Assembly (NCBI GenBank): GCA_951406725.2 | Contig: OX597823.1 | Coordinates: 92,566,001 to 92,630,000 of the forward strand | Direction of reading: 5' to 3' | Length of the DNA stretch: 64,000 nt | Origin: Octopus vulgaris | Lineage: Eukaryota | Shown here: positions 1 through 64,000 of the stretch, one piece after another | Layout of the letters: each line of letters opens with the position of its first letter | Numbering within the stretch: the first letter of the stretch is position 1 | The notes under the pieces: model-generated | What the model was told of the DNA's origin: nothing | The model's database searches: none | The model's input: only the letters and a program-made list of their open reading frames with translations | Made by a program: the position numbers and the translations under genes

Positions 1-150
1 GACGGGCTTCTTTCAGTTTCCGTCTACCAAATCCATTCACAAGGTTTTGGTCGGCCTGAAGCTATAGTAGAAGACACTTGCCCAAGGTACCACGCAGTGG
101 GAATGAACCCGGAACCATGTGGTTGGTAAGCAAGCTACTTACCACACAGC
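1..150 (-). mobile_element. tRNA-derived SINE, family A (CORE-like), head region, cut by window edge
   Basis: Reverse complement matches 28538-28688 (ggctgtgtggtaagtagcttgc...gttccgggttca...ccttgggcaagtgtcttctactatagc). A/B-box-like head plus CORE-like ccttgggcaagt. Confidence 0.85.
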
Positions 151-217
151 CATATTCGGTAACATAAAGAACATTCCCTTCATCAGTTGTCCCCTGTTTT
201 ATCTACTCCGCGTTTCG

Positions 218-256
<39 letters not shown>

Positions 257-895
257 AACTGAAATATGGTACAAGGATGTTACATCTGGAACCTGAGAAT
301 TCGGTTATATTACGACGCTTAACGAACTTCCACATTTCTTCTACTGGAAACTCTTATTGCTTGAGATGCGCTTGGAGGAAACTTCGGTACCCTATTACGC
401 TAGAATTTCCTCTCATATTTTGGATATTGGCCCAAGTATTATATATACCTCTAGTTTTGGAGTTAGTATATTGTAAATATCTTCCACACGACTGGACCTC
501 ATATCTCCTTCCCTCTGCACAATCCTACTGTCTTTTCCCTTGAATTCTTTACAATTTTCAACTTTCTTTGTTATTTCTGAAGAAAATGTAAATCATGTTA
601 ACGCATCGAAGTTTTGCCTTTCCTCTCGTATCATCATAATATTTTGGTTGCTGCACCTAACTGATGTCCACGTCTCTATCTCTCCTTTCGATTTCCCTTT
701 CTGTCGGAATTAATCGAAGGTTCTTATATTAACACGCAGAGCAAATGCCAGTTTGCTCTTCACCCGTAATCTAATATTTTTTTGTCTTTCTACAGACACT
801 ACAAAATATATCTCCAAGACAGATTCTATTCCTCTGAAGAACGTCAGCACAACCAAACAAAATAATTACTCACTCAGCTGTCTATATTTGTGTCT

Positions 896-1095
896 GTGAG
901 TTGGTAGAACCGTTAAATTCTTAGCACCATTCTTCCGTTTGTTTTCAACGTTCTGGCGTCATATAACTCAGAAGACAACTTTTCTTTTCATCCATTCGGT
1001 GTCGTTAAAATAAAGTACCAGTCAAGTACAAAAGCTGAAATAGTCGACTACGTTCTCCTAACAATTGATGGACTCGTGCAAAAGCTTAAAACACT
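896..1095 (+). mobile_element. SINE family B, degenerate copy
   Basis: Contains ttttcatccattcggtgtcgttaaaataaagtaccag, similar to the family B core at 55885-55920. Confidence 0.6.
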
Positions 1096-2072
1096 TATTT
1101 GTTTATGATTGCAGCGTGGAAGGTATTTATAAGCCATTTAAGAAACACACAAAAGCCGTTCGATTCACTTCAACATTTAAATTTAATTTGTCAAAATATT
1201 TTCGTCGCTTTGAGACCACGACCTGTTCACTGACAAAACTTCGTGCTGCATCTGAGAAAGTAACAGTTAGTTCATGATAAATATGTACGTATATATATCT
1301 GTGTGTGTGTGTATGTATGTATGTATAAATGTGCGTGTATGTATGTATGTATGTTCGTATGTATGTATGTGTGTACGTGTATGTGCGCATGCATGTGTAC
1401 ATGCCCATGCGCATGTATGTACTTATGTGCTTACGTATGTATGTGAGTATGTATGTGAGTATTTAGGAGAGTGTGTAGACGTGTTTGTGTGTGTGTACAT
1501 GTGTATGTACATGTGGACGTATGTTTATGTACTGTTTATGACTATTGCCCTCAAACTCTCTGAGTTTGTCATAAATGTAACGACGGTCCCATGGTACAAC
1601 GTCATCGCCAATTGTCCTTGCTGAGCCCTTTTCCCATATGTTGTATCACTCCCCCTCCCAGGGGTGTGGTGCTTGTGCTGTTAATGCAATGACACAGCTT
1701 CGTTCTTCTACTACGACGTTGTTGTTCTGCTGGTGTTCTTGTTGCTGCTGCTGCTGTTGATGAAGAAAATGATGATGATGACGTTGAAGGTGATGAGGAT
1801 GTTGAGGTTGATGATGATAAGAGGTTGATGATGATAGTAATGATGATAATAACCATGATGTTGAGAAGGAGGGGTTCGAGAATGAAGAAAAGGATGATGA
1901 TGATGGGGATGGTGGTGGTAGTTTTAATGTTGCTGTCTATGGTGACGTCGGTGATAACGATGATGACGACAACGATGACAACGACGATGATGATTATATC
2001 ATGTACGATGTTGACGATGATGGTGATGTGTTTAAAAAAAGTAATAGTAATAAATGGACTAAATCGGACAGG

Positions 2073-2239
2073 TTAGGCAACAGTGCGAATCCTGCCGGAG
2101 CGGTGGTTAACACCAGTGTTGATTTTCTCACTAGTGGGGACAGCAGCGGTGGTGGCGCCACTGTTACGGTTGTTGTTGTTGTTGTGGTTGTCGGTGGTGG
2201 TGGTGGTAGGTTTTACTGGTTGCTTCAATGTGTCTTCTA
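2073..2239 (-). CDS. Candidate terminal coding exon of an unidentified host gene (low-complexity T/N-rich peptide)
   Basis: Minus strand: acceptor-like ttgttacttag followed by EDTLKQPVKPTTTTTDNHNNNNNRNSGATTAAVPTSEKINTGVNHRSGRIRTVA*. Followed by trinucleotide-rich sequence (about 1700-2030). No homology recognised and other frames are also partly open. Confidence 0.25.
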
Positions 2240-2955
2240 CTAAGTAACAAATTATGAAGTTCTGCAGTTAAAATTAATGACTGAAAATATCGAACTATTG
2301 ATGCGCGGTAAAAATAACCTATGAAACACTTCTTACTTTTGTTTGTTGTTTGACGAGCGTCTAGGGGAAGTGAACACAGGGGGTGGGTACGGGGGTTATA
2401 TTTGCCGGGGAAAATGATCTATTACTTTCGCAAATTGTTCAGAGATGGAAGGAGAGACTGAGATAAAGAAATACAGACAGACAGAAAGAGACAGATAGGG
2501 GGAGGGGGTCAGAGGAAGTGACAGAGACATAGAGTCGTCTGCGAAGAAGGCAATGTCGTAAAATGTTTGTAGTCTTAAAACAGAGACTGTATTATATGAT
2601 CGGTGGTTTTGTTCTTACATTATTATTTATAAAGAATATTTCCTCGACTTGTTTTGCTAGCACAAAACTGTTCAGTGTCTTGTTATGGTGTTTTCAATCA
2701 GAATTTTCTGTATGGGAGAGAGGAAAAAAAAAGAACTTTTTTCAATTGTGATAATAAACAACGTTTACTGTCTATTATTTTCTTTCCCTCTCAATTTTAA
2801 ATGCAAGAATAAATGTGCCTGTAAATATGATATATGCGTGTATATATAATACTTAGTGAATCTATACACACATAGACACACACACACACTCAAAGAAATA
2901 CATACACACCCATATATGCATACATAAAAACATATATTTACCTGTTCATCGATCA

Positions 2956-3016
<61 letters not shown>

Positions 3017-3035
3017 TATACATACATATATATAG

Positions 3036-3072
<37 letters not shown>

Positions 3073-3510
3073 ATGGCCGTGTGGTAAAACGTTTGCTTCA
3101 CAACTACATGGTTCCGAGTTCCATCTCACTGAGTGGCACCCTGGCCAAGTTGCTTATATTATAGCTTCGAACCGATCAAATCGTGAGCGGATTTAGGAGA
3201 AACTAAAAGAAACTTGTCGTATATGTATATATATATATATTGTGTATGTGTGTGTGTATATCGAGAGAGAGTGTGATGTGTGTGTGTGTGTGTGTTTCTA
3301 TCTGTGTTTGTCTTCCACCGCTGCTCGACAACCAGTAATGATGTGAACAATTTCCTGTAAACTAGCGGTTCGGCAAAAGAATCGATAGAATAAGTACCAG
3401 GCCTTTGAAATAATTAGTTGCATGATCGATGGAATCGACTAAAAATTCTTCAAGGTTGCGCCCCAGCATGGCCGCAGTCTAAAGACTGAAACGAGGAAGA
3501 TATAAAAGAG
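3073..3510 (+). mobile_element. tRNA-derived SINE, family A, diverged full-length copy
   Basis: Head, internal TA/TG microsatellite and tail (tagcggttcggcaaaaga...ccccagcatggccgcagtc) collinear with 28527-28930. Confidence 0.8.
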
Positions 3511-4454
3511 AAAAATTCATATTGCAAAATGGCGTTTGAAATTGTATAAAATTTCTATAACACATTCGTTTCTGCCTTTCTCCTGGAATGCCATGTTCTT
3601 TGAAGAGAACTCAGTGAATATGTCCTCATGAAAGTACCCTGTATGAAAATACAAATACTTTTAATGTTAAGTAGTAAATCCTATGCCAATACCTCCTAAA
3701 GCCGATTGACATCACTAATACCACGAATGTTTTGGTAAATATGAATAAACATCACTCATTCTCACTCCGTCTATTATTATTATAAACGTGTGGTCAGTGC
3801 TAGAAATCAATTATATCCTTGCAAATGGCGCTGACAATTTTATTCAGGACGGAACAAAGGAGAATGAATATAAAAAAAGAGGAAAAGAGGAAAATTTAAC
3901 ACGGTGTAGAGTAGTCGTAATGTCATGTGATGAAACGATGAATGCAGTGACATGTTTCACTTAGATTGGTCAATACAAAAGGAATTAGTCGGCAATTCAA
4001 TTAGTCAGCTGGTCATATTGGTGTCTGTACATAATAATAACTGACTCAAACAAAGATTGTATTTGAAATCACGAATCGTATAGAATAGCAATGAAGAAAC
4101 CACAAATGTCAAACGATTGGACGATAATGTAAAAGGTAACAAAGTTGAAAACCTACACAGACTAAGCAGGTCAGTAATTAGTGAGAATAATTCTAGAATA
4201 AATAAAATAATGGGGAGCTGGAAAGGTCTGATGTTTAAAGAACGTGACATATTACAAAACGAGAGTTTGTTTCAATAATGTCGCTCTCTTCGCTGAAATA
4301 TTTAACGTTTCATAGTCTTTTACAGAGTTAATAGAATCGGTTAGGGACCACTAAGCTTTCAGTAGTAGAAGGTAAGCAACCGAGTCCCAGTTTATTTTGA
4401 AGTAGACCAGCATTTGACAGGAAGAGAATCAGTCATTTTTCAGAGTAAAGAGTG

Positions 4455-4755
4455 GATTCATGGCTTAGTGGTTAGCAAATTCGGCTCACGATCGTAAGGG
4501 CGTGTGTTCGATTACTGGGAGCGAGTTGTGTCGTTGAGAAAAACATTTTATTCCTAGTTACTCCACTAAGATGGCGAAAATGCGTGGTACCTGTAATTCA
4601 AAGGGCCGGCCTTGTCACATTCTATCTCACATTAAATCTTCCTGAGAACAAAGTGTCTGTGGAGGTCTCAGCCAGTTGCACGTTAATTTTACTAGCAGGC
4701 TGTTACGTTAATCGGATCAACTGGAAAGCTCGTTGTCGTAACCGATGGAGTGCAA
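4455..4755 (+). mobile_element. tRNA-derived SINE, family D
   Basis: Head tggcttagtggttag...gttcgatt. The 3' part resembles 33800-33950 (gttaattt..cgagcaggc..gttgatcggatc...gtaaccgatgga). Confidence 0.6.
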
Positions 4756-5610
4756 GTTTAGAGAGAGAACAAACATACACAGAATGTTATTACTGAAGTT
4801 TTTTGTGAAATATAGCCAAAAATTTTAGCCGTCACTGCTTTTATAAAAAAAAAATATATAATTACTCGATACATGAGATTATGGTAGATATTTGCATCGA
4901 TATTTTCTATACAACTACACGGTTGACAAGGGAGCAATTGGATACTGCTGTTTTTGGTTTATTTATTCTCATCAGTGATCGGTTTCCCTACATTTTAAAG
5001 CCACTATGAAAATCTCTTTAAATCAACTACCGTTAAGCTTATGACCAAATTGAATAGACTGAAGTCTCTCTCACGAGTGCTGATACCCATAAGACCGGAT
5101 TTTGCCCCGATTGCCATGGTGTATAAATCACTAAGATTATAACCACCACCAGCCCACTGGGTGGGACGCCGGTCACACACAAAGTAAAATCCCCAGTTAT
5201 GGCTATAACGTATTTACAGTTGAGTCTATTGGAACACCGTGAAGTGAAATGTTATGCTCAAGGATAAAATGCACCGCCCGATCCGGAAACTGAAACCCCA
5301 GTCTTACATTTGTGAGTGCAATAACCTAATCAAGAGCCGGAATTTGAACTCAGAACGTAGCGGCAGACGAAATACCGCTAAGCATTTCACCCGGCGTGCT
5401 AACGTGCTAACGATTCTGCCAGCTCATTGCCTAGAAAAGTGTGGCACTTTTCTACCGTCCTGTTGTACTTACCACATACGTTTCCGGGCTTAAATAATAC
5501 CACAGCATTCGTGAAGCGGTGGGAGCACAAGCACAAGACAAACACGCAAACGTATAAATAAATAGAAATACAGACACACATATGCGCGCACACACACACA
5601 CACACATAAT

Positions 5611-5711
<101 letters not shown>

Positions 5712-5925
5712 CAATAATAATTCTCTAAAAGGGATATAGACAGTAACTGCTCGATAACATAAGGGACTAAAGCCATCTGAATATGGCTAGGGACAGGGCA
5801 GGGTGGTGGGGGTGTTACTGTTGCATTTAGCCCCAGGCGAACATCGACGTCACCAGAAAGGCTCGACACCGTCACGGTGCCCTTAACCTGCAAAGGGAGG
5901 TAATTCCCCGATGAAGCGGAAACCA

Positions 5926-5971
5926 CACACGGACCATGGTTTCAAGGTGTATTGCCTATCATCGGCGTGTG
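5926..5971 (-). ncRNA. Type I hammerhead ribozyme (360-bp family); further copies at 6286-6331, 6646-6691, 7006-7051
   Basis: Reverse complement of the motif at 7162-7207. Confidence 0.8.
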
Positions 5972-7161
5972 GTAGGCCTCCGCTTCCTCGACGAATTCTC
6001 TCTCTGCAGGATCTTCTTATATAGATTTTCAAGCAAAATACATTTGCTGATTTCGAAAATCTGTTCGAAAGCAATAATAATTCTCTAAAAGGGATATAGA
6101 CAGTAACTGCTCGATAACATAAGGGACTAAAGCCATCTGAATATGGCTAGGGACAGGGCAGGGTGGTGGGGGTGTTACTGTTGCATTTAGCCCCAGGCGA
6201 ACATCGACGTCACCAGAAAGGCTCGACACCGTCACGGTGCCCTTAACCTGCAAAGGGAGGTAATTCCCCGATGAAGCGGAAACCACACACGGACCATGGT
6301 TTCAAGGTGTATTGCCTATCATCGGCGTGTGGTAGGCCTCCGCTTCCTCGACGAATTCTCTCTCTGCAGGATCTTCTTATATAGATTTTCAAGCAAAATA
6401 CATTTGCTGATTTCGAAAATCTGTTCGAAAGCAATAATAATTCTCTAAAAGGGATATAGACAGTAACTGCTCGATAACATAAGGGACTAAAGCCATCTGA
6501 ATATGGCTAGGGACAGGGCAGGGTGGTGGGGGTGTTACTGTTGCATTTAGCCCCAGGCGAACATCGACGTCACCAGAAAGGCTCGACACCGTCACGGTGC
6601 CCTTAACCTGCAAAGGGAGGTAATTCCCCGATGAAGCGGAAACCACACACGGACCATGGTTTCAAGGTGTATTGCCTATCATCGGCGTGTGGTAGGCCTC
6701 CGCTTCCTCGACGGATTCTCTCTCTGCAGGATCTTCTTATATAGATTTTCAAGCAAAATACATTTGCTGATTTCGAAAATCTGTTCGAAAGCAATAATAA
6801 TTCTCTAAAAGGGATATAGACAGTAACTGCTCGATAACATAAGGGACTAAAGCCATCTGAATATGGCTAGGGACAGGGCAGGGTGGTGGGGGTGTTACTG
6901 TTGCATTTAGCCCCAGGCGAACATCGACGTCACCAGAAAGGCTCGACACCGTCACGGTGCCCTTAACCTGCAAAGGGAGGTAATTCCCCGATGAAGCGGA
7001 AACCACACACGGACCATGGTTTCAAGGTGTATTGCCTATCATCGGCGTGTGGTAGGCCTCCGCTTCCTCGACGAATTCTCTCTCTGCAGGATCTTCTTAT
7101 ATAGATTTTCAAGCAAAATACATTTGCTGAGAGAGAATTCGTCGAGGAAGCGGAGGCCTAC

Positions 7162-7207
7162 CACACGCCGATGATAGGCAATACACCTTGAAACCATGGT
7201 CCGTGTG
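7162..7207 (+). ncRNA. Type I hammerhead ribozyme (360-bp family); further copies at 7521-7566, 7881-7926, 8241-8286
   Basis: cacacg CCGATGA t-agg-caataca-cct-t GAAA ccatgg TC cgtgtg. Helix I is cacacg/cgtgtg (6 bp, extendable to gaagcgga/tccgcttc), the core has U4C, helix II is agg/cct, helix III is the palindrome accatggt, and the GUC cleavage site falls after 7201. Confidence 0.8.
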
Positions 7208-8728
7208 TGGTTTCCGCTTCATCGGGGAATTACCTCCCTTTGCAGGTTAAGGGCACCGTGACGGTGTCGAGCCTTTCTGGTGACGTCGATGTTCGCCTGG
7301 GGCTAAATGCAACAGTAACACCCCACCACCCTGCCCTGTCCCTAGCCATATTCAGATGGCTTTAGTCCCTTATGTTATCGAGCAGTTACTGTCTATATCC
7401 CTTTTAGAGAATTATTATTGCTTTCGAACAGATTTTCGAAATCAGCAAATGTATTTTGCTTGAAAATCTATATAAGAAGATCCTGCAGAGAGAGAATCCG
7501 TCGAGGAAGCGGAGGCCTACCACACGCCGATGATAGGCAATACACCTTGAAACCATGGTCCGTGTGTGGTTTCCGCTTCATCGGGGAATTACCTCCCTTT
7601 GCAGGTTAAGGGCACCGTGACGGTGTCGAGCCTTTCTGGTGACGTCGATGTTCGCCTGGGGCTAAATGCAACAGTAACACCCCCACCACCCTGCCCTGTC
7701 CCTAGCCATATTCAGATGGCTTTAGTCCCTTATGTTATCGAGCAGTTACTGTCTATATCCCTTTTAGAGAATTATTATTGCTTTCGAACAGATTTTCGAA
7801 ATCAGCAAATGTATTTTGCTTGAAAATCTATATAAGAAGATCCTGCAGAGAGAGAATTCGTCGAGGAAGCGGAGGCCTACCACACGCCGATGATAGGCAA
7901 TACACCTTGAAACCATGGTCCGTGTGTGGTTTCCGCTTCATCGGGGAATTACCTCCCTTTGCAGGTTAAGGGCACCGTGACGGTGTCGAGCCTTTCTGGT
8001 GACGTCGATGTTCGCCTGGGGCTAAATGCAACAGTAACACCCCCACCACCCTGCCCTGTCCCTAGCCATATTCAGATGGCTTTAGTCCCTTATGTTATCG
8101 AGCAGTTACTGTCTATATCCCTTTTAGAGAATTATTATTGCTTTCGAACAGATTTTCGAAATCAGCAAATGTATTTTGCTTGAAAATCTATATAAGAAGA
8201 TCCTGCAGAGAGAGAATTCGTCGAGGAAGCGGAGGCCTACCACACGCCGATGATAGGCAATACACCTTGAAACCATGGTCCGTGTGTGGTTTCCGCTTCA
8301 TCGGGGAATTACCTCCCTTTGCAGGTTAAGGGCACCGTGACGGTGTCGAGCCTTTCTGGTGACGTCGATGTTCGCCTGGGGCTAAATGCAACAGTAACAC
8401 CCCCACCACCCTGCCCTGTCCCTAGCCATATTCAGATGGCTTTAGTCCCTTATGTTATATATATATATATATATATATATTCACTAAATTCGTTTACGGA
8501 AAACGCTTTTCAATATGCATATAAAAGCACCTATCAATGCCGGATACAGCCTAGTGATACCAAACTAGCAATAGCAATTTTGGTGGGGTTGCACCGAGCT
8601 GTAACGATGTAATATAGGATAACTATTGTAATAGTAATAATGATAATCCATGGATTTGATTTTAAATATCTTGATGTAACGCTACGCGCGAATAAATGAA
8701 TCGGAATATGTATATCCATCTGTAGATC

Positions 8729-8729
<1 letters not shown>

Positions 8730-8770
<41 letters not shown>

Positions 8771-8990
8771 TTTGTTATCATTATTATTATTATTTTTGTT
8801 ATTATTACTATTATTATTATTACTATTATTATTATTGTTGTTATTATTATTATGATTATGATTATTATCATTATTATTATGATTATTATTATTATTATGA
8901 TTATTAATATTATTGTTGTTGTTGTGGTTGTCGTTGTTATAATCATTATTATTAATATTGTTATTATTATTATCATTATCATTACTTATT
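8730..8990. repeat. (TTA/TTG)n trinucleotide microsatellite
   Basis: Directly visible. Confidence 0.95.
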
Positions 8991-9070
8991 ACTTATTGTG
9001 TTTGCTCACGCTATTGTTCACATCTCGCAAACGTCGCGTTAATTTGCCAAAGAAATCACTGGATATCTCT

Positions 9071-9451
9071 CTCTATATAAACGGCAGTTTGTCTGTGCGT
9101 GTTTCTGTGTGTCTGTTTTCTCGTACCCTCACTCTGACCACGGCTTTCAACCGATTCTGATGAAACTTGACACACACATAGCCCAATGTCATAATTCAAA
9201 ACTAACGCAGCGAAAATTTTGAAAAGTTCCCCCAGTTCTGAAAAAAATCGATAAATTCGACATGGGGTCGAGAATCAGAAACCCAAACCACAGACCGTGT
9301 AGGGGACGCAACTCCACCTTTTTTAACTCTCAAAAAAAAATTTACCATCATTTTTTTTCCATTTTTTTGCTATTTTTTGGCTATAACTCTCTAAAAATGC
9401 TTTATAGTTATTTCCCTTACAAACCTGAGCAACGCCGGGCGATACTGCTAG
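9071..9451 (+). mobile_element. Non-autonomous Helitron
   Basis: 5' TCTATATAAA; 3' hairpin cctgagcaacgccggg followed by CTAG|T. The 3' end is shared with 62445-62515 and 44473-44540. Confidence 0.75.
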
Positions 9452-10121
9452 TTGGCTATAAATAGAACTCATCGAACCACGTCTTCATCTCCACGGGGTT
9501 AGTGAAGGAAAGGCTTCACAGCTTTGCCAGCTTTAGGACAATTGACGTAAAGGAAGGGAAGCAGGTGTCGAAATGGCTCATTATTTTATCTCCATAGCAC
9601 GTCATTGTTGTGTTCCTGAAAAGAAGTAAAAAGTAATGTAATTTCAAAAAGCCTAAACGAACGTTGTAGGGGAAGACTACAGCAACAAAAGAAATTCGAG
9701 GAAACACTGCAATTAATTCTTCGTGTTAATTGAAGGAAACAATTTATCTGCGTAGAAAATCTGCTTAATCTATTTGCCAAAATCAAATACCTTACATTCT
9801 CTCTTTCAACTGTTCCAGCCTTTAGGCTGCGCCCATACTAGGGCACCATCTCGGAATGCTTTGTTTCAACAAAATGGGGGCATTACCGTTATTTTATTTA
9901 GTCCGTCTTTATTCTCTGTTTATTTGCCGACGATCTGCTACGCTACGGGTATGTAATTACATCCACACCGGTTGGCAAGCAGTTTTGGACACACACGCAC
10001 ACCCACACACAAACAAACACTCATATAAACACACGCACGCACACGCATATACAGATATATATTTTTTTTTTTCGTACTTGTTTCAGTCATTTGACTGCGG
10101 CCATGCTGGAGCACTGCCTTT

Positions 10122-10287
10122 AGAGTGGTGAAAGAGTACAGCAGGGATCACCACCTCCTGCCGGAGCCTCGTGGAGCTTTTAGGTGTTTTTTTCGCTCAA
10201 TAAACACACACAACGCCCGGTCTGGGAATCGAAACCGCGATCCTCCGACCTCAAGTCCGCTGCCCTAACCACTAGGCCATTGCGCCT

Positions 10288-10290
<3 letters not shown>
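10122..10290 (-). mobile_element. tRNA-derived SINE, family C
   Basis: Minus strand aggcgcaatggcctagtggttagggcagcggac...ggtttcgattcccagacc has Pol III A and B boxes, followed by a non-tRNA body. Confidence 0.7.
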
Positions 10291-10361
<71 letters not shown>

Positions 10362-10445
10362 GTATATATGTATATATGTATATATATATATACAGACACA
10401 CATATATATATATATATGTATCTGAGTGTGTGTGTGTGTGTATAC

Positions 10446-10485
<40 letters not shown>

Positions 10486-10509
10486 GGAGAGAAAGAGAGA
10501 GATAGAGAA

Positions 10510-11377
10510 CCTGTCCTTACTGCCCGCTGCCATCAGGAACGACTACAGTCTGCTACACAGCACATAGTGGCTACATCAACAATGGAGGTCGATAGTCTTC
10601 TTTGATGAGAGCTGGTACCACGTTCCCACCTCGAATATCAGATTGTGAGTGTAGCGTAGGAAATAATGAACGCTAGAGAGGCGCATGTGTCATAGAGAGA
10701 GGTGGCCAAGGCATCATGGTTTGGGGTGTTATAGACCTGAATCAGAGATTTGGGCCCATGTGTTCCAAAATGTTGGTGCAGGTAGAGGGAATGGCATCAC
10801 AGCGCAGGGCTAAGTTGCCCAGATCCTAAGACCTCACATCGAGCCCTTCTTTGCGCGCAACCATATACACGTGTTCCACCAGGACAATACTATCCACCAC
10901 ACGGCCAGAGAAACCATGAAATTCTTGTGACACCGCAACATCAGAACCAAGCCGTTGCTGTCTCTCAGCCCAGATATGGATCCAATTGAACCCTTGTGGG
11001 ATGAAATCCAGAGACAGCTGAACCAGGTGGTCCCAAGGCCGACAACTATGGTGGAACAGGAGGCAGCTTTCCTCAGGGTGTGGCGCATGTGCCATTGGCT
11101 TTTGTGAATCGCTTCATGAACTCCATGTACCGACGGTGTATGACCGTTTTGAATACCCAGGAAGAACATACACGGTATTGAACATGTCACGCTCTACAAT
11201 TTCGTTATGCTGTATCCGCCCACTATCAGAACACATAACAACGACCCATAGACTGTGGTCAAAGTGCATCCAAGAAACAGACGTTTTCTGAATTATCAAA
11301 ATTTATTTCTGACATAATGAAATTAAAACATATTTCACAGTGACACACGTCTCGCGCTTCCTTTGCGGTTCAGTGTA
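10510..11377 (+). mobile_element. Decayed Tc1-like (DD34E) DNA transposon, 3' part
   Basis: Translates FHQDNTIHHTARETMKFL*HRNIRTKPLLSLSPDMDPIEPLWDEI with 34 residues between D and E. Ends ...gcggttcagtgTA. Same family as 57468-58600. Confidence 0.85.
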
Positions 11378-11509
11378 CTAATTTAATCTGTTTAATAAGT
11401 TTTCAAACACAATCCCGCCATATTGTTTCAAAATTCCAGTTTGTGCCCCGGACTCCCTCTGTCTCCCAGCAGCGTTGGCAGTTGCCGAAGAAGAAGCTTA
11501 AAGTGGGAT

Positions 11510-11930
11510 TTCCATCGAAACGTGGCATGGCACTGATCTGTTCAGTGGTGCTCAATATAAAGCAGACACGCACCAAGGAGGGTCCTAGTACAAGAGATGC
11601 TGTTTGCTGAAGATAATGCACTGGTTGCCCACAGTGCTGAATATATGCAGAAACTTGTAGATAACTTTGTCAGAAATGCACAACAGTAAAGCTAAAAGAT
11701 TAATATCAGGAAAACCGAACCCATTTACCAATTTCTGGAAAACTTACCTGCCTATGTAAGAAGAGAAAACATGACCATTAAACATGAAGCGCTGGTCCAG
11801 AGCAAAGCAATCAAATACATAGGTAGTACCATCTCAGATAATGAATGATTCGACAAGGAAATCACATACTAAATGAGCAGGGCGAGTACTTTAGTTGGTA
11901 ACCCATGATAGACTTATCTGGTTCACTAAG
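11510..11930 (+). mobile_element. RTE-clade LINE reverse transcriptase fragment
   Basis: LVQEMLFAEDNALVAHSAEYMQKLVDNF...INIRKTE...KYIGSTISDNE*FDKEI, matching the FADD and KYLGS regions of RTE RT, with stops. Confidence 0.75.
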
Positions 11931-11974
11931 CCATAATAATTTGTGAAATAACAACAACGATAATAATTGATAAT

Positions 11975-12180
11975 GGTGGTTTCAAATGTTTGCGCAAAGC
12001 CAGCAATCTCGGGGATGGGGTAAGGTGGATTTCGTCGACCGCAGTGCTCAGATGGTACTTATTTTATCGATGAAAGGCAAAGTCGACCGGGCGGAATTTG
12101 AACGCGGAACGTAAAGACGGACGAAATGCTGCTAAGTATTTTGCTCTGGATGCAGACGATTCTCTCAGTTCTCCATCTTC
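11975..12180 (-). mobile_element. SINE family B
   Basis: tgaaaggcaaagtcgacc.ggcggaatttgaac...gacgaaatgc matches the other family B copies. Confidence 0.75.
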
Positions 12181-12886
12181 CAAACTATAAAGTTTGGGAT
12201 TTAGACAAAAATACAACAGATATCTGAGGAGCGAATAAGTGGATTGAATGGATCCATCTCATGACTAAATCTTGTATTTTATCGGCTCGAAAGAATTAAA
12301 ATTCGAACCCGCAACCTAAAATGTGGGCATATTTCTTAGCACTTTAGTCATTTAAATTCTTGGAGAGTCAGGTACGAGAAGCCGAATAATTCTTCCATGG
12401 AGAAACATGTAAATACTTGGTTTCAGAAAATATTTCAGTAGAGAGATCCATCCAGACGCAGCTCAAATGCTAAATTTAGTGACATCATAAATATAAGTTC
12501 AGATTTGACCTTCTTTTGCGTAGATTAAAATAATCTGGAATGATAAGCGCTGAACAGATTATTCTGGACTGTTTTCACTTGTATGTGAATATAGCTGCGT
12601 TGCATGTGACCATGGATGCATGCAGTCTTCTGTGCGATAATTCGTAAAACTGTATTTAAAATAGATAATGGTTGTGTACATGTATTAGCATGTGTTTAAG
12701 AGCATGAGGGAGGGGAGGAGTGAATAGCGATAACGACATAAAAGGATAACGAAAGGAACATTGATTGATCTTTTGAACGAGAGTGATGAGGAGAAATACA
12801 AGGTGAAAGACATAGAGAGATGGTTGACAAAAGAAGACGCTCGACCGAAAATGTAGAACAAGAGCAGGAGACGCACACAAATATTG

Positions 12887-12938
<52 letters not shown>

Positions 12939-14324
12939 AATATATAAATATATAAATATATACATACATATATATATATATATATATAATAGAAGTAAGA
13001 AAAGTAAAGTATGAATGAGAAGAGAATGGATGCAGAGGATGTTGAAGGGAAAACGTAACTGATGAAGGATGGTTGCAACCGAAACAGGAAGTGAAATATG
13101 AAACATTGAATATTTTAAACTAAATAAAATGAAAGCCATTTATTTTATTTTCTGTTTGGATTTTTTAAAAATATTTTAAAAATAATATTTGTTTATTATC
13201 TGGAACAATTTATTTTGAAAAGCAATAAATAAAAATAAATTGAACGGGGTTAAAGGTTAATGAGCATGGTTTTGATTGATTAGATTTCAGCAAAAGGAAA
13301 CCTTTTGAACATTAAGAAGTCATTTTACTTTAGGACTTCCTCCTTCATGACGATGCCTACATCAAGAATCGTTTGAAGAATGGCGCTATTGTGATTCTTA
13401 TCTATGGTTCGCAGGCTTATAACTTAATATTTCAAAATGAATCTATTGTTATTAAAGTGAAATGTTGTTTGATGTTGTATCGTTGCTATTTTTGTTGTTG
13501 TGTTCTAAAATATTTTTTTTTGTATAGAATGATTTCATGTATTATTTTTTTTTCATTTATTTTATTTTATTTATGTTTTTTATTTCGCTCTGAATTATGT
13601 ATACATTTCTTTTCCTTTCAATAAATAAAAGAAAATATTCAACTAGGAAAAAATAATTTACACAAATATATTCAATAGTCTATTATAGACTATTAATATC
13701 GTAACATTAATAAATTGCAACAATACCACAGCGGTGTTCTAGGAATCCTGAGTGTTGGGAAATTTCTTGCAGCCAGCTCTGAGATTCCAGAACTGAGTTC
13801 AAAATCTATGGCGAGAGAATTTGCCATTTATCGTTCACAACAATTATATTTAATAGCAATTTAATTACGAAAGTAATTAAAAATCAGGTAAGCAACTCTT
13901 AAAAAGGCCTAAGTGGTTAGTGGTGGTTATAATTCATGAAATAGTTAGATACAAGAATTGCAAGGTTAGCGAACTGAATGCGTTCGGCGCTTCGCTTTCA
14001 CGTTTCTTTATATTCTGAGATCGAATAACACCAAGTGTGAATTTGTATTTCCTCCCTCCATGGTCGGGTCAATAAATGAACACTAGTAAAGTTGTAGAGA
14101 CACTCGAATCGGTCAAAAGTATATTGAAGTATGCCTGGTTATGTGTGAAAGTTACGCAACGAAATCAGTATATTTAGAGAGGTAAATGAAGGTAAACGCT
14201 GGATGATAAGTAGATTTATTGTAGCAGCGGACCGGTGGTAAATTTTCTGTTTCCCCACAGAGTTCAAATTTGAGATAATTTTCTTCTAACATCCTTTGCA
14301 GATCGATTAACGTTCAATTACAAT

Positions 14325-14530
14325 CTTTTATTTTATAGTTATAGCAGTCATTGCACTGTGGCCATGCCTGGGCACTGCTTTGAAATATTTTAGTCCAACA
14401 AACCGACTCACGAGACTGGTAGATAATCTGAGGGTCCGTTTTACTGAAAAGCCAACTAAGAGAGACGTGCACTGAGCAACACCGGTTATCAAGTGGTGGT
14501 GATGGAAAACAGAAACACATAGAGATACAC
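14325..14530 (-). mobile_element. SINE family A tail, degenerate
   Basis: cagtcatt..actgtggccatgc...aaaagccaactaag...caacaccggtt resembles the family A 3' half. Confidence 0.55.
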
Positions 14531-15257
14531 AGCTAAACATATACGTGTGCCTGTGTGCATGTCTATCTGAAATTTCTGGTATTGTGCTAAAATTTGAAAC
14601 CATTATCCAGTCCCATAGTAAAATTAAATTTACATTATGTTATTTGCGTTCAGTGGTAGAATAACCAATGAAGTCCTGCGTAAATGACATCCAGTATACT
14701 ATTCCGAGAGTCTGTGAGTGTTTGTGCCAATATTAAAATGATCAGTTCAGGAGTATTTCATCGACTGTTCCATTTGATCGCAAGTGCATATTAAGTGATG
14801 AATATTTGTGTCTTATGCACTTTATAATATGCGTAAAAGTTTCATACCGGGAAGAAACAATTCCGTTCACACACACATACATATGCATACATATATGCAT
14901 GCCCGCACTTACATAATACACACATAGACACGTACATACATGGATGCACTTATGCACAACACACACACATATATGTATACATACACGTATACATATGCAC
15001 ATTCTAACGTATATACACACATATGATAATTACATAATCAAAATCTACAGGGCACACTTTCTTGTAGATTACACCAGTACCATAAAACTTCACGTACTCA
15101 AGTTCTACATAGAACAAATAATTTCAACGGTTGTTTCTAACGGTAAACGCTACGCGTTCATGGTGTTAGACTACCAGCATAAATGGCCTTATAATTGCTC
15201 CTGTTTTTGTTGCAAAAAGGCTCACCCCAAAACTTATGATAACACTGGATAAAAATA

Positions 15258-16543
15258 CACGAGGGCTTACCCAAAAGAGACCGGTACCATGCAATATCAT
15301 TTCGGTCACTTAGTTTTACATGTTTACACTTTTATCGCCTTCAATGTATTCTCCATTTTAAGCAATACATCGGTTGAGACACGTTTTCCATTGTTCGAAG
15401 CAGTTCTGGAACGCTTGCCAAATGATCCTGATATGGCCACCGTCGTTGTTTTTCCTTCACCTCTTCCACATCTTGAAGGGCTTTTTCATTCGGGGGAAGA
15501 AAAAGAGAAAGAAAAAACGCACAGGGAGCAGCATCAGGTACATCGGGAGTATGGGTATGCGGGGTCATGCTACTTTTGGTCACAGACTCTCATAAACTCA
15601 AGGCGGAGTTCACAGGCATATCCACTTTATAAAACTACCACTCTTTACGTTGCCATATGTCGGGGCGTTTTCGTCTCACTGAGTCTCGGAAACGCTTCAG
15701 AATTGTCAAGTAAAATGCCTGGCTAACAGATTGACCAGGAGGAACAAATTCGGTGTCGAAAATTCCTTTCGCATCAATGAAACTAATCAGCATAGTCTTG
15801 ATATTGGGCTTCACTTAACGTAGTTTTGGGTGGCGTGGTGATATTGACTGGATTGCTGCTTCGTTTCCGGGTCGTAGCCGTAGCACCAGCTTTCGTCACC
15901 AGTGATGAACTTCGAGGAAAATTTTGCATCAAATTCCAACTGTTTTTTTTTTCAGTTCACAACACGCATTCAGTCATGACTGCTTTTGATCTTCCGTGAT
16001 CATGAGAGGCACAACTTTTGTTGCTTCTGTTTTCATTCGTAATTCCTCGCTCAAAATTCGTTGCCAGGATTTCCAAGACGCACCAAATATATTAACAAGT
16101 ACATCAATTTTTCAGCGATAGTCCTCCAAGATCTGTTCATGAATTTTCGTGATATTTTTATTCGTTCGGGAGGTTAATGGTTGCCCTGAACAAGGTTGGT
16201 GTTCAAAGCGACAAGTGAACATTCCTTGTAAGCCCTTTCAAACATGACAACCGTTTCGGTCACTGTTTTCCCCAGCAGAAAACATAATTTCACGGTAGCA
16301 CGCTGTTCCTTCTTTTGAGCAATCGCAAAAATTGAAGAACAGGCGGAAGCACTGCAAAACAAAGACGCACAGCTTGGCAGTAAAACTTCAAGCAATAAGA
16401 TAGAATTCCATCAAAAATTCCCGAAATAGACAAAGTCATATCCCAAACTTTAGAATTTTCTGTGTACTTTACTGCACACAAACTCATTTCTCTCTTCGCT
16501 AATAGAAAGACCGACATCGGGTGTTTTCTGGTAGTTTCCAGGT
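15258..16543 (-). mobile_element. Decayed mariner transposon
   Basis: Minus-strand fragments EQRATVKLCFLLGKTVTETVVMFERAY (mariner N-terminal HTH) and ITGDESWCYGYDPETKQQSS (first catalytic D). About 1.3 kb with degenerate TIR-like ends, many stops and frameshifts. Confidence 0.85.
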
Positions 16544-18088
16544 AATCTTTATACAATGATTGTAATATGTCTGATGGGTTACATCTAATCCTTCTTCGTA
16601 TCCCTTGTTTGACTAATAGTACTCCTTCGCCCAGTAAATAAGTTTCGAATAATACCAAGCACTACTAAAAGACAGTATTAGATTTTATGAAAAACCGGGT
16701 GTTATTGTTGACAAAACGTAGCCGCGTAAAAGGCATCCGTTTTGCTTCCAAAAGTAAAAACAGAATTTTTTTTAAAATTATGTCGCTGTGTAAGATGAGT
16801 CTCCTACAACGAATAAAATTTATATTTGTGACTGAATTATGCAGCCGAAACCCTGAATGATTAAAGAATTTGCCCTGATACTCACATTTTCGTAAACTTA
16901 TTTAAAAGTTGAAATTGATAAGAAATTTCTGAACAGTGTAGACTTTAATACATAATCCAAACTAGTTGATAAGCATTTTTGATTCTAGTTTTGCTGTAGA
17001 TAACACTTCCAAACATTCCTTCTGAGGAGTACATTAGTCTAGTAAGCTGTTGGCCGGATTTGAAAGAGTAAAACCTTTAGCATATGGCCTCACTGGTTAA
17101 GGAATATAAGAGAAATTATCAACTGTTATTCCGTCTCAATAATCGGAAACTGCGAATACTGTAAATTTCTCTATTATATTACCAAACAGTGAATGAATTA
17201 CTCAGACATTATTTATTGATCACATATATCTATGATAATCCTAATTATTTCATATAATGAGATTCAATTGCCGACATGTTACTGATATTTATGAGCACAG
17301 AGTGTCTGTTTCAAAACTGCATTACGGGTGATCAGAATTAAGCACGGCTCTGGAATTAAACAAATAAACCATCGATAATTAAGCAGTGGTCAGTCTTCTT
17401 AGAGCAATTGACTGCCACTCAACACAAGACATAATTAAAAGAAACTAGATGGAGTCGATGATTTAAAATTGGAAGTTACAGCTGCAGACTGAACACCGAA
17501 TATTCTCTTTATTCAATATGGTACCAACCCAACAACGCATCTATGGACATCTATAGACAGCTCTAACAACTATGTTGGCAATTACGAATGAATGTACATA
17601 AGTACGTAACCTGAAGAGCAATAGTCTGTGGTTTGTACTTAGGTCTCTGTAATCGAGAAGAATAAAGTGTACAGACTTGCAATTAGAGAAGAGGAAGACG
17701 TTACAAAGAAGAGATAAGAGATGTAATCAATGCTGTATAGAGAGTCAGATGTAGGCGGATGCGAGGGAAACATTATCAATGATAATCATAGTGTATGTAT
17801 CTATCTATCAATATGTGTGTATATATATGCATATGTATATATGCACATATATACACAAGCACATATGTGCACACACACCTATATATACATATATATGTAT
17901 GTATATGCGTGAATATATATACATATATATGTATATGCGTGTATATATATACATATATATGTATATATATGCGTGTATATATATACATATATATGTATAT
18001 ATATGCGTGTATATATATGAACGTATGTATACACATACCTATAGACATTTATAGACATACATCCATATACATAAATTCATATTTACAT

Positions 18089-18126
<38 letters not shown>

Positions 18127-19221
18127 TTATTTATATATCACTACGCATCATCTTCCAAGTAAGTTTCATCTTAATTTTGATGCGCACTCTATACGATTGT
18201 TTTACTCTTTCGATTTTCTCTCTTTCACTCTCTTATTTTTTTACTTCGTCTTCTCCCACTAGTCTATCATATCACTTTGTCACTCTGTCCCTCACTCGTC
18301 CTCCCTTGCTCACGTGGTTTCTACGTGACCATCGGTCATCTTTCTTTCTTCTAACTTGTGTTTCTTTCCCTCCGTTGTAGCTGGAACAAGGAAGACGTGT
18401 TCTTATCTGTCTCCTGTCCAAGCTTGATTTACGCGTTCGCCACCACAATCTCGTTTAGACTTAGTAGCCCTTCCTGTTTGTGTTAACAATTTTGATCCTC
18501 CGCAAAATCCCAAGCTATATACAATTTGCTTTGCGGTAGCAACTGTTTTAATGAAAGCGTATAATGTTGTTAAATGTTTGAAATATGAGAGTAGAAAAAC
18601 AGCCAATAACTGATGAAGGGTCGTTCTTTATGTTGTTTGTTTTGTTTTCCATTTGTGTCTTTCGTTGTTCGAAAAAATAGTTCATATTCCATGTACTCGT
18701 ACTTCGTATTTAAAAGCAGCGAAAATATCACAAAAACTGTTATTCAGAGTTTCACGTTCCCGTTCTTCGGACAGTTTTGCTTAGAATGGAACAAAATAAG
18801 GTCATATGCATAAATATACGATTAGTTTGATAGAGTCACATTTTTATGTGAAGTATGTGTGTGTGTGTATATCAGTTGGCTAAGAGAAACAACTCAAACA
18901 GACTCTGGAAGGAATATGAAAAACTGGATACGCGTAAAGGTCTGTTATATATCTTACAACTTCAATTATTACTAGAGGAGGACCAGTGGCTTCGAAATTA
19001 ATGTTACTGTCTTTTGTGTGTGTGAGAGAGAGTGAGAGATAGTGAGAGAGAGAGTGAGAACGAGATAGTAAGCACATATAGAGCGAGATAGAAAGCGCCT
19101 ACGCTCATATAGAAAGAGAAATATATGCATTTATAGGCATGCTTAAATGTACATAGATACGTACTCATATGTGTGTATGTACGCGTATGTACGTGTGTAA
19201 TCATGTGGAGAAATATATGCG

Positions 19222-19900
19222 ATATAGTAGGAAAACCTTCCTGGACTAGTTATGTCTAATAAAAAATAGCTTATTTCCCTAAGTTTTAACACCATTTCCT
19301 TCGAAATAGTCATCTTTCGTTGCAATACACCTTTCCCAGAATTTCTGCGACTTTTTGAATCCGGTCTGGAAGTCATTTTCTGTAAGCGGGTCGAGGAACT
19401 TCTGCGATTCGGTCTGGATCTCGACAACAGTGTTCAAATAGCGAACTCCATCTTGGAAAAAGATATGGAAGTTCGCAGGTGCTAATTCTGGCAAATAGGG
19501 CCGGTGCAGTAGAGATACGGTGTTGTTTTTGGTGGGAAACTCACGATGAGGCGAGCTCAGTGACGATGCAGGGATGAAGGGATCTTCGACTGTGAGGATT
19601 GCTGCTTCGTCTCAAGGCCGTAACCTGAAGTATTTTTAATGTCTCTGTAGCAGACGTCCGAAGTTTAATGCAAAATTTAACGTTTGCTCCTTTTTCCAGT
19701 CCATGCCAGAACCGTAGACTACAGCATACAAGTGATCACAAAAACGTGAACTTCCTACCTTGAGAAGTAAACACAACTACATCACTCAACATATTGCCTC
19801 ATAAAGGTCACTGCTAGCTCTCACTGCACACACAACCATATGCTGCCATCTGCTGGCGCGCTACAGAACAAGTCCGGGGACTTTTTGATACTACCTCGTA
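19222..19900 (-). mobile_element. Internally deleted mariner transposon
   Basis: PELAPANFHIF...FWERCIATKDDYFEG matches the mariner C-terminus. TIR-like end gtccggggactttttgatactacctcgTA. Confidence 0.75.
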
Positions 19901-20734
19901 AATATATACACCGTCAAACGCATGAAAGTTAAGGCTCAAAGTGGATCCAACTATAAATAATACAAATATATTTGATTAAAACCCAGAGTGTGGGTAAAAG
20001 ATCGAACTGCAACGTTAAAATTGATTCATGTTATTTTATTTCTTTAACGAAGAAATCGAATGAGCATGTATTTTTGAAGCATTAAGTAATCGCTTTGATC
20101 ATCTCCGTTATTGATAAATGTTTGATTGGAAATCTTTTATTTTTTTATATTTTTAGCATAGCTTTTATCAGCAGATTAGCTTTTACCTATTAATTGAAGT
20201 TGTTTTGTGCGTAAGAAGGAATTTGCAGTAATTACAAGTGATTAGTCTATTTAACTAAAACGGTCATGTGATTTCCCTGATTGACCAAATATTTTTGTCT
20301 TCTTTGCCGTTTGTATTTCCAACAATATTTCGAATTTTTCGCTCACGTGATTGCCTCGTCTGCTTCAACTACGATTTCCTTATCTGTTTAGTTTTAAAGT
20401 CAAATAAGCTGATTTACGAAAGCAATATATAATTCCCTTATCGCCTTATTTTCAATTTCACTGAAATCTAGAATATATACGCCATCTTTGTCCCTTGTTT
20501 ACTAGATTATTTATATGGCTTTTAAAAGCTGTCTCTGCATAAACTGATGAGATTGTCTTGCAAGTAACTAGCCTTATTGTTTTTCTTTTCCCTTTTCTAA
20601 ATGTATTGCAGCAATTACCCTTTTTCTAAATCCAATCAGCAATATTCATTAAGCAATGGCATCATTCCGTCAACGTATCAGTTTTCGTAACTGCTGCCTT
20701 TCTAAATAGCATGTGTACTCTGAAGTTAAATTAC

Positions 20735-20850
20735 AGTTTTATTCTGCTCATATACTTCTATGTGTACTCGCATATTCTGCTCATATAGCTCTATGTGTAC
20801 TCTCAGTTTTATTCTGCTAATATGCCTCTATGTGTACTCTCATATTTCTA
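20735..20850. repeat. Short imperfect tandem repeat (ttctgctcatat...ctatgtgtactc, about 3 copies)
   Basis: ctatgtgtactc recurs near 20758, 20791 and 20828. Confidence 0.7.
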
Positions 20851-23186
20851 TACTAAATCTAGCACAATTACATCAACTACACATTTGTACTACCTTTTTT
20901 ACACGACCAACTTTTTCCTAAAAACGTTGAAAACAAATATTTTAGAATTGATCATCAAAATTAACTTATCCGGTGAATCACCTTTGTTCACCTTAAAACT
21001 ATTGCAGGGTTTCATATATTCTACACTGAAGGGGATTCATTGAAAACTGAAACTTATTTTTAAAAGAAATACCTTTATGCAATGTGTCTCTTATTCTATG
21101 GGTCTGTTTTGCAGAAATTTTAAGTTACGGGTACGTAAACACGCTAACACGAGTTGTGAAACAGTGGTGGGAAGTAAACACATACATACAGTCAGACACA
21201 CCCACACGTGTGTGCCGGTGACACGTAGAAAGCACCCGTACTCATGACACATAAAAGGCACCCAGTACATTCTGTAAAGCGGTTGGCTTTAAGAAGGGCC
21301 AACAAAAACTCTAATAGTGACTTCAGTATCTCACAATTGGCAAAAACATCTGCAAGCAATGCACAGCTCTAGAGAAATACCGAAATACTTCTCTGGAATG
21401 TGCACACTTTATTGTGACTTACGAATTGCCTATCAGGGTACCTTGATAGAAATATTACTTCAGGAACTGTTCCATCAGGGCATCCCTCAACCAACTCAAA
21501 CCATACTGGATCACGAATTATCTGTCAGTAGTATGCATTAATCGAGAGATCCTGACAAGACAAACTCACAAATATCTATCAAATTACCTCTTATCCAACG
21601 CGTGCCTCACTGCTTTGCGAATTATTTATCAATTTAATTAGAACTTTGGAAACACTTTGAAAGACATTCAAATTACGCAGTGATGTATTCCAATGGTATA
21701 TAACACTCAACTCTTACGATTATAGCTGATACATATCTTAATGTCAAATTAAATGGAAGACATCATACACAGAGGAGGACATAACATGCTCCCACATTAG
21801 CTAGACGCACAACGACTCAACAGCTAGAAACATGGCTCGATGCAAATAATCGAAACGTAGCTCCACCCTAATCTCCTGTCTTTCTTGTTAACAACAACAC
21901 CAAACACCATGAACTACAACAAATATTCTCTTATAATTCACGCATGTGCGTTATATACAGCAGGCTACAACTATTTTTGTGTGTGAGTGTAGGAGAAAGT
22001 GTGTTTGAGTTTAGGGTAAGATGCGTGAGTGAGTGTAAGTATGTGTGGTCATTTGGCTCGTTTCTGTAGCGGTATGACTAGTGTGTGACGATATTTTTCA
22101 AGTAGTGGAGTGCATCTAATTATTTCTCATTCCCATTCAATATCTCTCCATGCTACGTCGGAAACTCTTGCTCGCTGCCAGCGCCTCCCTTACCGAGTTT
22201 CCAATCATTAGCTATGGAGCTAGCATGCAGTGATGCCTGCTGTTTGAAAATGGAATTTCTCCTTGGTCCATAATAAAAGACTGTCGATTTCATAGCGGTT
22301 GTATTGGCAGAAATTCATTCTCAGGACCAAATCAATGAGAGCGATGACAGTCTTCTAGCTTTTATATTTGCTAGTCTACTATTGGAAATGTGTTATTATT
22401 TATTTATGTATTTATTTCATTATTCTTATTGGTTATTCTGTATTCATTTCTTGTTTTTGTGTTTGTACTGGTGTGATATTTATTTTTATTTTCGTTCTTT
22501 ATTAACCTTCTTCGCTTTGGATATAGATTCATTTGAAACAATCATTGACAAAGATGATTGTTGCCATGATATGTATGTTTGAGTTTGTGTGTATATTCAA
22601 GCAATAGAGGAGAGGATAAAAGAAAAATGTTTGTTAGGATGACTACAGAATAACATAAAACCATAGCCGTGAATGCATGATATATGAATCAAAAGACAAA
22701 CTAGCTTCGGGGAGAACATAATGGACCCTCTCTTCAGAGTCCACAATCAATGATAAATTGTTTACCGATTCTAAATGGTATCTTGCATGGATAATCAGAA
22801 AGAATTCAACAAATAAATGGAAGAATAAAATGAAAAAGGAAAGAAAAAAAATATACGAGATAAAAAGCGACAACAAGGAGCAGTACGTAACATGATAGTT
22901 AACGCATAGAAGCAGCAATACATTCAATGGCCGACTGGACTAGATAGTCAGGCTTTTGTAGCGTGCTTAGTGAGAATAAAGACAAGCAGACTAGTTATTT
23001 TTTTGGCTTTTCAGGCAACTGGAGGTATTTCGATAAATAAATCGGTAAATAAAGAAAAAATATTGTATGTTAGCAGAAATATAGATACGTTTGAAAATGG
23101 AGAGGGTATTTAATTGGGTTAATGGGTAAATAGCTGTCTGTTTGATACATATGTGTCTGTGTGTGTATGCATGTATACATATATGC

Positions 23187-23238
<52 letters not shown>

Positions 23239-23407
23239 ATAGATATACATACGTATATATATATATATGTGTGTGTGTGTAATAATTTTTATATTTACAC
23301 ACAAGTATATGTGTATGAAATTTGTATGCATCTATCTGTCTGCCTGTTGGTCTGTCTCGCTTTCTCTCTCCCCCATCTCTCTCTCTCTATATATATATAT
23401 ATGTATG

Positions 23408-23441
<34 letters not shown>

Positions 23442-24059
23442 TGTATGTATGTATGTATGTATGTATGTATGTATGTGTGTCTGTGTTTCTTATGTATATA
23501 ATCATGTAAAATAATTATCTATTGCGTCATAAAGGTAAAATCGATAAATAGAGTAATGTAAATTTGATTTTCTGTGAGGTTGGAAAATATGCAAAATTTG
23601 TTAGGAAGGAAATAAATATGATGCGGCAGAGTTTTTCTAACATAGAGTATGTAAAACTCTGCTCTGTCTCATTATTTTTGCTTCTCTTAGCTTTACCCTG
23701 GAGCGGGGCTCTGCTGGTTATTCCACTTCCCTCTGCCCATTCACTTTCATTTTTTATCGAATTAACTCTATAAATATTTCTCACCCACAACAACATCATT
23801 GCCTTTAGAGTCTGATCATAATACACGATTTACGGATACTAGAAATGCTGGTGAACAACGTATCACAGACAGGCTCTGGCGCAACAATTGTGAGCTGTTA
23901 CAAAGACAGCATAAGTTATGTTCAGCCAGTAGACATCTTTGTTTAGATACATAGAGCACAGAGGACGGACGTTTTTAAAAGGTTCAAAGAATCATTAATT
24001 GAAGCTGCAAACTGACTTTATTGACATCTATGTATTTGTATTGAAGTAGCATTTGTCAA

Positions 24060-24500
24060 AATCAAGTTTTAAAAAAAATATCCATCATGTGGTGTCCGTT
24101 TTCATTTATGCATTTATTAAGGCTTTCTTGAAAGTTGGCCTCCACTCTCTCCAGCATCGCTCTGTGCATAGTCCCATGGTTTCAACTGTTGCCCAATAAC
24201 CACTTCGTACGGGTGGAAATGCAGGTCTTCATGCAAAATACGCCGTATCGATCGATTACTGATGCCAAGTTCAATAGAATGCCTCCCAGTCGAGCGATTC
24301 GGACGCGTATCAAAACTTATCTGACGCGTCACTTTCATAGGCAAACATGCGATGATCTATCGTCCAGAGCGCCATGGCTTCACCTGAAAAGGGAACAAAT
24401 GTTAAGACACCGCGGTCTCAATGGTATCTGTCGGACATATGTCCCTTCTGATGGGCCTGAGTAATAGCTATTTCAAATACATCTATCCTCTCTGCCGCTG
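24060..24500 (-). mobile_element. Tc1/mariner-superfamily transposase N-terminal relic
   Basis: RSTGRHSIELGISNRSIRRILHEDLHFHPYEVVIGQQLKPWDY is typical of the HTH linker of IS630-Tc1-mariner transposases. Confidence 0.7.
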
Positions 24501-25199
24501 TCTATAGTTTTGAGCCTGTAGCTATTGAAAAAATGATGTTGTTCCCTTTGTAAAATGAGAAGCAGTCCTACATAGCGCTATGACTAGTGAGGAAGATGTT
24601 GAATGAAAGAAAGATAGTAATTTTAGAAATGGTTGAATGAAAGGGAGGTAATAATAAAAAAGATTAAATGAAAGCGAGATAAGAATGGTGATCCCAACGA
24701 ACTAAGGTGCGCGAGTGTGTCTATATGTGAGAATGGTTGGTGTGAGTGTGTCTGCAAATGGAGCGAGTGAGTTTGACGTGCATTTGTGTGTAACGTGTGT
24801 GTGTTGTGTGTAGCAGCTGATGTTTTTCAAGTGGTGTATGCACATGTGTATGAGTGTGTGCGTGTCTGTGACCAAATACTGGCATATGTATAGTATATTT
24901 TTGTACGCGAAATTCATCTTTGTCTATACGTGTTGTATAAATAGTGTGTGAGTTCAGCTATTATGTGGTTGTATGAGTGTGGGAGTGTTCATGAGGGTGT
25001 GTGTTGTGAGTACTGAGTTAGACAGTGTGTGTGACTGTTCGTATAGTGGTATGTGTGATGACGTATATTTGTCTGTCCTTGTTTGTCCCCTCTGTGTTTA
25101 GCCCCTTGTGTGTAGTAAAGAAATAGGTATGTGTGGTGTAGCTGTTGAGAAGTGGTCGGTGGTAGGGCGTGTGGAGTGGAAAGATATTGTGGGAAAGTT

Positions 25200-25925
25200 A
25201 GGGAAGGTGTTGTGGGTGTGAGTGTAATGGTGTGTGAAGTGAGGGAGCGGACAAGTTCGGCCAGGCAAAGATGCGTGAAGGCGTCAGGTTGAGGGTCAGC
25301 TAAATGCCAAGGAAGTGCTTGAGCGCAAGAAGCCCCTCGCTGTGTGCGATCACCATATATAAACTTTTAGTGCCAAGAATGAATAGAGGTCGATCGGGGC
25401 CAGGAGAGAAAGAGAAGGAGTTAAACAAACGGAGAGCAGGATTGGTGTCATGGATGTGTGAGCAGAGGAAAGCCACTAGGAAATCAAGGAGACGGTCGAC
25501 GTATTTTGAGAACATTTCCGAGAGACAGTTGCAAGCGGAGACGATGGAGCGATAAGGGGTGTTTGACATATGGATCTTGGGTAGAAAGTGGGTAGGTTAC
25601 AGACAATTATGTTCAAGGCGGTGGGAGCGAAACGGGGGGAAGAAATGAGGTCAGGAATAGTGGAGGACAGAGGCCTATTGGTAGTTAGGCGTGGGGTTGG
25701 AGGGCACAAAGCAATAGAAGGAAGTACCTTGAAGCTGAGGGAGAGCTTCAGCCTTGTAAGTGTCTGCACCCCACCGCACTACACCTCCACCCTTCTCGGC
25801 CGGTTTGTTGATGACATATTTGCGGCGTCGGAGACATCGAAGGGCTGAGAGTTCGACCAGGGAGATGTTGAAACATCAGGGATGCCTGCAAAAGCTGAAC
25901 CGGTCATTGACTTCCAGACAGAAGA
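25200..25925 (-). mobile_element. Penelope-like element (PLE) reverse transcriptase relic
   Basis: INKPAEKGGGVVRW (PADKG motif), FLPKIHMSNTPYRSIVSACNC (LPKIHK..PxRPIVS), SHIHDTN and LFILGTKSLY.VIAHSEGL (DVxSLYT.IP) are PLE RT motifs. Frameshifted. Confidence 0.85.
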
Positions 25926-26085
25926 TAACCTGTCTTTTCTTTAAATTTATATAATGTTTTCCCATATTTGATTAGATGAGATACATCGAAGCCGGGAATA
26001 TTTTCTTTATATAATATTTTATTAAATTCTCAATTAAATTGAAATGTCTCAGACTAGCTTCTGTGCTGTTTCCACCTTAACTTTT

Positions 26086-26135
<50 letters not shown>

Positions 26136-26140
26136 GTATG

Positions 26141-26196
<56 letters not shown>

Positions 26197-26250
26197 CATT
26201 TATATATATATATAAATATATATATATTTATATATATATATGTATATATG

Positions 26251-26281
<31 letters not shown>

Positions 26282-26307
26282 ATATTTAGAGAGAGAGAGA
26301 GAGAGAG

Positions 26308-26340
<33 letters not shown>

Positions 26341-26359
26341 CATAGATAGATAGATAGAT

Positions 26360-26391
<32 letters not shown>

Positions 26392-27096
26392 GGATGGATG
26401 GATGATATAAATATAAATATAGATATAAATTAAATAAGTATTACTAACATTATTTAAAATGATGTTAATAATAAAGTGGTTAGCAATTTTAGACATTTAT
26501 AGGGAAAATATGAATAAAATACAGAAGGGTATTGTAATACTACCTGCTATGAACAGAGATGTCGCACTCAACCACAATATACTCGCTAAAAAATACACAC
26601 GGTGGATGCGACAAACATAGCAAATACAAGCTCACCTTGCATAGAAGACATAAGAAAGGATGTGTATAATTGAGGATCTCTGTATCGCTTTGTATATTTA
26701 GAAAATTCTTTAGCTCACCAGCCGGACTAAACACATAATACGCTATTCCTGAAATATTCATCACATGACACCGTGTGCGTTCTTACGTTAGAAAGCCCGG
26801 TGTCATTCAAAGAATGAACATAATGTGCATTATTAATAAATTTGAATTAAAGAAGTATCACTAGCAGTATTTAGTATAATGTTAATAATAAAGAGGCTCC
26901 GTCAACAATAACCCTCGAATAGAGTAGGCCGTGTAGTCCGAATCCTGGTTTAAATGACAATCAAGTTAGAAATGGTCTGGGCCAATACTGGCCGAAACCT
27001 GTCAAAATAAGTGTATATGTATATGGGTGTGGATGTGTTTGTCTGTATGTCTGTGTATGAATACATACATATATACACATATATATATATGTGTGT

Positions 27097-27153
<57 letters not shown>

Positions 27154-27406
27154 TGTGTGTGTGTGAGTGTGTGGGTTCACTGTAATTCATTATATATAGC
27201 GTTCTATCCATGAGGGAGCGGTGTCAGTTTGGGTGTGTCGAAACGATCGTTGTGATAAACGTTCCAGTATATAACTTCCGTATCCGTTACCACTACTTAT
27301 ACTACTTGCCAAACCACTAAGTTACGGGGACGTAAACACACCATCATCGGTTGTGAAGTAATGGTGGGGGACAAACACATACACACAAACATATGCACAC
27401 ACAAAC

Positions 27407-28930
<1,524 letters not shown>

Positions 28931-28967
28931 ATATATACGACGAGCTTCTTTCACATGCATACATACT

Positions 28968-29026
<59 letters not shown>

Positions 29027-32000
29027 ACACGTGAGTGTGTTTGTTTGAGTAAACATAAGTATTGTGTGACATTTGGCAAAAAAGAACTTGAAATCGGTGG
29101 GTTTTTTTTTTTTGCTTTTTACGTTACATTTTTTATTTATTTATTATCCAGCAGAAACATATAACTAACATTTATCACACTGATTGATCAAATTTCGTTT
29201 CCCTCAAAGATGGCGTATCATTTTGCCTCCCACATTTTTTGGAGTGGGGTCAGAGATTTTATAAAAAATTTTCAATTCTTCATAGCGATAATATATTTTG
29301 TTTATATACGGTTTGTATATTTATACATTGTTTATTGCCCTTTTTATAGAAGAAACGAGAAATAACATCGTCGGTCATAAAGTCTATTTCCGCGAAATTA
29401 TCTTTCAAATTCTCAAGAATGAGGCTTTTCCTTTGCTAAATATAAGGTTGTTTATCTTGTACGATATAATCCTATTGTTCGTAGTAATTGGTATAATCTC
29501 ATTATCATTCAGTTATACGATTCCAGATTAGCCAAAACACGGCTTAAAATTTGTTATCTTAAAGTTTGCAAACCTTCTGTTTCAGAAGAAAATAAAAGAA
29601 AAAAATATGATTCGGTAGTTTAAACTGCTGGAAGCCTTATAACTATCATTGCCTGTGGACCAGAAAGTATGCTATCAGCAAAAGATCACATTTTGAAATA
29701 TCTCCTATATTTTAATGTTTATGAGTTTAAACTGGAACTTGAAAGTTCTATGCTGGACATCTAGTCCAATAAACCCAAAAATCTTTTCTCACGTACGAAA
29801 AGGAAGAGGCCCAGTGATAGCCGAACCAGACACGATTTCAATAAGAATGTCACAAACCTTAAATACGAAACATAAACAAAATTCTACTGTATTTGATATG
29901 ATGACATATGAAGTCGTGGAACAGATAATAAATGGCACACATCTAACAACTATGACCAAAGTTCTGCGAATTTCAAATTTTAAAGGATCAATTGATGGAA
30001 GATGTAAGTGTTTAGGCTGTTTCAATGTGTTTATGAAGTTGAAATCCTAAACATTATGCAAGTTACCAATAAGTGTAGCCTGAATGAAAAGAAGTTATAC
30101 ATTGATTTGAAGTGTAAGTAGAATTATTTCGTCTTAGCCTTTCTATTCGTGACAATGGTGATTTTAATTCAGATAAGTCTCACTCGAAACAGCAAGTGGA
30201 AAATTAAAAGTTAACGTTACAAATAACTCCAATCCTATAGACATGTGATAGCCTGAATATTTAATTATGAAGGATGTCATATTTAATAATTTCCTGTGTG
30301 ATAGGTTTCAAATAATATAAATTGTAAGTTTGAGTGTTTCATGAAACACTGATGGGCGAGTTGCAGAAAATAAAATAAAATAAAATTAAAGTTAGGGATA
30401 TAAAGACAGTTATGATCTGTGCATTCCTCACCGGTATGTTATATTTTAAGACATGTACAAGAATCAGAACGAAAGCAATCTTAAAGGCTGGCTTTGATTT
30501 CCCCAGGCTCCCTCTGTACAAAAGATGATAAGATGCTGGCTTTAACGGGGATTGAATTTTCAAGTTGTGTTACGCCGCCAGAGACAACTTGCAAATCATA
30601 TCCTTTGATAAAATATTATGGACATAGTTTTCGACACCATAAATTTTTGAAAATGTTGTAAATATTGCACGCTTAACAAAACAATAATTTTAGCAACGAC
30701 ACAACACGGTGCTTTTCTCGCCTGTTGCCATCAGCTGGAGCGGAGGAAACGAGGAGTTTGTACTTTTGAATATCAGGAAGATCAGCATGAGCAGAATATT
30801 TATCTTGATTTTTACGATGAAGTGAGAAAATATGGAGGAACCGCAGACGCGCCCAATGGTGCTTTTTAAGATTTGTAAATGGCATAAAAGTAATTAGATA
30901 TGTTGTCTCCTCATGTTTGTCGCTCCTACTAACAATGCACTATAAATTTCTACCTTAAGGCCCACAGCTGGGCAGCTGATTAAACGCGATGCTTTACAGA
31001 AGCAGTAATAAAGACTATAATTGATTTTATAACCATTCTATAACAAATATAATCATTCTCCTAGATATTAGCGGCATTCATTTCCTCGACATACAACGCA
31101 ACAAATATTAATGAGCTCTAGATAAATAGAAGAGGAAGTTAAAGCTGCAATTATTTTAAATGTACTATTAACATTTAACCTGAAATTAGATCAAACGTTT
31201 ACTTATTCCGTACGAGAACTGAATTGATATTTAAAATGCACTTTGTTTCCGTTCAATTGCCACGAGAAGTTAAGCAACATAATTTTGAAAACTTTGCAAA
31301 ACATGAACAGCTGTAACAAACCTACTCACACACTTGCGCCTACTCACACACACACATATATAAATCCATTTCCATTATATATAACAAACCCACTCTTAAG
31401 CTGTCTGCATGTCTGTTAATCTACGAAACAACCGTCCATGTGTATTTTCTCTTCCTTCTGAAAAGGACAAGATAATCCATACACACGCTCTTATATTCTT
31501 TTATCTCATTCGGTTTATGTCAAAATGTCAACATATGTACTAAGATTAGTTGGCGATGTAAACGACGCAAAGTAAATGGTTGAAGCACTAGTAATATTTT
31601 TACACTGTGTTATATGAGAAATAGTTAGATGTAACAGAGTTCTGTAAGAAACTATTCATTTCAACATACAGTAGTTGTTGTTATGCTGTTTTAAGACCGT
31701 CACCATTCAAGCTGTGCAACAAGTTAATCAAATTTGATTGTGACTGTTTTCAGGCTATATATGTCTAGGACTAATATACCGAATACAACCCTTTGATTTT
31801 TCACTATAAGATGCAAGTTAGGGAGACTGGTTTAGTAGTAATATCTAGTAGAATGATCGTCGAAGTGTAGTGTGCAACTCAATTTATGCGCGAATTAATG
31901 ATGGCGTCGGCAACATTAAACCTTATAAGGCAAATTATGCCAACTGGATAATTTATAGAGTGGGGGCTTACTAACTGAAACACACTTTGCACTCAAATTG

Positions 32001-35000
32001 CAAAACTGTGTCATGTCCATCGGATAACTGCTTCGCGTGTACTAGTTTTGTTACCCTCGATTTAATGAAGCGCCTCTCATTCGCTGTTAGCCGTAAACAA
32101 TGCGTATAACTTGAGAAGGGTTTGTTATTAAATCTTTAAATCTCACATAACGCAGTTTAAAATATTCCTAGGTATTTTCCAAGTCAAATGTATATACACA
32201 CAAGGGGATTCTTGAGTTACTACATAATGTATACATATATGCATATATATTTTTTTTTATGTGTACGTGGGTTTATGTGCGTGTGCGTGTGTGCCTGTTT
32301 GTGCGTGTGTGTGTCTATATATAGACAGATAGATAGTTATGTTCTATATCTGTATGCATGCATGTATGTATGTATGTATGTATGTATGCATATATGTATA
32401 CTTTAGCTGCGTCTTAGATATCTACGGATTTTGAGATAATACTACTTACAGACCATGGGTGTACTGAATTACTTCTGCAGTATTTGCATATATATTGGCT
32501 ATGCATGTGAGTGGTCATCATTAATCTAAGATGAGAACTACATTATAAAGAAAAACGTTTCAGGGATGCCGCCATTTTTTTTTACTCGTACTATTGAAAA
32601 ACGTATTTCAATGGGAAAATGATACATAAATTGATTTGTATCTTTTTATGCGTGATGCTTCAGATAAACAGTTTTACATTTGAGAAGCGCTCGGCAAGAA
32701 CCAGTTGTATGTGATAGCAGTGTTAATGCTGAGCGTTTGTTGGTTTTTATTCTTCTTTATTCTTCCCTTCAGGATAAGCGTTTCATTCAATTTCCAAAAT
32801 AGACGATCAGCAATAAATATCGGCAAGAATATACAATGAATACTAAGAACTATAAATTTAAATTATTCCTCATACAAACTCTAGAAGACATCACAATTGC
32901 TTCATTTCTGCACGAAATAATTCCGATTACACATAATATACTGTTAGCATTTAAAGCAGTTGCCAGTGATAAGTTTCGTTCAAATGGCGGCACTGTTTTC
33001 TATTTCAGTTGTATTTTAGGCTGTTATTTTCAGGTTTTCCTGTTTGTTTGTTTTAGTGCTCTATGGCAGCAGGAACTATAGATATTTATTGTATTCAGTT
33101 CTGATTCATCCAAGGGCGTATTTCTGTTTAAGGTTGCACTAGGGACGGTACGTATAAATCGAATAAATGTGTGCGTAACAACAGCGAATAATTCCCTCAC
33201 CTTTACAACATCCGTCTTAGTAACCTGACAGTCTTACAAAAATGATTTCCAAGAAAAGTGTGCAAAAAATAAAATACGAAAGATTAAAAACGATTATACT
33301 GTTTGCTGGAAATCTTGTTAATTCCATAAAAAATAGAACTGCATTAGAAAAAAATCTACAAGACATTCACTCCAGACCTTATCGTAATTTGTTGTTCTTT
33401 TCTTATCTGTCTAAAAGTAATTTTGCGATTGTGTTTCCCTAGCGGTATATCTATAAGGCATAAATATTCCCTCTTCTCTGTTCTGAACAATACTATCTTC
33501 GTCAATTCATTTATCAGTGTCTGTATCAAGTTTTTGGTTTGCAGCTTTCTTCCGTTTTCATTTTTTGGATTTGGCTTTGTCTCACTCTTATATTCCAAAC
33601 TCATTTCTGATGGTATTCTTGTGAAGTCACTGAAGAACTGGACAATGCGAGGAAGTTTATCGATTGGTCTGTTGGTTTATCCTCTAGACCAAATTGAAAG
33701 CGAGAGGATATGGGGTTAGGCTTTTCGGTTCACGTCGTAGTGGTCAGAGTATTCGGCTAAAACGTTGTACCGTTGAGCAAGACGCTCTGTAGTTCAATTG
33801 ACCATTCTTGCTACATTCTGTGTCGCGTTGGATTTCCGTCAGAACCACACTAAGGGTACGCGTGTCTGGAATACTCAACCACTTACAAGTTAATTTCACG
33901 AGCAGGCAGTTCGTTGATCGGATCCTCGTCATTGTAACCGATGGAATACCAGTTACTCTTTGCAAATGAATCGCTGCTTTCACTGTTGTTTAGATGTTTC
34001 AGTGTGTTCTACCCTTAAATAACCTACTTCAGTAGATTGCTGAGTGTAAATGGTGAAGCCTTGTGTAAAATCCAGCCTCGTAAGATGATCATTCAGTAAT
34101 CACGATCGAGGGCGATGTAACTCTCCGTCATGTGCAAACGCCTGAAGTTGAAAAAGACCTCAACGATCACGAAGCAGTGGTTCTATTCAATGAGGAGTGG
34201 CTATAATAAGTGACAGAAATTAATCTTGGTGCAATATTTGAAAATTCATTTTCGTTTCCAAAAAACAAACTCAAATATGACATATAATGTATACATGGAT
34301 TTTGTAGAAGAAAAGTGGTCTGAGAAGGAAAGGAGTCACATTGTAAGCAACATGAAAAGAAATCAATAGAGACTATGGATGGTCATTTCACAGCATTTTG
34401 TCCAGGGTTCTAACGATTCTGTCAGCGCCCTGCTTTATGTAACAACACTAAAATTTTCAACAAATATAATAGCTAAAATAATTACTTGAAAATATGGTTT
34501 CTGCATTAAAACACATCCGCAGAGGACATTAATTGATTTTTTTTTTTTAAAAGCACACCATTAATCAAATTTGACACCGAAATGCGAGAGATCAAACACA
34601 TAAAACAGGTGACGATAGGAAGGAATGATGACTAGTAAATTGTGTGAATATTATTGGAAATGTAAAATATTTATGTGTTTACTTCCCAGAAAATATTACA
34701 TTATTGTCCACATTTCAGTCCAGTATAGCAGCATCTGTATAGTAGAGTATATTTCTAAATATTCCCCATAGCAGAAGATAGGCTGCCAGAAAAGGCAGAA
34801 TATAATGAGAGAATCATGGAAAGAATGAGCATATTAGCATTTACAAAAGTTGGAGAAGTCTTCGATCGATAACTTTATAATGCTAAGATCATTGCTGGAT
34901 CATTAATTTCGGTTTTTATTGTCTTTACCAAGTCTATCAAAAGTATTGATATCAAACTAATCAATGAAACAGTAACATACTAATTAATCAACATATGTTT

Positions 35001-35428
35001 TTCGTTTGATCACTCAAGTTTATTCAATGTGATGATTTGAAGAATTACAAACGTGATACGATCCAATACGTCACCGTAATGAGGTAGTGGAAACTCCAGA
35101 ACACTTTATAAAATTATTTTGTGGAGATGCATTTATACTGTGTTGAAGTATGTGTTCTGAGATAAAAATGCAATCAATTTAGTCTATTATTTCAGTAATC
35201 TGCATAATCCCATTCGCAATTTTGCATATGTTAAGTCACTTGCGAGGTCTCTCGTCAGGACTACTGGTAATATGGGATCAAGTCCAATATATTACATGGC
35301 CGTGTCTTGGGTGACTAAACCAGCACTTCCGCTAGGCTCCCCTGGTGAAGAGAGTTACTAGAAACTTAGCAGGACTAAAACCGAAACCTGCAAAAAGGAC
35401 GGATGAACATAGTGTTGTATCAGTGTAT

Positions 35429-35462
<34 letters not shown>

Positions 35463-35463
<1 letters not shown>

Positions 35464-36558
35464 GCAATAATAATTCTCTAAAAGGGATATAGACAGTAAC
35501 TGCTCGATAACATAAGGGACTAAAGCCATCTGAATATGGCTAGGGACAGGGCAGGGTGGTGTGGGTGTTACTGTTGCATTTAGCCCCAGGCGAACATCGA
35601 CGTCACCAGAAAGGCTCGACACCGTCACGGTGCCCTAAACCTGCAAAGGGAGGTAATTCCCCGATGAAGCGGAAACCACACACGGACCATGGTTTCAAGG
35701 TGTATTGCCTATCATCGGCGTGTGGTAGGCCACCGCTTCCTCGACGAATTTTCACTCTGCAGGATTTTCTTATATAGATTTTCAAGCAAAATACATTTGC
35801 TGATTTCGAAAATCTGTTCGAAAGCAATAATAATTCTCTAAAAGGGATATAGACAGTAACTGCTCGATAACATAAGGGACTAAAGCCATCTGAATATGGC
35901 TAGGGACAGGGCAGGGTGGTGGGGGTGTTACTGTTGCATTTAGCCCCAGGCGAACATCGACGTCACCAGAAAGGCTCGACACCGTCACGGTGCCCTAAAC
36001 CTGCAAAGGGAGGTAATTCCCCGATGAGTTTCCGCTTCATCGGGGAATTACCTCCCTTTGCAGGTTTAGGGCACCGTGACGGTGTCGAGCCTTTCTGGTG
36101 ACGTCGATGTTCGCCTGGGGCTAAATGCAACAGTAACACCCCCACCACCCTGCCCTGTCCCTAGCCATATTCAGATGGCTTTAGTCCCTTATGTTATCGA
36201 GCAGTTACTGTCTATATCCCTTTTAGAGAATTATTATTGCTTTCGAACAGATTTTCGAAATCAGCAAATGTATTTTGCTTGAAAATCTATATAAGAAAAT
36301 CCTGCAGAGTGAAAATTCGTCGAGGAAGCGGAGGCCTACCACACGCCGATGATAGGCAATACACCTTGAAACCATGGTCCGTGTGTGGTTTCCGCTTCAT
36401 CGGGGAATTACCTCCCTTTGCAGGTTTAGGGCACCGTGACGGTGTCGAGCCTTTCTGGTGACGTCGATGTTCGCCTGGGGCTAAATGCAACAGTAACACC
36501 CCCACCACCCTGCCCTGTCCCTAGCCATATTCAGATGGCTTTAGTCCCTTATGTTATA
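35463..36558. mobile_element. Second palindromic copy of the 360-bp hammerhead unit, in (TA)n
   Basis: Left arm 35463-36027 (about 1.6 units), right arm 36028-36558 (about 1.5 units). Same outer termini as 5710-8458. HHRs at 35679-35724 (-) and 36340-36385 (+). Confidence 0.95.
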
Positions 36559-36724
36559 TATATATATATATACATGAAATACTAAAGAGTAAATTAAATC
36601 AATAAAATCGCCATTGGCTTTTGTGTTAGGTACGCTAGGTAAGTGCAGTAACGGATTACTAGGATTTCAAGGTTGTAACCGAGATGGTAGGCAAGGAACC
36701 AAAGCAGATTTCCGATATAGCGGA

Positions 36725-36965
36725 TATATAATTGTTAAAGAGGACAACATACATTAAGGCAAGTCGAACATTTCAAGTAATATACATTTCAAGTGAATGT
36801 CTTATAGCTGTTTCTCGGATATCCGAGAATGATGACTGAATATCCCATACTCTGATATATCCCCAAAACAGTGGTAAGACTGAATTTTCTCCAATAATAA
36901 TAATAATACATATGCCTTGAGATGTTTGCTTTGCCTTAACCTTTGTTGTCGTCTTTAACGATTAT
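36725..36965. mobile_element. Degenerate fold-back element with hammerhead 3' halves
   Basis: Inverted arms at about 36725-36820 and 36855-36965. The minus strand reads GAAAcagctataagac and the plus arm aaaacagtggtaagac. Related motif at 50010-50060. Confidence 0.55.
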
Positions 36966-36982
36966 ATATATATATATATATA

Positions 36983-38479
36983 CGAGAATGAAGCAACAAG
37001 AATGGATAGGTTTTTAGTACAATCGTTTCATACAAGGACAGGTTTTATTAAAAGTTGCAAAAATTACAGCATATAAACGTGTCCCGTACTCATCAGCTAA
37101 AATACATGTGAGTTCTCTAGACATCCTAGTGGTTGAGGCTATACTCATGAAGTAATGTAGATAATTAAGTAACATAAACAGATTTCAAAAGTTCATTAAA
37201 GTTCTTTAAAGATGATGTACAGTCTTATCACAGAATTTTAAAAAGTCTTAATAGCATCACAGAGAAGGTGACCCAATCCATAGTGCACATATGAATTTCC
37301 AGAGATATGATGAGGGATTACATACTCACAGAAGGCAAATTTATCCATTGTTAATTACAACGAGGTGGGTTTCAATTCCTGCTTATTAGCATTACAGAGA
37401 GGGTGAATTAATCCTTTGTATAGATGCACAATTTCCAATGGTGTAGGTGTAAATTTCCAAGGAATTTCATATTCACAGGCGATAAATTTATCAATGGTTG
37501 AACACAATGAGGTAGGTATCAATTCTTGCTATATGATTAGGTATTTGCCACATTAATCACATTACTGCTATTTACAAGAGGCTGTAGCTATTTAACTTTT
37601 AAAGGCTGAAGGGCTTACTAGAGCTGTATAGAATAGAAAAGGGAGGGGCATAGAAGAAAAGAGAGAAAATAAAAGAAAGAAAATAAAAGAGGAGGGAGCA
37701 AAAAGGGGGGAAAGGGGGACTCAAAGAGAAGAGAAAAGGAAAAAGAGAATAAGAAGAAGAAAAGGAAAAAGAGAAAAGAGAAAGAAAAAGAAAAAGGGAA
37801 GGAAGGGAAAAACGAAAAAGAAAAAGAAGAAAAAAAGAAAAAAGAAGAAAGAAGAAAGAAAAAGATAAAAAGGGTTCTAGTTATACAGAAGAATTAGTAG
37901 ACGACAAGTCTGGTTTTAGTTTACAGGCATCTAGGAATTAGAGGAGAATATTATTCTTTGACCAGTTAAAATAGCTAATTTATTGCTGTTGAAATCAGCT
38001 ATGAATTTAAAGAGAATCTAAAGAGATAACACAGTTAGGGGTTTCGGGGTCAGATGCTAAAATCACCAGAAAATACATTAGGGAAAACTAGGTATAATCT
38101 TATCAAAAAGTCATTAAAATTTACTTACTTATTTATTCATTTTATTGTCTTAAGGAGTTGCCGTTATTATTCATACATTGACGGACTACAGGTCAAATCT
38201 TAGAAGATCATTCAAAAGGTGTTAGGGGATTGTCTATCATAATGAAGATAATCATATTATCACCGAGGGAATAGTCTCATTTATTTAATTTTGAAATAGA
38301 ACCTGTCCTTGTATGAAACGATTGTACTAAAAACCTATCCATTCTTGTTGCTTCATTCTCGCTTATAATCACCCCACATTACTGTATTGTTAAATCAGTA
38401 TAGTTTTTTTTTGGTGCATCTAAGTTAGGTACCATATTCAAGTAAATTCATTTAAATTAACTTGAATCTTTATTGCTTT

Positions 38480-38484
<5 letters not shown>
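36983..38484. mobile_element. Non-coding PLE-like element with hammerhead and inverted terminal arm, in (TA)n
   Basis: 36983-37044 is the reverse complement of 38300-38361. Internal diverged duplication of about 140 bp (37260-37530) and a purine tract (37640-37875). (TA)n flanks. Confidence 0.8.
37012..37102 (-). ncRNA. Type I hammerhead ribozyme
   Basis: ttttag CTGATGA gtacgggac...gtccttgtat GAAA cgattg TA ctaaaa. Helix I is 6 bp, the core is canonical, helix II is extended and helix III is near-palindromic. Confidence 0.85.
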
Positions 38485-38520
<36 letters not shown>

Positions 38521-38526
<6 letters not shown>

Positions 38527-39200
38527 TTTTAATAATTATGAGTATAATTATAGTTAGCGTTCAGCAAAAAACTTGCTTCACCACATACCCTTTATTATTA
38601 TTGATATTATAATTCTCTCCCTGTTAATAAACTACATTTTTTCTGTAGATTTTTTTTACTCAACAACACACGTGGAGGGGTGAGGGAGAATACGAAACCT
38701 CATTCTTATGTTTTGAATTCGTTGGTACTGGTCATTGGATATAGTTTGTCTGATGTTACTTGAATCGGATAGTTATGTTCAACTTTTTCAGTACTCTCAA
38801 ATTTAAAATCTTGAAATACTGTACTGAAGAGGAAAATGATCGAATGGAAATGTGACTTTTGCATTTTTCATATCGATCTAATTCGGAAACGCGTCCACAA
38901 GTAATCCAATACCGAGTGAATTTCGTTATTTTCCCTCTCTACCTACGTGAATTATTTTGAGTATATGTTGTCCGGGAGTTTCTTCTTATAGTAGAAGAAA
39001 TAGCTAGTTTCTTTGGCTGCTATTTCTAAAGTTCGGTATGTGGTGAAGCAAGTGTTTTTTTTTTGCTGAACCCTAGTTATAATTATACTCATAATTATAA
39101 AAAAAAATATTGTTTAATTTTACCGAAAATAGTCCTTTTAAGATGCCGAATACTACTTGGTGGAATTATTAATTATTAATTAATTAATATTAAGATTATG
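38521..39200. mobile_element. Hammerhead-bearing fold-back element in (TA)n
   Basis: 38521-38589 is inverted relative to 39035-39110. The right arm has an extra tail of about 90 nt. HHR at 38820-38899. Confidence 0.8.
38820..38899 (+). ncRNA. Type I hammerhead ribozyme
   Basis: tgta CTGAAGA ggaa..gatcga-atggaaatg...catttttcat-atcgatc..ttcg GAAA cgcg TC caca. Long helix II, palindromic helix III acgcgt, GUC site, one mismatch in helix I. Confidence 0.75.
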
Positions 39201-39382
39201 TATATATATATATTCCTTTATTCATTTAGTCTTATGTATATAATGGATAATAAACTTAATGGTTTACACCTGGTAGCGTACTGGTGAAGTTCGGTCACTT
39301 TCAGAGTGGCTGCTTTTCTCTCTACGAAACAAAAAGTTACATTGTGGAACAGTCATTTTAACGAGTTGTTTTTATTTATTTC

Positions 39383-39481
39383 TCACCCGACGAGATACAT
39401 CTACACCACTGAATACTCGAGAACAAGTTGTTGGGTGTTTCACAAGAGGAATCGATACTAGATATGTCGAAACAATTGTGA
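39383..39481 (+). ncRNA. Hammerhead-like motif (U4C core)
   Basis: tcac CCGACGA gatacatcta...tagatatgtc GAAA caa TT gtga. Helices I and II pair, helix III is minimal. Lies in a ~320-bp segment between TA runs. Confidence 0.6.
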
Positions 39482-39526
39482 TTAATAATAAATTCTCGCA
39501 TATTCCATCTTTTGTCTTTCATTGTC

Positions 39527-39581
<55 letters not shown>

Positions 39582-40497
39582 GTATCTTTGTGTTTCTTCC
39601 CCACAACCACTTGAGAAGCGGTATAGTGAGCTTACATCCCCGTAACTTAGCTGTTCGGCAAAAGTGATCAATAGAATAAATATCAGGCTCATAAGACTGG
39701 AGTCGATTTCATTCGACCAAAACGTCCGCAGGACGGCGCCCCAGTATGGTTACAGTCTAATGACTGAAACAATTAAAAGTTACTCACACATATACAGCTT
39801 CATTGTCTTGCAAACAACTTGCACATGCAAGTGCTACCAGTCAATATATTCGCATATCGGAAGCCAGCAGATGTGTAGGGTCATCAGGAGAGAATGCGCG
39901 CCGTTTTGGGGCCTACCTCTCGACGTCATCAATGCGCACTGGCTCGCTTGCTAGATCAGCTGGTTATTAGATATAGCTCAATACTCTTCTAGCCATCGCT
40001 CATCGTCTCTTTTTAACCAAATCCAGTGGCTAGCCTTTTCCACTGTAGTTTGGATATCGGTCGTGGTGGTATTTACTTTATAATGAGCTACGCCTAACGA
40101 TAGCAACAGTCGTCTCACACTATGTCCAACAAACCCTCTACAACCGACTTCGATTGGAAAATGCTCCGCTTTCCAGCTTGCGTTTTCATATTCCTCAAGG
40201 AGGTTTACGTAATGAATATATTTAAATAATATTTAAATGAAAAATTCTCAACCACAAAATAAATACGTGCATACATACATACATACATGCTTACATGCAT
40301 GCATACGTGTTTGTATGTATGTATGTATGTATGTATGTATGTATGTGTGTGTATGTATTATGTATGTGTGTATGTATGTATGTATATATGTATGTATGGA
40401 TAGATGGATGGGTGCATCTATGTATAGATCGTTTGAAGAGGTGTGCAGATTATTTATTTTGCGCCTTTCTCTCATTTCGGAAAATCACCAGATATAT

Positions 40498-40543
<46 letters not shown>

Positions 40544-42613
40544 TCATAAACACTCCCACACACGAGTATATACATGGTTTGCATGTGTGTGTGTGTGTGT
40601 TCAATATATAATTTGTCAGACTTACAGTTGTTTATTGAATATCTTGTCTCAAAGATTTCTAATTGGCCTGAAAAATGTTCCTTTACTGCATTACCTCATA
40701 CGATATTCCTCTCATTTAATACAATCGTGACACATATTAGGTTTGCCTACTCGTTCTAGCATATCGATAGCATACTTAGAGGAATCCACGTTCACTTATT
40801 ATTTCAAGTTATTACTAAAATTTTTTAGTCCGATGTTGAAAGGTGATCTACTTTTAGTAATTCCCTTGTGTACAACCAATCAGTATAAATAGTATTTCTA
40901 ATCAGATGGTCGTTGTTTTGCAATCACTACCAGCAGATCTCTTATTTAATGTAATTTTCGTGTACTTCCTGGACCATGGACACAGAAAGCTGACTGGAAT
41001 TACTTCATGTATAAGTCTGATGCTTTGCAAAATTTCTTACAGTTGACACTTATCCATCTTAGATGATATTTTGTTATGTAATAATTCATGACTTGTTGCG
41101 TATATGATGTGACGTCTGCGACAAATTTTGAATACCATTCTCTTTGACAGTATCTAGAATAAAATTCTCCTACGGCATGCTGGTCTGCCTCCCATGATGT
41201 AAAAGTGCATTGATAGAAATGTATGTTTGTTTGGGATACATGCATATGGTAGATAGCAACAGACTCCCCTTACAACTCCTTTAGTCCCAAATATAGACGG
41301 GGGAAAAGAAACCAAGGAAAACCTAGACTGAGATCCAAAGATACTGCTAAAAGGAACATGAAGTGGAAAGGAATTGATCCTAAGTGACCAGTATTCAGAA
41401 AGCTGATCAACTAATGAAGAGTGACAGTCGCGGCCACTCACTACAGAAAATAAGGAATGTCATGGATTTTAGACAAGGCAAATTTTTACTGCGAATAAAT
41501 AAACTCGTTTCTCAAACCACGGCATATAACATAATTCAGTCAGCAAATTTCAATGATTTATTTATGGGCATATTGAAAATACTGACAGAAAATGCCTTAA
41601 TTTTACTCAACGTGACAAACATTGATATTTATGTGATTGTCGCATTAATATTCGTTGTGAAAATTGCGTCGATAATTTGGCGAAAGAAAATTCCAAACAC
41701 AAGCATATACAACTAACGAAGTTGTAAAAGACATATAAGGAAATATATTGCGGAATTTACCAGATAATGATTAAGTGAACTCACAGGACACACACAAACG
41801 TGTGTGTATATTTTCCCATATTCATTTATTTATGTGTATACGTATGTATATTTATAGCTGAGTAAACTGGAGCAGACGTGAAACGCAGCTCTTGGATCAA
41901 AAACACAACAGACCGCCGGTCTGAGAATCGAAACAACGCGAACGCCCGCCTTCACATATATACTGGAACTGTATATTCTTTCAGCAATATGTAGACATGA
42001 AAAAGATCGACAGAGACAAGACAAATTTTAGAACTTCCAAACAGAGATGATTGTTCTGTTTGTTCAACTCGCAATTACCAAACATTTCATTCTAAAACTC
42101 GCCCTCAGAAAGATTGTCGACTTTTCATTGATTCATTTGGAGACATGAAACAGACGATGCCATTGGTCACCAAATACCATAAACACAGTAAAACCAGTTC
42201 TTTGAAAATTGGGATATGTTCATTAGATTCTATTGAATGCATTTACAGTCTTTATTTCAAATTTGTAAAACTACTGAAATGCATAATGGATGATTGTAAG
42301 ATATTATTTCAAGAAAACGTGACAATAATTTAGATCCTCAAGCTGAATGTATCGTTATGGTCACCTATGTACCTCAGAGATTTGGTATGGCATAGAGAAT
42401 TGCAAAAATAACACATATTTGAGGAGGGAGGTTATTGGAAAGTACAAACCAAGATCGACTACTGACTTTGGTGAGTTTACTCGTATGGAGCCTCACAGCC
42501 ATTTGAGGTTTCAGAAAAATCACGTTGTGATTCCATAAGTAAATATTATTAGGAATTGTATAGAAAAAAAAAACAACGTTAAAATGTATTGTGTATTTTA
42601 GAAATATAACCAA

Positions 42614-43007
42614 TTATTTTCTACTCTAGGCACAAGACCCGAAAGTTTTGGGGAGGAAGCCAGTCGATTAGATGGACCCCAGTACGTTACTGGTACTTAG
42701 TTTATTGACCCTGAAAGGATGCAAAGCAAAGGCGATCTCTGTGGAATTTGAACTCTGAACGTAAAGACAGACGAAATACCTATTTCTTTACTACCCACAA
42801 GGGGCTAAACACAGAGAGAACAAAGAAGGACTGACAAACAGATTAAGTCGATTACCCCAGTGCGTAAATGGTACTTATTTAACCGACCCCGAAGGGATAA
42901 AAGGCAAAGTCGACCGTGGCGGAATTTGAACTCAGAACGTAACGGCAGACGAAATACCGCTTAGCATTTCGCCCAGCGGGCTGACCATTTTGTCAGCTCA
43001 CCGCCTT
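42614..43007 (-). mobile_element. SINE family B, internally duplicated copy
   Basis: Minus strand ggcggtgagctgacaaaatggtcagc...gagttcaaattccgcc..ggtcgactttgccttt; the core is present twice. Confidence 0.85.
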
Positions 43008-44388
43008 AATACAATCAATCTATTGAACATAAAACTTTAATACCAAAATCTAATATAGACCTCGGTTGAAAATCACAACATTAAAGCCTTGTTCTATCAT
43101 ATTTGAGTAATTTATTTTCGAGGACTGAATTTACGATGCTAGCTTATTTACCTTAATAACTCCTTCACGAAAGCAACAACGTAGGAGAAATGGTTAGCGC
43201 GTAGGTCAAACTTCTTTGCTGCATTCCTACCTCTGTCTTAACGTATCGATTTCCAGTGCAGTCGAAATTAACCTTACCTTTAATTATATGAGTGACGATA
43301 AAATAAGGTACCACTGAGGTCAATTCAATTGATTTTTCAGGTACATACCGTCAGTAATTACTCAGGGTAGGCAGTTGGCGACCGTTATGTAGTAAACCGC
43401 ACAATAAAACATAAATGAAACACAGATATGCGACTGAGATGAAGGCAGATTTGCTCCTGCCTTTAAAGCACGTAAAGAAAACGTTGTTGTAGAAAGGTGC
43501 TCAGCACGTTTACTACAGCAGTTCTATGCGTAGCTTTAATACTGAGATTGAAAGGCAAGGGCGAATTATGCCTACCTTATCTACAAAAACTAAAACATTT
43601 TGCATTTTATGCATAGTAATCAGAGTAACCTTCATAATTTTATTGAATTAGGTGCATATTTTGCCATAAAAGGAAAATATTACTCTCGATCTATTTTATT
43701 CAGGATAGGCATTTTGCTTTCACCCTGCCTACCTAGGCGGTATGTCTCTGCCTCCTTCCCTCCTTTCAGAATTACTTGTCTTCTGCCAAAATTACAAAGA
43801 ATTTTTAACAGTTGGAAAATTATCCCACAAAAATGAAAATACCAAATGTAAACTTTTTCTGCTTTAAATGCGCTTATAACCCCCTAAAAATTATATATCG
43901 CTTTGGTCATCTTTCTAACAGCTTATCATTTATGTCCACCGAACACGAAATTATAGAAATGATTCGTGAATATCTAGTCCAGCCACACTGGACACAGAAC
44001 GAAGAATAAATTTCTCGAAATTTTATTAGAAAATCGGGTCTAATTTACTTTTACAATTCATTTGAAAAATGCGACAGAAACCATTTGAATTAATGTAAAT
44101 TGATATTGATTGGAAACAGAGGTGAATTAAATTAACTTGTGGTTATAATTCCGATTGTTGTGAGGAAGATAAAAATTAAGACATCTGTAGTTCTTACCTG
44201 ACAAAATTACATGTGCGTGTCTAATACAAAAATATCCCTCAGAAATACATTTAAGTCTATTTCTCTTTTTACTTTTCGTTGCTGGCTTTTTTTGTCTTGC
44301 TCTGAAAACCATACTAAAATTCTATGAACTATGCATATATAGCACAAATAAACGCACACAAATACAAACACACGCGCGTATGCTCACA

Positions 44389-44472
<84 letters not shown>

Positions 44473-44972
44473 CTAGCAGTATCGCCCGGCGTTGCTCGGG
44501 TTTGTAAGGGAAATAAGTATATAAGCATTTTTAGAGAGTTACTTCCCTTATAGATGCCAATTCGGGCTTTCTTAGCCATTTCTGTTTTGGTGTCTTCAAG
44601 CCATGAAGTCGTTGCACTAAAAGAACGCTGGTCTCCTTGACAACGCTTTACGACGTTGATTTCCTTACACTCCCTTCCCCACAGCTTCACGAGGGAGGGA
44701 AGAAGGGGGAGAAGCAAACAGGTGCAGATGTGAGCGTGGACGCCAACTCCCCCGCCATCGACACACGAAAAATTATGCATTAAAATGGAATAAAAAATTA
44801 TGTTAAATTATTTTTAAAATCGTAGACTCATCGTAGACGCGCGCTAATAGGCAGACGGGCTCGATATTAATCTCGACTATAAGATACCCGAATTTGGTTA
44901 AACTGCACCGCAAAATGTGGGAGTAGTTAGGAATCTAAATCGAAGGGGACAGACACTCACACAACTATAGTT

Positions 44973-44980
<8 letters not shown>
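44473..44980 (-). mobile_element. Non-autonomous Helitron
   Basis: Near-identical reverse complement of 62010-62515. 3' hairpin cccgagcaacgccggg followed by CTAG|T. Confidence 0.85.
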
Positions 44981-45057
<77 letters not shown>

Positions 45058-45060
<3 letters not shown>

Positions 45061-45438
45061 CTTACTTGTACTTGAGGGGACATTCACCCTGGGTGGGTTG
45101 AGTCGGCTTCTTCTACTCATGGAAGAAGTTTTGTGGAAATATGTGGATTTCACAAGCGGTCCCCAACAATCCCGCATGTAGAGACATCCTGTTTGCCGCA
45201 GAATGTCTGTAGACGCAGGGACAGAACGACCGAGGAGCCGCCGGTTGCCGAAGCAGACACTCTGAGGATTTTCACCAGAGCCCCGTCTGCCGAGTTGTGG
45301 CTCTAATACCACTCGGTGTCAGACCAATCCGCCTTGGGTGGCCCTACCAGGAACCGAATTTCCCGACGGCACAGCTCTGACACTACCCGTTGCCAGCGTC
45401 CCCACCACGGTGAGGAGGGGATGGACTTTGGGGACGCT
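45058..45438 (-). mobile_element. GC-rich insert resembling the 5' UTR of RTE-clade LINEs, in (TA)n
   Basis: Minus strand cgtggtggggacgc...gagctgtgccgtcggga..ttcctggtagggccacccaaggcggattggtc resembles the conserved RTE (Rex3/Expander-type) 5' UTR motif as I recall it. Terminal agcgtcccca/tggggacgct hairpin. Confidence 0.55.
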
Positions 45439-45445
45439 ATATATA

Positions 45446-45481
<36 letters not shown>

Positions 45482-45580
45482 TGTATGTATAAGAGGAATA
45501 ACAATGCTACAGGAGAAAAGAATAAATTGGTTATATTTCTAAAATGCACAATACATTTTAACGATGTTTCCATGCGACGA

Positions 45581-45644
45581 CTGCACTGAAGATATGCAAG
45601 CATTTGCATTCATAAATGTTTTACAGCGAAACCTAGGTATATGC
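45581..45644 (+). ncRNA. Degenerate type I hammerhead related to the 534-bp family (element about 45490-45905)
   Basis: tgca CTGAAGA...gc GAAA cctagg TA tatgc with palindromic helix III. Downstream tgatatta..aatattaattt..tccctcat is shared with 27914-27945. Confidence 0.6.
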
Positions 45645-47412
45645 TTTATCACCAAATTTTGTATGCTTTCATTTGTCTTGTGCATTTTACATTCTGGCGT
45701 TTGCTGAAATTTCTTGAGAACACATTCTTCGTTGTAAGACGATTTAGCGTCTTCTAACATATTAGGAATCGAACTTGGTGGTTATTTCTCTTAAATATGT
45801 ATGTAATATAATTTCTGTATCTTTGGATTTTTAAGTATGATAGGCCATTAGTTTATATTGATATTAATTAATTAATATTAATTTCTTCCCTCATAATTTA
45901 ACTTTATGTATATAAGGAGTGGTTTTGTGGTAAGTAGCTTGCTTACTACTAAGTTTTTGATGCGGTTTTTTTTTTCGTCGTTTGACGTTGAAACTGAAAA
46001 TTTGAAGCACGACCATAGATAAAGCATTTGTTTTTTATTTTGCTAGAGGTGGGGGGGGAGGCTTAGTGAAGTCCGTTGTTCGTGTGGTTAATACTTTTTT
46101 CGAACAAGGCTCTCCACTGTGTTCCAGACATTTGTTTCCCAGTGGTCGTACTAAAAGTCTCACTTTTCAGTGAGAATTGTGTGTTTTCGGGAGTTGAGTC
46201 CTTCCGAAAATTTATGATTTTATGTGACTGTGTGCACTTCGTGGCTTTACCAATTGAAATACAACCAGACTTTTACCATTTGGAGTACTTTACCATATTG
46301 GGTACAACCAGGAATTTTTTGCTGCTATTTTTGTGCTGCAAAAGATTACCAGAATTGAATTTTGTTGTTATTTGAACTGTCTTCGTTCTTTTTCTCTTGT
46401 CTGTCTTTCTGCTCATTTTTGTGTTTGCATTTAGCCTTTTATTTGAACATTTTTGATTTTGTTGTGTACTTTTATATTTTAGTTTATTTTATTAATGGCA
46501 ACCAAATGTAAGAAAGCCTTGAAGTGGCGAATTGTGGCCTCCAAGGAGCGGTTAAAAACTATGATGAGAGAACAGTATTGTTGCGGACCTATTGCAAGGA
46601 CCGCGACACCATCTGTGTATTCCCACAGAGTGCAAATTGAAGAAGAGTTGGCGGGATTTGAGCCAACTTATAGGTTCATCCGTAGAGTTTCACTCTGCTA
46701 AATTTATTATGTTAGAAATTGTAATTTCAAATCCAAGAAATTTAATATTTCCATTCAGAGCCGAATGCTTTTATTGGTTTCTTCCAACATTCAATTGACA
46801 TCTTCCAGCAAGACCGTGCATGGGTTACAATAAGGAATTGCAATTAGGGTTTCAGCACTTATGTATTTGTTAATATCAATGATGAAGTTGAGGTGGCAAG
46901 CTACCTGGATCGTTTACACTCTGTACAAAGTGCTTAGTGGCATTTCGTTCGTCATTACTTTCGGAGTTCGAATCCCACCGAGATCCACTTTGCCTTTCAT
47001 CCTTTCGAAGTCGATGAAATAAATCCCAGTTGATTAGTGGAGTCGATGGGGTTGACGTACCTCCCAAATTGTTGACATTTAGTCAAAATAAGAAACCACT
47101 ACCAAGGATGAGGTTAAATAGTTCCCATGGAGGTATTTATGACAGATGAATAAGACATACTGGAGTCTACTCAAATGTGAAGAAGCGTGAACTTGCGGAC
47201 TGTGTACCACGATTCCTAGAACGTTGCATTCTTGAGCAAGTCACTTCATTTAACGTTGGTGCAGTTCACTCAGTTATATCTGAGGAACACAAAGACGGTG
47301 CAGTATCTTGATCAAAGGGAATGTTGTGGTCTCGGTCACTCATACGAATAACCGAGTAACCATCCCTATTTGTCTCCGGATTTGAAACAGTACTTAATAT
47401 AACTATTATAAT

Positions 47413-47613
47413 GGCACCGAATACTGGCAGAATCGTTAGCACGTGGGCGAAATGCTTATCCGCATTCCATCCGTATTTATGTTTTGAGTTCAAATTCTTT
47501 TCATCGTTTCGCGGTTGATAAAATAAGTACCAGTCTAGCAGTGGAGGTCGATGTAATCGATATAATCCCACCCATCCCACCCTCAGAATTGCTGACCTTG
47601 TGCCGAAATTTCA
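47413..47613 (+). mobile_element. SINE family B (another diverged copy at about 46908-47097)
   Basis: ctggcagaatcgttagcacg..gggcgaaatgctta...gataaaataagtaccag. Confidence 0.75.
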
Positions 47614-48064
47614 ATATGATATAATCCGTATACTAAAAATGCTTCAAGACGGAACAAAGCTGCAACAGCACATATCTATCTAATTTATGGCACATTTGTT
47701 TACATAACTTTACTTATTTTTGTGAAAATAGTTAAGTCACAAAGCAATGGTTGATGGATGGTGCGTTATGGTTTTAATGAAGAGTGCTTCCAGAAGTAAA
47801 GGTATTTGCCTCGGAACTGTACAAAATACGACAAACAACGAAGTAGGTTGTACATGAAGTACAAAAGACAAAGGTAGCATTTATATTGGTTACAAATTTT
47901 GACACAAAGTCAGTACCTTCTGGGGTGAGGTTTAATCGATCACAACGACCCCAGTAATAAACTGCAACTTACCTTATTGAGCCTCGAAAGGAGCAAATGT
48001 AAAGTCGACCTCGGCGGTTTTGAAATTGGAAAGTAAAGGCGAACGAAATGTCGCTAAGCTATCA

Positions 48065-48463
48065 ATTCTTTTCTACTCTAGGTACAAGGCCCGAAAGTTT
48101 TGGGGGGGTACCAGTCGATTAGATTGACTCCCGTACGCAACAGGTACTTAATTCATCGATCCCGAAAGGATGAAAAGCAAAGTCGACATCGGCAGAATTT
48201 GAACTCAGAACGTAAAGACAGACGAAATATCTATTTCTTTACTACCCTCAAGGGGATAAAAACAGAGAGGACAAACAAGGACAGACAAACGAATTAAGTC
48301 GATTATATCTACCCCAGTGCGTAACTGGTACTTATTTAATCGGCCCCGAAAGGATGAAAGGCAAAGTCGACTCGGCGGAATTTGAACTCAGAACGTAGCG
48401 GCAGACGAAATAGGGCTACGCATTTAGCCTGGCGTGCTAACGTTTCTGCCAGCTTACTGCCTT
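48065..48463 (-). mobile_element. SINE family B, internally duplicated copy
   Basis: Collinear with 42614-43007 and 53552-53940. Confidence 0.85.
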
Positions 48464-48959
48464 ACACCAACAGAAAATTAATATTGCTGCTAATGCATAG
48501 AACTTTAAAAAGGATTTGCAGCAATTATATCGTAACCAAGGAATTTTACTCATATTCTATAATGTAGTCATGCAAAATCATCATTCGCTAAACGAGGAAT
48601 TATTTTACTGCATTTAACACGTGCACTTCGTTTCTGTTTGAGCATATCGTTTTTCACCCAGACCTGATATCAATACACGCACATCCAACATTTATGTATA
48701 TACGCGTATATGTATGTATTGCATGACTTCATATAGTGAATTTGTATTCATACTTTCGCAGACACACACACACATACACTCACACACAAAGTCACATTAC
48801 ATTCATATATATACATGCATGCATATATATATATATATATATATTTATAAACATATCTATATGTGTACCCCGCGCCCTCTCTCTCTCATACAGATTCATA
48901 CAAACTTAGTTAAACTTAGATATGTTTCGACCGAAGATGTCTAACTTAATAGCACCACC

Positions 48960-49985
48960 TGACAGGATTATCTAAATCCTTTCAAAGCCAAGATTCGTGG
49001 TATCATGGTCCATTCAAGTAGTGAGTTCTTGTTGAGTGAGTTGTATCCAGTTATAGGTGGCTTATCTGGTATTCCTTGAAGAAATTCGTCCAGACTCTCT
49101 TTAAAGGTGAAGGGGTCCTTCTCTCCTTTGATTAGTCTTGGGGTTGGGGCAGAGACTGTTGAGGAAAATAAAACGTGTCGCAGTGTACCTATATGTTGTA
49201 ATCCTAAATTGGGCAGGGGGCATATGGCTCGTGGTCCCAGCCTTGGATGAACCTTCAAACTAATGTTCAGGTTGTTTGGGCAATGCTGGCGTCGTATTCT
49301 CTACATCGCGGCGGTACTGGAGAGAATAGAGTTTCAATGCTTTAAGACGGTCCCAGGAACCGAGATCAGTCATGCCCTTAATTCGTTTAGTGAATGCCCT
49401 TTTGGGTGATTCAATTTTCGAGATGCTTTGTCTTATATGGGGAGACCACAAGGGGCATCAGTATTCGAAATGTGACCGTGTAAACGAGGTAAAAAGTGGA
49501 ATGATGACACCTTGTTCTCTGGACTGGAAGATTCTTAAGATCCAGGAGCTCATCCTACGAGCAATATCGACCTTATTGTTTATGTGGGCACTCCAACTGA
49601 GATTGTTAGCAATAATTACACCTAGATCTCTGATATTACTAGATGCTATGAGCGGTTCCCCTGAAGGAAGATAGTATGGCTGTTTCAATATTGTCTTCCA
49701 AAATGCATCAGCTCAAATATTCCTTCGTTTAGTTGCATTTTGTTTTTGTCTGCTCATTGACTCACAGCATATAGGTCAGACTGGAGTTGAGTTCGGTCTG
49801 CTTCTTCATTGATGATTTGCTGGAGCTAAGTATCATCAGCAAATATTTTCACTTTGCAGTGATTTACGACGCTAGAAAGGTCGTTTATGTAGATTACAAA
49901 GAGGAGCGGGCCCAAGACAGTCCTCTGTGAGACACCACTGGTGACTTTTTCTGGGCTTCAATGGGGTCCGTCAACATCGACCACA
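48960..49985 (-). mobile_element. CR1/L2-like LINE, 5'-truncated 3' part of the RT
   Basis: SGVSQRTVLGPLLFVIYINDL...KIFADDT; RDLGVIIANNLSWSAHI; RSHFEY..WSPH...RAFTKRIKGM..WDRLKALKLYSLQYRR. Disrupted by stops and frameshifts. Confidence 0.85.
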
Positions 49986-50009
49986 GCATATATATATATA
50001 TATCCCACC

Positions 50010-50060
50010 GTCTCTGATGAAGGAATATTATTAATTAATATCTTAGAACAGGTGTAAGAC
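50010..50060 (+). ncRNA. Degenerate hammerhead motif
   Basis: gtct CTGATGA agg-aatatta..taatat-ctta GAAC aggtg TA agac. Helices I and II pair but the GAAA box has lost an A. Adjacent to a TA run. Confidence 0.5.
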
Positions 50061-50730
50061 CTATCTATAAATGCTCTAATATCTATACAGCCTTGGTTTT
50101 TTTATCTTATTACGCAAAAATTCTTATACACACACACACAAACACACACACACACACACACACAAAGAGAATGATAAAAAGATGCATAGACAGATAGATA
50201 AATAGAAAGACAGATATAATACAGCGTTTTTTTTTTTTTGCAGATTAATGTTTGCGATTCCTCAGAAAACTATCGGTAAAAAAAATAAACAATCTACTTA
50301 GTAGAAGCTAATCTATAGAATCAATAGAATCGAACGCGCTCTTTGGCGTTTGAAATCTAGATTTCGTAACCGCTGAGCAAAACTACGCTGATATAATACA
50401 CTATATACACAAAGACGCTGCATTACATTTTATTGAAATACTGGAAATTGAGCTGGCTTGGAGGTAAGCAGTTGATTCATCCCCCTACGAGGTTTCATAT
50501 TGTATAACTTCTCAACTATCCATTTAACATAAAAACCGACACGCTATGTGGATCATAATGAAAGGCAAAACAGGGGAAAACATAGAAGAAAGTTTGTGAT
50601 ATCTGACACTACAAGCTATGGTGTGAACAACAAAGAACAGCAATATACACAGTAGAAAAACTGAAGAGACGACAATAATTGAAATCATGCATATACATCC
50701 AAATATATAATATGCATAAATATATATATA

Positions 50731-50764
<34 letters not shown>

Positions 50765-51376
50765 CATATACATACAAACATATAAATATACATATACGTA
50801 TTTGCATATACATATTTACATATACATATATATATATAACGTAATATAATAAAGTGCAATATATGTATAGGCAGACACACATATTATATGTGCGTACATA
50901 CACATACAGACACGTGAACCCATACACACACACACCGCACACATATATATAACTGACGACATTGTGTTAAGTTAATTTTCTATCAATTACGAAATAACAT
51001 CATTTTGCTTCGTGTTTGTCAAATATTATCCGATCATATTTATTGTAATGTCATAAAGAATTAAGCTAGTTATATAGACTATCCTTGCATGGGAACAAAC
51101 AGAGACAGACAGACAAATACGCACACACATACCCCCCATCCATACAACCGCACACCCGTAGGCCCACCCCTACACATGAACAAACCCACAGTTCTTTGTT
51201 CCCTTGGTTTGAAGATAATAAGACAATTTTGTTAGGTTCAGCTCATATACATTCAACCATCGCTTCTAAATGTGTCTTGTGTGTATTTCTTGTCATTATA
51301 TACAGTCATATATAAATAAATAAATAAATAAATAAACATAAATATATGTATGTGTGTGTCTGTGTGTGTGTGTGTC

Positions 51377-51419
<43 letters not shown>

Positions 51420-51469
51420 GTGTGTTTGTGCGTGTGTGTGTTTGTGCGTGTGTGTGTGTGTGTGTACAG

Positions 51470-51705
51470 AAAACAAAAAAATGGAACGAGAACGTATCAG
51501 GCGACAACAAAACATCCGGATGGTTAGACGATACAAAAATAGGACAGGAAAAAACAAGGATGGGTCATTCGGAGCGTCCAATTCTCAGTTGAGTTCCAGA
51601 CCATCTTTGCAGTTTCGCCCGGTTACACTCCAGACTGCTCCAATCTGGTCGGCCCCAAGAAAATCTATGCTAAGAGCACTAGACTCCCTGGAAGAAAGCA
51701 AGTGA
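51470..51705 (+). CDS. Candidate terminal coding exon, unidentified product
   Basis: After gtacag the frame reads [77 protein letters not shown]. Non-repetitive, protein-like and GC-richer than the flanks. The acceptor context is weak. Confidence 0.3.
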
Positions 51706-51998
51706 ATGTATACGAAAAGGACGAAAAAAAACCCGGAGAAATGGTACACAATTACAAATACAAACAACTGGATTTTAACAGGTGTCTATCGAGAAAGGAC
51801 GAATTAACATGAGGTTACAATTTAAAAAAGGTCACTTCTATTGATTTTTAATGGCTTTACGGGGTGACTGCGGAAATGTAAACATGTACACGATCACCCT
51901 TGGACGGTTTTGAATGACCATAGAAAGTGCGAGCCCTCTGACTGAAAAATTGTGGATTTGTATAAAGGACAAGCACACAGACAGACAGACATTTTGCC

Positions 51999-52032
<34 letters not shown>

Positions 52033-52852
52033 TAGTCTCAGACACATCTTGCTTATTGCGAATAGTGGGTTTCACCTTCATTCTATATGGCAAAGGAGAA
52101 ACGCATTAGTTTTATTTAATTGGAATTGAGTTAAATAATTGCGAGTAAAAAATATAATGAAACAATTGATTTTCGCATCACCATCAATTAGTCGCTATGT
52201 TTGTTAGAACTTACCCTGAACGAAATTTATCAAATCTTTCCGCAGTTTATTCCCTATGAAGCTCATATATTAGTCTGTCAGATAGCTCTGTTCGACAATT
52301 TGCCCCCCCACACACACACACACAAACATATTTATTTTCCTCAGTTTCTCCCAAATTTCAAATGCGGTAAACAACGGATGTACATAAAAAAGAGTGCTAG
52401 AGAAACTCATAAACCACCATGATAGAAATAATTCGCTCAACCTCGGAAAGTAACGATCGAATTTATATAACAAACAAATATGTCGTAAGTGGGCTACATC
52501 TAAGTGTCTTAGTTTTTCCTCCATTTTACAATTCCATTTACTACTGTAAATATCATCATTTTTTTTTACCAAATTATAGAGCTCTCTGATTATTTTCTAT
52601 TCTACATATATGGCACCGAATGACTTTCACAATACATTGCATAATAATTGTCTTGAAGGTATTTCTGAAACCCACGCAAAAAAATGTAGTAATTAAAATA
52701 ATTTGTCTAGCTTCCCATTGTTATTTAATCAAAATATACACAAGCTTACGTTTGAATATATATATATATATAAATGTGTATATGCATATACATATACATA
52801 TATTTATAAATAAATATGTATGTATATCTACATATATATATGTATGTATATA

Positions 52853-52915
<63 letters not shown>

Positions 52916-53551
52916 ATATGCTTATGTATCTCTCTCTCTATATATATATATATATTCTTCTTTATAGTGGTGCTCGATACAATATAGCAATATATCCTAA
53001 CGGCCGTATTAGGGATGCATACATAAACACACACACACATACGCGCGCACACACACTGATGCACACACACCCCGACGCATACACACGTACATATATATAC
53101 ATATACATATTTGTATATACACTTTTATATACGTGCACACGCACAAAGAACGAAATAATGAAGACACACAAAACCTATCTCTTTAGTTATACCATATTTT
53201 CTTTACACGGCTTTCAGTAATAGTTTAAAGACGTCTGTTACAAAATGTGTTGTGAAAAGTCATTCGGTGCCTCATATTCAGAATAGAATATCGTGAAAAA
53301 AAACATTGCACTTTGCCCCCGCCCCTCAAAAAAAATTACTTAGTATTTTGAGTAATTATGTAAAATAGACAAACTAAACGATAATTAATGTTACAGCTCA
53401 CTATGAATATATTCAAATTTATCATTTGACCGCGGCCATGCTGGGGCACCACTTTGGAGTTGAAGAAATCGATCCAGTACATTTTCCCCAAGTATCTGTC
53501 TTTTTTTAACGAAAGGCTAAATTACAGGACGTAGACAAACCAACACTGATT

Positions 53552-53940
53552 TATTTCTTTATAGACCACAGAGTGCTAAACATAGAAGGGACAAACAAGG
53601 ACAGACAAGGAGATTAAGTCGATTACATCGACCCCAGTGATTAACTGGTATTTAATTTATCGACTCCGAATGGACGAAGGGCAAAGTCAACCTCGGCGGA
53701 ATTTGAACTCAGAACTTAACGGCAGACGAAATACCTATTTCTTTACTACCCACAAGGGGCTAAACACAGAGAGGACAAACAAGGACAGACAAACGGATTA
53801 AATCGATTACATCGACCCCAATGCGTAACTGGTACTTATTTAATCGACCCCGAAAGGATGAAAGGCAAAGTCGACCTCGGCGAAAGTTGAACTCAGAATG
53901 TACCGGCTGACGAAATTCCGTTAGGCATTTAGCCCGGCGT
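53552..53940 (-). mobile_element. SINE family B, internally duplicated copy
   Basis: Two copies of ggacaaacaaggacagacaa...gaaaggcaaagtcgacctcggcg. Confidence 0.85.
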
Positions 53941-54649
53941 TAGACACCTTCCATCTACCAAATCCACTCGCAATCCTTATAGTTCGGTCGCGATCTATAT
54001 TAGAATACCCTTGCCCAGGATGGCACACAGTGGAACAGAATGAGATAGTCTGGGGTTGGGGAAGCAAACATTTTATCACACGGCCATTCCAGCGCCTGCA
54101 AAACTAATATTTAGAATTATTCGGAGACTTAGCACCGGGGTAGAGAAGCTCGTTTTGTACCCACGACGCTTCAGGTTCAGTTCCCCAGCGTGACACTTTG
54201 TAGAGTGTGATTTATTAAATTTCTGGACACAAATCCTATTTTCTTAGCGATTGTGGTAAAAGGAAAGTGCGTGGAAGCCTGTTGTATATATATATATATA
54301 TATGTATATATAGTCTTAAGTCGTCCTGTGCGCTTAAGGCTTGTCGCTCAATGTATTTACTTCCCCTTGACCATATTTTTGCACACACATGTTAAACCCT
54401 AAACTAAACCTATGAAATTTTTCTTTGCTGTTAGAGATCTTTCCTTGCTCTCTTATTTTAAGCACATAACATATTAACTCTGTTCTTTTATTTTGTTTCT
54501 CTCTTCCTTTGTTTATTTATTATATTTTATATTGCACACGTAAGTATTTTATCCCCTGAATTAAAAAGAAAACTATATAATTTTTTGTTTGTTATGAGAT
54601 ATTTTTCGTTGCTGTCTTTTTTATATACAAAACATATCAATTTTATATT

Positions 54650-55058
54650 TAAGAGATAGGAATTATATACATTATTTACATTATTTACATTTGACGAATA
54701 TTCGTCCTCATCTTGTTTTTGTTAACACAACGTTTCGGCAGATCTACCCTCCAGCCTTCATCAGATGTCTTGCGGAAATTTCGAACCTGGGTTCACATTC
54801 CTAGGGTATTTGTCGATTTTATTATTATTATTATCATTATTATTATTATTATTATCATTATTATTATTATTATTATTATTGTTGTTGTTGTTGTTATTAT
54901 TCATGTGACTGCCTGGAATCGAACTCGGAATCTTGGGTTTAGTAGTTCGCTTAACCACTACGTCATATGATGAAGGCTGGAGGGTATATCAGCCGAAACG
55001 TTGTGTTAACAACAAATATGAGGACAAATATCCGTCAAATGTAAATAATGTAAATAAC
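54650..55058. mobile_element. Hammerhead-bearing fold-back with internal tRNA-like head and (TTA)n
   Basis: 54672-54763 is inverted relative to 54968-55057. Minus-strand HHR at 54725-54768: acat CTGATGA aggc..gcc GAAA cg TT gtgt. tRNA-like A/B boxes on the minus strand at 54905-54962. Confidence 0.75.
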
Positions 55059-55154
55059 ATATCAACTCCGTTGTTTTATTTTGTTTCTTTATTTATTACT
55101 TTCTACATTGCCGTTAATGATCCTTAAATGAATGAAACGTACTTATTTTCAAAA

Positions 55155-55790
55155 CTAGATGAAGTACGCGGTAATAAGTTACCCATAATAAGATGTCTGT
55201 TTATGGCCATGAAACACTTTTCGTCAAATTTCGAAATTTTCCCACATTTTAAAATCTGTATCAATGGGTAGGACCAATTTCACGAGTCTCATAACTGTCG
55301 TCATTATTGTTGTGCATGTGTGTAAAATGCCGAAATTTTACGTTCTAGGGCAGATTTCGGCAAATTGATGTCACGACAGCTAGTGCACAAAATGCCTAAA
55401 TTTTGCTTGAGAAATAAAATGCTCTTACCTAATGAAAACCCGAAACACTGGGGAATTGAAACAACGAATTGAAATAATAAGTTTTTTCAAATCAAAACAA
55501 TTCGCACTGAAATGAAGAATTAGCAAATGCTAAATAGATTACCGTTAATAAGCTGTCTGCTTCTACCCATGAAGCGTTTTTCGTCAAATTGACGATTTCT
55601 GAAAATTCGATGCTGATTAAAAGTCGATTTTTAAAAAATTCCAAGTGCGTAAGTGACCGGATGGGCATAACTCCCCCACCCCAGACACACACACACACGT
55701 GTCACGTTTGCTCAAGATCTGTTGGATAGCCTAGGAGGAGTTAAAGTAACAAATTCACAAACACACAAAATTGCCATTCATTAATATAGA
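55155..55790 (-). mobile_element. Non-autonomous Helitron-like element
   Basis: Minus strand starts TCTATATTAATG and ends ...cgcgtacttcatCTAG|T. Confidence 0.55.
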
Positions 55791-55796
55791 TATGAC

Positions 55797-56011
55797 CGGC
55801 GTTGAGCTGGCAGAAACATTAACGCGCCAGGCGAAATGCTTAGCTGTATTTCGTCTGTCGTTACGTTCTGCGTTCATATTCCGCCTTTCATCCTTTCGGG
55901 GTCGATAAATAAAGTACCAGTTTCGCAATGGGGTCTATGTAATCGACTTTATTCCTTTGTCTGTCCTTGTTTGTACCCTCTATGTTTAGCCCCTTGAGGG
56001 TAGTAAAGAAA
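55797..56011 (+). mobile_element. tRNA-derived SINE family B (core resembles the Meta-SINE domain)
   Basis: ggcgttgagctggcagaaac head; gcctttcatcctttcggggtcgataaataaagtaccag core. Confidence 0.85.
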
Positions 56012-56295
56012 TATGGACTCTCCTTAACTTATTAGATAAATACAAAATAGATTTAGGGGTGTCAGTTTTTGTTTTACCAGAGTAAAAACGTATAATAAAT
56101 ACATTTATTTACTATTGTATTTTTATTCTTATTGAACTCTATTTGAACACAAAAATGTAATGGTATATCTTTATTCTATCTTAGACGATATTCTACTTTA
56201 TAGTGATTCATTTATTTTAATTAACATTTTAAAAGTCTGAATCGAAACAGGTGTCAGGGATTATGTCTATGTTTGTAATAAATAAATATCACACC

Positions 56296-56710
56296 GGCGC
56301 AGGAGTGGCTGTGCGGTAATTAGCTTGTTCACCAACCCCATAGTTCCGGGTTCAGTCCCACTGCGTGGCGCTTTGAGCAAGTGTCTTCTACTTTAGCTTC
56401 GGGCCGACCAAAGTCTTGTGAGTGGATTTGCTACACGGAAACTGAAAGAAGCCCGTCGCATATATGTATATATATCTGTGTGTGTGTATGCTTGCGTATC
56501 TATTTGTCCCCTCCCCCACAACATCGCTTGACATCCGATGCTGGTGTGTTTACGTCCCCGTAACCTAGCGGTTCAGCAAAAAGATCCCGATAGAATAAGT
56601 ATTAGGCTTACAAAGAATAAGTCCTGGGGTCGATTTGCTCGACTAAAAGGTGGTGTTCCAGCATGGCTGCAGTCAAATGACTGAAACAAGTAAAACAATA
56701 AAAAGGAATA
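56296..56710 (+). mobile_element. tRNA-derived SINE family A, full length
   Basis: Collinear with 28527-28930. Confidence 0.9.
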
Positions 56711-56742
56711 AAAAATTGATTTATCTTATTTTACTTATTTTT

Positions 56743-56830
<88 letters not shown>

Positions 56831-56941
56831 TAACTATGTATGTCTATATATAGACATGCGTGTGTGGGGGGGATCCTCCCCCCTCGTTTTTCTGTGATTC
56901 TTCTATTGTCAACACTGACCCACTTCTGTGCCTTTGTTGGT

Positions 56942-57039
56942 TCAGAAGGTAACAAATTTCCCTTTCGTCTCCGACCCTTGACTCTGAGTGGCATCTCTTC
57001 GAATCGCGTGTTTTCTCCTTTCCAACAGTCGTTCGAAAT
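56942..57039 (-). CDS. Candidate terminal coding exon, unidentified product
   Basis: Strong minus-strand acceptor tctttctttattgcag, then phase-1 FERLLERRKHAIRRDATQSQGSETKGKFVTF*. Confidence 0.45.
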
Positions 57040-57467
57040 CTGCAATAAAGAAAGATAGAATGATGGCGTCTTTGATGCGTGGTTGCATTTAAATAAATTA
57101 TGACAAAAAGGAGTCCAAGATATCTCAGTCTTTCGTTAATACACTTGTACTGATCATCAGATATCAGTAGAGACAGATGAAAGTATATATTCTTTTTATG
57201 CTTCCAACCTCAAAATTCTAAGTAAAACGTCGCCTATACACTAAGAGAAGTGGCAAATTTATATCAGATTCGAATTAATAAACACTTTTCAGGTGTAAAT
57301 TGTTCAATTTCTTGTGGAAATGGTGAAGGTGGAATTAGCAAAGAAATGTGCGAATGTAATTACGCCAGCATTATCGAAAATATACATTCTAAACTGAATC
57401 CTCCAGACACAACATACTTGTAACACTAAAGCATTACAGTATTTATCTTCCCATTCACAGAAACAAC

Positions 57468-58600
57468 TACACTGAACCGCAAAACAAACGCGAGACGGGT
57501 GTGACTGTGAAATGTTTTAATTTCATTATTTCAGAGACAAATTTTGATAAATCTGATGAAGTCAATTTATTAGTTGCACTTTGACCACACTCTACGGGTC
57601 GTTGTCATGTGTGCTGGTAGTGGGCGGATACAGCATATCGAGATTGTAGGGCGTGACGTGTTCAATATTGTGTATGCCCTTCATGGTTGTTCAAAACGGC
57701 CATACACCATCGGTACGTGGAATGCATGAAGCGGTTCACAAAAACGAATGGCACTTGTGCCCACATACTGAGGAAAGCTGCTTCCAGTTCCATACGTGTT
57801 GTCGGCCGTCTCTGGATTTCATCTCACAAGTGTTCAATTGGGTTCAAATCCGGACTGAGAGCTAGCCACGGCATAGTTCGTATGTTGTGCTGACGCAGGA
57901 AGTCCGTGGTTTCCCTGGCTGTGTGGGAAGTGACACTGTCCTGCTGGTGACGCACGAAGAAGGGCACAAAGTGAGGTCTTAGGATCTGGTCAACGTAGCC
58001 CTGCGCTGCTATGCCATTCCCTCTGCCTGCACCAACATATGGGGCCTAATACTCTGATTCAGGTTTATAGTACCCCAAACCATGATGCTTTGACCACCAC
58101 ACGCGTCTCTCCATGACACATGTTCTCTGTAGCGTATACACTCACACCCTCCTCCTGCCATCAGAGATGGAAACGCAGTACTGGCTCTCGTCAAAGAAGA
58201 CTATCGACTACTATTGCTGATGCGGCCAATGTTGCCTCTGTGTAGCCACCTAACAGTGCCGGGCGGTGAGGACAAGCCTCGAGCAGGACGACGACAACGC
58301 AGGTTGTTGACTCCCAGTCGAAGTCATTCTATATCGTCACCGATGGGTCGTTGTCCAGTGCCAATCCTGGCCGGTCTGAAGCGATCACGGAGGTGTTTCA
58401 GGTGGATGAAGCGCTCCTGCGTGGGCATGGTCACCTACGTGCACGGTCTGCAGTGCTAATTGGGTTGTTGTATCACTCTTGCCGGCGATATATGGTGCTG
58501 ACATGAACACTGTACGCTTTCCCAACAACCAGAGCACGCTGCCTTGTTTACAATCGGCCAATAACTTGGTCTCTTTGCGCAGCTGCCAATCGGGTCATAC
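57468..58600 (-). mobile_element. Decayed Tc1-like transposon
   Basis: End TAcactgaaccgcaaa. Homologous to 10510-11377 (GGQSIMVWG, SPDLNPIEHL motifs). Disrupted. Confidence 0.85.
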
Positions 58601-59325
58601 CTGATGCGTCCAAATTACGAATGAATTCTTTATTGTCCACAAGGGACTAAATATAGAGGGAACAATACAAATACAAACAGGACAATACAAACAAGAAACG
58701 CAAAAGTAGGGAAAAATCGAATGAAAAACAAATGAGAGAAAAATGAATGAAGGGGTGGAATGACTGCCACTCGAACCCCACACTCTGAGTGACCACATTG
58801 AACTCTTTTCCAGTCAATCACATTAATGAGGTTGTTTTTGTTTTTGTCATTTTAAAAAATATCTTGGAGACAATCCGTAGATTGCAAGGTTTCGATATCG
58901 GCTTCAATATTCGTATGGTACACACTTTTCTTGAACGTCTTCAGTCTACAAAATTGCACTCCGTTAACAATAACACTTTTTATATTTGAGGTATACTTCA
59001 TACAATCAGGAATATCAACTTAATCAATACCTTTTAAACTATTTCCTTCGTCAGCATTTTATTCAGTTCATTAAAACCTATAACACAACTCTTCTCACAG
59101 GGCGGGGTTTGGAGCATTTGGAGCTCCTGTATGACTGCTTGTGCGATTGGAGGGTCAGGGACGGGGTCAGCGACTGGTGGATCAGGTCAAGGAGTGGTGT
59201 CTGCGGGAGTACAGTGGAATAGAGTGGGAGAGGCAAAGGTTGGGCTAGGGTGTTGGTCTAGGGTGATGGTGAACTAACTAGATTTCATCATCGATTCCGA
59301 AACCACTTGTGGGTATGTATGCTTA

Positions 59326-59780
59326 CATATAAAATTAGTATACATTTAAACACAAAAAGAGGTCAGCCTTAACAGGTTGGCTTACATGTTAGAAGGAACA
59401 GTCAAAAGTCCAAACCACAGTTAAGAGCAATTTCGAAGGGAATGAAAAATAAAAACATTCCCCTTATTTTACACCCGGACCTTAGGTTTCTGACTTTAAT
59501 AGCAAATAAAATAATTTGCAAGGTGAAGTTCTCCATGTTTGCAAGGCGAAGTTCTCAACAGCGGGTACGCCAAACGTTAATATATAAATATATGTTAATG
59601 TTTGTTAATTAAATTTCGAAAACTAAGGTCCGGCTGTAAAACATGGTAAATGTTTTTATTTTTCATTCCCTTCGAAATTACTCTTAACCGTGGTTTGAAA
59701 TTTTGACTGTTCCTTCTAGCATGTAAGGCGACGTGTCAAGGCTCGCCACTTTGCGTTTAAATGCACACTAATTTTATATG
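59326..59780. mobile_element. Diverged fold-back with hammerhead 3' halves
   Basis: Arms at about 59326-59500 and 59608-59780 are inverted. Near the centre each carries GAAA(c/a)ctaagg TC cgg; no CUGANGA half is present. Confidence 0.65.
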
Positions 59781-60051
59781 AAAAATATGTCTATTTACTT
59801 TGAATACATGGTAGGCCACTGGTAGAAAAAGTTTCTATAATTATAAAATATTATTAATTAATAGCAGGAGAGGGATTTCGTCTTAGACTTTTAGAGTATT
59901 AGAGTGGTAGAAGTTGAACCAACAAATGTGAACTAAAACTGCGGATGACACCGACTAGCTTAAACTGTGCCGGTGCTGTACTCAACAACATTTAAACACA
60001 CTCATCAATTTATACTTATATGTCCAAGTTATTTATCATATCTATATATAT

Positions 60052-60479
60052 ATCAAAATAAGCAACAAGTATATCCGAGGTAGAGTAGTACAATTGTTTC
60101 ATGCTACTTCATTTTACTAAACACCGTAAGTATTACATCAGTTTTAATATGTAGAGCAATCTTCAGCCACTTATAGAATTTTCCACTTAAACGGACAACG
60201 CACATTCTTACCTTTATTTTATTTGCCAACATTATAGAGAGGATAGATATATAGACAGAGTGCCTGAAGATTGCTCGACATTTTAAAACTGATGTAATAC
60301 TTACAGTGTTTAATAAAATGAAGTAGCAGGAAACTATTGTACCACTCTACCTCGGATATACTTGTTGCTTATTTTGATTATAATCACCCCATTTGACTTA
60401 TATCGATAATATCATACAAAATTCTGGTGCCTTTGACTTAAGTAGTATATTCATCTGAATCTAAATTTTGCTGATCTTA
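60052..60479. mobile_element. Fold-back with a hammerhead in each arm, in (TA)n
   Basis: 60052-60171 is inverted relative to 60258-60378. Minus HHR 60082-60172 (aagtgg CTGAAGA ttgct..agcat GAAA caattg TA ctact) and plus HHR 60257-60348. The right arm has a tail of about 100 nt. Related to 36983-38484. Confidence 0.85.
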
Positions 60480-61298
60480 TATATATATATATATATAGTT
60501 AATCCAAACATGAAAACACAAAGAGAAAACACAACAACGCAAGAACGTGGAACAAGTATAGTATTATTGGACGCTCATGAAAGGAAAGAAAGAAGGAGGA
60601 TTTAACGTTTCGAGCGGAGCACTTCGTGAAAAACATAGAAAAAGGAAAGATCCAAAGGAGGGAAGACGGCGGGAAAAAATCGCCAACGATACACACGCGG
60701 TCACAGTATATATGTAGATATATATATACATATATATATATATACATACATATATATGTGTGTGTATGTGTGTATATATACACATAGATATATGTACATA
60801 CATATATACATACACACATACATACATGTATATTGAGTAAAAGGATATTGTCAGAATTCGGATAATAGCATTTATCGAAATACTGGCTACACCTTTTTAT
60901 TGATACACATAATCTGTGCACCTCTTCAAAAGTCTATACATACAAATATATATACGTGTGTGTGTATTAATCTCCATTAATACTTAAATGTGCGCGCACA
61001 CATCTAAATATATTCATAAAAAATGAGTGAATGAAACAGTGGTAACAGCGGAAAAATATACAAGAGTTAGTTGTTTGCTAATAGCCTAAGAGAAAAGAAT
61101 TCATGTTACCATCTTTGAAAACTTTACGTAATAAAATTATGTCATTACATGGAAGTTAAAATTTAGTCTACATTTTTTGTTTGTTCAATTTCCTTGACGT
61201 CACTTAACATATTGACAAAGATACAATATATATATTTGTGCGTGTGTGTGTGTGTGTCTGTCTGTCTGCGTGTTTGTATATATTTGGATATGTTTATA

Positions 61299-61372
<74 letters not shown>

Positions 61373-62009
61373 CATAAGCGCAAAAGATGTCTGTTTGCTT
61401 GCAAACCTCATGTACCTAGATTCATTAGCACTAACATGACATCTTGAATGTCTTCTTCTATAGACTTCTGCCAACCAAACCTTGTAAGGGGATTTCGTAG
61501 AAGGAAACTGAAAGAATCCCCCGTAGTAAATACATATGTGTGTCTGTCTTTGTGTTTGTGTATGTGTCTTTCTGTCTGTTTGTTTCCCAGCACCGCGTGA
61601 CAACAGTTGCATGTACACCTCCATAGCTTATAGGTTCTGCAAAAGAGGCAGTTACCAGACTCAGAAAGAAAATAATATTGTGGTCGGTAAGTTCGACTAA
61701 AACACTTCAAGTAATTGCCCCAGCATAGCCGTAGTCTAATAACTAAAGCAAGTAAAATGCAAAAGGATGTATATAAAGGATGTCCCAAAAGTGGGTTTAC
61801 AGTGTATTCAACTATCTCTTTTGCATTCATATATTAACTGTTTAGATCTCAATTATGTAAAAATTTGAAGCCATTATTCTATGCTAATTTACATAATAAA
61901 CAATATGATCGTAAGATAGAAGTTTAAATGTAGTAAAAGGATTTAAAAGAAACATAAAGTGCCTACGTGATAATTGTAAACCTACTTTTGGACCACACTG
62001 TATATATTT

Positions 62010-62515
62010 ATATATATAAAACTCTAGTTGTGTGAGTGTCTGTCCCCTTCGATTTAGATTCCTAACTCCTCCCACATTTTGCGGTGCAGTTTAACCAAAT
62101 TCGGGTATCTTATAGTCGTGATTCATATCGAGCCCGTCCTAGTATTAGCGCGCGTCAACGATGAGTCTACGATTTTAAAAATAATTTAACATCATTTTTT
62201 ATTCCATTTTAATGCATAATTTTTCGTGTGTCGATGGCGGCGGAGTTGGCGTCCACGCTCACAGCTGCAGCTGTTTGCTTCTCCCCTTCCCTCCCTCGTG
62301 AAGCTGTGGGGAAGGGAGTGTAAGGAAATCAACGTCGTAATGCGTTGTCAAGGAGACCAGCGTTCTTTTAGAACAACGACTTCATGGCTTGAAGACACCA
62401 AAACAGAAATGGCTAAGAAAGCCCGAATTGGCATCTATAAGGGAAGTAACTCTCTAAAAATGCTTATATAGTTATTTCCCTTACAAACCCAAGCAACGCC
62501 GGGCGATACTGCTAG
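62010..62515 (+). mobile_element. Non-autonomous Helitron
   Basis: 3' hairpin followed by CTAG|T at 62488-62516. Near-identical copy at 44473-44980. Confidence 0.85.
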
Positions 62516-62816
62516 TAACCTTATAAAAGTGTAGAAGAAAATTTAAATTTATAGAATCAAGAGCTATGCGCAGTAGTCCTCTAATTGTGACTCTGTGTGC
62601 ACGGAATGAGAGTCAATGGAAACGGCACGGATCGGAGTAAGGAAGAAGAGTAATCTCTCATTACAAAACTATGTTTTGTTCGTTTATGAAGGAAGAATAG
62701 TTATTGGAGTTTTAATGTCCCCATACCTCCAATAACCATCATTTACTGCTCTTTAGGACATACATTGAGCAGCCAGTAATGGTGGGGTTGTTTTAACCGC
62801 ACGTGGAGAAATGATT

Positions 62817-63363
62817 GGAGGGGAAAAATTATAATTAGACAGAATGCTAAATTGAAAGTAAATTTTAATAAAAATGGTTGTATGAAAAATTAAAAAAGAA
62901 AATAAATTCAAACCAGCTTTCATGGCAAGGAAAATTTCCAACATTTGGAAAGGGAATTTTATTTTAATTGAGGAAGGGAAAAAAAGAAATTCACAATGTT
63001 TTTTGAAAAAAATAATAATACATATATACAAAAATTAATAAATGTAGACACATTGTAGTGTCTTATGCTTTAAAAATTCAATATTAGTCCTTGGAAAAAC
63101 TCCTTTGGGGGATTAGGATGCATATACTATAATGTAGTGTTTAGTTTGAAAGAGTTGGGTGATTGTGTGACAAACAATCACCCAACTCTTATTTTGACAC
63201 ACAATCACCCAACAATTTTTTTTCCTTCCAAATCTTGAAAATTTGCCTTGCAATGAAAGGTGGTTTGATTTATTATTTTTTGTTTTTTAATTTTTCATAC
63301 ACACATTTTTATTAAAATTTACTTTCAATTTAGCATTCTGCTTTATTATAATTTTTCCTCTCC
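62817..63363. repeat. Long imperfect inverted repeat (MITE / fold-back-like)
   Basis: 62817-62956 is inverted relative to 63221-63363. Inner hairpin aagagttgggtgattgt/acaatcacccaactctt at 63150-63190. Confidence 0.7.
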
Positions 63364-63394
<31 letters not shown>

Positions 63395-63396
63395 CT

Positions 63397-63465
<69 letters not shown>

Positions 63466-63769
63466 TGTATGTATATACACATATACATATAGAAACAATG
63501 AGGATATTTAAAGCTCGTATAGGGATATTTTGAAGAGCTATTTCTTCAATGAATTTTCTTATATTAAATATCATAAAATATAAAATATCAATTGTTTTAT
63601 TTCACAAATAAAATTAAAATTATAAACATAGATAAATATATCATATAAGTTTATATATGATTTATAATATTTATTTTGTGTTTGAAATGAAACAATTGCA
63701 GGTGAATACGTTAATTAATGTATTAATATTTTATCCATCAGATCTCTCTGTTTTCTACCTCAATAATTA

Positions 63770-64000
63770 TAGTAGTGACTGTGTGGTATGTAGCTTGCTA
63801 ACCAACCACATAGTTCCGGGTTCAATCCTACTATCTGACATCTTAGGTTAGTGTCTCGTACTATAGCCTCAGGCCGACAAGGACCTTGTCAGTTGATTTG
63901 GTAGAAGGAAATTGAAAGAAGTCAGTCGTGTATATATATATGCGTGTGTGTGTGTGTATGTATGTCTGTATATTTGTGTTTGACTGTGTGTGAGTTTGTC
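63770..64000 (+). mobile_element. SINE family A, cut by window edge (other diverged copies at about 61405-61760 + and 53945-54097 -)
   Basis: gtgactgtgtggtatgtagcttgctaaccaaccacatagttccgggttcaatcc matches the family A head. Confidence 0.8.

What the first reader, a model, noticed from the sequence alone, without database searches (positions are those of the whole stretch)
35463..36558. Independent second insertion with the same two outer termini but a different internal junction
Seen: both loci start (TA)n|agcaataataattctc and end agtcccttatgttat|(TA)n. These are two fixed sense-strand 3' endpoints about 45 nt apart, and neither is at the predicted ribozyme cut site. The central junctions differ (7129 versus 36027/36028) and the loci differ by about 4 fixed substitutions per unit. 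Known: Penelope copies with inverted pLTRs carry a short extension (tail) on one repeat. Inference: priming sites are sequence-specified, 5' truncation is random, and the family was recently active. This also argues against an assembly artefact.
Basis: partly seen in the sequence, partly recalled or inferred. Interest (0 to 1): 0.7.

Follow-up and report, generated by a model that had tools for sequence, protein, structure and literature searches.

The report
Head-to-head hammerhead retrozyme insertion, Penelope-style
A small non-coding repeat with a self-cutting RNA motif sits in a TA microsatellite as two back-to-back copies, in the pattern left by Penelope-like jumping genes; the parts are known, but the two halves look copied from one template, a clue to how such inverted insertions form.

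Summary
At 35464-36557 and 5711-8458 a 360-nt unit lies as two head-to-head arms in (TA)n. One arm ends at unit position 1, the other at 44 (a 43-nt one-sided tail); flanks are unrelated and the loci differ at 4 fixed positions. Each unit has a type I hammerhead (U4C core) cutting 178 and 221 nt upstream of these ends. This is a metazoan non-LTR retrozyme with the known Penelope-like (PLE) signature: inverted 5'-truncated copy, one-sided tail, AT-rich target. For one PLE the tail is shown to lie between two reverse-transcription start sites. Truncation is not simply random. Within each locus both arms stop within 46 and 9 nt of each other on the template, and a rare variant is mirrored in the third unit of both locus-1 arms, so the arms share one template. 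Locus 2 stops 8-17 nt short of a ribozyme cut. Fixed ends beyond these two loci were not established: the read test was inconclusive, no genome was held, and no PLE partner was found. Verdict: a new member of a known kind with a useful mechanistic handle.

The parts
35430..35463 (.). Left target: compound microsatellite (CA)8(TA)9; last A can belong to template or target
   Evidence: sequence
35464..36027 (-). Locus 2 left arm, 564 nt (unit 1-360 then 1-204); RNA-sense on minus strand, 3' end at 35464
35464..35506 (-). 43-nt one-sided tail (unit 1-43), absent from the outer end of the right arm
35679..35724 (-). Type I hammerhead, U4C core, U-U at base of 3-bp stem II, 2-bp stem III with palindromic tetraloop; predicted cut 3' of C at 35685
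   Evidence: descriptor scan; cleavage not shown
36027..36036 (.). Head-to-head (5'-5') junction 36027|36028, no microhomology; 9-nt spacer 36028-36036 (unit 213-205) belongs to the right arm
36028..36557 (+). Locus 2 right arm, 530 nt (unit 213-1 then 360-44); RNA-sense on plus strand, 3' end at 36557, no tail
36340..36385 (+). Second hammerhead copy of locus 2; predicted cut 3' of C at 36379
36558..36572 (.). Right target: (AT)n tract; no target-site duplication can be resolved inside the microsatellite
5611..5710 (.). Locus 1 left (TA)50 target, preceded by (CA)n
5711..7130 (-). Locus 1 left arm, 1420 nt, 3.9 units, 4 hammerheads (cut C at 5932, 6292, 6652, 7012), with tail; variant at 6714
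7129..8458 (+). Locus 1 right arm, 1330 nt, 4 hammerheads (cut C at 7201, 7560, 7920, 8280), no tail; mirrored variant at 7498; 1-nt deletion near 7320
8459..8480 (.). Locus 1 right (AT)n target

Best explanation
A non-autonomous, non-coding hammerhead retrozyme was inserted at two independent (TA)n sites by the RT and GIY-YIG endonuclease of a Penelope-like element acting in trans. Inferred steps: the enzyme nicks both strands of the TA tract; the two target 3' ends prime reverse transcription at two fixed internal sites 43 nt apart on a multimeric (or circular) retrozyme RNA; the two cDNAs point away from each other and are joined at their 3' ends, giving a head-to-head palindrome with a tail on one side. 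Both arms come from one template molecule. Among sub-models I put twin priming on one linear multimer RNA at about 0.5, snap-back copying of the first cDNA at about 0.3, and later homogenisation of independent arms at about 0.2. Shown: the anatomy, the ribozyme motif, the coupling of the arms. Inferred: RNA intermediate, PLE enzyme, order of events.
For: Hammerhead descriptor: 10 hits in 64 kb, all 10 in the element, 0 of 2000 Markov shuffles of the unit. Its weak stems resemble axolotl HHR_Amex2 as described in PMC7229834. Unit fold z = -4.5, 0 of 100 shuffles as good. None of the 18 substitution positions listed for 4 runs falls in unit 177-286, which holds the ribozyme (P about 0.001 for 110 nt, 0.08 for the 47-nt motif alone). 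Architecture matches the PLE description 'inverted 5'-truncated copy, 30-40 bp tail often at one end, (TA)n targets' (PMC8557442; PMC3846280). In vitro, a PLE cuts and extends both strands of AT-rich DNA and starts RT at two internal sites that bound the tail, away from the ribozyme cut (PMC11167929). Coupling: template ends differ by 46 and 9 nt while the loci differ by about 850 nt (P 0.002-0.004 for uniform truncation over 1.5-2 kb, 0.057 over 360 nt). The unit-284 variant occurs in 2 of 8 locus-1 units, at mirror positions, and has no row in the variant table of 4 runs. In locus 2 the blunt junction and the spacer in the tail-less arm fit a jump onto a second, separate cDNA better than simple snap-back. 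The unit is held in 20 of 24 listed runs, 8 studies and is polymorphic in X1 (1351 contigs laid).
Against: Only 2 loci. The read test showed no (TA)n-bearing loose end among the 8 shown (61 hidden), no strand-changing joint, and no place where many molecules end. Rough depth in X1 shows one step near unit 1 and none at unit 44, where the model expects two. No PLE protein: 0 Pfam hits in 149 frames of the window, and no genome to search. Rfam finds no hammerhead at gathering or E<=5 thresholds. The core is U4C, and the active stem I register has pair probability 0.22 against 0.49 for a slipped one. The tail (43-47 nt) is longer than the 30-40 bp reported. The AC-rich loop lies 45-65 nt from the nearer end rather than at it. 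Palindromes can homogenise and lose their centres after insertion, which could mimic coupling (own knowledge).
Confidence: 0.8

Rival explanations
1. Snap-back route (same element and enzyme, different geometry): one cDNA is primed at unit 1, possibly by rolling-circle copying of a circular monomer, folds back on itself, is copied back, and the hairpin is resolved by the endonuclease 43 nt short of the first priming site.
For: Explains the mirrored variant as one RT error and the near-equal arms. All 8 locus-1 units share alleles that are in the minority in X1 at unit 291 and 303. Locus 1 has a 5-of-6 self-priming match with the loop in the tailed arm. Self-priming is the reading given in PMC3846280, and endonuclease resolution of the tail in PMC8557442.
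Against: In locus 2 the spacer lies in the tail-less arm and there is no homology; this needs a later central deletion or spacer flip. Two RT start sites bounding the tail were seen directly in vitro (PMC11167929).
Confidence: 0.27
2. The arms were made independently from two RNAs with random truncation, and symmetry and the mirrored base arose later by hairpin repair, gene conversion, central deletion or assembly polishing.
For: A 1.3-kb perfect palindrome is prone to such events (own knowledge). Locus 2 arms carry 2 unshared substitutions. Junctions were not seen in the runs laid.
Against: Both loci are near-symmetric. The variant is confined to one unit per arm although 6 other identical units could have converted it. 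The 1-nt deletion in locus 1 and the two locus 2 differences were not homogenised.
Confidence: 0.15
3. Truncated PLE termini (pLTR monomers) inserted head-to-head and then grew into tandem arrays locally by unequal crossover, as proposed for retrozyme birth in 10.64898/2026.07.22.740005.
For: That preprint finds retrozymes related to pLTRs and suggests local amplification. Head-to-head truncated PLE ends are common (PMC4209133).
Against: Both arms would have to grow to the same unit number (4 and 4; 2 and 2) and carry the same variant in the same unit. No ORF remnant adjoins either arm.
Confidence: 0.07
4. A DNA-level element (foldback, MITE or Helitron-like) whose ends are the fixed termini and whose centre is deleted variably.
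For: Long inverted repeats, TA flanks, identical ends in both copies.
Against: The two ends are different sequences offset by 43 nt, so there is no terminal inverted repeat for a transposase. Every full unit carries a hammerhead. Polarity is 3'-outward on both sides.
Confidence: 0.04
5. Assembly or amplification artefact (fold-back chimera).
For: Perfect palindromes are a known artefact class (own knowledge). No run laid showed the junctions.
Against: Flanks are unique and not inverted; two loci with distinct haplotypes share asymmetric ends; the unit is in runs of 8 studies.
Confidence: 0.03

Closest known systems
Metazoan non-LTR retrozymes (Cervera & de la Pena 2020, PMC7229834; Li, Clavereau & Pollet 2026, 10.64898/2026.07.22.740005)
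   Same: Non-coding tandem unit of 360 nt (mussel 350-390), under 50% GC, one type I hammerhead per unit with short stem III and palindromic loop, strongly self-paired; PLEs proposed as mobiliser.
   Different: Here the multimers sit head-to-head with fixed asymmetric ends and a tail. 'inverted' occurs 0 times in PMC7229834; 'tail' and 'head-to-head' 0 times in the 2026 preprint. Core is U4C. Cleavage and circles are untested.
EN+ Penelope-like elements (Penelope/Poseidon, Neptune, Naiad; PMC8557442, PMC3846280, PMC11167929, PMC2377424)
   Same: Inverted 5'-truncated copy joined head-to-head, one-sided tail, AT-rich or (TA)n target, hammerhead in the terminal repeat, ends away from the ribozyme cut.
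   Different: No ORF; the whole insert is repeat. Tail 43-47 nt against 30-40 (31 in Pen2a_Av, 34 in D. virilis). Hammerhead has a stem III, unlike the minimal PLE motif of PMC4209133; Naiads lack canonical hammerheads.
Non-autonomous Chlamys elements such as MRC1 (PMC8557442)
   Same: Non-coding PLE dependants, often inserted as multicopy head-to-tail runs.
   Different: Green-algal; the passages seen do not describe a hammerhead unit or mirrored multimer arms for them.

Membership tests
Non-LTR retrozyme | Tandem non-coding unit of about 150-450 nt, GC under 50% | tested here: met
   Period 360; 1-kb bins over locus 1 are 47-48% GC; the two frames tested inside locus 2 have no Pfam hit
Non-LTR retrozyme | Type I hammerhead in each unit | tested here: met
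   10 descriptor hits in the 10 segments that span unit 216-262, 0 of 2000 shuffles; the descriptor allowed U4C; Rfam does not detect it
Non-LTR retrozyme | Self-cleavage | not testable with these tools
   U4C lowers activity in vitro but is tolerated in a viroid (PMC3088659); only 1 of 9 Xenopus elements cleaved in the 2026 preprint
Non-LTR retrozyme | Expressed as linear and circular monomers | tested here: inconclusive
   390-nt cyclic contigs (360+30) in X4 and X20 fit a circle or a tandem DNA repeat equally; RNA status of X4 is a guess
Non-LTR retrozyme | No LTR, PBS or PPT | tested here: met
   The insert consists only of the unit; no separate terminal repeat; PBS and PPT were not searched for as motifs
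PLE-mobilised insertion | Inverted 5'-truncated copy joined head-to-head | tested here: met
   2 of 2 loci
PLE-mobilised insertion | 30-40 bp tail at one end | tested here: met
   One-sided extension in 2 of 2 loci, but 43-47 nt, slightly over the range
PLE-mobilised insertion | Two fixed 3' ends across the family | tested here: inconclusive
   2 of 2 loci in the window; contigs of 4 runs gave no usable termini
PLE-mobilised insertion | AT-rich or (TA)n target; TSD where resolvable | tested here: met
   4 of 4 ends abut (TA)n, which is 2.4% of the window; TSD not resolvable in a microsatellite
Autonomous PLE | ORF with telomerase-like RT and GIY-YIG endonuclease | tested here: not met
   No ORF over 180 aa anywhere in the window; 0 Pfam hits in 149 frames. 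The element is not itself a PLE
PLE-mobilised insertion | Autonomous partner in the genome sharing the recognised end | not testable with these tools
   No genome held
TIR DNA transposon / MITE | Matching terminal inverted repeats at both ends | tested here: not met
   Ends are offset by 43 nt and differ in sequence

The most novel reading that the evidence does not exclude
A PLE dimer binds one multimeric retrozyme RNA and reverse-transcribes it twice, from two start sites 43 nt apart, each primed by one strand of the cut (TA)n target; the cDNAs run to a common stop, in some cases the 5' end left by the slow U4C ribozyme (locus 2), and are joined end to end. Retrozyme insertions would then be an in vivo record of how the PLE inverted repeat and tail arise, would show linear partly cleaved multimers rather than circles as the template, and would show that arrays arrive as multimers.
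Probability: 0.3. Interest if true: 0.72.

Novelty: new member of a known kind. Interest (0 to 1): 0.45.

Why it matters
PLEs are only proposed as the mobilisers of animal retrozymes, on shared ribozymes, co-occurrence and pLTR similarity (PMC7229834; 10.64898/2026.07.22.740005). An insertion of pure retrozyme multimer that carries the PLE tail and inverted structure is direct structural evidence, and it argues that arrays can arrive as multimers instead of growing in place. How PLEs make inverted repeats is described as open (PMC8557442). Because the unit is repeated, private variants and arm lengths act as a ruler: a survey of this abundant family can separate twin priming, snap-back and later repair. 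Six literature searches returned no paper that describes this for retrozymes, but the library lacks most subscription papers, including key PLE reviews.

Tried and rejected
Whole-genome collection of copies: no genome held. Rfam: 0 hits at gathering level in 64 kb; 8 hits at E<=5 over locus 2, all below gathering and due to the palindrome or the microsatellite. Laying contigs of 4 of the 24 listed runs on one monomer (5835-6194): only the unit-to-unit joint is listed; 8 loose ends shown, none (TA)n, 61 hidden; no end clusters. Summed depth in X1 is roughly twofold higher at unit 22-94 than at unit 287-359, which fits 3' anchoring, but the tool says contig depth cannot rank parts, and no second step shows at unit 44; not used. 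In X4 a diverged contig (record 14) stops at 6070, the end-1 position, overlapping record 13 by 30 nt at about twice its depth; this may mark a third copy ending there, but it is one run and a variant lies at 6069; weak hint only. No RNA holder is listed on record. X15 and X20 hold one contig each at depth 3-8, which may be trace DNA, so spread between organisms is not claimed. Metagenome scans: 0 hits and 1 hit that is a 21-nt chance match in unrelated GC-rich DNA. Pfam: 0 of 149 frames (147 of the 184 that passed a length and complexity filter, plus 2 in locus 2). No tRNA gene. Earlier scan notes: nothing by sequence or in this genome. A guess from memory that the host is a cephalopod was not tested; the paper search on it was uninformative. 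Preference for compound (CA)n(TA)n targets: 2 of 2, against 12 of 44 TA tracts in the window that are compound (the 44 include the four insertion flanks); too few to claim. Segmental duplication, MITE or Helitron origin and fold-back artefact were considered and rejected (see rivals).

Full report
Observation. The window is AT-rich, microsatellite-rich DNA with no ORF over 180 aa. One 360-nt unit occurs in 12 segments, all within 5711-8458 (locus 1) and 35464-36557 (locus 2). Numbering the unit on the plus strand from 5711, each locus is a left arm starting at unit 1 and an inverted right arm whose outer end is unit 44, with (TA)n outside both. The offset is 43 nt, up to 47 given bases that fit either side. 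Locus 2 joins unit 204 to unit 213 at 36027|36028 with no overlap; locus 1 joins unit 340 to unit 294 with a 2-nt overlap inside a 5-of-6 match. The loci differ at four fixed positions and their 3-kb flanks share only one 92-nt, 73% piece at non-matching distances.

The unit. A descriptor scan of both strands gives 10 type I hammerheads, all in the element, and 0 in 2000 Markov shuffles of the unit. The motif has a 6-bp stem I, a U4C core, a 3-bp stem II with U-U at its base, and a 2-bp stem III under a palindromic tetraloop. It lies on the minus strand of left arms and the plus strand of right arms, so the junction is 5'-5' and both outer ends are RNA 3' ends, 178 and 221 nt downstream of the cut. 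Short palindromic stem III motifs are described as working as dimers (PMC4209133, abstract and Results), and the axolotl HHR_Amex2 has the same weak stems (PMC7229834, parts 2-4 of 6 and passages). U4C lowers activity in vitro but is tolerated in a viroid (PMC3088659, passages). Against activity: Rfam does not see it and the active register has pair probability 0.22 against 0.49 for a slipped one. The unit folds better than 100 of 100 shuffles (z -4.5). None of 18 substitution positions listed for four runs lies in unit 177-286. This is a non-LTR retrozyme by size, tandem arrangement and ribozyme; cleavage and circles are not shown.

Abundance. The insert is held in 20 of 24 listed runs from 8 studies and five organism codes. 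On one monomer, X1 gave 1351 contigs (632 at 99% or more, 486 at 95-99, 213 at 90-95, 20 below), X4 seven, X15 and X20 one each. X4 and X20 hold a 390-nt cyclic contig; the X4 one differs from the locus 2 unit at 1 of 360 positions. A cycle fits a tandem array as well as a circle, and X4 is only guessed to be RNA. The single low-depth contigs in X15 and X20 may be trace DNA.

The insertion pattern is that of Penelope-like elements. PMC8557442 (passages) describes an inverted 5'-truncated copy next to the element, a 30-40 bp tail often at one end only, and (TA)n as a preferred target of Naiads. PMC3846280 (passages) describes a 31-bp tail on one inverted pLTR and head-to-head palindromes; PMC2377424 (passages) a 34-bp repeat and inverted termini of variable size. 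PMC11167929 (parts 1-2 of 4; a term search of the supplement text held found nothing, and its Fig. S2 was not seen) shows that a PLE protein, predicted to be a dimer, cuts and extends both strands of AT-rich DNA and starts RT at two internal sites that bound the tail, independent of ribozyme cleavage. All of this matches, except that the tail here is a little longer and the AC-rich loop is not at the start sites. The element has no ORF and no partner was found: 0 Pfam hits in 149 frames, no genome to search.

On the multimer template locus 1 arms span 1-1420 and 44-1374, and locus 2 arms 1-564 and 44-573. Independent uniform truncation over 1.5-2 kb would give both loci within 46 nt with P 0.002-0.004, or 0.057 if only a 360-nt range is allowed; these are post hoc toy models. 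A substitution at unit 284 is in 2 of 8 locus-1 units, the third from the outer end in each arm (6714, 7498), and has no row in the variant table of four runs (no row does not prove absence). The locus 2 allele at unit 288 is likewise in both arms and unlisted. Locus 2 arms also carry two unshared substitutions, and locus 1 one unshared deletion. Locus 2 stops 17 and 8 nt short of a self-cleaved 5' end after crossing one cut site; locus 1 crosses four and stops 73 and 119 nt past the last. So run-off from cleaved RNA is possible for 1 of 2 loci; a stall in the long paired stem there is an alternative.

Mechanism. Best reading (0.8): PLE-driven, target-primed insertion of a retrozyme multimer with two fixed starts. 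Within it, twin priming on one linear multimer (about 0.5) explains the tail, mirrored variant, common stop and the blunt locus 2 junction whose spacer lies in the tail-less arm. A slow U4C ribozyme would leave such multimers uncut. Snap-back copying of one cDNA (about 0.3) explains locus 1 well and allows a circular template, but needs a later central rearrangement in locus 2. Later hairpin repair or polishing (about 0.2) cannot be excluded without reads. Local growth of arrays from inserted monomers, suggested in 10.64898/2026.07.22.740005 (parts 1-3 of 5 and a term search; supplements closed), fits these loci poorly because both arms have matching unit counts. Locus 2 has one ribozyme per strand and cannot release a monomer; each locus 1 arm could release three. 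Read-through of locus 2 would fold into a hairpin of about 530 pairs.

Results against or short of my reading. The family-wide test of fixed ends failed to give data: no strand-changing joint, no (TA)n loose end among 8 shown (61 hidden), no end clusters, and rough depth shows one step near unit 1 and none at 44. Only 4 of 24 runs and one monomer were laid, all as contigs. Presence or absence between individuals was not tested. Everything about termini rests on two loci.

Novelty. Retrozymes, PLE tails, inverted PLE ends and non-autonomous PLE multimers are each published. Searches (listings only, apart from the papers named) and term searches in PMC7229834, the 2026 preprint and the review PMC11722881 (passages) showed no description of retrozyme multimers inserted head-to-head with a tail, or of mirrored arms. 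The library omits most subscription papers. Earlier unchecked notes of this scan report similar PLE-pattern insertions of other non-coding repeats in TA tracts, which suggests the pattern is not rare; I did not check them. I file this as a new member of a known kind, interest 0.45, with the one-template twin-priming reading at probability 0.3.

Noticed in passing
window 6714 and 7498: The same substitution (unit 284) in the third unit of both arms of locus 1 and in none of its other six units.
   Followed up: yes
window 36027-36036: Locus 2 junction falls 8-17 nt short of the predicted self-cleaved 5' end, inside the long stem that extends hammerhead stem I.
   Followed up: partly
window 35430-35463 and about 5590-5710: In both loci the tail-bearing arm faces the (CA)n side of a compound (CA)n(TA)n microsatellite, and both loci have the same polarity; 12 of 44 TA tracts in the window are compound.
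   Followed up: partly
window 35660-35667 and 35713-35719 (unit 197-204 and 250-256): The sense RNA has a 7-nt complement of the hammerhead core about 20 nt downstream of the cut, which could block the ribozyme; the antisense strand carries a core-like CCGATGA...GAAAC look-alike that fails the descriptor.
   Followed up: no
window 35769-35776 minus strand (unit about 313-306): TATA-like motif about 50 nt upstream of the hammerhead in the sense direction; a possible internal promoter, untested.
   Followed up: no
run X4, records 12-14: Diverged relatives of the unit (about 90% alike, with longer unlike ends) point to at least one more subfamily; record 14 stops at the end-1 position.
   Followed up: partly
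window 53549-53940, 48063-48464, 42571-43008, 28171-29023, 27306-27953, 55798-56786 and others: 36 segments of other dispersed repeats, including a 184-nt two-copy tandem at 53552-53916; no tRNA head found; not identified.
   Followed up: no
window 10552-11377 and 57468-58246: Two segments of about 800 nt with one self-match each in the window, possibly a longer dispersed repeat.
   Followed up: no
L001 1345-1365: Exact 21-nt match to the hammerhead 3' part in GC-rich, bacterial-looking DNA; no further similarity, judged chance.
   Followed up: yes
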